A DNA stretch of 64,000 nucleotides, from NCBI GenBank assembly GCA_964252035.1, contig OZ176209.1. One strand, written 5' to 3'. Under the pieces are notes generated by a model, which was not told the DNA's origin, did not search any database, and worked only from the letters and a program-made list of their open reading frames with translations. A program made the translations under genes and the position numbers. Origin of the DNA: Podarcis erhardii (Eukaryota). The stretch's first letter is position 1, and each line of letters opens with the position of its first letter. Below are positions 1-64,000 of the stretch, piece by piece.

Positions 1-84
1 TTCAGAAGGAAGTTAGAGGTCATCAGCAATGGTGGTTCAGGTGCCTTTAATAATATTCTGACTTTTCACTTACTGACTGATCAC

Positions 85-370
85 CAGGGCCAGTCCTGTC
101 TTTTGGCATAGTGAGGCAGACACTTCAGGCAGCAGATTCTGTGTGTCTTAAAAGGGCGGCAAAGTGTTAGTTACTCAATTCATTATTGCTGTATATTTTT
201 AACGAACAAAGAGGAATAAAAGTGCTTGTGGGATTTACTACCTCAAATACCAAAATAACTTGGCTGGCCTTGCATACTACATAATTTAACTTGTAGAACA
301 TAATTTACGGTAACTTGGGTTGCCGCTTACTGTTCTGATTCAGGCAGCAAAAAATCTTGGGCCAAGCCTG
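85..370. mobile_element. Probable old hAT-type MITE
   Basis: Degenerate termini cagggccagtcc / gggccaagcctg and internal inverted caggcagcag / caggcagcaaaaaat motifs. The TSD is poorly preserved. Confidence 0.35.
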
Positions 371-1740
371 TTGATAAACCCTGATAAAATTTCCTAATCA
401 AAGCATGTCTCACATTCACAGTGCAGCTTTATTAAGGCCCATATAACAATAAAGCCAAGATTGCTATCAGTCATTGTGCAGTGATAAGTGTCAGTACTTT
501 AGATTGCCCAACTGATAAAAAGCATTCCTATTAGCATTTACTATGAGACTTGTCATTAAGCAATTGACCTTTTAAGATCAAATATATTTTGCACTCCTCA
601 CTCACTCTGGATATTTTAGTGGGGTGATCAAATTTATTGCTCACATTTAAGGAGATCTGAGGGGCAATAACAGCCTAGCCTACCTCACAGAGCTGTTGTG
701 ACAGGGAATTTAGATTAACCTAGGTATACCACTTTGGGCTCATTTGAGGGGGGTGTAATATAATTACAAAATAAAAGTAATAGGGACCCCACAAAAATCA
801 TAGTGGGGGGTGAATTCAAAGGGGATAGGAGAGTCCAACTTCCCTTCCCCCAGAAACACCTGTTGGGTAGAAGGATTGCAGTTCCTTGTGTTAGTGGCAC
901 CTGCTTTTCTTAGCCAACACAACTCCTCATCCCTCCTCCTTTGTGCTGCCCATCGCCCCCAGTGATGTTTCATAGCCAGTTTGAGGGGAAGGGGAAGTTA
1001 TTCATGGCCAGAGCTAGTTTGAGAAGGAGAAGCTAGGGGGTCATTTTGACTCCCAAATATTTCACCTATTTACTTCCTATGCTTCCATGTCCCTGTTTTT
1101 TGGTTCCTAGAACATCTGCATGGAGACTTGGATAGAAATAGATAACCGAGCTACTTTTGGATTGGTGCACATCATCAGCCTAGTTCCATAGCTCTTGTCA
1201 CTACACTACCAGAACAATGGCAGCAGCCTAGCAAAGAGGCTCATAGGGTTGGGTCATAAATCTACCGTCAGCATCTGAAGCTAACAATTCATGTGACCTT
1301 GACTTTTCCCCAGTAAAGAAACAAACTCCTATGTGATCCATAAATGAAAGGCAGAGCAAGTTTCAGAGTCCACTACTCATACAATAACAGGTAGAGTGTG
1401 CCTGATGCTGGATGCTTCTACCATTGCTGCAACTACCTGCTCTCTCTCTCTCAAAATCATTCCCATTTGCTGTTTCTCCCCTACCAAGATTGCCATTTCT
1501 CTTTCCTCTAGAACCTAGAAAAATCAGCCATGCCCCATGATCTTTTCCTCTCTTAATGCAATCAGCTACTGACCCCCACTGAATTGGTCATTTACCTTTT
1601 CCCTTCACCAACACTTCCAACATTGGTGTTATTTCTTCTGGAAGTCTTACCTTCTTCTACACACCTTCTCCTGCAGGTGTTGTTGACCTTCTATTTTCCA
1701 AATTCTGCAATTTATCTCGTGCCCCATGGGTTTCTGGGTA

Positions 1741-1998
1741 CAGTGGTACCTCGGGTTAAGAACTTAATTCGTTCTGGAGGTCCGTTCTTAACCTGAAACT
1801 GTTCTTAACCTGAGGTACCACTTTAGCTAATGGGGCCTCCCACTGCCACTGTGAGGCCACCATGTGATTTCTGTTCTCATCCTGAGGTAAAGTTCTTAAC
1901 CTGAGGTACTATTTCCTGGTTAGCAGAGTCTGTAACCTGAAGCATTTGTAACCTGAAGCGTCTGTAACCTGAAGCGTCTGTAACCCGAGGTACCACTG
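1741..1998. mobile_element. Tc1/mariner (Tigger-like) MITE
   Basis: Perfect TIR cagtggtacctcgggtta / taacccgaggtaccactg, flanked by TA on both sides, with internal tandem taacctgaag units. Confidence 0.88.
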
Positions 1999-2948
1999 TA
2001 TTAACCACGAACCACAGTTTGATGTATCAATTACTCAGTTGGGGGCGGTGCTGCAAAACACAGGGGTTAATGCTGAAAATCACTGCAAAACAACTACAAA
2101 ACTTTGGCACAGGTTTGGAGGGGATCCCAATTTTGGGGTTCGTAGTTAATAACTGGAATTTACAATGGGGAATCTGTGGAGAACAAAAAGGTTAATTCCT
2201 CCTCCTCCAGTCTTGATATAATTACCCACCCACCCCCACTGCACATGTGCACACACACACACTGCTGCTTTTAAAATAAATTATAATAGAAAGCTAGAAA
2301 TTTCCAACATCCTGGTTCGTTTGGTTCTTGGAGCAGCCAATCCTAGTCCAACAGGAAAATGGGTGGTATGGAAGTATTTTCATATTAAAAAGGATTAATA
2401 AATCTGCATTACATTATCATTGGTGGAAACAAAGTATGTTGTTTCAAAAGCATGCGTGAATTCAAAAACTAGACAAAAAGTTATATTTATGTTCTAATTA
2501 TGCTGTTCCAATATTTTCTTGTGTTATCGGGAAGATAAGGAAAATTTCAGAACACCATATGCTGAATAATATAAACACTTCAAGGAAGAGGATGCAAAAA
2601 TGTTATGAGTAATGAAGACCAGAGCATATTTCCTTGCCAGGATTAAGTCTTATCATAATCTAAAACATGGAAAATATTTAGTTTTATTATATTATTCTAG
2701 TCTTTGTAAGAAAAGAGAAACATCATTTGAAACAAGTATTTATAAGACTCGCTGCACAGTCATTTTAAATATCTGAGGTGCACTCTGATCTCTTCTGTAC
2801 TGGGCTAACTGCTATGCCATCTTTGTCTTGTTTAGCTTTGCAAAACTGGGCGGAGCTTACTCCAATTCTTATTTTACAGAAGACAAATTGAGGGTGAGCA
2901 ATAGATACTTGCCAAAGACCACTCAAGATCAAGGCAAAAAGGATAGAT

Positions 2949-3327
2949 CAGGGACGTCCAACTTCCAAGAGACTGCGATCTGCTCACACGATTAAAATCT
3001 GGCAGTGATCTACCTGGGTTATTGAGCTTTTTTTTAGGGAGGAACGTTCCTATTTTGGGGGGGGGGAATTCAGGTCCAAGTTGTTGAGCTTTTCTTAGGG
3101 AGGAATGTCCTATTTGGGGGGGGGGGTTCAGTTCTAATAAATAAAAAAAGGCGCTCAACAATAGATCGCTAAGGAGACACTCAGCCTCACTGAGAAAACT
3201 CACATCTTCTGTTATAGCGATCTAGAGGATGGGGGGGGCAGATGGAGGAGGCAGCAATCGACCATGATCTACCAAAACGTCCCAGGGATCGACCAGTAGA
3301 TCCCAATCAACCTGTTGGACATCCCTG
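2949..3327. mobile_element. Non-autonomous hAT element
   Basis: TIR cagggacgtccaac / gttggacatccctg (one mismatch) and a perfect 8-bp TSD ggatagat (2941-2948, 3328-3335). Confidence 0.88.
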
Positions 3328-4138
3328 GGATAGATAACCTAAGCTCAAAAGCCAAGAGCCTGCTCACCTCAGGTGTGTTGTGCCATACCAGTGTTGAAGT
3401 AAGACTCAACGATCAGTCCATTCAGCTTCTGTATATGGAATAGGAAGCTCCATCTTGTTTCATTTTTTGCCTCAGGCAAAAGAATGCTTCTGGACTGACC
3501 CTAAATCTATCCGATATCAGCTAGTATCTTAATCGTGGGTGGAAAATCCATTTCAATAATGGCAACTGTAATATCAGACATATATACTGCTACAAAGGTT
3601 GTGTGCCACCCCCAGTCTCTGCCAAGCAGGTAGCAAAGATTCCAGGGGGTTCCAGGTGGGAATCAAGACATGGCAGAGACCCCCGTGTCTTTAAGAAATA
3701 TGGTTTATTCTACACATATTTACACCAGAAGCTTTCAGTGGAGAGAGATTTCACAGCATTCACATCTCAGGAGAAGCCCTTCTTTCACAGCAGCCCAGCG
3801 CTGGATTCCCAGACATCCCAGTGCTTCTCTCCCTGCCTTCAGCCAGCCAGTTGTGATGTTTCGGCCCTGCATGGCCTCTGTCCAGAGTTCTGGCACCTCC
3901 TTTCTCCTCCCCAAGAATCTTTGCTGTGTGGCATCATGCCCTCCCCTAACCTTGGCACATGATTTCTGTTTGCCCAGACCCAAGGATTTCTCTCTGATGG
4001 GCCATCAACACCTTTTGTCATGTTAACAACCTCTATTCCAGGTGAGGCCCTAACCGGGAAAGGAAGCTTAGCCTGCATTTTTACATTGTCTTGGAATCTT
4101 CCCTTCAATACTCCAAATGTTATCTAAATTCTACCATT

Positions 4139-4144
4139 TTTATT
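4139..4144 (-). terminator. Candidate poly(A) signal for SLC17A8
   Basis: AATAAA on the minus strand about 1.8 kb downstream of the SLC17A8 stop codon. No transcript evidence. Confidence 0.3.
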
Positions 4145-5945
4145 AATTTCTAACTCTATATATGTAACAACATTTAAAGTTATAGGCAGATTTAATCACC
4201 CTTAATTTGACCATTTTCTGCCTCCCACTAAGAACCTTGAAGGAATTGTAGCAACATTTCAATGGGATGGAAAGATTACGCTTGCTTCCTGTTTTCTGTT
4301 ACAATGTCACATTGCACAATGTGACAGAGTCAGTAAGAATCACAATGTGACAAAATGGTTTCACTTGAATTTTACTGAGAGAGTGATAACATGAAAACAA
4401 ATGAATCCATCATTTACTGAAATTCTTCAATCAGAAAACACTGCGAGCCTTGGAAAAACCAGTAGCGATTTGAAAGTGATACAGCATGCTTTCCATGTTG
4501 TTGTCCGAGTTGGTGGGAAAAGATTTAGGCCTTTCAGTAATATCAAACATACTACTTGGTGTAAAAATATTATTGTAAGAACTTTAATAACCAGCAGATC
4601 CTCTTTTAAATAATACATGTTTGCTTCCTCAAAATACATTGTATAACATACATAGGACCCAGCCTAAAGTGAACATCATCTATGCAAACTACACTGAAAT
4701 AAATAAGAGTTAAAGAGGACAACTGTTCTCTTGCACAAAAGAATTGCACAAAAGGATTTCAGTGGGTTCCCTGCTGCAAGTTTCCATTAGCCTGGGCCTT
4801 TAGTTTACAAGCAAGTACCGGTATATAACAGTAGATTTCAGAAGCAAAGAACAGCATTCGGCTCCCAAATTGCCTATTTCCCTTCCACCTTGTAGAGCCA
4901 ATTGCTGGCCCTTCTGAACCTAAAGATAAGCTGGTCCCAGACTGTTAAAGACCACCTCTGCCAATATGAAGAATTGATATATATTCATTCACCATCTGAA
5001 GTAGGGGTGGGTGGGTACACAGCAGGACCTTTTCAGTCATGGCACCTGCCTGGCCCATCATTGCTCTCCTTTGAATTGCACTATGCAGTAAAACCCTGAC
5101 TTGTTCCAGAGGGCTTTTGAATTGAACAGGGTTTTAGTATTGCTTGGAATGACTGTTATTGAAAAGATTGTTCTTGCTGTTGTATTGTTTCCTGTTTATT
5201 CTTTAGTTGCATTTTAAACATTGTTTTATCTGATTTCATATTTCCAGCTCTCTTGGAGACATTTTTTAAAATAGAAAAATTGGGTATTACCATTTTAATA
5301 AACAAGCAAACCTGTACATCCTTTGCTGAGGATCAATGACATAATACACATCAACATTTATAACACACATATACATTTTGGAGAGGCTAAAAAATAAATA
5401 AATCCCATTCTTGGGGATCCATATGTTATCTCTGCCAGCAATTAAAAATTGAGAAGTAAAATAAGCTCTCCAGTGGGTTTCCCAAAACGGTATCTAACAA
5501 ATTGCCTTCGTTGTCAATGATTTAGTCTTTGGTTAAACATTTCATTTTCTCCTCTGCCATAATACATTCTCTGTTGCATACGGAAAGGGATGAACAGAGC
5601 GGGGGGGGGGGATCTGCTAAGGGACTGGGTAGTCATGGTGTTAAGAGCCAATAACATAATTATATTACTAAAGGGTGACATGGTACATCCAGAACTTTGT
5701 TGCCTTTAGTGGAAATTCATGTGATGTAAAGGACTGTGATCTTTACACAGAGATCTGAATCCATAAGTTTACCACAGGGACTTCTGGGAACCCAGTTTTG
5801 CTGTACTACAAGTTGAAAATGACAATATCTTACAGCTAGCCATTTGGCATGATTATCTACAAAAAGAACCCAACCAAATAAATATAGATACTGCTTTGTT
5901 TCGTACAGTGATTGTAACGATCACACAAATCATACACAGTTAGAT

Positions 5946-6284
5946 TTATGATGAATCTTGATAAGTCCCATTTTCATACTGACACGAAGTCTCTTCTTCT
6001 GCATCTTGCACCACTCCCTTTTGCTTTTGCAATGCTTTCCTTCGCCATTCGTCATCTTGAACAGTAGCACCATATGTTTTCTTCGGGCTAACGAACGTTT
6101 CATTGCTCAGATCAGTCTCTTCAGCCAGTTCATCTTGGTCAATTATTCCACATTTCTCTTCATTCAAGCTTTCTTGGTCAGCCCATTCCTGCTTCTCACC
6201 AGAAGCAAAGATGGCATAAAATATCACTCCACTATAGTGAACTAGGGCAGCTATTAGGAAGACATTTTGCCATTCTTCGCGTGT
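5946..6284 (-). CDS. SLC17A8: Vesicular glutamate transporter 3, coding exon 12 (last)
   Basis: Acceptor cag|ACA. Translates [36 protein letters not shown]...EEKCGII...TYGAT...QDSS then TAA, matching the VGLUT3 C-terminus as recalled. Confidence 0.95.
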
Positions 6285-6745
6285 CTGGAGGAATGATATA
6301 GGACAAGTTACTCGCAACAGGTAGTAAGAATCCAAAATAAAGCCAGAAGTTAGAGAAATGAAGTGACTGTTATCCATTCTATTTTCTAACCTGAATTTTG
6401 AAAGAATTTATTTTTCTCTGATACTATGGATTACCAAAATACACAGCAGAACTTGCTTTATTTCTTAGAAATATGGATTGCTATAATGGCAGAGAAGCAT
6501 TTGGTGCAGGTCCAGCATTAGATTTGAGTGGGGCTTTCAGCACAGGACTTGTGAGACGTCCCCAGAGTGCTGGTATAGGCCTTCTTAGCATTGTGGCAGT
6601 TCTGTGGCCATGAGTGACTCACTCCTTCCCTGGACCAGAATTCCTGGTGTCCCTGGGACTATTGGAATGTGAGCTGAGTGGTTGCTTGGGCAGTTATCAT
6701 GTGATATGCTCCAAAATTCAACCCTGGTGTCCTTATTGGGAAATA

Positions 6746-6984
6746 CAGTGGTACCTCTGGTTACGAACTTAATTCATTCCAGAGGTCTGTTCTTAACCTG
6801 AAACCGTTCTTAACCTGAGGTACTTTAGCTTATGGGGCCTCCCGCTGCTGCCGTGCCACTACCATGCGATTTCTGTTCTCATCCTGAGGTAAAGTTCTTA
6901 ACCTGAGATACTACTTCTGCATTAGTGGAGTCTGTAACCTGAAGTGTTTGTAACCCGAGGTGTTTGTAACCCGAGGTACCACTA
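6746..6984. mobile_element. Tigger-like MITE, same family as 1741-1998
   Basis: TA-cagtggtacctc...gaggtaccacta-TA. Internal sequence is closely similar to the 1741 copy. Confidence 0.85.
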
Positions 6985-7543
6985 TATAACATGGCAACCA
7001 CCTGACCCTGCTCCTAGCGGTACCAGGCCCATGCAGGTTGAGAAATGGGAGGCTGTGACATGACCTGGGACAGGGGCAAGGGGCAGCAGCAATGCTGGCA
7101 CAGGCTCCTAGAGCGTAGATGTCAGTCCTTTGCTGGGGTGTGTGGACCTCAGCAGCTGGGCCTGATCCCATGGAAGTCAAGTCTTTCTTGACATGTCCTG
7201 TTGTAACCTTTTATCAGTGATAATTTATCAGTCTATCACTATCTATTTATCAGTTTATCACTATCCATATTACTATTGGGCTATTTTAACAGAACACATG
7301 AGTAAAAATCAGAGAAAAGCATATTTCCTTTATTCAGGCTTTTTCAACAACCAGCACGTCAAGTATTCACTAATGCTAAATTACACCTACTGAAATGAAG
7401 GCTCAGCCCTTAAACATGTCAATAACATTTTTCATAATGACTGGGGATGGTTTGGACTGGGCAAGGGTATTTATCTGTTATAGTAATAATTCACTGCAAT
7501 GCATTTGAACATATTTCCAGGGAAAACAATCTAAACATCTTAC

Positions 7544-7671
7544 CTTGTGTTTAGTCATTGCACCAACGATGAGGGGGCACACCATTCCTGACAGTGTCCC
7601 CACTCCATTAGAGATGCCCATGAGGATGCTGGCATACCGGGGCGCAATATCTAAATGGTTGACATTAAATC
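7544..7671 (-). CDS. SLC17A8: VGLUT3 exon 11
   Basis: cag|GA...AAG|gtaag, 128 nt. Translates (G)[42 protein letters not shown]. Confidence 0.95.
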
Positions 7672-7720
7672 CTGTAACACAGAAAATTAGTCAACAATGC
7701 AGGGCTACTCTCTTCAGTCA

Positions 7721-7912
<192 letters not shown>

Positions 7913-8016
7913 TTAAATGCAGTATATTACATTCTGTTCCCATACTCCTACTGCAGAAGAGTTATTTGTTCACTGTGATCCCTCTTCTCTGTTGCTAAAT
8001 TTACAGTATACTATGT

Positions 8017-8160
8017 AAAAAGGTAAAGGGACCCCTGACCATTAGGTCCAGTCGTGACCGACTCTGGGGTTGCGGCGCTCATCTCGCTTTATTGGCCGAG
8101 GGAGCCCGGCGTACAGCTTCCGGGTCATGTGGCCAGCATGACTAAGCCGTGAACCAGAGC
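8017..8160 (-). mobile_element. Sauria SINE, 5'-truncated
   Basis: Reverse complement of the SINE 3' half (aaaggtaaagggacccctgaccattaggtccagtcgtg...), nearly identical to the copies at 20729 and 29136. Confidence 0.85.
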
Positions 8161-8269
8161 AAGTACCAAAGCTAATCTATAATCACATGCAATAAGCTGT
8201 ACACCACACATTTCTACGTTAGGTAGTAACATATAATTCAAACATTTTATCTATAAAATGTAACCATAC

Positions 8270-8402
8270 CTCCACAGTTCATTATTTTTCTTACTGCAGT
8301 TGTGCTTAAAATTCTTCTGCTGCGTAAAAGGTCAGCCAGCTGCCCTCCAATGGGCACAATAATGGTCATGACCATATGTGGAACAGCAGACAAAAGGCCA
8401 AC
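8270..8402 (-). CDS. SLC17A8: VGLUT3 exon 9
   Basis: cag|GTT...G|gtatg, 133 nt. Translates [44 protein letters not shown](G). Confidence 0.95.
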
Positions 8403-9275
8403 CTGAAATTAAATACACACAATTCTGTGGAAGTGTACTGTATGTATATGAATGCAATGGTGCCCAAGTTTTGTCTGCTTTATCCAATCAAACCAGTGCA
8501 GTGAATGATCTGGGAGCAGTTCATGCTAAAGCTGAGTTTGAATGGATGGATATAATCAGTACCTGGCTGGGACTCTACTGAGATACCCATATCAGTTACC
8601 AGATTATGAAACAATGATACAAATGGAGAAATCCAACATGGCTACTTCTGAGGATCCTCAACCTTACTGATTTTTTTCCCCTGGGAAATTGCAGTCAAAC
8701 TAGCATGCATGAAGCGGTCAAGCTAGCCCCATCTTCTCTGATGAGGGATGAAGTGAAGCTTTCTCTTCCTGATCTTTCTTTCTCTGTGCCATGTAACCAA
8801 GCAAGAAAGATGTGCCTAAGCACTTAAAGCACATGCTTGAAGCTATCTTTCTGTTTATTCTACTCAAGAGTATTCTGCCTGTGTTCTTCTTGCTGCTGCT
8901 TGGATAAATTCATAAATCTGACCTTTGAATCTGTAAGTAAAGCATTTTTAACTTACTTAGCAGTGTGTGGCCTTAGCAGTTCGTTGCAAGAAGAGTAGAA
9001 AGGGGCAACCACTGTATGCAACTAAATGGGATAAAAGGGTCTAACTACCTATATTCCTAACACTACACTGCTGCTTGACTTTCGTGTGTTTAAACTCTGC
9101 TACTGGGGGCTCACTACTATTAGAGAGTGTGTTATGCCCCATGTTTTGAATCTAGGCACCCAGCAGATTCTTTTGTTATTTACCCCACACACGTGGGTCA
9201 CAGGGATTCATATTTTCCTCTCTCACATTTTTATCATCAGAGTCCTAAAAACAACAACACCAGACCTTGGATTCA

Positions 9276-9434
<159 letters not shown>

Positions 9435-10587
9435 CTAGAAGAGAGAATGTCCAATTTGAAGAATCATCTGCAGTGTGGCAGCAGTTACACCTGTTATATA
9501 ACTATATTGATAAGAATGTCCCCTCTAATATCAATTGTACCACACAATCCTAATATGTGTTTACTCAGTAAGAAAGTTCCACTGTGCATTGTGGCTCAGT
9601 AGTAGTTCATCTTGTGGAGCACAGCCACAACAATAGTCTCCCAGTACCAGCATCACTGCCACTTACTGGGGGGATGGGCAACGTGGGAGCTACACCAATG
9701 AACTGGTAGAATTGGTTCCACTGGTGCATCCAGGCAACACAACCTTGCTACCACTACGGGGAGATGATTGGTGTGGTTCTGCCCTACTGGGTGAGCCAAT
9801 TCTGGTGGGGCTCATTTACTAGTATATGTATTTAGGACTACATCTTTAACCTTATTGAAAAACATCTGAATTCAGCAATAGAATGCAAACACTATGCAGT
9901 GGTTTTCATAAGTAATGTAAGACTTACATACTCATGTAATACTTAATACCGAGATATTCAATTAAAAAAAAAGTTTTCAGACCTTCATGTTATAAGAAAA
10001 GTGAGGAATAGTCAACCACTGTGTGCTAAAAGCTTTGAAACTAAAATAGGGGGGAAGTACTCCAGTCTATTACATTTACAGAACTTGTGTTATCAAAACC
10101 CGCTTTTGATGTGTTTGCATTGCCGGAGCCCAGAAACTGGAAGGCTGGCAATAAGTGATGCCACACTTCTAAGCATTCTCAGAGTCCCTTTGTACACACA
10201 CCATAAAACAGCAAAATCATACATTATTGTAAAGTTGTTTTCATTTGTAGCACTATGGTTCTATAAGAAAACACAGCTTTAAAAATTGGAATTACCCATT
10301 TTGGGGTGGGGGAACCACTAAAAGCTTCAAGCTGGGTATATTATCAGCTATATCAGCATAAAATATGACACAACATCAGTGATATAGGGACATTACAATT
10401 ATATCAGTGAAGACACACGGCCATAAAAGTTTAGGAGCGGGGTGTTAATCTGACATTAGAACTTGCAACAATGACCAGGGAAATTGCATACAAAATTATG
10501 AGGTAGGGTTGTAAAATGTTTGTACAGTAGTTTTGAAGAATGAACCATCTGCCAAGACTAAGCAGCTAAGAAATGACAAGGTGCCCT

Positions 10588-10815
10588 ACAGCCAGCATGG
10601 CATAGTGGTTAGAGTGTTGGACTAGGATACGGGTTCAGATCCCCAACTCAGCCATAAAACTCACAGAGTGACTTTAGGCCAGTCACAGTCTCTCAACCTA
10701 ACCTATCTTACCGGATTGTTGAGAGGATAAAAATGGAGAGGAGGAGAACCAGATACGCAACCTTGAGCTCCTTGAAGGAAAGGTGGGATGAAAATGTAAC
10801 AAAAAATAAAATGAA
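10588..10815 (+). mobile_element. tRNA-derived SINE (MIR/Squam-like)
   Basis: Box A/B-like gcatagtggttagagtgttggac...gggttcagatcccc, a core gtgactttaggccagtcacagtctctc and an A-rich tail. Confidence 0.7.
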
Positions 10816-10836
10816 TACTACAGCATTTTAACTTAC

Positions 10837-10973
10837 ACTGGCACTGACAAGATTGGCTCCTCCTATACTTGTTTCTATGTAAGTTCTTTCCTCGGTGGTT
10901 ATTGTTGGGTGAACAGCCGGACTCTCATAGGCATGCAACAGCCAGAACATGTACCAGATAATCCCAAACATTC
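10837..10973 (-). CDS. SLC17A8: VGLUT3 exon 7
   Basis: cag|GA...AGT|gtaagt, 137 nt. Translates (G)[45 protein letters not shown]. Confidence 0.95.
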
Positions 10974-11070
10974 CTGCAGAGGAATTCAAGAAAACATGAA
11001 ATGGTCAACACTACTTCATGTTGAGCACAATATGTAAGAGTCAAGGCATCTAGCAATATTATTTCAATAA

Positions 11071-11300
11071 TCTTCTTCTTTGGCGATTACTTGTAGCCAA
11101 GTAAGATTGTCTTCCATAAACATTTTTAACAATGAGTCCGTAAGTGACTGTGGAGGCCAATTCTGGACCCACACGTCCTTCCACAGTGGGGACATTGGTT
11201 TCCAGGCGGGGGTTGATCACGGTGTGGATTTGCTAAGCGTGCCTTCCTCTTAGCACATTTCTCCCTTGCGTCCTGAGTTCAAGTGTCTTCAAAGCCCATG
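11071..11300 (-). mobile_element. RTE-clade LINE 3' end
   Basis: Minus strand reads AKRKARLANPHRDQPPPGNQCPHCGRTCGSRIGLHSHLRTHC then stop (C-terminal C2H2 motif of RTE ORFs), followed by a (GAA)n tail. Confidence 0.82.
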
Positions 11301-11411
11301 CAGCATAAAGCTAAACTAATAACCCCACCCCTTTAAAAAAAGAAAAAGGAGCCAAAAAGTCTGGACCACTGCTATATTTAAAATAGTCTAGAACTTTATT
11401 GTACAGTTTTA

Positions 11412-11558
<147 letters not shown>

Positions 11559-11714
11559 TCAATAATTGTGTTCCAACACCTCCAACTCATTATCATTTAT
11601 TAATTCAGGTAGCTCACAGCAGCTGTTTTCCTGCTGAAAAACTGTACCATAGCCAGTTGACAAAAGGAGAGACTTACAATCGTCCTAAACAGTGCATGCC
11701 AGTGCATGTAATCA

Positions 11715-11850
11715 CAGTGATGGCCAAACCTGGCCCTCCAGCTGTTTTGGGACTACAACTCCCATCATGCCTAGCTAACAGGACCAGTGGTCAGGGATGG
11801 AGGAAATTGTAGTCCCAAAACAGCTGGAGGGCCAAGTTTGGCCATGACTG
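11715..11850. mobile_element. Short palindromic MITE (hAT-like hairpin family)
   Basis: TIR cagtgatggccaaac / gtttggccatgactg with internal arms ccctccagctgttttgggactacaa / ttgtagtcccaaaacagctggaggg. Confidence 0.78.
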
Positions 11851-12654
11851 ACATAACAGAAACAAAAGACTCTGTCCCTTTAGAAAGGTTAGCATTCAGC
11901 AGGTACAGCTCATTGCTGTAGCACTATGGGAGGAGAACTTACACTTGTGGAATGTCATCCTGAGAGGTCTTAAAGGGACAGAAGCCCTTTGGGGAGATGT
12001 TTCTAAATGTACTGTAAAATATAAGAAGTCGGGGGGGGGGGAACAATTCTAAGGAGTATGATTTAATAGACTTTGTGATTATAAGATGCCAGTGATGAAT
12101 GGTTAAAAAAAATACATGTTATTTCAATCATATTGAGAACTCATATAGACAAGCCATGAAATTCTAGTTTGGCCTTTACTAGTGTTGCTAATGAATTATT
12201 CCAAGGGATGAACAGACTCAGGTGTTCTTCTTTTCCTCAATTGACATTGCTTCATACTTTGTTAATGAAGAGTTAACCTACATATGAACCACTGTTGGGC
12301 ATGTTGAGAACACCTCACTAGGAGTTGCCCTTGGAATAATTCATTACCGAACTCGTTTAACTTGTGATTATTCATGCTTGATGTGTGCAGTATAACCTAA
12401 AAGGTATTTTCCAACCACTTTTTTCAAGCATTAACTAAATCAAACACAGCAAGTTGCCTAATGAAATAAATAGATTTTAGCTTACTATATCTGCACACTC
12501 AGTCAAATATTCACACTGTATGCAAACAAACTGGAACTTAAAAGAGGGAAGCCGTTCAGACACTGAGGGGGAATGAATTATTCTAGCAGGATAATACCAA
12601 AAGAGGCAGAGAGAGGTATAAGTGAGAAGACCAGAGCTTAGAGACAGATTATTA

Positions 12655-12930
12655 TCTGTTAAATTTCTATACCACACTTCATCTGAGGCTCACAGGGTGG
12701 TTTACAATGTAAGAGCACAAAAACTCATAACAACATAAATACACAGCAACAAACAAAGTAATAATAATACTGTTTAAAAGGCCATAGATTGTTTAATTAG
12801 CCTGAGGTATGGAAGAAGAGGATTTATTTATTTATTTTGCCTAGCAGTTAAATCTACGTAATGAAGTTGCCAGGTGACCCTTGCTGGGGAGAGCATTCCA
12901 CAAATGGGGAGCCACTAGAAAAAGACAGAG
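12655..12930 (-). mobile_element. L2 LINE 3' fragment
   Basis: tttctataccac...agggtggtttacaat tail and gagcattccacaaatggggagccact, similar to the 43200 copy. Confidence 0.5.
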
Positions 12931-13368
12931 CAGAAAAATAATGTCTGAAAATTAAGTATGTGGGTGAGTGGTAAACAGGCCAGCAAAAATCTGAATTAGC
13001 AAAGAAATGTGGAAAGGTAAAAAATTAGAGGAATTTAAATGGAGAGAGAAGAACTAAGGTATACTTCTATTTTTTTTCACAATTGAAAGGGGGAATGGGA
13101 ACAATTCCCCTTGAATGAGATATGGCAGATAAGACTTTTACCCTTGACTCCATTTTGAAAGAAACTGATGACAGGTTATGCATTCTTGGGATATTAAGAG
13201 ATCTCCTCCAGGGAACTAGATTATGCCTTTCAACCCCTGAAATGGAAACAGTCAGAAGCCCTCAAATGAGGAGTGACCTGAGACCCTATTATTTATAATT
13301 AATGTTATGTTTTCTTTAAAGTCACAGTACACACAAACTTTCTCTCAAAAATATATATGAAAACTTAC

Positions 13369-13456
13369 CACAGAAAGATGTGGTTGCTAGTCTACTTCTT
13401 TCAAGTGGAGGTGCCCATTTACTCCACATTCCATGACACGCTGGGTAGGTCACCCC
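13369..13456 (-). CDS. SLC17A8: VGLUT3 exon 5
   Basis: cag|GGG...G|gtaag, 88 nt. Translates [29 protein letters not shown](G). Confidence 0.95.
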
Positions 13457-13565
13457 CTGGCAAACATATCAGATAAAAAGCATTGAATTTCAATTTAACT
13501 CCATCACTTGTATACACAGTATTTATCCTCTTCAACTAACTTTTTCTTTTTCTTTTACGGCAGTA

Positions 13566-13865
13566 CAGTTGTACCTTGGAAGTCGAATGGAATCCGTTCT
13601 GGAAGTCTGTTTGATTCCAAAATGTTCGAAAACCAAACTGTGGCTTCTGATTGGCTGCAAAAAGCTCCAAAATGTTCAAAAACCAAAGTGTGGTTTCTGA
13701 TTGGCTGCAAGAAGCTCCTGCAGCGAATCCGAAGCCACGGAAGCCCCGTCGGACATTTGGCTTCCAAAAGAACGTTCACAAACTGGAACAATCACTTTCG
13801 GGTTTGTGGCGTTCAGGAGCCAAAACGTCTGAGTTCCAGGGCATTTGGGATCCAAGGTACGACTG
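13566..13865. mobile_element. Tigger-like MITE, second family
   Basis: TA-cagttgtaccttgga...tccaaggtacgactg-TA, with an internal direct repeat (aaaatgttc...aaccaaa...ttctgattggctgcaa). Confidence 0.8.
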
Positions 13866-13973
13866 TAATTCTATGCATACATGATAAAATAAGCCCGACT
13901 TCACACAAAAGGACTTGCATCTTAGTAAGCAGGGGACTCCACACTACAGTGAAGCAGAATCAAGAGGTTTGGC

Positions 13974-14666
13974 CAGGGCTGGATTACCATTAAGCAAAAT
14001 AAGCACATGCTGAGGGCATCAAGGGAAAGGGGGCACCACATAAATTTTCCATTGCCAGATTTTTAACATTAACTATCACAAATTGCCCAGCTGAGTGTTC
14101 ATTTTCTCATTTGAAGTATATTAATAATCCCAACAGGACAACTATGCAACAAGGCAGGCTGGATGCCTTATCTCAACTAAGCATAGAAGCAGATGCGTTA
14201 CATAACATTACAGTGGTACCTCGGGTTACATACGCTTCAGGTTACAGACTCCACTAACCCAGAAATAGTGCTTCAGGTTAAGAACTTTGCTTCAGGATGA
14301 GAACAGAAATTGTGCTCTGGTGGCACGGCAGCAGCGGGAGGCCCCATTAGCTAAAGTGGTGCTTCAGGTTAAGAACAGTTTCAGGTTAAGAACAGACCTC
14401 CGGAACGAATTAAGTACTTAACCTGAGGTAGCACTGTAGTTTTGAGAATCTGATTTGCTGTTAGAAAAGTAGGATAATTTTTTCAGGTATAAAGTGGAAA
14501 TATACAAAAATAAACATTTTCAATTTTACTGTAGGTTTTGTTTCAGTTTGAAAAATAAAATGTTATTTTATGGTTTATTATTGTTTATATTTTGAATTAT
14601 ATATATATGGGGGGCACCAAAATCTTTTAAGTGTTTAGAACCTCTAAAGGTCTTCATCCAGCCCTG
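13974..14666. mobile_element. Non-autonomous hAT element containing a nested Tigger-like MITE
   Basis: TIR cagggctggat / atccagccctg and TSD ggtttggc / ggtttggt (7/8). Confidence 0.78.
14211..14436. mobile_element. Tigger-like MITE, same family in opposite orientation, nested in a hAT element
   Basis: TA-cagtggtacctcgggtta...gaggtagcactg-TA. Interior is the reverse complement of the 1741 copy. Confidence 0.85.
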
Positions 14667-15174
14667 GGTTTGGTGGAGTGGGGAACATTCTCAGTTCAAC
14701 CACCTAAAATTCAAAAAAGTGCAGGTTTCACTGGATAGCTATGTTTGAGTACTGTTAAAGTTTTGTGTGTAGTGTAGCACTGAACATCAAATATAGTTTG
14801 GTTCTTATATAACCATTTTCGCAAGGTAGATGCCACCACAAAATCAATCTTCCCCCACTATTCCGGCAGCTAACAGGACTTTGAAATAGTGCCCACTTGT
14901 GGTAATGTTGAACATCTGCTATATAATGATTACGGCACATTGGTGTCAAGTACTAATTCAACCCAAAACACCCTTTGTAAGGAACAAGCTGCACTGTGCT
15001 CAACTGGGACTTACTTATAAGTAAACATGTAGAGGATTGCAAAGTACAACCTACCATACAGAAACTTTAAAAACTATTGTGAACCATTCTAAATTAGTCA
15101 ACGTTCCGTGTGACCACATACAAATCTCTGATGTGACTATCTTGGAACGCTGTATGCAGTTCTGTTTGCTATAC

Positions 15175-15740
15175 CTGAAAAGGTAACCAAAATGATGCAG
15201 GGGCTGGGGCAACTCGCCTGTGAGAAAAGGTCACAAGATTGGGGGCTTCTTAATTGGGGGGGGGGAGTGAGCGGGGCATGATAAAGGTGTACAAAATGGT
15301 GCATGACATGTAAGCGTGTTCAGAGAAAGGTTTTTCTCCCTCTCCTATACTAGAAGTTGGGACATCTAATGAAGTTGAGTATTGGAAGATTCAGCAAAGA
15401 CAAAAGAAAGTACTTTTGTCACACACTTCACACAGAGCATGGTTGCACTATAAAATTTGCTGCCATAGGATAGCAATGGCCACCAATCTTATAAGGGCTT
15501 CCAAGAGAGGGCTGGATAAATTCATTGATAAGCCTATCAATGGCTACTAGTCATTACGGCTGCGTGCCATCTTCAGTATTGCAGACACTATGCCTCTGAG
15601 TACCAGTTGCTGGAAAGCATGTGGGGCAAGGGTTGTTGCCCTCACACCCTGGTTGTAGACTTCTCCTAGGCATTTGGTTGGCCACTGTGAGATTAAGATA
15701 CTGAACGAGATGAGCCTTTGGCCTGATCTATCTTGGCTCT
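15175..15740 (+). mobile_element. CR1 LINE 3' fragment, decayed
   Basis: Reads VTKMMQGLGQLACEKRSQDWGLL, resembling the CR1 ORF2 C-terminus ATKMI.GLE.LPYEERL..LGLF. Followed by a CR1-type 3' UTR (ggataaattcat...atcaatggctactag...ggcctgatc). Confidence 0.75.
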
Positions 15741-15787
15741 TCATATGCCCTTAAGAAATATCTTAGACAAATATATTGGATACCTAC

Positions 15788-15902
15788 CTCCACAAGACCT
15801 TGCAAAATTCTTACAAACATAACACAACCATAATGTACTCTGGCAGCTGCAGGAATGAACATATTTAGCATGGAAGTTAGGAAAATAGCTGCTCCAAATA
15901 CC
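15788..15902 (-). CDS. SLC17A8: VGLUT3 exon 4
   Basis: cag|G...GAG|gtagg, 115 nt. Translates (R)[38 protein letters not shown]. Confidence 0.95.
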
Positions 15903-17840
15903 CTGTAAAGAAAGAACAATATTTCCCCCCTATTATCTTATAAAGAGATCATATTGAACACATTGATCATATATAACAATCTAAACAGCTGTTAATGATT
16001 TAAGTCTTAAGAGGTGCATAGCTAGCCCATGTCATCCATCAGAAACTAAAAGAAGGGGGATTACATTCAGCCTTTTGTGATTTCTCTGTGTCTGGGTGAA
16101 CACCCTGCCCATAAATTATCATTTGACTTATATCAGCACAATTATATAATATGTGAATTATGTTCATAAGCTTTCTAGGAAAATTATCCTCTTTTAGACC
16201 TGATGTTCAGAAACAGTGACCCTGGATGACTTTGCCAATTTTTTACATGGACACATCTGAGTTACTTGACTTGCATTTGAATAAGACTCATCTTGCATTG
16301 ATCCACATTCTTATGGTGGATAAAATTTTGTGATTAGTTCAATATATTAATCTGGCAAACTTCAGAATTAAGTAATCTTGTTCTAAAACCTGAACATGTC
16401 AAGCTCTTCAGAAGACATTGTAGATGGCTCTTCACTGTGCCTCAGCAATAAAGTACATGGGGGCTGGTTTGCATGCTCAATATTCAAGTTTAAATCCCAG
16501 GAAATCTCAAGGATGGGTTAGCAGGTGACAGGAAAGGCATATGTCTAAAGTACCAGAGACCCCACTGTCAGCCAGTCAGTAGAAGATGCTGGGATAAATG
16601 GACAAAGAGTCTGACCTAAGATGGCAGCTTCCTGTTTTCTTAAAATGAGTGCAAAAACCATAATCTCACAAAAAACGAACTATCTGCAAATCCACAGGAA
16701 ACTGGGCATGGGCTTTAGTGATGTGAGGTGACAGCAAGCCACACTGATGTTCTTTTCAAAAGCAATATTGAATAAAATGCAGTTAGAATTCTTAAGGAAT
16801 AAGATTACAACAACTCATCAACAAAAGATGTTTCAACATCTATGATCTTTTTAACTATTACTCACTCTATATGGAGTTTTCAGCAGGATTAAATTAATTT
16901 ATTTAGTTAGTTATGGCTTGTGAAAGGGTGTAGAAGGCAAGTTATTTTCTGTACAAAATTATTACTGTTAAGTTTTGGAATATTAAATACAAAAAAGGCT
17001 ATTATTGCAATTATTTTAGATTGGATTTTATTTGGCCATTGCTTCCTTGTACATGCAGAAGAACACACACTGAGTGACATTCAAGTTTTATTCAGAGTAG
17101 AAATTAATGGACCTAACTTAGTCATGATTATTAATTTCAGTTGGCTCTACACTGAGCAAAATGTATTGAAAGCCACCCTTTGCACTTAACCATCTTCACA
17201 CAGTTTACATATTTAATTCCTACATCAAAATGCCTTCCATGTAGAAATCAAATAGTGTGGGGAATCACCCTAAAAAGCAGCTTTTAATTTGTTTATGAGG
17301 TCGCTTTTGACAATCCAGAAATGATGAGAAGTTGCCAGCATGAAATCTGTTCTTAAATTATGTATGATGTTGATCAACAAGACTCTGTTCTTGAAAGACA
17401 ATATTCACGTGTGTCACATTCCTCGTCCTTTTATTACCAAATACCAGACAATTAAATGCCTTGTAGAATGTAGACTAAACTATGATTTGAAATAGATTCT
17501 TAACCTTTTGCAATTGCCATAAGACAAAATAAGTTTTTTAACCTGAAGCCAAGTTGTTCTCAGAATATTATTTTTGAGGTGCAATACTTGGTGGCCAGCA
17601 GCACTTGCCTGAACTCCTGTTGCTGAGGCTTACCAGGGGTACGGCTGGAGGTTAAGGTCAGCACAGTGCATAGGCACTGGCTGGATTGGCACTGCTGGTG
17701 TGTTTGAACCATGACAACCTCACTGCCACCTCACCCTCCCAATAAGCTGCAAAGGCGCTTGCTATGACAGACATTGACACCCTTGCCAACTGCTACTGTT
17801 AAGTTGTGCTTTGTTCAATGTGTATATAGGATAGATTAGC

Positions 17841-17956
17841 TTTTGCCAACCACCTGCCTTCCTAGTGTTTTGGACTACAACTCCCATTATCACCAGCCAG
17901 TGCAGGTGGATGGGGATTGTAGTCCAAAACACCTGGAAGACAGCAGGTTGGCAAAG
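17841..17956. mobile_element. Short palindromic MITE, same superfamily as 11715
   Basis: Arms tttgccaacc...gtgttttggactacaa / ttgtagtccaaaacac...ggttggcaaa. Partial relatives lie near 23120-23240, 32845-32910, 41485-41560 and 42175-42245. Confidence 0.72.
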
Positions 17957-18523
17957 TGGCATAGGTGATTCAGTGCCAACTAGATATCTTGGTCACAAGA
18001 TATTCCAACAGCCAGTATCTAGCCTTACTGGGTTCAGGATTCGTCCTGAGCAATGGCCAAAATTGAGTGCTGGACAGTGGGAATCTGATTAGATATATAC
18101 AGTACAACTCTGCTCCACAAATGGCCATACATAAATACAGCCCCCAAGTCATTCTACCCCTCTGTGGATGAGTTTATATCTTTTTATTTTGATAAGATTA
18201 ACAGTAGGAAAGGTAGACCCTTTTATTTGTAAAGATCACTGTGCATTTAGAATTATGTTCTCTAGTAAGATGAGCAACTGAAATGGCTTTCCTTTTCTTA
18301 AGTTGACATCCAGGGCTTATTACACAATCATTAAAATTAAATAGAAACTAGTATACTTCTGCCTTTTAATGTCACAGATAGTATCATCATCACATTCATT
18401 GTGTAAGTTCACAAACAGTTCCCAGTTGCTAAAACTACTGTGGAGTTCATGAAATAAAACTTGGATTTAAAAAATACGGCATTAGATAACATATAAAATT
18501 GTAGTAATTACTTTATTACATCA

Positions 18524-18658
<135 letters not shown>

Positions 18659-19225
18659 CTACAAATAAGACATATACATATGAAATTTGCACACCAATGT
18701 TTAGAAGATACATTTTGTCACATGATTGCCTGCACTCACTTTGGAGGTGCAATATCATGCAGAGCGCTGAACCAAAATTTGTGGAATTTTGTCTTGCCAA
18801 AAGCTACGAAAATTACCTTGTCTGTGTCACTTTGCAACTGCCTTTTCATCAGTTAGTTGAGGTGCAGTTAAATTATCAATTATTATAAGGGCCATTATAT
18901 AATTTCCCTTCTAAAGTTTTTTTCATTTAGAAAGATATCATTAAATGTACAATACAAGTCCCATTTAACAAGATTTGCTTTTGTTTATTTGAGGCATACC
19001 ATGCGAAATATTTTACCGACCACAACCATAGATTGGAGACAGAAGAGAAAAGCAAAATCTTAGCTATTTAAAAAGTTTTAACAAGGGTGGATCCTCTACC
19101 TGAATAGGCAAGCTGGTTTAATGTGGGTTGCTTGTTCCACAACTCTGGCAAAGCACACACATCTCTGTCACCTATAATTGTGGGCCCTATAATTATCATA
19201 TTTACATTTCAATCATATACTTCTT

Positions 19226-19273
19226 TACTTGGAAGTAGGTACCACTGTGTTCAGTGGTACTTACTTCTAGGTA
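19226..19273. repeat. Hairpin core of an old palindromic repeat family
   Basis: Arms tacttggaagtaggtaccactg / cagtggtacttacttctaggta pair at 19/22 positions. Relatives lie near 9545, 14990, 41335 and 44515. Confidence 0.6.
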
Positions 19274-19799
19274 AGTGTGCCTAGGATAACAGCCTCACCT
19301 ATTATTCAGCTCTTTCACGCTGAATTAGAACAATTGGTAATTGGGTATTTCCGCATATTGCATATTTGTTCCTATTTAGTGTGGGTTTTCCAGGGGAAAG
19401 CCATGAGGCAAAGGAAAAACCTCTCTGACCCATGCTTTCTAGGTAGAAGACAAGCAGAAGCATGGACGAGTCCTTATACTATCTGAATACCCATACAAAA
19501 ATGAAAGCGCTTAGCTATCATCTTTCAAACATCTGATCTGGCATACAGATTTCTTACATAGTCTAATCCAGCTTCTACCTAGGGTTTTAATTGGTCATAA
19601 GGTTTTATGGTAACTATATTCGTAATGTATTTTTGTCGGTGTTTGTCCTTTGATGCTATGGCCTGTCGGCTACACAAATAAAGTCTATTCTTGTTAGAAA
19701 TTAACCTATAAACCTAAAATATTAGATTTTCCTTCATAGTCTTCCCAGCTAAATGGGGATGTCATTTCTCTGTATCAAAGAACATATGTCCCTACTCAC

Positions 19800-20046
19800 C
19801 TCAATCTCTGGCTTTCCATTGACATAGATTGTGCTGTTGTTAACCATTTCCACTATGGCAACACCAAGATTGCATCGAATTCCAAAAGAAATGCAAAACC
19901 CCAAGCCACTCATGATGGCAATGATGTAACGCTTGGGAAGTCCACAGCAATAGCAGTCAAATAAAGGTTTCCTCACGGCCTGCACAGGCCTTCCTTCTTC
20001 GTTCAGTTCAATGTTATCTTCTTCTTGGTTGGTTCCATCAATTTTT
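19800..20046 (-). CDS. SLC17A8: VGLUT3 exon 2
   Basis: cag|A...GAG|gtgagt, 247 nt. Translates [82 protein letters not shown]. Confidence 0.95.
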
Positions 20047-20728
20047 CTGAAGAGTAAAAGTAAAAAGATGTTCTTAGGACAAGCTGTTGATGTGTAGTTG
20101 AAGTAATATGCTGATTAGCTGCTACAATTACATTCCCATGTTAGCTGTTCCCAATTAATTGTAACCGGAGCATGTGAAAGAAAGCAGCTGGGGGTTTTGC
20201 ATAAGGCCTTGAAGATTTCAGAGAAATACTGGGGCAGCTGTCAGGTTCGTCTCAGGTCCATTCACACATCATGGTAACTATGGATGAAAAACATCCAACC
20301 CATAGGCCTAATTAGACTTCCCCATTTTGCCTGTGCAGCTGTTTTGGCCAAGCCATTCCCACTTGCTCTACACCTGATATCATTTGTGACATCACATGAG
20401 AGAAAGGTAAAGGCAGGGCTTGGATCAAAGGCTGTGCTGATTCCCAGCATTTCCCAAGTGGATGGCAATCAGCTGATGGTTGGGAACTTGGGAAGTGTGT
20501 GTAAGAGACTTTGCAAACCTACTTTGGAAATAAAAAATGGTCTGCTTTTAAAAAGAACAGGTCCGTCCCCCCCACTCCCAAAGGAGATTTTATGCCTCAG
20601 AAAAAAACTAAGTCTGTATTAATTTATTTGAAACATTTCTTTCAAATAAAGAAACATGCATTCTTTCCTGCATTTCATTTAATAAATTCAAGAGGGCTAA
20701 CAGCAGTGTGTGTGTGTGTGTATGCATA

Positions 20729-21069
20729 AAGGTAAAGGGTAAAGGGACCCCTGACCATTAGGTCCAGTCGTGGCCAACTCTGGGGTTGCGGTGCTCATCT
20801 TGCTTTATTGGCCGAGGGAGCCGGCGTACAGTTTACAGGTCATGTCGCCAGCATGACTAAGCCGCTTCTGGCAAAACCAGAGCAGCACACGGAAACACCG
20901 TTTACCTTCCCTATTTATCTACTCGCACTTTGTGCTTTCGAACTGCTAGGTTGGCAGGAGCAGGGACCGAGCAACAGGAGCTCACCCCGTCACGGGGATT
21001 TGAACTGCCGACCTTCTGATAAGCAAGCCCTAGGCTCTGTGGTTTAACCCACAGTGCCACCCGCGTCCC
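20729..21069 (-). mobile_element. Sauria SINE, full length
   Basis: tRNA-like head gggacgcgggtggcactgtgggttaaacc at the right end and an (ACCTTT)n tail at the left. Possible TSD tatgcata. Confidence 0.9.
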
Positions 21070-23906
21070 TCTCTCTCTATATATATATATGCATAGGCAG
21101 CCATCAAAACAATGAGACACAATCCAGCAAGTTCTGTGCGTTTAGTTATTTCTGTTATGAGGACCTGCAATCTAACCTTCAAATATGCTAGTTTTGGATC
21201 TCACTACAGCCACTCCCTTTTGGCCTGCTTTATTTCCAAAGGGATTTGATGAAATCTATTGTGTTGGTGCATAAACAGATAGACTTCAATTTGTGCAGTA
21301 GTTCCTCTTTCTTTTCTTTCCCTTGCAGTTCCTCCTCTTCCTTCCCCACTGACAAACCTGCTCCAGAGGTGTCCTCCAACCCTCCAAAGCAGCTTGCAAG
21401 TTGCACCAGAAGCCCAGTTGCATGAGCAGAAGTCCATTTTGTTTGTGCACCAATCCAACTGAATATCACCCATGGTTTCAAGAGAATGTTGGGGCCACTA
21501 TTCTGACAGCATTATGCAGGCTCATAGACTTCTATTGCAAATGCACCTGGCATCAGAAATCAGATGAAAAAGTTTGCCTGGCATGGCAATAGCTGAACAT
21601 CTGTCACAAACCACAGTGCTCTTGGCCATAGAGGGTTTCTCCTAATTAGGTACAAATCAGTTTATCTGTTCAGGTACATTCTTCTTCATCTTGACTGGAA
21701 TAATTGCCTCCTCATAATTAATTCTGTAAGCAATAGCAGTTAGGTCAAGTGAGGAGAAGAACTGACAGGGATATTTAGATTGCCATCTGGGCTACCCTTG
21801 AGCTTTCTGGAACTCTCAAGTGATGTTTACCACCTCCTGTTTGCTCCTTTCCTGCAGTAATTCAGAACTTTTCTTATCTTGCTACACTGGTCTTGCATTT
21901 ATTGAGCTAGACATGCCTTTGCCACCACAGCTGCAACTGGGAGGCATGTTTGGTGTGAGATGTCTCTGGGAAAAAGAATTGTGGACTTGCAGGGGCAATA
22001 CCTTGTTGCCAAAGTGGTTTAACAATTCATGAAGCTCTTCTTCAAATTACCACTTACTCCTTTCCATGACCTCTTCCAGGAACAAGGTCATCAGTAGAAA
22101 ATACTTTCCTCACATGCTTTCAGTCTTATAATATGACATAATAAAAATATGACACAATGCGAAAGTTAAAAGGGATGTGAAGAGAAGCAACATAACCTCC
22201 AAAGACAAGGCCAGATCTAATAACACCCCTAGATGGCAAACCTGAACATTTAGAAGGAATGCAGTCCAGAAGGTGCTGAAGATGGCTTCATTGACTTTGG
22301 AGGCCCTAATGGCTTCTGAGGGGGACTGAACACCCCCTCCCAGATCAAATGAGCCACCCACCTACAATTTCCAGAGCAGCTAGTTGTGTTCCTATCAACA
22401 ACTTTTTGAATGGCCACCGTAAAGAACATAATTGTATTTGTGCATACTTTCTGCATTATATTTCCCTCTTATCCCACTGTATACAAACCATCCACCACGG
22501 CCATGTGTATACATACCTTCCTTCTCAGGGTTGGCCCAAGATATTTTGTTCCTGAGGCAAAGGACAAGATGGTATCTAATCCATGTAAAATACCAACATT
22601 GCATTGTTTCTAGGCATAGCAGTTTGGGAAGCTCTATACAGAAGTAACCCATGTTTTCTAATGCCATTAAATGAGGCTTTTCATGAGGTAACCTGAATGT
22701 GGTTTTCAGATTCAGGGACCAGTACTCAATCTAGCTGAAAACATGGTGATTTCTTGTCCAGAAGTTAAAAATGTGTAAAACATGTACCCATCTGAGTTAA
22801 CTCACAAAACCAAATTGTGGTGCTAAAGTTGTCTTGCTCTAGGCAAGGGACAAGACATCTTAATCACCTTCCAATACACAACATGATGCTTCTCTCGTCT
22901 ACCAAGGGCTCATGAGGAGGGTCCTTTTTAATTTATGCCTCCCCCCTATGCATGATACTCAAATGGCAAGCGCTAAGCACCTATCTTCTCCAAAGATGCA
23001 CTTCTCTATCATTTCTTTACTGTCTTGTGATGGGTTTTCTCCACCATGGATGGGTTTGAGTATACTTTGCCTTGACTCTTGATTGCCTGTGGAGACTCTG
23101 TTTGATCCCTCCCAGGGTAGCCACCATGCTGCCTTCCAGATGTTGCTGGATGCTCATCAGTACTAACTAGCATTGCTAATGATCAGATATAATGGAAAGT
23201 GCAGTCAAAAACATCTGGAGGGCACCATGTTGGCTAATTCTGATTAGAGCTATAAGGATTTTAATGCAGTCATAAAATACAATACTTCTTTAAATAATTT
23301 CAAACTATTAAATGCACAATTGTCAACCAAAAGAATCTGCCTCATTATTATTGAATTCAAATTCAAGATAGGTGACTATCTAGAGCAGCACTTTATAGGA
23401 CCAGTTTTGCTGCAGCAAACGGGAGTGACTTTTTCTTTCTAGGTTGCTTTGATGCTTCTTGTTTTGCTACACAGAAATTAGAGCATTAAAGAAAATATAC
23501 GGGTTTGATGCAATGTAGGGAGCATTGCTTCAGGCAGAGACAATGAGAGGGCCTAAGCAGCAGGAATCTACTGGGACTTAAAAGTACATGGAATAGATGG
23601 ATTTATTGGTGCAAAGGTTATAGAAGAGAGACCCAACAACAGGTTTTCTGGCTAACTGGAAATGGAGCAGAAGTTTGAAAACCGTACAATGAGTTACTTT
23701 ATACCATCAAAGCAATGAATGAACCAATGCAGAGCTGAGTACCATTTAAATTTTTTGCAAGGGTATCAAAATAGCCAGAGTATGACCTACTCATACTACA
23801 TACTGGAGATACCTTTGTCAATAATTCATAGATTTATATTAATTTACTGTCAGCTCACTTTTGACGCCAGCTCACTTTTGACATCAACATGTAATATGAT
23901 AAAGCA

Positions 23907-23979
23907 GGAAATCTGTAGGTGTATGAAGGTATATTGGTAGGTGTATGAAGGAAACCTGTAGGTGTATGAAGGTATATTG
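23907..23979. repeat. Local minisatellite-like duplication
   Basis: Three gtaggtgtatgaagg cores. The outer two are near-identical 30-mers. Confidence 0.85.
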
Positions 23980-24646
23980 ACCAAATGTCCTTGGCCAATG
24001 AAAAAATATCTTCCTCATAACATATCTTCCTAACAATATTTATGAAGAAAAACTGGGAAAGCTTCAAAATAATCCTAGGAACTCTAGCAGTTTTTACATT
24101 TAATAGCATATACTATATTAATATATTTAACTGCTTATGATGTCTTTATAGTTTAACAGGTCTTATTTTAAAAGACAAACACCTTAACCAGATCAAAGCA
24201 TGATTTTGAGTGATAAATGCTCCTTATTTCATCTTTCATTTTATTTCTGAAATTTTCATCTACCTGTTCTAACATGTCACAGAAATATATTATCTGAGAA
24301 GAGGCATCTCTTAAAGGTTTATTTGTTTAAAGCTTTGCCTGTAATAAAATTCAAAAATGATATTGCAGTTTATTATATATCTACAGATGGTGGGTTGTTT
24401 GGCTCTTTTAAAATAGTTTACAAGAAAGTAAGATATGTGATAAGTTGGCTACCCAGGATGAAACAGAAAACTACAAGTCCTATATCTGTACATTCAGAAA
24501 GTATGAATAAGTCATTATATATGAGCAGCATGAACCAATGCATGTTTCTTCAGAAGTAGATCTGTTGTCTTTAGAGATGCTTCATCTCAGGTTTGCAACC
24601 TAGATAGCATTGCAAGCTACATAAATGATAATATAATAGTATATTA

Positions 24647-24647
<1 letters not shown>

Positions 24648-24687
<40 letters not shown>
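24648..24687. repeat. (TG)n microsatellite
   Basis: About 20 uninterrupted TG units. Confidence 0.95.
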
Positions 24688-24688
<1 letters not shown>

Positions 24689-25761
24689 ACACTAAATGAG
24701 TCCTATTAGTGGTTTTGTAAAATATTGGAAGCTGCCCAGAGACTTTATTGTTTGGGGATAACATAGAAATGACATAAATAAATACATAAAGAGAATCTTT
24801 ATTATTAACAAATAATGGTGCTGTTTTGCAAAAATGAGAAGCTCCCCATGACAATACATCAGTTGATTATTTGGCTGGTAAAAGAAAAGTCTAACTGTCT
24901 GAATCTTTCAATTTTTGGAAGATTAATGATAAACTTGTTAGTCTTTAAAGTGGCACAACACTCTGTTGTTTTTACTGCAACAAACTGAAACAGCCGCCCC
25001 TCAGGAAATTCATGTATTTGAAACAATGTGAATATTGTGAATTTCTGCACTTTCACCCCTATGGTTTTTCTCTTATAAACTTTTAAATGGCTGCCAATTT
25101 TTAACATATCCAAGCATATTATAGACAAACAGACATAATCCAGTTTAAGCTAAAAAGCTTGCATTTAAATTGATGCTGGTTACGATCCTAAGTACACCTG
25201 TACTGACAAAATCAAGTAAAGTTGGACTATCTAGCTACATGCATCAGAAGATCAAAGAGTTTAATCAGATTCATGGTCACTTTTGCAATTTCAGTTTTAC
25301 ACAAGCTACATTTTTTGAATTGTGCTCTATGTTTCACCTCTATGTCTCTAAAATATGACATGGATATAAATTTAGACACATGGTATAGATATAAAACCAC
25401 ATGAAATTTTCACATTTATTTTCAGTATATGTTTCTTTTATTTCAGTTAGTTCTTTTTATTGATATTTTATTTTCCTTTGGTTCTCTTTCTGGATATTAT
25501 TTAGCATTAAATCAGCTTTGTCTAAGTTTTATCAACAATATTTAAAATGCTTAACACTAGACCTATTTTGCAATTATTTCATATTTTAGCAGCTCATATT
25601 TTATAGTGGGGCTGTGTGTGTGTGTTTTATCCCATTACTTTGTTACTAAGGTACAGTTCCTTGCATATGCTGCTTATTGAATTATCCTTACAAATTTCCT
25701 TTCCAAATTTAAACCTAAACTTTATTTGCTTACATTTTTGAAGTTTACATTAAGTTTTTAC

Positions 25762-25862
25762 CTTTGGAAGTGTCCCAGTGAATCACTCACGGTATTCTTC
25801 ACCTCTTCCTTCCCAGGCTTTAAAAACCTCTCCCTTAATGAGTTAAACACTTCAAAAGGCAT
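25762..25862 (-). CDS. SLC17A8: VGLUT3 exon 1 (coding part, ATG at 25862)
   Basis: ATG...CAA AG|gtaaa, 101 nt. Translates [33 protein letters not shown](R), similar to the human N-terminus [30 protein letters not shown] as recalled. All 12 exons join in frame (1755 nt). Confidence 0.92.
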
Positions 25863-26956
25863 CTTGTCTTCCTTAAATAAATCCTTTAATGGAACATTTT
25901 GTTTGCTGTCATCGCCAGTTTCCCCCAGACTTTAGTAGCCTGCCTCAGTGCTTTCCTCTATTTTTTTCCCCCTGTTATCCCTGGTATGACGACCGGATGA
26001 TCCACACAATGTTTATACTCCAAAATATCCGTCAGAGTGAAGATTTGAGCAGAGTCTCCTCAGAACTGCCAATAGCTCAAGCAGAATTGTAGTGGCTCTG
26101 TTTTTCATCTATTGTTGTTCCGTGGCTGATCATCATTAAAGAACAAAGGGCTACACCTGGAGGTTAGAAACGCTGGACCTGGTGCTTCAGCTGGTGCACC
26201 CGACTGAAACACACTATAACTTGCTCATCCTCTCTCCCAGCTTTCTTCTGCCGTCTCTCTCACACAGATCCTGTGCGAGGTGATGCTATAGTAACGAACA
26301 CAATACCTGTCCCTCTGGCCACTCAAGCTTATTAATAGATCTCATCCACAGCAAACTTTATTAAACATTTATACATTCTCCCTGTCACAGGACATGGACT
26401 TGTAGCTCCATTTTACTCTCAGACTTCCTCTGCACCCCAAACCCCCAACAAACAGCTTTTGTTGGTCTCTTGGAAATGTAGTCACCCTAGGCATGTCATT
26501 TGTGATTGACATCATTAGTAGCTCTGTCTAAAAACACAGAAACAGAATTGCTTTAAAACGCTGCGTGAGTAGTTATTTGCATTAATCCAAACAAGAACAC
26601 ATGGGTCATTTATTTACTTATTTATCTGTTTACTATAATCATAAAAAATGGATCAGAAAGCAAGTTATAAAAACAAAAATCTGCTTCTTTTTCTGAACTG
26701 GCCACATTGTGTGTTTACCTCTAATCTTATTATACTTATTATTGGAGTTGCTAGTCTTAACAAAAGTGCACCTCCTGTAGAAAATACAGGGGTGGGTCAA
26801 AAGTTGAAGCACTAGCTCAACCAGCTGTGCTCTCTTAAGGTCAGATAAGGACCCATAGCTCTAGGTTCAATTAATTCAAGTTCTTAATATGCCAAACTCA
26901 ACACTGGATTTAGGGCAGTGCTCCACTGCATAGAGTGCTGAGTCAAGGGGGCACAA

Positions 26957-26969
26957 AACAACAACAACA

Positions 26970-27000
<31 letters not shown>

Positions 27001-27003
27001 CAA
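26957..27003. repeat. Compound (CAA)n(CAG)n(CAA)n microsatellite
   Basis: Directly visible. It lies upstream of the SLC17A8 start codon and has no splice context. Confidence 0.9.
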
Positions 27004-27064
27004 GCCTATATTTATATGGAGGTCTGGAGGGGCACCAGATTTTGTCTTTACTCATGGTGCCATA

Positions 27065-27148
27065 AAGTGGTACCTCTGGTTACAAACTTAATTCATTCTG
27101 GAGGTCCGTTCTTAACCTTTAAACTGTTCTTAACCCGAGTTACCACTG
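27065..27148. mobile_element. Internally deleted Tigger-like MITE (84 bp)
   Basis: TA-aagtggtacctc...gagttaccactg-TA. Interior matches the first part of the 1741/6746 family. Confidence 0.75.
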
Positions 27149-27399
27149 TACAAGTAATTGGGGGTAGGAATCAAGAAATGGGGTCATAAGCAGGATAAAC
27201 AAACTGACTGATAAGCTGAAGCTAAGAACAGCTGCTGCTGTTACATTACTGGCTAAGGGCAAGGAGGATTGAAGAGGTTCTTGCACTCTTACCTTATCAT
27301 TATCATGGTGAGTCATGGCCCCTTCAAAGCACTTCAGGCCTACTTATATTCACTAGGGCTAAACAATTTTCTTAACCAAGAAAAAGAAATTTTAAGGGG

Positions 27400-27865
27400 A
27401 GTTGTGGTATTGATAATATTGCATTACAATCTCTAAAATTAATTTGGGATTTGCTTCCACAAGATATGGTGATGGGCGTAAATTGAGAGTGATTTAAAAG
27501 GGAATTTGACAAATTCACGAGGGGATAAGACATAGAATCAAAGAACTGTACAGAAAGGCTCATCTAGTCCAATCCCCTGCAATGCATGATTCTCAGCTAA
27601 AGCATCCATTATATGCTGGTCATACTGTCACCAGGATCAGAAGTAGCAAGCCACTGAATACTGGTTTCTGGGAAACAGTGGCAGAAGAGGGCTACTGTCC
27701 TCACTTCCAAGTTGTGGGCTTCAGTATGGCCAGTTTGGCTCTTATCCTTACTGACAATGTGCTGACAGGGCACCAGGTGTTCACAGAGAGGCCTTATAGG
27801 TGGCTTCTTCTGATCTGCTGTACATTCTGGGTATCCTCTTAAAACCCATCTAAGCCATCTTTATG
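27400..27865 (-). mobile_element. CR1 3' fragments, decayed
   Basis: Reverse-complement CR1 tail (catagaatca...catctagtccaatcccctgcaatg) adjacent to further CR1-like 3' UTR sequence. Confidence 0.5.
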
Positions 27866-28169
27866 AAGGTTGACTTTAAAGAAGAAGAGAGGGAGCGACA
27901 GACAGATGTGGTAATTTAATTTTGTTGTTGGAGGGTTAATGTGGGCTGGGATACAGTATATATTGAATGAATAGGGAGTGTAGCATCCTGGTGTTGACTT
28001 TTGCTCCTTCCCAACTTCAGTGATGTATGGTTTTTCAGCTTGGAAAGACATTATATAGCCATTCCTAGTTGTTGGCCTCATTAACCATGACACCAAAAGA
28101 TGGGTAGGATTATCTACCACAGCCTTTAAGAGAGGACAGGTTCAGTAACAGCATTTATGGTGTCTATAT

Positions 28170-28460
28170 TGTTGGCATCCGTCTGTCTCGAGAGACAATG
28201 GCATGCGTCTCCAGGGGTGAAGTCAAACACTGCATTAGCAGCACTGAAGTGACCTTTCACAGACCACAAGCCTGAGCAGTGTGTATGGAGGGCTGGCCAG
28301 ACCACAAGACCCCCCTCTCGGCATCGCTGATGTATTCCAAAGGAAAGCAGAGCAATACGTTTTGTACTAGCTTGGATTCAGGAGCTGCCGGAAGGAAGCG
28401 TACAGGCCCCATCCATCTCTGGATTTTTGTAGGGTTTACTCCCTAGCCTTGTCACATCCA
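28170..28460. repeat. Unclassified interspersed repeat, copy 1
   Basis: gttggcatccgtctgtctcgagagacaatgg...ccaaaggaaagcagagcaata...gtagggtttactc. Clearly homologous to 51148-51600. Confidence 0.7.
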
Positions 28461-28774
28461 CTAGCACACTGTTGGAACTCATTAAGTCTTTACAGCCTGC
28501 TTCACTTCTCATTATAGGCACGATAGATCAATAATACAATCTTCTGGACTTACTCTAATTCGAAACCATTTGGCTCTGTTATACCAAATATGGCACCAAC
28601 AATTGTTCTTTCATATGTTTGTATTGTATGAGGTACATGAAACTATATTTTGTATAATTCAATGCTTTTGCTATCGCCCAGCACTTTTGCTCAGCTACCA
28701 GAGTATAAAAAGCTCCATCTTTAGAGCTTATGAGCATGAGACTTAATCTGAGGGTCATGGGCCCATGTCCCTTG

Positions 28775-28850
28775 TCAGGCAAAAGATTCCTGCATTGTGG
28801 GGGTTGGACTAGATGCCCCTCATGGTCCTTTTCAACTCTACAATTCTATG
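28775..28850 (+). mobile_element. CR1 3' tail
   Basis: attcctgcattgtggggg ttggactagatgccc...caactctacaattctatga. Confidence 0.65.
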
Positions 28851-29135
28851 ACAAAGACTGATAATATTAATTTCAGAAATACTGTAAGTTATCCTGCAGA
28901 TTGAAAACTATGCAGTCTGTTAAGTACATCAAACTCCTATATGGAATTAAAAACAAAACAGAACACACCCACACCAAGCCACATTGCTCTCAATTTGCCT
29001 ACTTCCATACAAAATTGTTTAAATTTTTTATGCCTACTTCCATAAAAAAATTAGGCTCACGGGACTAAACATTTGAAGGTTTTATAGTTATCTATTGCAA
29101 AAGTTCTTAATAAAATTAATCATACACATGACAAA

Positions 29136-29485
29136 GGGACACGGGTGGCACTGTGGGTTAAACCACAGAGCCTAGGACTTGCCGATCAGAAGGTCAGTGG
29201 TTCAAATCCCTGCGACGGGGTGAGCTCCCGTTACTCAGTCCCTGCTCCTGCCAACCTAGCAGTTCGAAAGCACGTCAAAGTGCAAGTAGATAAATAGGTA
29301 CCGCTCTGGCGGGAAGGTAAACGGCGTTTCCATTTGCTGCTCTGGCCAGAAGCGGCTTAGTCATGTTGGCCACATGACCTGGAAGCTGTACGCCGGCTCC
29401 CTCAGCCAATAAAGCAAGATGAGCGCCGCAACCCCAGTCGGTCACAACTGGACCTAATGGTCAGGGGTCCCTTTACGTTTACCTT
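29136..29485 (+). mobile_element. Sauria SINE, full length
   Basis: Head gggacacgggtggcactgtggg with box B-like ggttcaaatccc and tail ctttacgtttacctt. Flanking direct repeat atacacatga at 29122-29131 and 29486-29495. Confidence 0.9.
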
Positions 29486-32400
29486 ATACACATGAATACA
29501 TAGGTCTATGAGGATCACAAGTCACTGAAAACTTTCCTTCAAGTTGCTTTTGTCCAGCTCACATATATTTACTTAGAAGCAAGTTTAAATAATACAAAAC
29601 TGAACATATATACCAAGCCCCTATGAAAGTGAATATGATGTTGTGACCCCAAGTATGCTTACTCATCCATTTAACTTGAGATTCATTTTTAATGGGGGGA
29701 GGGGGCCAAAAGTTCTTCAGTGGCCTATGCTACACATAAATGAAGTTTGGCTGTTAATATGACATGAAACTACATTTGACTTAAGAACTTTTGGTATTAT
29801 TATGTTCCATTTTACAACCTCACACTTGTTATGCTATAGTGACATCTTATGGTCATTTTATTCCATTTAGTTTCCATGTATATTGGATGTGTGTTTTTTG
29901 GTTCATTTGTTTTCTAAATTCATTGGACCTATGATGTACCTTATTCTTTGCTGTAGTTTCAGCTTAATACAAATATTACTATATCATTTCAAGAGTGCTG
30001 AAATTTATGGTACTCAGAAATGCTGCAGTAACAATGTATATGCAGCGAAAACACCACCACAATGATGAAATATTAGGTACATTTTTTAGTCCTTTAGATT
30101 GCTGTGGGAAACATTGAATTTTAACCATTTGGAAGGCATTACACTCTCACCTTAAAAGGTGAAAATATGAAAAGTTTATTATTTCAATAAAGCAACATCA
30201 TTCAAGATTTGAAAACTACACAGTTATTCATTCACAGTACAAAGTTGTAGGAATTTCTTGTAACCATCACTGTACATTTTACATATTTTTAAGTATTACC
30301 AGTTTTAAAAGTTGATATAAAGAATAGATTTATTTTGAAAAGCAGCAAGGTCCAATAAAACCAAAATAGAGTATCATGCTCCAACCATTCTGCTGATCAC
30401 AAACCACAGCAACACTAGAGTAATATCATTACTTTACACACACAAAATTGAATGCCTTACAGTCTAAACATAAAATTTGCCACAACTAAGGAAGGACTGT
30501 ACAATTAGACAGACATTAAATATTTTGAATCAGGCCTGAGTTCAATACATATAAAGCCATTTGAATATACAACTTCCAACTTGAGAGATATATACAACAC
30601 TTAAAATTGCCTGAAATTTTAGTATTTCAAAGAGAACCTCTTTTTACAAATTTCTGTACAAAGGGAGCCATTGAAGATTTAGACTGGAAGCCAAAATTCA
30701 AAATCAGAACCTGCTTGGAGTAATCGTAGCTTTCCCGTCAATTTCTATTTGAATGCAGATTGTCACAACAAATCTGGTGCATCCAAGTTCAGGTTAATTA
30801 AAATTGCAATCATATATTGTAACAGTCAGTATATATTACAATGCCAAAAAGGCAGACCCAGGTAAATTGTTCTTTTAAAAAATATATCTGGAACTGCACA
30901 AACCCGGCAAATTTCAGAAGATATCCACAAGTCAATTTTGAAACATCATGTAACCAGGAGCGAGAGAGCAGTTGTTTATTTAGAGTGAAATATCCACCTC
31001 ATACCAATTAGGCTAGATCGATGAAACTATAGTGTACAAAGATAGAAAAGTATTATTTCTATGTGAAACATACATGTGGAAAACTGCAAATCAATTGTCA
31101 CAAGTTTACACTGAAATAATCCTCAACATTTTCTAATGGACAAACGACAATATTGCTTACTTGTTATGTTTTACTGTTATGAGAGCCAAAAGCCTTAATA
31201 TAGTTGAGGGGAAAGCAAGGCTACTGAAATATTAGCCTGCCTGTGAATTTCAGTGATTCGTGTTTTCCAAGAATTAAGACTTCTACCATAATATTGCTTT
31301 ACAGACCCAGCTAAACTGATGTCAGGCTATAACTTTCATTCCTTCTGTGTATATTGGGTGTATTGGGTGTATATTGGGTTATATCTAATTGGGGATCTGC
31401 TGACACAATGACACACACACACACACCATCTGCTCTGGAGTGTCCCCAACTCTCTGCAGCAAATTTTGAGACTGTGCAGGAAGCTGGAAGGGACAGGAGA
31501 GGAAGTTCCATTGTGCAAATGAAACCCCAGTGTTAGTAATTTTAATAAGGGAATATCATGAAAGTAACTGAATATATTAAGTGTTTTTTCATTAAATGAA
31601 CTCCTAACTTCCTTTTGTTAGGAACTACTCCCATTTGAAAGAGGGAGGTTACTTCTAGTTACATCCCTCCCTTTCTATTTGTATAAATAAACATTTCAGC
31701 TCATGTTGAGTAAACAGGACTTGATCCCTGTTAAATACAAACGGGGCATAAATAAGCAGGTTTATTATCTGCTGCATCTGCTTTCCAAATTACATAATAA
31801 TTTTTGTATTTCAAAGAATCTGAGAAGCTGAAAATAGGATTTTCAGCTTGCTTTACTAATTAAGATCATACTTCAAGGTATTACAATTCATAAGAGTACA
31901 ATAAATAAGAATAGCATTTGTATTCAAGCATTTACAATCATTGTGTCTTTCATACTCCTTCACCCTATATGTTTTTTCAACCATAACACTCTTGCTAGTG
32001 ACACCTGTCAAGTGATCTAAAGGTGTTGACATATCATGTGTAGATTTCCCGTCATTATGAAAAGGTGAGAGTGCTGGTGTCACTAGCATTATCCAAACAT
32101 CCTATTGAGCACATAGCAGCTCCTTTGTTTAGCTCACGGTAAAGGAAAAAGTCACCAGCTATAAAAGCATAAAAACAGGTCAGGGAGATTTTCATAAATG
32201 AACTCTACAAGGAATAGTCTATCTCCAAATTCACATCTTCCTGTGAAAATGGCAGCTTCGTGGAATTTGGAGAAGTTGAACAAACATCTCTGCTAGCAAA
32301 TTGATGAAAAAAATCCCTTCCTGACTCCAAGAATACATAAATTATCTTGAAAAAGAACTTTACTAGAGATTTATTTGATAATCACAGAAAGAACTATTCA

Positions 32401-33571
32401 CATGTTATATTTAACAAGTGTCTTTCTCCTCTGTTGTCTTATGAAAGGTAATCACTATGCTTCTATAAGCAAAAACATAACATGTTGATTTTGTAAGAGA
32501 CTTTAGTCATGTATCAAGGTGTTTCCTCATTACATGTTTTTTTCTGCTTGCAGCCTTAGCTCAAATATAATTGTCACTATTAAAAAAAAAAAAGTGGCCA
32601 ACAAAATTGCCATTGATCCTTAGGCTGAAAGGTTTTAAGGTAAAGTCTCCCACAGTATTAGTACAAAATGATTTCCCTCCCCCTGCTCTCTCTCAAGCAG
32701 TCTCAATGGAATAATGAAATCTGAAAGTCTGAAAAATAAAAAGGTTAACAAGAAAGGCCAATCCCAAATGTGGGTATACATTATTTTTTTTACAACGAAC
32801 TGAGGCAGGGAGCTGTGGCTGGAATACAAAACTTATAATGTTTCATCATGGGTCATGATGGGGAGTTGGAGTCCAGCAACATCAAGAGAGCCCAGATTTA
32901 GCCACCCCTGAAAGAAACCATCCCCAGCCTTGTGTCGTTAAAGAAACTTGTTTTCCACATATTATAGGGAAGCTTCATATTCTGTACTGTTCTGCTTTTT
33001 TAAAGAAAAGCTTTACACAAAAATGTAAAGTTTGAGTCTTAAGAAACCTGGAGACCATACAAGGAACCTAACACATTTAATATTCATAAATTTACACACA
33101 GAGTTATTTAGCTAATTGAGCATATTCAGTGAGAGTATTAATATAACATAAATAACACAAGTGTTGTGTGTGTTTTTCTTTTTTAAAAACAACAACACAA
33201 TTTTATCACTGGTCCCAGAGATACAAAACAAAAGTACTAAGGCAGCAGCTATAATACAAAGTTCTTAAGATACATTTAACAGTATTACAGCTTAAATTTG
33301 GAAATAAAATTTAACAAAATACAGCTCACATTTACAGCATAAGGCCCTTTGGTTTCTTAAGCAGCAAATGAAAATGATTCAATCAGTGAAAGGCTTTGAA
33401 AAATAAAGTATGTAGGCTTTCTATAAAAATGGTAACTAATTCTTTCCTTCTCAAAATAGCCAGCTATAGTCCAAAGTACTATGTAAGAAAGATCTCAAAA
33501 TTCCCAGGAAAGAAAGAGTTAAATGTACAGTAGAAATAGCAGACAGGGTAGAGACTGGTTCATCCCCCAAC

Positions 33572-33611
33572 TAATTAACCACATAAACTGTTAATTAACC
33601 ACATAAACTGT
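33572..33611. repeat. Perfect 20-bp tandem duplication
   Basis: taattaaccacataaactgt occurs twice in tandem. Confidence 0.9.
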
Positions 33612-34820
33612 TGCTTCCATTTTGGGGGAAACTTGTATTTGAAAGAATCCTTTAAGGGAGATGCAAAATGGTTGTTCACTCCAAATCTGACTGCAGAAAA
33701 TTTTATATTAGCCTTTCAAGTGAGACTGAACATTAAGTATACAATGATTTGGCATACATTAAACAACCTGCCTTAGTCAACTGCTGCATCATCCAACTTT
33801 GTAATTTATTCAACTGAAATAAAACAATTCAGAGGTCTCTTGAATGTGATCAAATTTAAATTCAAAAGAAGTATGTATCAGAGGGATGGCAACCTCTTAC
33901 TTTTGTCTTAGAAGTAGCCAGAAACTTGGAATACGAATTGAAGCTCTTTTCCTACTACCAAGCCAAATTTCAATGTGATCAAAGTGACTTCTAAATTCTG
34001 AGGTCATCCACCTTTGCTTCTAGGATGATCCAAAACAGATTAATTTGCACTTGTATTCCTTTAATGCCTAGATTTTCAGCGTAGACATAAGCATGATTAT
34101 TTACTTACTTTTTTTAAGACCTGACTTTAATATCACCATGCCAGCATAGCGGCTTCTATGGTAGGGACTGAAATTTTGGCATAATCAACTGGAGGCAGGT
34201 TATGTAGCATGGTTACCTAAGCAGCATTTTTCAGTGATAAGGAACACATCTCAACTGGGAAAATATCACTCCTACATACCTTATTTTCTGCTGGGAAGAT
34301 TGTAAGTAGCAATCTAGTGTCTTCATGTTCAATCTTGTATGTTTATAGCAAGTTCCAGACTAATGTATGCACCCTACTATAAGGTATTATATTATACCAA
34401 GATGTATTTAGAACTCAGTATCATATCAAATTCAGACAATACAAGATCAACAAGAGCCCAGGGTTTGAAGTCTTCCAACAGCTTATCAGCAATTACAACC
34501 TACTGCTAATTTTTATTGGTTAAGATGTTTATTTGTAAAATAACATGGTGGTCAGAAGACACAATTCTGAAGGTGTGAGGTATGCGGTTTTAATTTTTTT
34601 CTAACTCTGGGCACCTGGATTGACACAACCTGACCTCAAAACTTTGAAATTAGGGGCAAGAGAGATCACTTTGTGCCTAAGAAAATTAAATGCATAGGCA
34701 AATGAAAGTGTATTACTAAGTCGCATCCTGGAAATAGCTTTTCTCTTGTCCATTTTGCTAGATGATGTTTCTTCAAATCAGGTTTTTAACCATACATTAC
34801 CTTGTTCACAATCAGAGCTA

Positions 34821-35444
34821 TTACCCAAAGAGGTCTTTTAAGTCATTACTAGCTGAGCTGCTGCTTGTCATGCTGTTTGTTGGTTGTGTGAAGTTTTGAG
34901 GACTAAAGAAAGGATTTCCCTGCAAGCCAAAGCCAGATTGTCCCATTGCATTCATCTGCGTTCCTAAGGCAGTACTGTTGGAACCCTGAGGAGGTGCAAA
35001 CTGATTAAGCCATGGGTTTGTTTTTTGTTGCGACAACTGATTCATACTAACTTTAGGTTTTTGAGCCCTAAACAGGCTATCTAAAGCTGACATATCTGGT
35101 GGTCTGTTTTGTTGTGCTGGTTGTGAAATTGCAGCTGTAGTGTTCATAGGACTATAAGGTGCCATGTTTGCTGCTGGCATCAGATTCATGTTGGCCATTC
35201 CTGTGACACTAGCAGTACTGAAGTAATTCTGGCTTGTAGTACCAATTCCCATCCCAAATCCAGACGGCTGAAATCCCATATTAGCATTTAGTCCATTTCT
35301 CTTAGCGCTCTCAACAGGGGATGGAAACCCCATTCCAATACCCACTGAAGAAAAGCTATTTGAAGAGGGAACTTTAGGTTTGTTGATGGGCTGGCTGGTC
35401 AATGATGCCATGCTTTCTCTCAAAGTGTCAGTCAAGTCCTTGGT
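34821..35444 (-). CDS. SCYL2: SCY1-like pseudokinase 2, last coding exon
   Basis: cag|ACC, 624 nt. Translates TKDLTDTLRESMASLTS...QKPKVSMNQLSQQK...GNPFFSPQNF...SSASNDLKDLFG then TAA, the recognisable SCYL2 C-terminus. Confidence 0.95.
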   Translation of the reverse strand, partial: TKDLTDTLRESMASLTSQPINKPKVPSSNSFSSVGIGMGFPSPVESAKRNGLNANMGFQPSGFGMGIGTTSQNYFSTASVTGMANMNLMPAANMAPYSPMNTTAAISQPAQQNRPPDMSALDSLFRAQKPKVSMNQLSQQKTNPWLNQFAPPQGSNSTALGTQMNAMGQSGFGLQGNPFFSPQNFTQPTNSMTSSSSASNDLKDLFG

Positions 35445-35599
35445 CTGGGGGGGAAAAAGTACCTATGGTTAAAATACTTTGCAATAGCACTCAACATAAG
35501 CAGCAGCTCTAAGGATGAAAAACAGATGGCAGCACAGTAAGATCATTTTAGGAGGCTGGAATGCCATATTGTACATGCAACTCAAAAATGAGTTTACAA

Positions 35600-36202
35600 C
35601 AGGGGATGCTAACCTACGACCCATGAATAGCCTTTTCACAGCTTTCCAAAATTTATCTTTCTTTCTTTTTTAAATTAACCATTCGGTTTGCTGCTGTGAT
35701 GCCCAGTAGTTCCATGGGCTTGGGGAGGATTCCAAAATGCCCTAACACCCGCCCTCAATCAGTACAGGTGATAGCAGCACTGTATCCAGTAAGTTGTCTC
35801 ATGCTTCCTTAATTCACGGGTGCTTCTGCTTTACATCATTTCCTAGAGATTGTATCTCTTTGCTCAGCATCATTGCAGCCAGTGTGGTCAGTGCCAGCTG
35901 ACAGAGAGTGAGTGACACCAGTAGTTAACAGCAAAAGGGAAACTGAGTACATACTGCTCCCTCCTTCCACTTACCAGATTATTCATTTGGAGAGAGTAAG
36001 CTGCAATCCAGGTGTATGTTCCCTGGCATGTTTGTGAGACATACGTGCACACTGTTGTGTATGGGATGTGTGTTCATGTGCATGCTTATTGTGGGGTGGA
36101 CAAGTCCCTTTTTTGCCATGCCCACCATTGGCATGTGCACCCATACAACAGGTTGGAAGGTGCCAGTGTAGTCCTCAAGTTGGAAAAGATTAACAACTCC
36201 TG
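35600..36202. mobile_element. Older non-autonomous hAT element in the last SCYL2 intron
   Basis: Degenerate TIR caggggatgctaacct / agattaacaactcctg and a perfect 8-bp TSD gtttacaa (35592-35599, 36203-36210). Confidence 0.72.
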
Positions 36203-36402
36203 GTTTACAAGTAAATGTATATGGTTACATTTTTGCATTCACACATTTGCAGCCCAATCACTTTATTAAAGCAATGACTTTGGATGCTTATATGCAATTG
36301 CAAATTGAGATTTGCAACTACTGCAAATTTTACAGGATAAAACTTATTTTTATTAGTTAGCTGCAATAGGACCAAAGATTACAATGAAGACTGAATCCAT
36401 AC

Positions 36403-36522
36403 CTGTTTGACTGGGGCAGTAACTGTGTGAGGCTGAGGTTTAAGTGGCTGTTGGTTTTTCATTTTTTGTGCTTGTTCTTGCTCTTTTGCTAACTTTTGCT
36501 TCTCTTCAAGTGTAAGCGATCC
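36403..36522 (-). CDS. SCYL2: SCYL2 exon 17
   Basis: aag|GGA...CAG|gtatg, 120 nt. Translates GSLTLEEKQKLAKEQEQAQKMKNQQPLKPQPHTVTAPVKQ. Confidence 0.93.
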
Positions 36523-36663
36523 CTTCAAAAGAATAGATTGTTAGTGAGTGGCATCAACTTCAGAGACTTGGATACATAGCTCAGGCTATAGAACCCCTGA
36601 TAAGCATACTGATGAAAAATTCCTTCTTATTTATACCTTGCACAATAATTTATAAAAGCTTAC

Positions 36664-36753
36664 CTTTCTCTTATTTGTCAACATTCCATTCTCTTTACAA
36701 TCAGGTCCACTAGTTAAGATATCTGTTCCTAGGCTGCTAAACACCTTGTCAAT
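36664..36753 (-). CDS. SCYL2: SCYL2 exon 16
   Basis: cag|ATT...AAG|gtaag, 90 nt. Translates IDKVFSSLGTDILTSGPDCKENGMLTNKRK. Confidence 0.88.
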
Positions 36754-36850
36754 CTGTTCAAATTAAAAAAGATGGATGAAGATGCATTTATCTTTAAAAA
36801 GAATTTGATTAAGCAAATACTGGAATGATCCAATAAAGACAGCTTCTTGC

Positions 36851-36917
36851 CTGATTGCCTGTATTACTGGCTTTTGTTTCTTCAGGTGGGCTCATTGGAT
36901 TAGTTATATCGAAAGAT
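36851..36917 (-). CDS. SCYL2: SCYL2 exon 15 (followed by a GC donor)
   Basis: tag|A...CAG|gcaaga, 67 nt. Translates (K)SFDITNPMSPPEETKASNTGNQ and keeps frame with exon 16. Confidence 0.85.
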
Positions 36918-38436
36918 CTACAATGCAAAAGTACAATTATAACAAGGTGCTAGCAAATAGTTTCAGCATAAAACCAACCCCATAAAAATGCAAATTATAT
37001 GTTCCATCTTTAACAAGACAAATGGTAGACAATTTGCTGTAATGAACTTTGCTGTAATGAACTAATTCAGTGTAAGAGAATATGTGCTTTGATTCACCTA
37101 TGGGTGAAGAATTTGCAAGCTACTTTACTTTGCAGAAATCCAAAATGATTTCCAATATTAATTTGTATATGTACTTCATGAGGTAAAGCATATCAGATAA
37201 TTAAAATATAAGCAACATTAGCTACTATTTGATAGTATAAAAAATCTCCTTAAAAAAAGATCTTCACCTCTTAGGCTTCACCTGTTAAATAGACAGCACC
37301 TTGCTCAAGAATATCTATTTTACTTGAAAATACCAAAAATGTCATTGCATACTTCTGAAAAATATATTTAGTTGTATCCAAACGTGTCATTCATTCCATG
37401 AATGGGACAGAAAGCAATTCTCATTGCAGCTTCCCATGCTCCTCCTAAATCTGCTGCAGAGTGTTTCCCATTCCTCTGGAACAGACTTGGGGAGTTGTAG
37501 GGGCAGGATGAGAGCTGAAAATTGCTGCCTTCTCCGTTTCACTCATGGAAGTCTTACGGTTTCATGTCATCCTTAGTAAGAAAATCTATGTTTTAGGTGG
37601 GGAGGGTTTTTCAGCCTGAAATCTGCGTTCCCTTTTCGACAATGTTCCCGTGTGGAGTGGTCTGGGAGCTGCATTTAGCCAGAGGGTTTCCATCCCTGCT
37701 GAAGAGCAATAACTTGTCTCCCAATTTTGTTTCCCTTTAATAATAGTTTATTCATGTGACAAAATAACAAAACCAACAAAAAGTATACTCTCTCTCTCTC
37801 TATATATATATAGTTTCGGCAGAGCTAGGACTGAAACAATTGTGCTAAGAAAGAGATTGCTATCTGGTCTTAGATACTGCAATTTCATTTCTAAGCAACA
37901 TAGAAGGGTGATTTGGTTAGCATGGTTGATCTGCAACATAAAAATTAATATTTAAATTAGTGGGAGACATAGTGGATTGATTCCTTGAACATGGAAAACT
38001 GGTGTTCCAAGTTCTGCTGATGAAAATCATTGGTGACTAACCTACCTGACAGAGTTGTTGTGAAGCTAAAAATGTGCTCTGAACTTCTAGAAGAAAGATG
38101 AATACAAATAACCAACCAACCAAAGAAGGGTTCTTCAAAAATGGCATTTAAGGAAAGGTTGGTCCAATTTGTTAATTCCCAGTCTTTGCCAATACTGGGA
38201 AGTGGATGGATATGCAAGAAATGCAGATACCAAGTTAAAAACCCATTTATTATAAGGAAAACCACACTGTACAGATTTGAACTAAAAATATAAAAAGGAA
38301 GCTTGAGTGGTATAACAAAGACACTTGAATCTTGAATGAACAGTGAAAATTTTCCAGTTAGTTTGGAAACTATAAAAGAAGACTGTAAACTATCCTCTAA
38401 TAATTCACTGTAGATACAAACAATATGCACACTTAC

Positions 38437-38537
38437 TTTTGCTGTTCTTGCATAACATGGATCTGTTCAAGTTTGGTCTTATGCTCAGCTTCCAATTTAC
38501 ATAACATCTCTTTTATGACTGAAATGAAGGAATTAAA
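38437..38537 (-). CDS. SCYL2: SCYL2 exon 14
   Basis: tag|TTT...AA|gtaagt, 101 nt. Translates FNSFISVIKEMLCKLEAEHKTKLEQIHVMQEQQ(K). Confidence 0.94.
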
Positions 38538-38601
38538 CTAGAAAAGAAATACAAGTATATTTAATTATTATTTTAAAGGCTGTGCCACCATGAGCAGAAT
38601 A

Positions 38602-38813
38602 CAGTCATACCTCGGGTTGAAGTCGCTTCAGGTTGAGCGTTTTCAGGTTACGCTCTGCGGTGACCCAGAAGTAACAGAACGTGTTACTTCCGGGCTTCGT
38701 TGCTTGCGCATGTGCAGACGCTCAAAATGACATCACGCGCATGCGCAGAAGCGGCAAATCGCGACCCGTGAATGCGGAAACGCGGCTAGCGTTCACATCC
38801 AGAGGTACCACTG
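38602..38813. mobile_element. Tigger-like MITE, related termini with a different CpG-rich interior
   Basis: TA-cagtcatacctc...gaggtaccactg-TA. Confidence 0.7.
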
Positions 38814-39160
38814 TATGCAAACAAGAAATATTCAAACTAGTTCCTAGATCTGTTTTCATTTATTAAATTCTTAAAAGCTAAATGTCGCACAGCAACTACT
38901 GTGTCCCTCATATTTAAGTTGAGGTAAAAAGACAGAATTTAAAAAATATTTTAAAAGGCATATGCTTTTATTTTTCTAAGTAAATAGATCAAAGTAGCTA
39001 ACAATGGAATACAAACCCAGTAAAAAACATGAAACAAACAAGGCAGGGAAGTCAAAGATGATATAAAAAGCAGCCTATAAAATGAACAGTTATAAGTATT
39101 TGTCCTTGTCCATGCATTTGATCCATATATCTTAATAGCTGAATATGAGACAGGAAACTA

Positions 39161-39657
39161 CCGTATTTTTCGTCTCATAGGGTGCTCCGGCCCATAGAAC
39201 ACACCTAGTTTTTTGGGGGGGAAATAAAGGAAATTCCCCCCCTTTATTTCCCGCCCAAAACCAGGTCGGGGAATCCAAACCAGGTCGGGGAACAGCGGGG
39301 AGGCGCAGCGCGCCTCCCCGCTGTCCCCCGAGCTTGTGGGGCTGGCGCTGGGGAGAAGCGCACTTCTCCCCAGCGCCAGCCTCCAAACCAGGTCGGTGAA
39401 CAGCGGGATGGCGGCGCCCATGCTTCGGGCTGCAGGCTGCTGCCCGCAAGGCTTGCGAGCCTGCGGGAACTCCCACCGGGCTATCAAGGCTTGCGGATAG
39501 CTTCCTGAAGCCTGGAGAGTGAGTGGGGTCGGTGCACACTGACCCCTCTCACTCTCCAGGCTTCAGCGAAAGCCTGCATTTGCCCCATAGGACGCCCACA
39601 CATTTCCCCTTCATTTTTGGAGGGGAAAAAGTGCGTCCTATGGGGCGAAAAATACGG
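39161..39657. mobile_element. Tc1/mariner (Tc2/pogo-like) non-autonomous element
   Basis: TA-ccgtatttttcgtctcatagg...cctatggggcgaaaaatacgg-TA, with a GC-rich interior containing repeated ccaaaccaggtcgg. Confidence 0.8.
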
Positions 39658-39974
39658 TAAATATGGATCCCTTGAACATTAGAACACCCACTAGCTAGAG
39701 AGGGGAGAAGTTCTGAGTAATGGGATCAGAGAGGGAAATACATTTCTATCAGAAAATCAAGATAAGTGTTGTTGAAAGAGAAGGAAGAAACTGGGCAGTA
39801 GAATTAGCATCCAAGTACATGTGAGAAGAAATGGTTCACCATATTTATGTAGAACTGCAATGGATAGCAATAGGATGTTTTCTGCTTTATAGTGGCGTAC
39901 AAAATGAATAGCATTTTACAAAAGTGTTGCAATCTTATCTATAGCTGCAGTTTTCGGTAAAACATGAGACTCTC

Positions 39975-40060
39975 AGGTTGGGCAAAAAAATCCTGCATTG
40001 CAGGAGGTTGGAATAAATGACCCTCGCAGTCCCTTCCAACTCTTCAGTTCTATGATTCTA
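39975..40060 (+). mobile_element. CR1 3' tail
   Basis: atcctgcattgcaggaggttgga...gtcccttccaactcttcagttctatgattcta, similar to the 28775 copy. Confidence 0.65.
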
Positions 40061-40118
40061 AGTCCCAATGAAATCAAGGATACTTACAAATAAACACAGG
40101 AGAAAAATATTATCCTAC

Positions 40119-40237
40119 CTGATTTAGATTAAGATTGTTCTCAATGCTGAGAGGAATCAGATGGGGCAGAACCTTTCCTGCAAGTTGCTCTTTTGTAATT
40201 CCCAGTTTCTTATGACTAAAGGTACATTTGTAGATAC
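40119..40237 (-). CDS. SCYL2: SCYL2 exon 13
   Basis: aag|GT...CAG|gtagg, 119 nt. Translates (G)IYKCTFSHKKLGITKEQLAGKVLPHLIPLSIENNLNLNQ. Confidence 0.95.
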
Positions 40238-40658
40238 CTTTTATGAAACATTAAACACAATGATTTATCTAATAATCATGCCTTCACAAAGTAACATCAT
40301 TATATATTCCTTTGAATCAAATGCTAGGTTAAATGTATTTTTTTTAAAAAAAAAAATTATCACACACCAACTACAATTTACACCTTTCTTAAAAGGCGGT
40401 CTGCATTTTTCCGAGGGCAAGGGAATGGAGAAACGAAAAGATGCTATATGAATTATTTCTGTAACTGTGAACTTTAGAAGTTAAACCAAGTCTTTACAGC
40501 GTTTGGCCAAATTAAAAGAAAACAAAAAATATGGGATATTATTTTTAAAAGTTATAGACTTGTAATGCCTTGTGGTATTGTACATTCAACAGTACCACAA
40601 AGATTAATACCACAGAGAGACTACTACAGACAGCACAAGAAACAAAATATCATGTTAC

Positions 40659-40791
40659 CTAGAATTCCCATAAGGACTGCAGGTTCCTTGGAAGGAATTT
40701 GTTGCAAAAAAGGCAGAATATCATCAAGAACGAACCACTTATCCAAGTATTCCAAAATCTTTCCCAAACAGACTAAGGAATTTACACGTAC
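40659..40791 (-). CDS. SCYL2: SCYL2 exon 12
   Basis: tag|GTA...G|gtaac, 133 nt. Translates VRVNSLVCLGKILEYLDKWFVLDDILPFLQQIPSKEPAVLMGIL(G). Confidence 0.95.
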
Positions 40792-41845
40792 CTAATGAAT
40801 ATAAAAACAAACCCTCTAAACTAAACTTTTATAAAAAATAGAGAAAATGCTTGAAAATATCAATACAGGAGTTTTAATATTTTTCAATAGCCATATGTTC
40901 ACAGGATTTGAATTTTGAGTTAATTTCATATAAACAATTAATGCTTCAATCCTAAACTTATTTGCCCATTGTACTCAATGTGACTGACTTCTGAATAGAC
41001 CTAATTTCTCAAAGTAAAGGATTTAGGAGGCAATGTGATTTATCTATTTTTACACACACAGAAGCATGCTGGTTGGGAACTACATGTTACAGTAAACATA
41101 CACTGCTGCCAGTAACAGTATCCATGTGCCAAGCTCTCCCACTCAATTGTGTACTATTGCTTAACCAGTAGTATAAGTCACAACACATTTTATTTAATAT
41201 ATCCCAACTTTCAACCCAATTTTGGTTGCCAACAAATAAAACACTATCCAACACACAATATATAGGAGAAAAAGCACAATCCAATGGTCTTACTTGTTTG
41301 AATATTCTAAAACCACCAAACTATGGGTGACATCCAACAGTAGTCAAACATAGAGTAGACCAAATGAACTTAATGATTTCACTGGGCCTACTCCAAGTAA
41401 GACTAACATTGGAAATTAACAAAATCTTAACTATGACTATGAACAACAAAAACAGAGAACATATATAAATCTGGAAAATACAATCCCTGACCATTGGGCA
41501 ATGCTGCCCAGGAGTGATGGAAGTTGGAATTCAAGAACATCTGAAGGGCACCAAGTTGGGCGAAGGCTGGTGTATGAATGGGGAAGGGATGGAATGGAAT
41601 GCTGGATGCCTCTAGGAAATAAAACCTTCTCTCCAGTATCTACCCCACCTCAGTTCTGAAGATGGGGCATCTGGAATAAGGCTTCAATTGATTATTACAT
41701 AATGTAAAGTACTACGTAGTCATATGGAACTGTAAGTATCTCACTAGATATCTGTTTCAATTATTTGTTTGTTTTTTTTTTAAAAGAAAATTAACAGCAA
41801 AACAATTTCAATATGGTTTTAAAGACTTCTGAATTTTCAACTTAC

Positions 41846-41959
41846 AGCAAGAGATGATGTTTGTAAACAGGCATTTTTAATTCTTGGTATCAGTGAATTT
41901 TTCATTGATGGATAGTCTATAAGGTTGGCAAACGTAGGAATTATGTTTAAGCAGAGTTC
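41846..41959 (-). CDS. SCYL2: SCYL2 exon 11
   Basis: cag|GAA...GCT|gtaag, 114 nt. Translates ELCLNIIPTFANLIDYPSMKNSLIPRIKNACLQTSSLA. Confidence 0.95.
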
Positions 41960-42704
41960 CTGAAAATAAAAGTATCACAATTAGTATATATGAACAATAT
42001 GCAGTTTAAAAAAAATAATACTAAGTCCACAGTTCTGTCTTTCTCTCTGACTCTAAAACTAAATAAACCATAACATTTTATTTATTTGAAACAAAATTTA
42101 GAATTCCATTTCCTTAAGAGTTCAGAGCCGCTAATAATAATGAACAACAATGTTTGGCCCTCTTGCCACAGCAAGCACAGCCAATAGTTGGGGATAAAGG
42201 GAGTTGTAGTCCTACAACATCTGGAGGGCCACAACTTCCCTCATAAATGTTATTAAAATATTCCTCTAGTAACAAAATGTCCAAAATAAGATGATTAAGC
42301 TTGAATGCTGCCTGCAAATGTTTTAGGAACTTTATACAATCACAGAGAGAGTGTAATTTTCCATGTGTTCCATGAATCATGACCAGAATGTTTACTAGAG
42401 AGAATCCTTTTATCACTTCTAACTTTCCTAGCTTTTCTCTCAGAAAGGGCTTCTGATTTAGTGTTGGCACCACTGATGAAAGAGAAGGGATTTTTTGCCT
42501 ATATTCCCTTCTCCCTGCTGTTCCCTCGCACCTATCTCCTAAAGCTTCTCTCAACTCCCTGGAACCATTTTCAGGGGTTACTGCAAGTGGAGTAAGCACA
42601 AATAGAGAAACAAATAAAAATGTGAGAAGAGGGAGTTCCTTTCAGTAAGCAAATCTTCAGCTAGATTTTCCAGCTAGAATGAAGGTGAACAAAAATTACC
42701 AGAC

Positions 42705-42827
42705 CTGAATCTGAATCGAAGGTGCTTCTAATGCTCGATAAACCATTGGTAGAACACTGTTCTTTATTTCTTCAGGAGGTGTTTTGGTTAGCAGCAAGTC
42801 CATTTTTTGAAGAAATATCAACAGAAT
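42705..42827 (-). CDS. SCYL2: SCYL2 exon 10
   Basis: cag|ATT...CAG|gtctg, 123 nt. Translates ILLIFLQKMDLLLTKTPPEEIKNSVLPMVYRALEAPSIQIQ. Confidence 0.95.
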
Positions 42828-42956
42828 CTGTTTTTAAGAAATGGAGTATTGACATGTGTCAAAGCTTTATTTTTTGTTAATCACTTCCAGGGTAACATTT
42901 GCTATCACCTTATATAATCAAATATTCATGTAAACATAGCAAATGCACACACTCAC

Positions 42957-42968
42957 CATGTTGCTAGC
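42957..42968 (-). CDS. SCYL2: SCYL2 12-nt microexon (ASNM)
   Basis: ttttccatgcttccag|GCT AGC AAC ATG|gtgagt, phase 0/0. I recall a human SCYL2 isoform reading EPIQ-ASNM-ILLIF. Confidence 0.8.
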
Positions 42969-43199
42969 CTGGAAGCATGGAAAAGAAGAATATTCTGACA
43001 TTATTCTCTATTTGAAAGATAGTAATCCAATAGAATACATTTGAACTTTCCAAGAGAATGAAGTACATATACAAAGTGCAATGTTCTAGATTGACAGACA
43101 GTATATACCAGTTCACTAAAAGCCCAACTAGTACCCAACCAATACAACTAACCAATAAACATACTGAAATATGTGGCTGCTTTGAAATATTACTGGCTG

Positions 43200-43615
43200 T
43201 TAAGCTTAACATCAACATCAACAACAACATCATCATCATTCCCTGCCTTTTTCCCTGACAGGAATTCAAGGTGACTTACAGATAAAATAAGAACAACTAA
43301 AAACACGGAAATAATAATGATTAAAAATCAATTAAACATAAAAAGAATTAATATTAAAAACATACAAATAATTACAACAAAAACAGTATGACTCAAGCTC
43401 TTCCCTTGAAACAGTCAGTTCCCAAAAGCCTGTTGGAAAAAGAAGTTCTTCACTTGCCAGTAGAAGAACAAGGAGGGAGCCAGTCTAACTTCTCTAGTGA
43501 GGGAATTAGTCTGGGAGCAGCCACTGAGAAGGCCCTCTCCCACATCCCTACCAAGTGTGTCTGCGAGGGTGGTGGGACCGAGAGAAGGGCCTCCCCCCAA
43601 GATTTAATAACCTGG
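43200..43615 (-). mobile_element. L2 LINE 3' fragment
   Basis: Reverse-complement L2-type tail (A-rich, caaggtgacttaca) followed by gggagcagccactgagaaggccctctc. Confidence 0.55.
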
Positions 43616-43698
43616 TGTTCAAAAGATAGCCCTAAACAAGATAGCCCTAAACAACTGGTTCATATGGGACCAGGATTATGTTTAAGACAGAAATGTAC

Positions 43699-43875
43699 CT
43701 GAATTGGTTCCTGCTGTTTAAAGACAGGGTTGAGATCAGGTAGAATTAACTTTATATACTCTTCTTTGGAACATTCCTCTGCAATGAGCAGAACATTAGG
43801 CAGAACAAAAGGTACCATGTCTGGGTTCACAAATTCGGATGTCAAGGCAGGCAAAATCCTCTGCACTATAACACG
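43699..43875 (-). CDS. SCYL2: SCYL2 exon 9
   Basis: cag|CGT...CAG|gtaca, 177 nt. Translates RVIVQRILPALTSEFVNPDMVPFVLPNVLLIAEECSKEEYIKLILPDLNPVFKQQEPIQ. Confidence 0.95.
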
Positions 43876-44064
43876 CTGAAAGAAAACAGACATTATTTTG
43901 TAAGGAAATGAAATTTCTTCAGAAACCTGCAAAAAACATGCTATTCCTATGTATTCCAAGTAAAACAGAAGTATTGCAAAATTTTAACAATATTGGTATA
44001 TATCAGTTTGCCTTATAGCACACTTTATAAAATGCCAATTTAAATGAGGAACTGTTAAGGCCTT

Positions 44065-44134
44065 TGTTTTGCTGTATTGTTTTTAACACTTGATTGGGAG
44101 CCGCCCAGATGGGCAGAGTATAAATAAATAAATA

Positions 44135-44182
<48 letters not shown>
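44065..44182 (+). mobile_element. L2 3' tail with (ATT)n microsatellite
   Basis: gggagccgcccagatgggcagagtataaataaata followed by a long ATT run (about 44137-44182). Confidence 0.6.
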
Positions 44183-44183
<1 letters not shown>

Positions 44184-44295
44184 TCTTCTTACTCCAACAA
44201 CACTATAATAGAGCAGCAATGCATTCTTCAGCTACAAAAGACACAGAGTTCTGTGTCAGTACACATGTCTATTAAAATAATCTGAGACTGCTGAC

Positions 44296-44421
44296 CTTAG
44301 GCAATTTTGGTAGAACTTTTGGCAGCCCTTTAAAAAACTGTGACTTTTGAAGATTATCCCTTTGGAATAACGAATCGAAGTACTGTAGTGTCATCGCCCC
44401 AACATCATCAAAGAATGGTAT
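44296..44421 (-). CDS. SCYL2: SCYL2 exon 8
   Basis: tag|ATA...AAG|gtcag, 126 nt. Translates IPFFDDVGAMTLQYFDSLFQRDNLQKSQFFKGLPKVLPKLPK. Confidence 0.95.
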
Positions 44422-44984
44422 CTAAAAATACAGATTTTTTCAAAAAGAAAGTGATATTTGAGGTCATAAGCATGGTATATATTAAACTTTTTCAAAAGCA
44501 CAATAACATTTGCAGCACAATCTTTTTATATGTCTACTTGGGAAAAAAAGCCCCATTGAATTCACTGGGGTTTACTCCCCAGTAGGTAGGTATATGATTG
44601 CAGACAATACAATTAAGTTAAACCCGAAAAAGCATATATGAAAGAGAACAAATCTAAAATCTCAACTAAATAACAAAGATGGGAATAACACTAAATGGAA
44701 ATTTTTCTCTTTTTCATATATATAGAAAATACATATTTTCTAGTTTTGGCAAAACATCCTCCTCTAAAAAAAGAGAACATTTTGCAAAATAACAGTTCCA
44801 GTTAATCACTGAGTGCTTGTTATGAGGCAATAAAGTAGAAGGTTTAATCTCCTGAATTGAAAATTTTGAACCAGACTGTTGTTTTTAAAAACCCTTCAAA
44901 ATTAAGCAGTTAAATGCTGCTTATTAAAGCACTTTAAAAAAGGTTTTTCTTATATTCTACAGCTGTTTTAAGTACTCTTTTTAC

Positions 44985-45101
44985 CTTAGTCATTTGGTCA
45001 GCATCTGGTCTGACTGCAGGAGCTACGTTTAACAGTAGTTTTACATGCTCACGGACTTCTTCTGGAATGTCTTGAAGGTTATTGGCGCCCAAACGACTAA
45101 G
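44985..45101 (-). CDS. SCYL2: SCYL2 exon 7
   Basis: cag|CTT...AAG|gtaaa, 117 nt. Translates LSRLGANNLQDIPEEVREHVKLLLNVAPAVRPDADQMTK. Confidence 0.95.
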
Positions 45102-45790
45102 CTGCATAAATAAAGCACATGCATTAGCATTAAAACAAAACCCTGCATACAGTATGACTGGAATAGCGCTTGGAATTATGTAGTTCAGTTGCATGAATTC
45201 ATTGATCTACTTAAAAAAATCATTTAAAAAAATCCCTGAACTACATGGAAGATAGTTCACTTAATTGCTAGATAAACAAAATATGTGTTAAGTTCATTTT
45301 GGGGGTAATATACCCCTGCTCAATTCATGAAAGACAAACCAAGAGCTTCCCCAGTGTGGCAAATATTCCCACTTCTGCACCCATTCTACATCCATTTTAG
45401 ATGGTTTCAGAGACACTAGAACAGGTCCTGTAGCTGTCCTTATCCCAATACAACACAATCAAACTTATGAAAATGGGAGTAAAACACATATTTCTACTTT
45501 GGTGATGTTCCTTATCAGCAAGGATGAAAGAAACTTTAATAGGGTCTTCTCACACACAGGTGAACCCAGTACCCTGAAACTTGGTGATAACAGGCTCTAA
45601 AGCATGAGGCAAGAGTTTTATTTACCCACATTATTGCTTTCCATGATGACAGACAAGCCACCTCCTTCAGTACAAGTTAAATGTTCTTTTCCTTAACATA
45701 GAACCAAAATACTTGTAGACACTTTAATACTTTTTCTTCATAATACTTATGTATTCAAATGTGAATTTAACAAACAGAGCCATAAAATAC

Positions 45791-46012
45791 CTGATCCAGC
45801 TGTCTGCTGAAACTTTTATAAATATCCTGTTTGTTGACCTCAAAAATAGGTTTTCCATTATTAAACACAGCATACATAATTGCTCCTAGAGAGTACATGT
45901 CACTGGCTGTCTCACAGCTCACTGAGAGGATGTATTCAGGGGCCAAATACTCAGGATTTGGAAGACACAAAGATGGTAAGTTTGGATCCCATTCTTTACA
46001 AGAGAACTTTGG
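45791..46012 (-). CDS. SCYL2: SCYL2 exon 6
   Basis: cag|CCA...CAG|gtatt, 222 nt. Translates PKFSCKEWDPNLPSLCLPNPEYLAPEYILSVSCETASDMYSLG...FSRQLDQ. Confidence 0.95.
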
Positions 46013-46679
46013 CTGGAAAAAAACAACAACAGCAAAAAGTTTACAGAAACATAATTTAAAGTGTAAGTTTAAAGAAACGTAGCTGGAGTGATTTTCTTTT
46101 ACATTAATAATGACCTAAAGAGATCTAAATCACTCATGATACCTGAGAGACATTATCCATTATATAAGGTAAGTAAATCCTGTGTTTACTCTGAGTGCAT
46201 CCATTTTTAAAGTTAAGTATATGAGGTCTTTACCATAACACATTATGAAAATATAAACAGAACATACTTGTCTGTTTCACATTAGCTCTTGGCTAGGTAG
46301 CAAGATTATCTCCATTAGCAGTTAGGTAGCCTACCTTCAACATAAATTAAAAGCACTTAACTGGTATTGAAACACTCAATGGTGGTTTTTTTTTTTTTTG
46401 CGTGAGGGAATTATTCTACTATAACAACTCATGACTTCACATATATTAATGGGCAATATGCTACTCCAAGAAAGACTGTATAATTTAGGAAGAGTAAGCT
46501 GCTTAATTCTTGACTGTGGTCGTATCCCTAAAGTTTAATCCTGAACTCAGCAGGCAAATGGGTTACATTATGAAATTTGTGTATTGTTATGTAGCTAAAC
46601 ATTAAGAGCTTAATTAAGAGTCCCAATGTTTCCAGGTTATCCTTTACTGATAATGAAAAACAAATTGAAACCTTGTTAC

Positions 46680-46829
46680 CTCTTGCTCAGATGGATTTAT
46701 AGATGAGATGCTGAAGTCAAATCCAGTAATTTTCCATGCTCCACTTTTATTCAAAATTATATTTTCAGGAGTAAGGTTGCCATGGACCATTTTCACACTA
46801 CTATGTAGAAATGACAAGCCTTCAGAAAC
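46680..46829 (-). CDS. SCYL2: SCYL2 exon 5
   Basis: cag|GTT...GAG|gtaac, 150 nt. Translates VSEGLSFLHSSVKMVHGNLTPENIILNKSGAWKITGFDFSISSINPSEQE. Confidence 0.95.
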
Positions 46830-48209
46830 CTGTTAGAGGAAGATATTCTTGTCAGGGTGTTTGTTTTAGAGCATTTGGAATAAGCTTAGATATGATGGTA
46901 TATGTTGTTTTCCTCTTTGAGCAACAAACAATCCACAGAAGTGAACTGGTCCTAGAAGTGCTGCAGCTGGGGTAAAAAAGAAAGGGGTAACAAAGTAGGG
47001 AGATTCAAGTCCAGATCAATGACCAACACACTTTTACCTTCAATCCTTTGCCACAGCAACAGCCATTAGGCACAGCTGTGTCCATGGCAGCAGTGGTTTT
47101 GCAGCAAACCCGGATAACTTGCATAGCTGCTATCTAAATATTCCCACCTTTGTCTTGATAACACCACAGCGTACACCAGGATTTGGAAGATGGTCATTTG
47201 GCATTTTAATTTTCCTCATGTGGTTAAGAAAGAGATCAGCCATTTGTTTTTATAGAATGGGGTGGAGAACCTTTTTGCATCCTAAGGGTCAGAGGGCCTC
47301 AGTGGAACACTGTTGAGGACTGCATGCCAGTGTTTGGTCCTGGAAACATACAGGTCTTTTTAACCAGCCCCCACCACCCGTCCCATATCCAGCTTACCCA
47401 TACAAAAATCACTGCCCCCTACAGAATACACACACCCTTTACCTTCTGCTCAACCCCTCTCGCCAGCTAATCTTGGCAGATCAGCCTAGATTAGGGTTAC
47501 TTGGATGGTTATTTGAATCCTCATTGCAATGCTGGGATGGGGATGAAAATCACATTCTCCCTGTACATACCTTCTTCCTAATCTTCCCATCCTAAACACT
47601 TGATCTCTTACTTTAGACAGAGGACATTCCTATCAGTGTCAACAATGTTTTCAGTGCTTTACTGAGAACCACATTTCTGGGATCTCTGAATTTCTTGGGG
47701 AAGCTGCTGAGAGCTGTTGAGGACTTTTGAATGTTTCCATAACTATGTGCACAGATTCAAGCACTGCAGAGGACCCAAAAATTATGCAAGAGACAGTGAC
47801 CACTAGAAAAAAGGCTAAAAGCACTGGTAGAAAGGTCCTGCTCAGTCATATCTAAATAAATAACTGAAATAGGATGGTACTGTAGGAAAGTGGGCATGAT
47901 ATGGGGTGTGTAGGAGAGGTGAATCCAGCTGCCTAGAGGTTCCCCATTCCTATCCTAGAGCATATAAAGTGTGAGGAACAAAATATAAAGGTTTTCTGCT
48001 ACAGCTAATTAGTTGCTGTGACTTCTTAACACTGCCTTCTAAACAGACAAGGGAAGAAAAAATGTTTCTGCATTTTGTGAGAAAAGGCAGGTGGCTATAG
48101 TGTAAATTTATTGCCTGGTTTATATAGGTTGATGGCTAGATATTGAGTGCATTATACCCACCCATGTGTAAGACTACCAGCACTACAGACCGGTCACCAA
48201 TGTGCATAC

Positions 48210-48354
48210 CTGAAGCAAGCCATATTTCATTTCTACATCAAAAAGTTTGTATTCTTTGATGTCAGATGGTAAAGGTGAGGGAAGATTGTCCCAGCTGCCA
48301 AGTATGTTAGCCAAACTTGCGCAAACTGGTTCCGTACAAAATGCCAAACAGTCC
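48210..48354 (-). CDS. SCYL2: SCYL2 exon 4
   Basis: tag|G...CAG|gtatg, 145 nt. Translates (R)DCLAFCTEPVCASLANILGSWDNLPSPLPSDIKEYKLFDVEMKYGLLQ. Confidence 0.95.
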
Positions 48355-48941
48355 CTAAAAGGAAACAAATATCCTTAGTAAACTCCCCAAATATACTTCA
48401 GAACAAGAGGTAAGTAGGTATATAGGCAGACTTTGACTTTGTGACACAGCAACAGTTAGGAAATAGACATTATGATGGTGCAGGATGTTCAAGAAAAAGC
48501 CCCAGATGTTGGGCTTCTTAACAGCCTGAAAAATGAAACTCCATGACAGTGAAATCAGCATTCAACATAATATAAATTTCTACTGCACCAGAGCAGTGGA
48601 AGGTTCACAAGGCCTTCAGGGAATCACGATGAGAGAGTGAAGAACAGGTCTTCACTCAAATAAGGACTACATGAACTTGGTGAGTTTTGCTCTGCCAAAC
48701 AGCAGAAAGGAAAGCAGAATAAACCACATCAGTTGTATCTCTTAATCACTAAAATAATAATGAGGATGTGAATACTTGGCATATATTCAGAATACAGATA
48801 CACATTGGACAATTATACAATTTCTTTTGGGAGAAGTGGATACAGTTTCCAGAAATTAGATTGTGTAGATTATTTAATTTTCAGAAACTTTTGAGCATGT
48901 ATGGAAACTCAAAGCTGTAATTGTTTTAGTAATAAACTTAC

Positions 48942-49099
48942 CTGGATTCTTCCAATGGATGTTGCACAGTCAGCAGCCGAGGATGTCGCAGCCTTGTTAG
49001 CTGCTGAACTCCTCGTTTTAAGGAATCAATGATTTGATCCTTCTCAAATTTCTGATATTTGTCTATCAGCTTTTTATCAAAAACAAAAACTGCCACTTC
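48942..49099 (-). CDS. SCYL2: SCYL2 exon 3
   Basis: tag|GAA...AG|gtaag, 158 nt. Translates EVAVFVFDKKLIDKYQKFEKDQIIDSLKRGVQQLTRLRHPRLLTVQHPLEES(R). Confidence 0.95.
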
Positions 49100-51147
49100 C
49101 TAAAAATTAATCAAAAAATACTATTAGTGAACTATACGAGAAACTAAAATGCTACAAAATAATAAAATACTTTTCAATAATAATAAATAGCTTCTGTTGT
49201 CTTTCAATTTTAAAATAAATTGGCCACTGCTATAATAGTGTTTCCATCCTGTCTTTACATTATTACAGTGGGCCACTTCAGAAGTTAGGTGTGTTTGTGT
49301 GTGTGTAAATACAGGGGGAACTCACAGGAACTCAATTCTGGCACCTCTCAGGTGGGTGTTATTGCCATTCTAAGAACTAGGCAGTGTTGGTGGTGAGTTC
49401 CAGCACCTCTCTTTCTAGAAAAATAGCACTGTATTTTGTGTGTTGGCAGAGGGGAAATGGCAGGAAAAAGCACCCTTCGTTTGCAGCCTATCAATGCCAA
49501 ATTCTGCCCTACCCCACATAGCAACCATATTAACATGGAAAGTTTGCTCCTTAATGTTAAGTTGTACTAACAAATTCAATATTCTGTTGAGCAATAGTTT
49601 GTCCAACCTGCATATATTCTCTTCCAGTAACAATTAAGCAAAACGGAAGGTGTTGTGTTAGAGTCCCATAATGCCTACATATTAATTAGCAATAATGTCC
49701 AAACGGATAAATGTCAGACTACATCTCTATTAGATAGGCTTGCCATACGTTGGATATGTCTGATGTATACATCCAGGGGGAATTTCTGCTGCAAAGCAGT
49801 GATTCACCCTGGATCTTCAGCAACACAACTGAATAATTATGTTCCCTTTTTTTTTTTTACAAACAGCTCAACAACTTGGGTCACATCTCAAAAAACAAAA
49901 CAAAACAAAACAAAAACTCAACAACTTTAAAGTTTTCCTAAATATATATATGGCAACCCTATATTAGAACACCACAAGACTTCTAAAATTATCCAGGTCT
50001 TGCTCAAAGTGTCATCAGGATGTTACACATAGTAAAACTACAGCAGACAGAAGGGAGTCATTCACACTGAACATTTCTCATGGAAGAAACATGTCAGAGC
50101 CAACTCTATTACAAGATTTCAAAGTACTCTAAAATATTTTTCTTCAGACCAGAATTGCATAGCTACCAGTGTTTGTTTGTTTTTTAATTAAAAATATAAC
50201 TTTAAGGTTTGCTTCTCATCATCAGTGGTAGGCAGGGCAATTCACTACTGCTAGTTTAATGTGCTCATTATCCTCTGTTCAACCAGCAGTTAAGCTTACT
50301 CAAGAAGAGTTGTAGAAACAAAAATGAATGTAGGAGCACTGGACAGACAGCACTCTGGAAGCTCTGTCAACAGCCACCAGTCACAATGCCACTCACTAAA
50401 ACCACACCCACTTTACCAAAGCATGAAATGTTGCAATTCTAAAACACATTTCCTTGGGAATAAGTCCTATTGAACACAATAGGCCTTTAAACTGCACATT
50501 GAACTGCACTGCTAAATAAACACAGATTGCTAATGTTGTTTATACTATGTTTTCCTTTGCAGTCCACATTTATGGCACAGTTCATTTACCAAACAAGTGC
50601 ATTCAGCATACTGCAACCCTTTTACCAAGCTGCTATGTTTTTATTCCAATAGTGTTTCACCTTAGTAAGTTTCCTATTGACATTTTACCACTACAATTGG
50701 CATTATAATAATAATTTTTTACTCTTTGTTGAAAAGATGCACGATATTAGTTATTTATCTACTTTAACACTTGTTATACCAGAGTGCAGATACATATATT
50801 GGTCTAAGTGCCTAGTACTGGAAACTAAGTTTCAAAGGTATGTTGCTGAAAGACATTTGAATAAATCTAGAACTTTCAGTCCCTTAAAACAATTGACCTA
50901 CTTTGTTCTGTAGTTAAATATATAACTGCGAAATCAAATGGAGCAATTTGTTTGAAACAAATCAAAGGTACACACAAAACCCAATATAAATTACAAATAA
51001 CTTGATGTATCTATTTGCAAACAGCCAGAGCTACTTGGAGGTGACCAATCTGAGAAACTATGACTAGAACATTTAATTCTTTGCTATTCTTTCAAGATCT
51101 GTTTAACCTCAAGGACATTGTGCAAACCATATGAGTGCGTACGGTGC

Positions 51148-51600
51148 ACTGTTGGCACCTGTCTGTCTTGAGAGACAATGGAGTGGGCCTCTGGGGTGAA
51201 TTCAAGAAGGCACTGTGTTAGCAGTACTGAAGTGACCTCCCCAGGGTGCAAGCCTGGGCAGTGTGTCTGGAGGTCCTGGGTTGCCAAGGTGACAGAACCC
51301 CCCTCTTGGCCTTGCTGATGTGGTCCAAAGGAAAGCAGAGCAATATGTTTGGCAACAGCTTGGTTGCAAGAGTTGCTGGAAGAGGCATAGAAGGTGACAT
51401 CCAACTGGGACTCCACTCCAGATTTGTGTAGGGTTTACTCTTTAGCCCTTTCTTCTCCCAAGAATGTCCCACAAGGCAGATGAAGTCTGTCTTTGCATGC
51501 AGGGGAAGTCCCTAACTCACCAAGGGTTTGAAACCCATCAGCTATCCTCACTTGGTTTAACTGGCCAGTCAAAGCCATTTCTGGCATGCTGACAGCTTTT
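51148..51600. repeat. Unclassified interspersed repeat, copy 2
   Basis: gttggcacctgtctgtcttgagagacaatgg...ccaaaggaaagcagagcaata...gtagggtttactc. Same orientation as copy 1 and longer. Confidence 0.7.
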
Positions 51601-51868
51601 AGGAGTCATGGGTGAGAGATGAGTGCTGAGTGGCAAGCAAAGGTGGAAAAAATACCTCAGAAGGAGCATAATGCATCCCCAACAGAGGTACTCCTCCTGC
51701 TTTAACACCCTATACAACTTATACAGTAGATACATAAAAATGATAAGTTACACATCCTGTGATTTCTTTTTCTACACCTGTTAAACCATGTATTCTTAGG
51801 CAATTGTTCCTTAAAACATCACTGTAATGACATTAGAAGCAATACGTATTTCCCTCCTAAAACCTCAC

Positions 51869-52045
51869 CTGTTTTGTTGATTTTTTAGTGCCATTAAAAA
51901 TCTTCCAAGCAAGCCCATTGCCACCGCTAGCAATATGTCGTCCAACATCAAATTCCCTGGTAACTGGATTTCCCATGACTGCACTAGTGACATCTGCAGT
52001 CACTTTCGTAACTGTGCTCTTCAATTTGTTTAGCATGGACTCCAT
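51869..52045 (-). CDS. SCYL2: SCYL2 exon 2, coding part (ATG at 52045; exon starts at 52073)
   Basis: Translates MESMLNKLKSTVTKVTADVTSAVMGNPVTREFDVGRHIASGGNGLAWKIFNGTKKSTKQ, then |gtgag. The acceptor lies 28 nt upstream of the ATG. Confidence 0.96.
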
Positions 52046-54069
52046 TGTTATGAATGTATGCTAGTACATTTACCTACAAAAAAGAAAAAAGAAAAAAAGA
52101 AAAAAAAGAAAGCTCAGAATCCATTTTGGAAATTTTGCTAAGCAGAACATAGACTCTAAATGTTATTAAGCAAATGATATAAATATTTAAGTCTATGTTT
52201 TTCTAGCCAGCATTCAATCTCAGTACTTATATCAACTGAAATATGCTGTCACAAATAAGAGCAAAAAGCAGCAGTTGAAAATCAGTTTCTATTCCTGTTT
52301 GAAGCTGTCAATATGAGAGATGAAAACTAAGTTGCTACATTTAACAAATGTTAACACAGCTAGCACTTTCTGTTATAATTTAGGTGTTAAAGATATCAGC
52401 TGTTTGGGCAAGTGAAAGCAAAACTGTATCCAAAAAAGGATGAATCAACAGATCATGCACAGGAATAGGCAGACAAAGTTAATATGCCAGTTTGGTCCAC
52501 CACAGAATTTATGAAAAAATAATTAACCACTAGAATTAACATCGCCTTGATTGCAAAACAAGTGAAGAGAGTTCAGGGTGTGAATTAGTTATCATATTTG
52601 ACAAATATCTGGATGTTTAGAATGAGTTCATTTAAAAGATTTATTGCTGCAGTTGGATAGGCCAGCAAATATAACTTTTTAATCTGAGCATTAAATGTCT
52701 GCTTAACAAATTTAGAAGTATGCTGAAGTGTCCCGAGGCTACTTAAATAGTTTCTATCCATTACCTAATACAAACAAATCACTGGATCCAACACTCTTAT
52801 CTTATCACCTATTGTACCTGTGTAGCAGAGTATACTTGTACAGCTTTTGGGGGTGAACAGGGGAGCTGCAGGGGGTAGTTGAGAAATGCAAAGCCCCACT
52901 ACACAAGTGAATTTCTGTCACACTTAGCAAGCTGACCTGACAATTGAATCTTACTCACATAAAACTGTTGGATGTCAGCTTTGCAATAAGCAGCAGATAA
53001 AATAGTACCAATATATCATTTAAACTGTAAAACATTCTTCTTCCAATTGATTTCCTTATAAAAACCATGCATTACTTGCATAAGCAATTCAGAGCTTATA
53101 ATAGATCATTTACTGCATTTTTTGTTTTCTTGTTTCTTCTTAAAATGTTGAGGATTTATGGTGAAATATCCCAGTATACATGTGCACACTTTGTCTTTCT
53201 CCCTCACACACAATATTATACTTTACAAAAGGTTAATGAATGCTACTTATCTATTAATATATAGTATCACCCATAAGCCTGTAATGCCACCCTACTTTTA
53301 GCAGGAAATTTTTTAGTTTTCAATGTTATTTACGGTTTTACCGCAGTACAGGATCTACATTTTAAACTAGTAAGTCATTCAAGAAAACATACTCTGATGA
53401 TATTGCTGCATTATTATAAGCATCACAGCACTGAATTTAGTGGTTCCTATGGGAATTCTTAGTAAAGAATTCAGACTACTGCCACTAGCAACTTTCCCCA
53501 GGTGGTGTTTTCAAAGGGTAAGATTTCCATTTAACTGCTTACTGCTGCCAACATGCCTCCGAGGCTTGCTGACTATATTTAAACTGAATTGTCAGAAGAA
53601 AGTTTCAGAATGGACATTGAACACTCAGTGTAGGAGGCACCGGAAAACAATTATTTCCTATACAGCAGCAGCTTAATGAAGGCTGTTGCCTTAAAAGAAG
53701 AGGTGTGGCTTAGAAGAGACACCTGACAATCCTCACAAGGGCTTTGTCACATACAGTCCTGTAATAAGCAAGGGAAGTACACATAATATGCGCACAGATG
53801 CTCTCACGCCCCATTTGGAATCACAAAAGCTCCAATTAATGTTCTACATAAGTCAGTCGTGTGTGCTTCTGTCAATACAAGCCTTCAAATATATTTTCAC
53901 CGTAAAATCTACCGTTACTGGACACTTCAGCAATATTTGTGCGGGATACTTTGCATTTATCACAGCAAGACTGGTTTCATCTTTGAACGAAGAACCTTTG
54001 CTGCTGAAATGAGAGCGGCAGTGGAATAAGAGCAGAAACCTTAAAGAGCAATTAGGGAATTTCAATACC

Positions 54070-54900
54070 TCGACCAGCCACCCCTCAGCGCGGCAAAGCA
54101 GCCCTCCCTCTTACCTGAGAAAGGGTTTGAGAGCTCCTGCCACACCGCAGGCAGATAGGCCCCTTGCCTTCCCTCTCCCCAAGTCGGCTGACAGCCACTC
54201 GGCAACTGCCTGTTCGTGGGCGGCGGCACAAAAGGGAAGCTCCCCCCCCCAAGCCCTCTTGCCCCACTTTGTGAGCAGCCCAGGCCCAACCCTACGGTTC
54301 TGAGGAAGGAAGCGAGCAAGCCCTTCCCTTCTCAGCGGTCTCAAGGCCACGCTCGGCCCCCCGCCGCAGCAACAGCCCCGCTGGCTTCTCACCTCAGCCT
54401 GAAGGGGGGGGGGAAGCGCTGCCCCACCGCGGGGCGTGGTTGACCGTGCCGCGACCCCCGGCTCTGCTACGCCATGACGGCCACCTCAGCACAACCTAAC
54501 CTGACCGGTTCGAACACAGTATATTTATTTATTTATTTATTTATTTCTCTCTCTCGCTTCCGCCTCCGCTGCTGTCACTGGGAGAGAAAACAGGGCACGG
54601 GAGCTGAGGCCGGAAGTCGAGCCCTAGGAAGCCCCGCCCCCTCCGCCTCGCGCCGCCAACGGTGGTTTCCGCGAGGGCGGCAAGTTTGATTGTCAGGGCG
54701 ACGAAGCGCCGGCCGGGCCCTCCGTTGAAAAAGCGGTACGGCGGGTTTGTTTCTTTTGCCCCCCCCCCCTCACCGGGATACTTTCGAGCCTGCGCGGTTG
54801 CCTTTCCGTTCTCTCACAGCGAAATAAAGCGGTGAAGTTGTGGGAGAAGAGGAAAAGGCGTAACAGGTTTAAGGCCGAGGAGGAGGAATATATACGGACT
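54070..54900. promoter_or_regulatory. CpG island / SCYL2 promoter with ETS and GC-box motifs
   Basis: GC- and CpG-rich block in an AT-rich background, upstream of SCYL2 exon 2. Contains CCGGAAGT (ETS/GABP-type, 54610-54617) and GCCCCGCCCC (Sp/KLF-type, 54631-54640). Confidence 0.75.
54501..54650 (-). other. SCYL2: Putative non-coding first exon (5' UTR) of SCYL2
   Basis: Candidate donor CAG|gttagg at 54501/54500 inside the CpG-rich region. The 5' boundary is approximate. Confidence 0.45.
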
Positions 54901-56548
54901 TGGTTCTCTCAGCGGAGTGGTCCATGCAAGTGGGGCAGGATAGCAGATCAATTATTATTAAAATACATACTGAGTGAATGTACCACAAAAACGGCAAAAG
55001 GAATTCTGTGTAAATATGTATGTGGACAGTGGTCAAACTTCACTAAGTTTGTTTGCTTTTTCTATGAGGGGACCAAGTATGTTGAGATATATTTTACTTC
55101 TAAGGCAAACATTCTCCCAAGGAGCAACAAGGCATAGTGTTGGCCCTCAGGCAGTGTATGGTTTCCTATGGAAATGTTAAGGCCTATAAACATGAAGGTT
55201 CTGTGGTAGGTGACCATAAGGAGTAATGACTACCCCAGAGACACCTTAGGGTTGTTTCATCCCCTTTATTTGTCAAGGTGTAGCTTTTTTAGAAAGATGA
55301 ATAGACAGGATTCATCCAATGGGGTGGGATTCTTCCTATTTCCCCAGTTATTCCTTTATGCTGCAGCTATAGCTTGAATGAAACTTTATTTGCGTCAGCC
55401 ATCGGCCATAGCAATAAAACAATACGATATACAAAGAATAGAAATAAAAAGTCAATTATATAAAATACATTTTAGGGTTTTGAATCAATAGTCATATATC
55501 TTCAAGGGCTCTGGGCTCTCTTCCAGCTTTAAGATTTAAAGTCTTTCAAGTCTTCCAACGAGCTGATGTTCCAAATAAAGGTCTTCCATTGAAAGCTATA
55601 TCATAGGGTGTATTTCATGATTAGTAACCTTTCCCACATCTTCTAATCCACTAGCATACGTTTTGAACAAGTTGGTGTTGTGGACAAAAGTTACTTCCAA
55701 ATTACTGTTTTGTGAGGTACAACTGTTTATGTACACACACACAAATTGCATGTCCCTTCGTAAGTGTAGAACAGCTCAGGTAAACATAGCAATGGTGTCT
55801 GGATGCTTTTCCCTGTCCAGATTGCACCACACCTATGAGCAATGGGTTGTCATTCTGAAATGGGGAAAACAAATTAATCCTTGAACAAAATCCAAGGTGG
55901 AAGAGTTGCAGTTTTTTATTTTAAAAAAGCAACACATGGCCTGTAGTTGATCTGAGCTGTTTCTCTAATAAAACACATCATAATACTTTTTATTATAAAA
56001 ATGTTTTAAATTGGTGACTCTTTGTTTGACTTGAGCATCTATTGTTGTCCTCTTTTTATTCCCTTTCACAGAAAATAAAAGCATTCCTGCTTAAATCCCT
56101 CTTTAATATAATAGTAGATAGGAATTGGTTAAGCGGAGTGTTTGAAGAAATCTGGAACTAGCCTTCTAGATTTATGATCTAGTGTTCTTGTGTTCAGTTA
56201 CAATACAACCACTATTTTCCAAATAAACTTTGGATTCAAATGTTTTATTTCATTTTCCTACTAAATATTCTAGCATATTGTTAACTGAAGAAATGTACTT
56301 TTATGGATATATTTTCATTTCAGCCATTTGCATCCAGATTTCAGTTTCTACCAACATTTGAGTGGCAAAGAATATGAAGGAAAAAACCCAATAAGCTACA
56401 TGTATATAAAAATGAATAAAACCTTACATATATATTAATTGACAGTACAGTTTCATTCTTTAAAAAAACACTACATCAGGGTTCCAATCCAAGAAAACTT
56501 CTCAGGTCTTTAACATATACAATATAATGTCCATATCTTGTGAACCAT

Positions 56549-56678
56549 TTAAATATCAAATTTCTCTTCACATATACTATGTCCATTTTCTTCATAGTCT
56601 TCTCTGGTTACCACCATATCTTCAAAATCGTCATTTTCAGAAATCAGCTTTCCACCTTCCCAGGAATAAGTAATAGGG
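56549..56678 (-). CDS. ACTR6: Actin-related protein 6, last exon
   Basis: cag|C, 130 nt. Translates PITYSWEGGKLISENDDFEDMVVTREDYEENGHSICEEKFDI then TAA. Confidence 0.95.
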
Positions 56679-56858
56679 CTGGAAAGTCAATAAAATAATT
56701 GTGTAAACTGTAAAATACAGTTAGTTTACAAAGTTAGTTTAATATTGATTTTCAGTATCAGCTAGTACTACATTATATGACATTAGAATATGGAATATAA
56801 AAATAGAGTGGGTAACTGTCAGTTGAGAATCCACATTTGTAACTGAAAGGTTACTTAC

Positions 56859-56997
56859 TTCTCTGGCAGAACAACAGAAACATCGTAGTCAGTGGGAGTG
56901 AGGCATCGGACCTCAGAGTAAACACGATCCCTGAAGCCGGGGAGATGTGTGTTTCCACCAGTTAAAACAATATTCTTAAAGAAATGTGGTTGCATTT
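56859..56997 (-). CDS. ACTR6: ACTR6 penultimate exon
   Basis: tag|AA...AA|gtaag, 139 nt. Translates (E)MQPHFFKNIVLTGGNTHLPGFRDRVYSEVRCLTPTDYDVSVVLPE(N). Confidence 0.95.
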
Positions 56998-57329
56998 CTA
57001 TGAAGACCAGAAAGAAACAAGTTATAATTCTACAATAACTTGCTTGATTTTATATAGTTATATTAAGTCTGTAATGAAAAGCATTGGAAGCACTTGCATC
57101 AGAGTCTGTAATGAAAAGCACTTGCATTGGAGGCAGTACCTCAGTCACATGTTTATATATTCTTCTAATGCAAATTGCTTACTTCCAAGTTTATGAAGAG
57201 GGTGCTAAGTGTTCTGGCTCCCAATCATTCAGAAGTCTGGATAGTGCATAGGTAACTTCAGCAATTTTACAACAGTAACATGTCAAGAAATAGTGTTTAT
57301 TACAATCTGATACTGGAGAATTTCTAGAA

Positions 57330-57876
57330 CAGAGGTTTTCAGCCTTTTTGAGTCCGTGGCTCCCTTGACTAACTACATTCTTTCTGCAGCACCCCTGTGG
57401 GGCTTAGGAGCCCAGCCTCTCGCCCTTTTTCAAACACTCCCTTGAGTGTTCCCTCAGCCTTCTCTCCTCTCCTCAGAGTAGCCACTGCAGCCATCCCTGG
57501 TCTCTGAGCTGTCCCCCCTGCCCACCTCAAAGAGATGTGCCTCCTCACACTGCCCCACAGGGGCCTGGAACATGTCTGTCCATCCCCAACAGCAACAGCT
57601 GGTGGACTGGCTGGCTGGGTTCCCTCACCTGTTTGCTTGCTTACTCCAAGGTTGTCTCAGTTCCTGGCAACCAGCACCCCCTTACCAGCCCCCAAGGCAC
57701 CATTTGCCTGCAGAGCTTGTAGCCATGACTGCTGCAACAAACAGCTGTACAGGCCTTTGGGAGGCAGAGATGCAAGAGGGCATCAGAGGAAGGAAAAGGG
57801 GACAGAAGTCAGTGTTGCCCATAATACCCCTGATCATCCTTCAAGGGTGCCATGGTACACTGGTTGAAAACCACTG
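57330..57876. mobile_element. Non-autonomous hAT (Charlie-like) element
   Basis: TIR cagaggttttcagcc / ggttgaaaaccactg and TSD ttctagaa / ttctagac, the NTCTAGAN target typical of Charlie-type hATs. Confidence 0.82.
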
Positions 57877-57994
57877 TTCTAGACAACTGAGTTTTTGTCC
57901 TTGATATGGGAACTTTAGAAGCAAAACAAAAAGTCTAACTATGCAACATGTTCTACAGTTAATTTTGGTAGTTACATTGTTTAAATAAGAATAC

Positions 57995-58166
57995 CTTCCG
58001 GCAAGTTCTGAATTGAATAAACAATGGCTTCAGGAATTCCCATTTCTTGAATACCAATATCTGAAGGATGGAAGAGTATCTCTGGAACAGCAAATCGCTC
58101 ATTTGTAAGACGAAGTATTTGTTCACCAGTTTTGTATTTTCCACTTAACACCATTTCTTCCCTTGG
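57995..58166 (-). CDS. ACTR6: ACTR6 internal exon
   Basis: tag|CCA...G|gtatt, 172 nt. Translates PREEMVLSGKYKTGEQILRLTNERFAVPEILFHPSDIGIQEMGIPEAIVYSIQNLPE(E). Confidence 0.95.
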
Positions 58167-58862
58167 CTAAATCAAACAGATGTGAATTAACACACATGTA
58201 ATAATGAAACCAGCTTTTAATATCAACATTAATCAGTCACCTTATTTGCATGATTTTTCCCATGTAGTAGCTGGGATCCAAAACCTGTATGGGAATCTGA
58301 AACTTGTATATTTCTTCCATACAATTATACCTAGCTATATCAGCACATAATAACATAGAAATTGCAGCCAACATGCTATGACTGAACAGTAAGAGGATGA
58401 ATCAACAAACGAAAAATGGCAATTCATTTCACATCCCCCCTCTCTCAATAGAGACTTTATTTTTTTTCTAACTAGGTTGCATAAGTGTTGGAGAACCTTT
58501 CATCCTCCAGATGTGTTAATTACCTTGTTTTAAATTTGCATTTTACATCTGACTTCCTCTAATAATGTTTCCTTTTGAAACATTTAATATAATTTTTTAT
58601 TATCTTTGTTGCATTAAATGTGCATTCTGTAGTTGACCTCCTTTGTAATGTTTTAGTTTCAAAATCTTAAAAGGCAATATTTTAATTTCCTGTTAATTAT
58701 GCTGCTTTGAATATATACTTTATATTGGAATTTCTTCTGTAATGTCTTCTTCTGGATTGTTTTATTTGATGTAGGTTGTAAATGCTTTGAGATCTTTTTC
58801 TTAAAAATATATGTAAGTATAGAAATGAAATGAAATGAAGAAGACTGATTTTATGCAATTAC

Positions 58863-58941
58863 CTTACAAAACCCTTTTTTTATTGTGCTGAAGTCTGGTA
58901 AAACATAGTCCAACATTACTGTATTTTCTTCCCCCTTCAAT
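58863..58941 (-). CDS. ACTR6: ACTR6 internal exon
   Basis: cag|A...AAG|gtaat, 79 nt. Translates (K)LKGEENTVMLDYVLPDFSTIKKGFCK. Confidence 0.95.
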
Positions 58942-59041
58942 CTGAAACAAGTTGGAATTCAGAATACATCCTAAAGTTAATGATTCTTCAGAGCCACAAA
59001 AAAAAAAAAAATTCATTGTAAATAAATAATTAACAATTTAC

Positions 59042-60656
59042 TTTATCAAACCTTTATTAGGCATTATGGAAATAATGGAATTATAGACCGATAAGCCTTC
59101 TATCAGTGATAGGGAAAATCTACGCTAAGCACCTCTTATCTAAACTCCTTACCTGGATGAAAAATCTAAATTTACCAGGGAAAGAACAAATAGGTTTCTC
59201 CAAAGGTTGCTCCACACTAGACCACTGTCTTATACTTATGCATCTGGTTGAAAAATACAGATCCCAAAGGCAATCTAAGATATACGCTGCTTTTGTAGAT
59301 TTTCGTGGTGCATTCGACTCAATTGACCGCCCAAAGTTGTGGAGGAAACTCGCAGAATTAAAAATTGATCAGCGCCTATTGATTCTAATGCAAAATCTAC
59401 ACTCTTCCAATACCTGTCAAGTCAAACTTAACATCAAAGGTCACCTTTCATCAGACATCCCAATCTCGAAAGGGGTAAAACAAGGGTGTATTCTTGCCCC
59501 CTTTCTATTTAATTTATTTTTATCAGACTTGCCAGATTACCTTCAAAAAATAGAATCACATGCCCCTAAACTTAATCAGAAACCAGTTCCTCTCTTACTA
59601 TATGCAGACGATGCTGTCCTACTATCCTTAACGAGCTTGGGTCTGAAACGTCTTATATCTTCACTGATCCTCTATTGCGAATGTAACAAACTCTCTATAA
59701 ACTATGAGAAGACAAAAATTTTGGTCTTCTCGAATGGTTGGAAATTAGAGAAATGGAAAATAAGAGGGCAAGAAATCCAACAAGTGAAAATCTATAGGTA
59801 TCTGGGAATCTTATTCCAGAGCAATTTAGGGTGGGCAACCCATCGCACAAATGCCATAAAACAGGCAAAGTGCATCTCATCAGCAGTTGCCCGTTTTCAT
59901 TATCAGAAAGGTAATCAATTTATTCCTGCGGCAAATCAGATATTTCAAACAAAAGTGCAATCCCAGATATTTTATGGAATCCCGCTATGGGTCCAAGCAT
60001 ATAACAATGATTTAAAAAAGATTCACTCTAGCTTTCTGAGACGTATTCTTGGACTCCCAGCTACGATCAAATATGAAACAATGTGTGCAGAAATAGGCAT
60101 ACACACAATGGAATATTGGGCATGGTCCACCTCAATAAAGTATTGGTTACGCTGCCACTTTCGCTGCCCTCCATCAAGTCTGCTCGCTGATTTGCTCAAA
60201 GACTCCTATAAATCAAGATGGTATCAGCACCTCGAAAAAAAGATTGAATCTTTAGGCATCGAGCTGGAGCCCCTGTACAATTCTAATGAGCAGTATATTT
60301 CCCATAATATCCTAACTAGACTAAAGGATGTCGAGAGACAAAATATTATGGCAGCTGTAAACAAAATTTGCTCCCCCATATTCTATGAATTAAATATCTT
60401 AGATAGCAGAGCCAATTACGTCACTAAACTAATAATCCCAGCCCAACGTAGGGCTTTTATGCTGGCCCGTTTGAATGTTTTTCCCTCAGCATTTGTCAGG
60501 GGAAGATATCAAAACATTCCTAGAAACAAGAGACTCTGCAGATGCTCTATGAATGTCCCGGACACTGCAGAGCATATTCTCCTTCATTGCCCATTGTACA
60601 GTACGCTCCGTCAACGCGTGCTGTCCCCTCTTTTGGGTGGTCTGGAACCGCAGCAA
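59042..60656 (+). mobile_element. 5'-truncated non-LTR retrotransposon (RTE/RTEX-type reverse transcriptase) with an inverted tail and 14-bp TSD, in an ACTR6 intron
   Basis: Uninterrupted frame from NYRPISLLSVIGK (59079) through AFVDFRGAFDSI, GVKQGCILAPFLFNLF, LLYADD and a C-terminal LCRC...EHILLHCPLY motif. The direct repeat aattaacaatttac occurs at 59028-59041 and 60657-60670. Clade assignment is inferred from recalled motifs. Confidence 0.88.
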
Positions 60657-61542
60657 AATTAACAATTTACCCTAATATGGGTCTAAGTCCAACTTTCTCA
60701 AATGTGGAGACCTCTCAAAAGGAGGCTTTGATGATAACTAAATAAGAAAGCTGCATAGGATAACCTCCTTTTGACTTTTAGTCAGTAAGACAGCTCACCA
60801 CCATGTAAAGCTATTTGGGGTATTCAGTGCATATAGATGTTGAACTTAATAGCGGGACAATCACACCTTGCATGGGGCTTATGTTCTGGGGATGGCAGGA
60901 ATATGCAAAACTGTGTAAATTCAAACCACCCCCACATAAGTATCCTTGCCAAGCGAGCCTTACCATCATCCTCCACACCCCGGGAAGACAGCTTTTAAGC
61001 TCTGCCATGCTTACCAGGCAAGTCCCGCACACTGCATAGGCTTTGGGATGCTCTTGCAAGTTCATGTGGGACTGTCTGAGTTCCTGTGAGATCTTGCAAC
61101 AACACGCCAGAACCTGTGTGCACTCTGCGTTGCATGCAATTTCAACTACATAAGTTAATTGCATATGTAGAGCTTGAAAATGATTTGGAACATTGCAGAT
61201 GCTTCAGTAACAGAATCCAGACTATAAACCCAAGTCTGGCTGAAATGAGACCTCAAAGATCATTATCCCTGTTTCCAGATATGGGGACTTGGGTCACTCC
61301 ATACATGCTCAAAGGCAGTCTTCATAACAACATGTTTCAGAGCTAACCCTTAATGAACCCAAGCTTAAATTTAAGCCCCAGACACAAGACGCTTTCAGTA
61401 AAGGAATTTGATATTTAATGTATTCATAGACCACTGCCAACAGAGTGGTGGTTTTTTCATCACAAGGCAATACATAATAAATTCTTCAGGCCATAGACAA
61501 AATTACCATTAACTATATTTAGCAGTATAAAAAAACCCATAC

Positions 61543-61641
61543 TTGGCAGTCTCCATATCCTTGAAAAAGTCTTGGGAAACATAACATACATCTTCTTTCA
61601 CTTGGTTAATCACATGGGTTTCATCCATAACATGGAGTTGC
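61543..61641 (-). CDS. ACTR6: ACTR6 internal exon
   Basis: tag|G...AA|gtatg, 99 nt. Translates (R)QLHVMDETHVINQVKEDVCYVSQDFFKDMETA(K). Confidence 0.95.
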
Positions 61642-62751
61642 CTATAATTTTTAAAGAAAATAATGCTACTTTATCTTGTTTTCATTGCTGGTCTGTTATG
61701 AGTATTCAATATGAGTATTTATTGAAGCTTAAATGTTATAGTAAAGCTGTTAGATTAATTGTGGAAAACTCACTTAAGCCTTTAATCCTCTGTGGAGTAG
61801 GGCATGCTATTAAACCAAAGAACAGTAAGAGGAGGATGAACGTTCTTAACACTGCACTTCTTTGAGTTCTCATTAAGTTGTGATTAGGAACTAATCTGTT
61901 AAACCAGATGAAGTTCATGGTTTTTAGTAGAAAAAGTTAATAATATTCTCATACCACCCTTTCTATACAAGAGGAACAAAATTACATATATAGGAAAGGT
62001 ACTGTTTGATGGGGCTTTTTAAAAAAAGATTATACATATTGTAATTGTTCAGGAATCCCACCTTTGCAGAAGACATTCAGAATTGGCACATGAGTAGTAT
62101 CTAACACTAAACAGCCCTCTAAATAGAACCAGCAAGACCTAAGGATGCAGGGGGATCTTCAGAATAGAAATGTTCTCACTACTGTTGAGATGGGGGATAG
62201 GGGATGGGAAACAAGTGACCGTGAAATCTAGGTTGAGCAGCTTAACTCACTGTGAGGAACCCAGCTGGTTTTGCCCATCTGTATATTCCCAATGAACTTT
62301 CTAGGGTGTAGCTTATGAAAGTTTGTGTATACAAAAAGAGGGAACCCTCAAGTTCATGGACCTTGCCCCATTATAGTCTACTCATGTGGCCTAGCATACC
62401 CACAGATTCACTCAGATTCTCCATGGAACCAGTGGCATTTGGAAACAACCAACAAGATATGCCAGTAAATTATGGTGCAGTTTCATTGCCATACCTAAAA
62501 CAATTCACGGAATAATTTTACTGCTCATTTCCTGGAGTGTTCCATCTATTTTTCCAATTTAACTTTTGCGGCAAAAAAACTAATTTTAAGTATCATTGCA
62601 TACCTTGCACCATAATCTAGGCAAAGTAAGCCTTCAGCAAACCTTGAGTTCAAAAGTTAGCTTTCTCTTTTTGTCCTATAAAATAAAATAAACTATATTT
62701 TTATTACCGTGAACCAGCTAAGATTGTAATAACTTCTAGTTAGTGTTTTAC

Positions 62752-62808
62752 CTGTAAGAGATTATTTCCTTTAGATGATTGGTTAAGAGCTTTCCTCCCA
62801 CGTTAATC
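62752..62808 (-). CDS. ACTR6: ACTR6 internal exon
   Basis: tag|G...AG|gtaaa, 57 nt. Translates (R)INVGGKLLTNHLKEIISY(R). Confidence 0.95.
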
Positions 62809-62896
62809 CTAAGAACAAGAAAATTTTTCTTTAATATTTATATTTAAAAAACATGAATACATCTTTTTTTAAAATATGAAAAATATGGTTTTTTAC

Positions 62897-63032
62897 CTTA
62901 TAATGGCCTCCTTCTTCTTTTTACTTCTGCAGTAAGGTACAATGTGTGTAAAAGAATACCCACTGTCTACAATGATGCAACACAGTTCTGATGGGTTGTC
63001 CCGGAAGTATCTATGGGCACTGAGAGCCCCAG
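62897..63032 (-). CDS. ACTR6: ACTR6 internal exon
   Basis: cag|CT...AG|gtaaa, 136 nt. Translates (A)GALSAHRYFRDNPSELCCIIVDSGYSFTHIVPYCRSKKKKEAII(R). Confidence 0.95.
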
Positions 63033-63074
63033 CTGAAAAACAGAGCCATGTCATAGTGTCAGAAACATTTATTA

Positions 63075-63270
63075 ACAAGTGTTTCAGGCAGAGGGCCTTC
63101 TCGGCAGTGGCGCTATCCTTGTGGAACACCCTGCCATCAGATGTCAAGAAGATAAAGAACTACACAACTTTTAGAAGACACCTTGTATTGGGAAGTTTTA
63201 AATGTTTGACATTATGTTTTTACATGTCTTGGCGGCTGGGAAACCCAGCCAGATGGGAGTGGTATAAATA

Positions 63271-63304
<34 letters not shown>

Positions 63305-63306
63305 TT
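63075..63306 (+). mobile_element. L2 LINE 3' end with (ATT)n tail
   Basis: Reads RQRAFSAVALSLWNTLPSDVKKIKNYTTFRRHL, like the L2 ORF2 terminus RAFS..AP.LWNSLP. Followed by cagatggg..ggtataaat and an (ATT)n run. Confidence 0.78.
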
Positions 63307-63389
63307 AAGCAAACATAAAGTGTTGTAGTAATGCCAAATGAAAACATTTTCTCCCCCAAAAATAAACAGTAAGAGGACTTGCCATTCAC

Positions 63390-63513
63390 CATTTACTCTG
63401 AGAACTGCTTGGAATTGGTATTCTTCAAACAATATTTCGTTCATGGACTCTTGTATTGAGCTGAAGTTGAAATAAGGTTCTGTGATGATGATATTGGTAT
63501 CTACAAAATCTAC
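63390..63513 (-). CDS. ACTR6: ACTR6 internal exon (upstream exons lie beyond the window)
   Basis: tag|GTA...G|gtgag-like donor gtgaat, 124 nt. Translates VDFVDTNIIITEPYFNFSSIQESMNEILFEEYQFQAVLRVN(A). Confidence 0.95.
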
Positions 63514-63620
63514 CTATGTAGGAAAATATTTCAAGATTCAGAAGCAATCTTTTTTTTAAAAAAAAAGTATCTAAAATTAGGGTCTGACTATTAATAAATA
63601 TGTTCTTAAGAACATAGTAC

Positions 63621-63684
63621 ATGTACAGAGAATATTTCAAAACACTTCACATATGTACAGATAATATTTCAAAACACTTCACAT
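63621..63684. repeat. 32-bp tandem duplication
   Basis: atgtacaga(g/t)aatatttcaaaacacttcacat occurs twice, identical at 31/32 positions. Confidence 0.9.
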
Positions 63685-64000
63685 AAATTATCTCAATAGT
63701 ATTTGGAACAGTCTTAGAAAGATAGGCCAGTAATGCTCCTCTGCTGCAGATGAGAGACTGGGTAAAAGTGGCTTGATGAAGGGTCATCAATGGCTAAGGT
63801 GAAATTTGAATTGGGGATTTTCTCCTAACTCACAGCTCACACTTCTTGCCATTGTAGTATAGTAGCTTTCTGTTGTGACAGCAGGAACACATACTTGAAA
63901 AAAAAATTGTAGGTTATACAAAATTTAATAAAACCTACATATTTTTACAGAGGTAACTAGTGAGTGGGCAAGTGACTAATGGATGAAGTAATTCAAGCTA

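What the first reader, a model, noticed from the sequence alone, without database searches (positions are those of the whole stretch)
59028..60670. Apparently young RTE/RTEX-type LINE with twin-priming-style inversion and a perfect 14-bp TSD
Seen: the 14-mer aattaacaatttac flanks the insert on both sides (59028-59041 and 60657-60670). Inside the left copy is a ~37-nt segment that on the minus strand reads ...ataatgcctAATAAAggtttgataaa and runs into the TSD like a LINE 3' tail. It is joined directly to a plus-strand RT frame that starts mid-domain (NYRPISLL, 59079) and has no stop for over 500 codons. That frame is cut off before its natural end, and its TAA comes from the TSD itself. Established: this layout (short 3' end in one orientation, inverted 5'-truncated body whose 3'-most point abuts the other TSD, deletion at the junction) is the twin-priming signature described for mammalian L1. 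Inference: a non-L1 LINE of a reptile used twin priming, which to my knowledge is seldom documented. The intact ORF suggests a recent, possibly polymorphic insertion from an active family.
Basis: partly seen in the sequence, partly recalled or inferred. Interest (0 to 1): 0.75.

Follow-up and report, generated by a model that had tools for sequence, protein, structure and literature searches.

The report
Young half-flipped lizard LINE insertion
A recent insertion in a wall-lizard ACTR6 intron, still absent from four other sequenced lizards, carries 1.58 kb of a compact non-L1 jumping gene facing one way and a 34-base tail piece facing the other inside one 14-base target duplication, the "twin-priming" footprint known from human L1, so it is a clean but fairly ordinary example in a new element family.

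Summary
The 14-mer occurs only at 59028-59041 and 60657-60670. In all four runs laid on the region, a contig at single-copy depth joins 59027 to 60657 and shares exactly those 14 bases. This is the empty site, so 59042-60656 went in as one event.

Refined anatomy:
- Minus-sense arm 59042-59075: 34 nt, not 37.
- One unassigned T at 59076.
- Plus-sense RT body 59077-60656.

The body belongs to a young multi-copy family. Full-length members have 1081-1099-aa ORFs (P0149 cluster, including Podarcis muralis proteins) and are 95-97% identical to the window ORF. They carry an APE endonuclease from residue 1, then RT, then a CxCx9Hx4C motif. Their ORF ends 31 codons after the window copy's cut.

The arm is part of another multi-copy sequence that continues beyond 59075 in other contigs. 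It ends on the TSD with no poly(A).

Twin priming by a non-L1 LINE is the best reading, at about 0.65. Two points remain unproven. The RTE/RTEX label is also open (RTE-like build; Vingi not excluded).

This scan has already reported twin-priming footprints elsewhere in this genome (L1, BovB, Sauria SINE), so novelty is modest.

The parts
59028..59041 (.). Left copy of the 14-bp target-site duplication
   Evidence: Exact 14-mer, one of only two copies in the window. Empty-site contigs in four runs carry a single copy (joint 59027->60657, 'both' = 14).
59042..59075 (-). 34-nt arm, sense on the minus strand. It contains AATAAA (59058->59053), ends ...GATAAA directly on the TSD with no poly(A), and is the putative 3' terminus of the LINE RNA.
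   Evidence: It is absent from the empty allele, so it was inserted with the body. In three runs, one contig per run matches up to 59075 and then continues with different, AT-rich sequence, so the arm is a truncated piece of a longer multi-copy sequence (loose end 'behind 59075'). No other copy exists in the window.
59076..59076 (.). Single T at the arm/body joint that fits neither source (filler or later substitution)
   Evidence: Both source sequences carry A here: the arm continues AACC..., and the body family reads ...CCAA|GG (loose ends at 59075 and 59077).
59077..60656 (+). 1580-nt LINE body, truncated at both ends: reverse transcriptase (NYRPISLL 59079-59102, YADD 59601-59612) plus C-terminal domain with CxCx9Hx4C (60537-60590)
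   Evidence: RVT_1 9e-31. It is 94.7-97.0% identical, without gaps, to residues 543-1068 of full-length 1099-aa family ORFs. Family contigs continue in frame upstream of 59077 (FKNGDPKEPR|NYRP) and downstream of 60656 (GKCVGLYLSD), matching P0149. High-depth contigs match with 0-1 differences over 150-314 nt (table 8).
60657..60670 (.). Right copy of the 14-bp TSD; it supplies the last sense codon (AAT) and the TAA stop of the open frame

Best explanation

Inferred sequence of events:
- The element's endonuclease made nicks staggered by 14 bp.
- The plus-strand 3' end (...ATTTAC) primed reverse transcription at the RNA's 3' end, but this cDNA reached only 34 nt (59042-59075).
- The minus-strand 3' end (...GTTAATT) annealed inside the same RNA, at least 130 nt from its 3' end, just after the codons ...EPQQ. 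It primed a second cDNA that ran 1580 nt towards the RNA 5' end and stopped in the RT finger region.
- The two cDNA ends were joined with one extra T and no microhomology.

Shown: single event, TSD, empty site, orientation and limits of both arms, identity and youth of the body's family. Inferred: the order of nicks, and that the short arm is the same family's 3' end.
For: - TSD and empty site: four runs with four different organism labels each hold a contig at single-copy depth that joins 59027 to 60657 and shares the 14 nt.
- Flank differences from the window are about 0.5% in X15 and 2-3% in X1, X20 and X13 (table 8). The insertion is therefore younger than the splits from the three more divergent runs, and it is missing from an allele in the closest one.
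- The body is a truncated copy of a family with intact 1081-1099-aa ORFs. Family contigs run on in frame past both body ends.
- Summed contig depth over the body is 60-130 times the flank depth in three runs and several hundred times in X20. Pieces of 150-314 nt carry 0-1 differences. The tool warns that depth is not a copy number.
- The arm is inserted DNA, not host DNA, because it is absent from the empty allele. It is truncated at 59075 relative to a longer multi-copy sequence and abuts the TSD with no poly(A), as expected for the tail of a LINE that does not need poly(A).
- The geometry matches twin priming: the arm's 3' end lies on one TSD and the body's 3'-most point on the other.
- The 14-bp TSD lies in the 10-20-bp range that goes with 5' inversions (PMC4245944).
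Against: - No DNA of a full-length family copy could be read, so the arm is not proven to be this family's 3' end.
- My attempt to link the arm to the family through the ORF's C-terminus failed. The family ORF ends ...FLAAVLQGAG or ...FLVAVLQGAG, not in the peptide that the 64 nt (arm plus its upstream continuation) would encode.
- The gap between the arms is at least 96 nt and of unknown size.
- There is no clear microhomology at either priming site.
- No run shows the filled junctions independently of the assembly.
Confidence: 0.65

Rival explanations
1. Twin priming on two different RNAs: the 1.58-kb body comes from the P0149-family RNA, but the 34-nt arm is the 3' end of another retroelement or cellular RNA that was primed at the other nick.
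For: The arm's family identity is unproven. The arm contains AATAAA 12 nt before its end, like a polyadenylated transcript. Earlier notes of this scan describe chimeric two-RNA events (L1 or another LINE with 7SK) in this same genome (not tested here).
Against: There is no poly(A) between the arm and the TSD. The arm belongs to a multi-copy sequence, and my rough back-calculation of its depth is of the order expected for the 3' end of the same family (the tool warns against ranking parts by depth). A stringent, tail-less LINE should start on its own 3' end.
Confidence: 0.2
2. Not twin priming: an endonuclease-independent or break-repair capture of two LINE cDNA or DNA fragments, or a conventional internally primed insertion followed by a local rearrangement.
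For: Neither junction shows a canonical L1-type TTTT/A nick site or clear microhomology. One filler base lies at the arm/body joint.
Against: A precise 14-bp duplication with a clean empty site is the mark of staggered endonuclease nicks. Break-repair captures usually lack TSDs or delete target DNA. A later rearrangement would not leave both arms exactly inside one TSD.
Confidence: 0.08
3. Assembly artefact or chance repeat: the insert is a mis-join and the 14-mers match by accident.
For: None of the four runs shows the filled junctions. All four show the empty site.
Against: Contigs show presence, not absence. An artefact would not duplicate exactly the 14 nt that are single-copy in the empty allele. 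About one chance 14-mer pair at this spacing is expected in the whole window, and it would not fall exactly at both ends of a LINE fragment.
Confidence: 0.02

Closest known systems
Twin-primed (5'-inverted) human L1 insertions (Ostertag & Kazazian 2001; 18-22% of human L1 insertions, PMC12016303)
   Same: One TSD of 10-20 bp; two cDNAs in opposite orientation; the 3'-end arm on one TSD and the internally primed arm's 3'-most point on the other; a gap between the arms in element coordinates.
   Different: The element is not L1 and has no poly(A) tail. The direct arm is only 34 nt. One filler base lies at the joint instead of microhomology. The nick sites are not TTTT/A.
Single 5'-inverted Nimb-2_DR insert in chicken DT40 cells (PMC4245944)
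   Same: It is the only non-L1 5' inversion reported in that study of more than 200 de novo inserts, and it is the only one I found in the held literature. It shows that the event is possible outside L1.
   Different: That case was a cell-culture event of a fish I-superfamily element. This one is a natural germline insertion in a lizard, from a different family.
RTE clade (RTE-1 of C. elegans, SR2/SR3 of Schistosoma; PMC1291365)
   Same: Single ORF of about 1000-1100 aa with an N-terminal APE and a central RT. The element is compact: one family ORF of 3300 nt sits on a 3410-nt contig. Distant relatives end in simple repeats a few bases after the stop codon.
   Different: The family carries a CxCx9Hx4C motif and about 60 further residues after the RT. 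RTE-type metagenome relatives match only the RT part at 25-32% identity. No reference phylogeny was run.
Vingi-1_Acar of Anolis (compact single-ORF APE LINE without RNase H; PMC13708176)
   Same: A squamate host, a single ORF with APE and RT, and no RNase H domain. Anolis proteins 40-41% identical to the window ORF exist.
   Different: No Vingi reference sequence was available, so kinship is untested.
Earlier findings of this scan in the same genome (L1, BovB, Sauria SINE 5' inversions)
   Same: Same footprint, same genome.
   Different: A different LINE family and a different place. Here an empty allele was found in four runs.

Membership tests
Twin-primed LINE insertion | Both arms lie inside one target-site duplication, and an empty site with a single copy of it exists | tested here: met
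   exact 14-bp TSD; contigs in four runs join 59027 to 60657 with 14 nt shared.
Twin-primed LINE insertion | Two arms in opposite orientation; the internally primed arm's 3'-most point abuts one TSD and the other arm's end abuts the other TSD | tested here: met
   body 59077-60656 on the plus strand ends on the right TSD; arm 59075->59042 on the minus strand ends on the left TSD.
Twin-primed LINE insertion | The short arm is the 3' terminus of the same element RNA | tested here: inconclusive
   The arm is multi-copy, truncated at 59075 and tail-less. No full-length copy's DNA could be read. The coding-overlap idea was refuted.
RTE clade | Single ORF of about 1000-1100 aa with N-terminal APE endonuclease and RT | tested here: met
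   P0149 and P0262: 1099 aa with an APE-like N-terminus from residue 1 (my reading of the sequence; Pfam flags Exo_endo_phos domains in P0149), then RT. The feature is as described in PMC1291365.
RTE clade | Unusually short 3' UTR made of AT-rich short repeats | tested here: inconclusive
   One full ORF (3300 nt) lies on a 3410-nt contig, so at most 110 nt there is non-coding. The arm is AT-rich and ends ATAAA, but no repeat units are visible.
RTE clade | RT groups with RTE references in a phylogeny | not testable with these tools
   No labelled reference RT sequences were obtainable. Source names, PDB and Atlas do not discriminate between clades.
Vingi clade | Single-ORF APE LINE lacking RNase H | tested here: met
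   No RNase H domain was found in the window ORF or in relatives. The feature is as described in PMC13708176.
Vingi clade | RT is sister to Ingi in a phylogeny | not testable with these tools
   No Vingi or Ingi reference sequences were available.
L1 clade | Poly(A) tail at the 3' end | tested here: not met
   The arm ends ...GATAAA directly on the TSD. This holds only if the arm is the element's 3' end.
L1 clade | RT specifically closest to L1 ORF2p | tested here: not met
   Human ORF2p scores 4e-17 against R2 proteins at 6e-16, over the RT core only. There is no match beyond the RT.

The most novel reading that the evidence does not exclude
Twin priming may be a regular outcome for this active, compact lizard LINE family, and more widely for APE-type LINEs that make staggered nicks of at least 10 bp. 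If so, 5' inversion is not a peculiarity of L1 in human cells, as the cell-culture data suggested (PMC4245944). The family, with intact 1099-aa ORFs, would then be a natural system for studying second-strand priming.
Probability: 0.3. Interest if true: 0.55.

Novelty: new member of a known kind. Interest (0 to 1): 0.4.

Why it matters
Outside L1, 5' inversions are almost undocumented. The one systematic cell-culture study found them only for human L1 in human cells, plus a single Nimb-2_DR insert (PMC4245944). A natural, recent insertion with a proven empty site, from a non-L1 family whose members still hold intact 1099-aa ORFs, adds to several similar cases this scan has found in the same genome. 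Together they suggest that second-strand priming is a general property of APE-type LINEs with long staggered nicks. The family itself is a compact single-ORF element of the kind now being tried as gene-writing tools (Vingi-1, RTE-1; PMC13708176). The insertion is also a ready polymorphic marker in an ACTR6 intron.

Tried and rejected
- An exact scan of metagenome contigs for the arm found nothing. A viral-contig scan with alignment A1 found nothing. The metagenome scan with A1 gave only relatives at 25-42% best-segment identity.
- The search of earlier findings found nothing by place near the finding or by sequence.
- The first word search missed the family because its length filter excludes proteins over 924 aa. 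A second search with a long relative plus local BLAST found it.
- Idea rejected: that the 64 nt (30 loose letters plus the arm) encode the ORF's C-terminus. A column-score test did not separate the frames, and the real family C-terminus is different.
- Clade assignment from source names, PDB hits, the ESM Atlas, Pfam and the papers searched did not discriminate between RTE, RTEX and Vingi. Two papers that might have described the clades were not held.
- My motif-based impressions conflict and rest on memory only: the RT motifs look RTE-like and the APE motifs look I/Jockey-like. I did not use them.

Full report
**What is in the sequence**

The 14-mer AATTAACAATTTAC lies at 59028-59041 and 60657-60670 and nowhere else in the window, even with one mismatch allowed. 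In the whole 64 kb there are only two pairs of identical 14-mers 1-2.5 kb apart. Block-shuffled sequence gives 0.7 such pairs on average, so a chance pair falling exactly at both ends of a LINE fragment is very unlikely. Between the two copies, the plus strand carries an open frame of 528 codons (59076-60659) that matches RVT_1 at 9e-31. Its last sense codon and its TAA stop come from the right-hand 14-mer.

**Empty site**

I laid Logan contigs of four public runs, which carry four different coded organism labels, on 58000-61700.
- In every run, one contig at single-copy depth (16, 14, 120 and 8) joins 59027 directly to 60657, with 14 letters fitting both sides. This is the pre-insertion allele with a single copy of the 14-mer.
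- Everything from 59042 to 60656, including the short left-hand segment, was therefore inserted in one event. It is not host DNA.
- The flanks of these contigs differ from the window by about 0.5% in X15 and by 2-3% in X1, X20 and X13 (table 8).
- The insertion is therefore absent from three more distant lizards and from at least one allele of the closest one.
- Contigs show presence, not absence, so I cannot say whether any of these samples also carries the filled allele. None of the rows shown bridges a filled junction.

**Limits of the two arms**

Loose ends fix the borders.
- Contigs of the RT family match from 59077 onwards. Before that point they read in frame FKNGDPKEPR, followed by NYRPISLL.
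- The same contigs match up to 60656 and then continue in frame as GKCVGLYLSD.
- In three runs, one contig per run matches the left segment up to 59075 and then continues with a different AT-rich sequence.
- The insert therefore consists of a 34-nt arm (59042-59075, sense on the minus strand), one T at 59076 that fits neither source (both sources carry A there), and a 1580-nt body (59077-60656, sense on the plus strand).
- On the minus strand the arm reads ...AATAAAGGTTTGATAAA and runs straight into the TSD with no poly(A).

**The family**

The first protein search found nothing closer than 54% identity. That search only sees proteins up to 1.75 times the query length. A second search with a long relative, followed by local BLAST, found the family itself.
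- It is a 90%-identity cluster of 13 proteins. Seven are ORFs of 1081 or 1099 aa from Logan contigs. Six are Podarcis muralis UniProt entries of 644-1081 aa.
- These proteins are 94.7-97.0% identical to the window ORF over about 526 residues. No gaps were needed.
- They begin with what I read as an APE endonuclease from residue 1. Pfam flags Exo_endo_phos domains in P0149.
- They continue through the RT to a CxCx9Hx4C motif and end ...EPQQG(K/E)CVG..LSD.DQRVTAGVAEFL.AVLQGAG.
- The window copy is therefore cut 31 codons before the natural stop, and it lacks the first 542 residues.
- One member sits on a contig of only 3410 nt. At most 110 nt of that contig is non-coding, so the element is compact.
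- Over the body, summed contig depth is 60-130 times that of the flanks in three runs and several hundred times in X20. Pieces of 150-314 nt match with 0-1 differences. The tool warns that depth is not a copy number, so I read this only as "multi-copy and young".
- More distant relatives exist in Anolis, Naja and Rhineura at roughly 40-45% identity to the window ORF or to its relative P0121.

**Mechanism**

The layout is that of twin priming.
- On the plus strand, the target 3' end ...ATTTAC is followed at once by the complement of the arm. This is what priming at an RNA 3' end would produce.
- On the minus strand, the target 3' end ...GTTAATT is followed at once by the complement of the body, starting at an internal point of the RNA and running towards its 5' end.
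- The two cDNAs meet at 59075/59077 with one extra base.
- The 14-bp TSD lies within the 10-20-bp range that Yamaguchi et al. found to accompany 5' inversions (PMC4245944).
- In element coordinates, at least 96 nt (31 codons plus the stop) is missing between the arms, plus whatever part of the 3' UTR lies upstream of the arm. If the 3' UTR is no longer than the 110 nt allowed by the 3410-nt contig, the gap would be about 126-172 nt. That figure is an inference.
- Neither priming site shows clear microhomology. The partial pairing I could draw for the internal site needs G:T wobble pairs, and I give it no weight.

**What is not shown**

The central gap is the identity of the arm. It is inserted DNA and multi-copy. 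It is truncated at its inner end and tail-less at its outer end. All of this fits the 3' terminus of a LINE that does not use poly(A).
- I tested whether the arm plus its 30-nt upstream continuation might encode the ORF's C-terminus. The score did not separate reading frames, and the true C-terminus of the family is different. That link failed.
- A two-RNA event, of the kind this scan has noted for 7SK chimeras in this genome, therefore remains a live rival.

**Clade**

The RT is not specifically L1-like. Human ORF2p and R2 proteins score alike, and only over the RT core.
- The build is that described for RTE (PMC1291365): one 1099-aa ORF that starts with the endonuclease, in a very compact element.
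- Distant metagenome relatives at 25-37% identity are single ORFs of 1035-1135 aa. Several of these ORFs end within about 40 nt of the contig end, with (ATG)n or (GTGA)n repeats at or near that end.
- The family also has a Cys/His motif and a further tail after the RT.
- Vingi is a compact single-ORF squamate LINE without RNase H (PMC13708176) and fits the domain list equally well.
- Without labelled reference sequences I could not run the phylogeny that would decide.

**Novelty**

In the papers I could search, twin priming is described for L1 and the RNAs it mobilises. The one systematic look at other LINEs found a single inverted Nimb-2_DR insert and none for ZfL2-1.
- This scan has already reported the same footprint elsewhere in this genome for L1, BovB and a Sauria SINE. 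I did not check those notes.
- This case adds a further, different LINE family and direct evidence of an empty allele. It is a clean new member of a known kind rather than a new mechanism.

Noticed in passing
window 57984-58154 (minus strand): An exon of ACTR6: 57 aa match residues 255-308 of human actin-related protein 6 at 2e-27. The LINE insertion lies about 870 nt away, apparently in an ACTR6 intron. The AATAAA of the short arm is in the sense orientation of the gene.
   Followed up: partly
window 58496-58870: A multi-copy repeat just left of the insertion. Summed contig depth is 30-330 times the flank depth in all four runs, with many internal joints and diverse loose ends at 58614, 58654 and 58663. 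It was not identified.
   Followed up: no
window 59077-60656, run X20 (organism F): Summed depth over the LINE body is 280-770 times the flank depth in X20, against 60-130 times in most bins of the other three runs. This may be a lineage-specific burst of the family. Depth from contigs is not a copy number.
   Followed up: no
window 1739-2001, 6741-6987, 14209-14441, 27063-27142: Several copies, in both orientations, of a SINE-like repeat that begins TACAGTGGTACCTCGGGTTA and has 16-nt tandem units near one end. It looks like a Sauria SINE; that name is from memory.
   Followed up: no
window 8018-8149, 20715-20880, 29337-29500: A second short repeat family (AAAGGTAAAGGGACCCCTGACC...), with copies 78-96% alike in both orientations.
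   Followed up: no
loci L004, L013, L019, L040 (metagenome contigs): Distant relatives with single ORFs of 1035-1128 aa whose stop codon lies 10-38 nt from the contig end, with (ATG)n, (GTGA)n or a 14-nt repeat at or near that end. This is the RTE-type minimal 3' UTR.
   Followed up: partly
method: The length window of the search for homologous proteins (0.55-1.75 times the query length) hid the 1081-1099-aa full-length family members from a search with the 528-aa fragment. The best visible hit was 54% identical, although relatives at 95-97% identity exist.
   Followed up: yes
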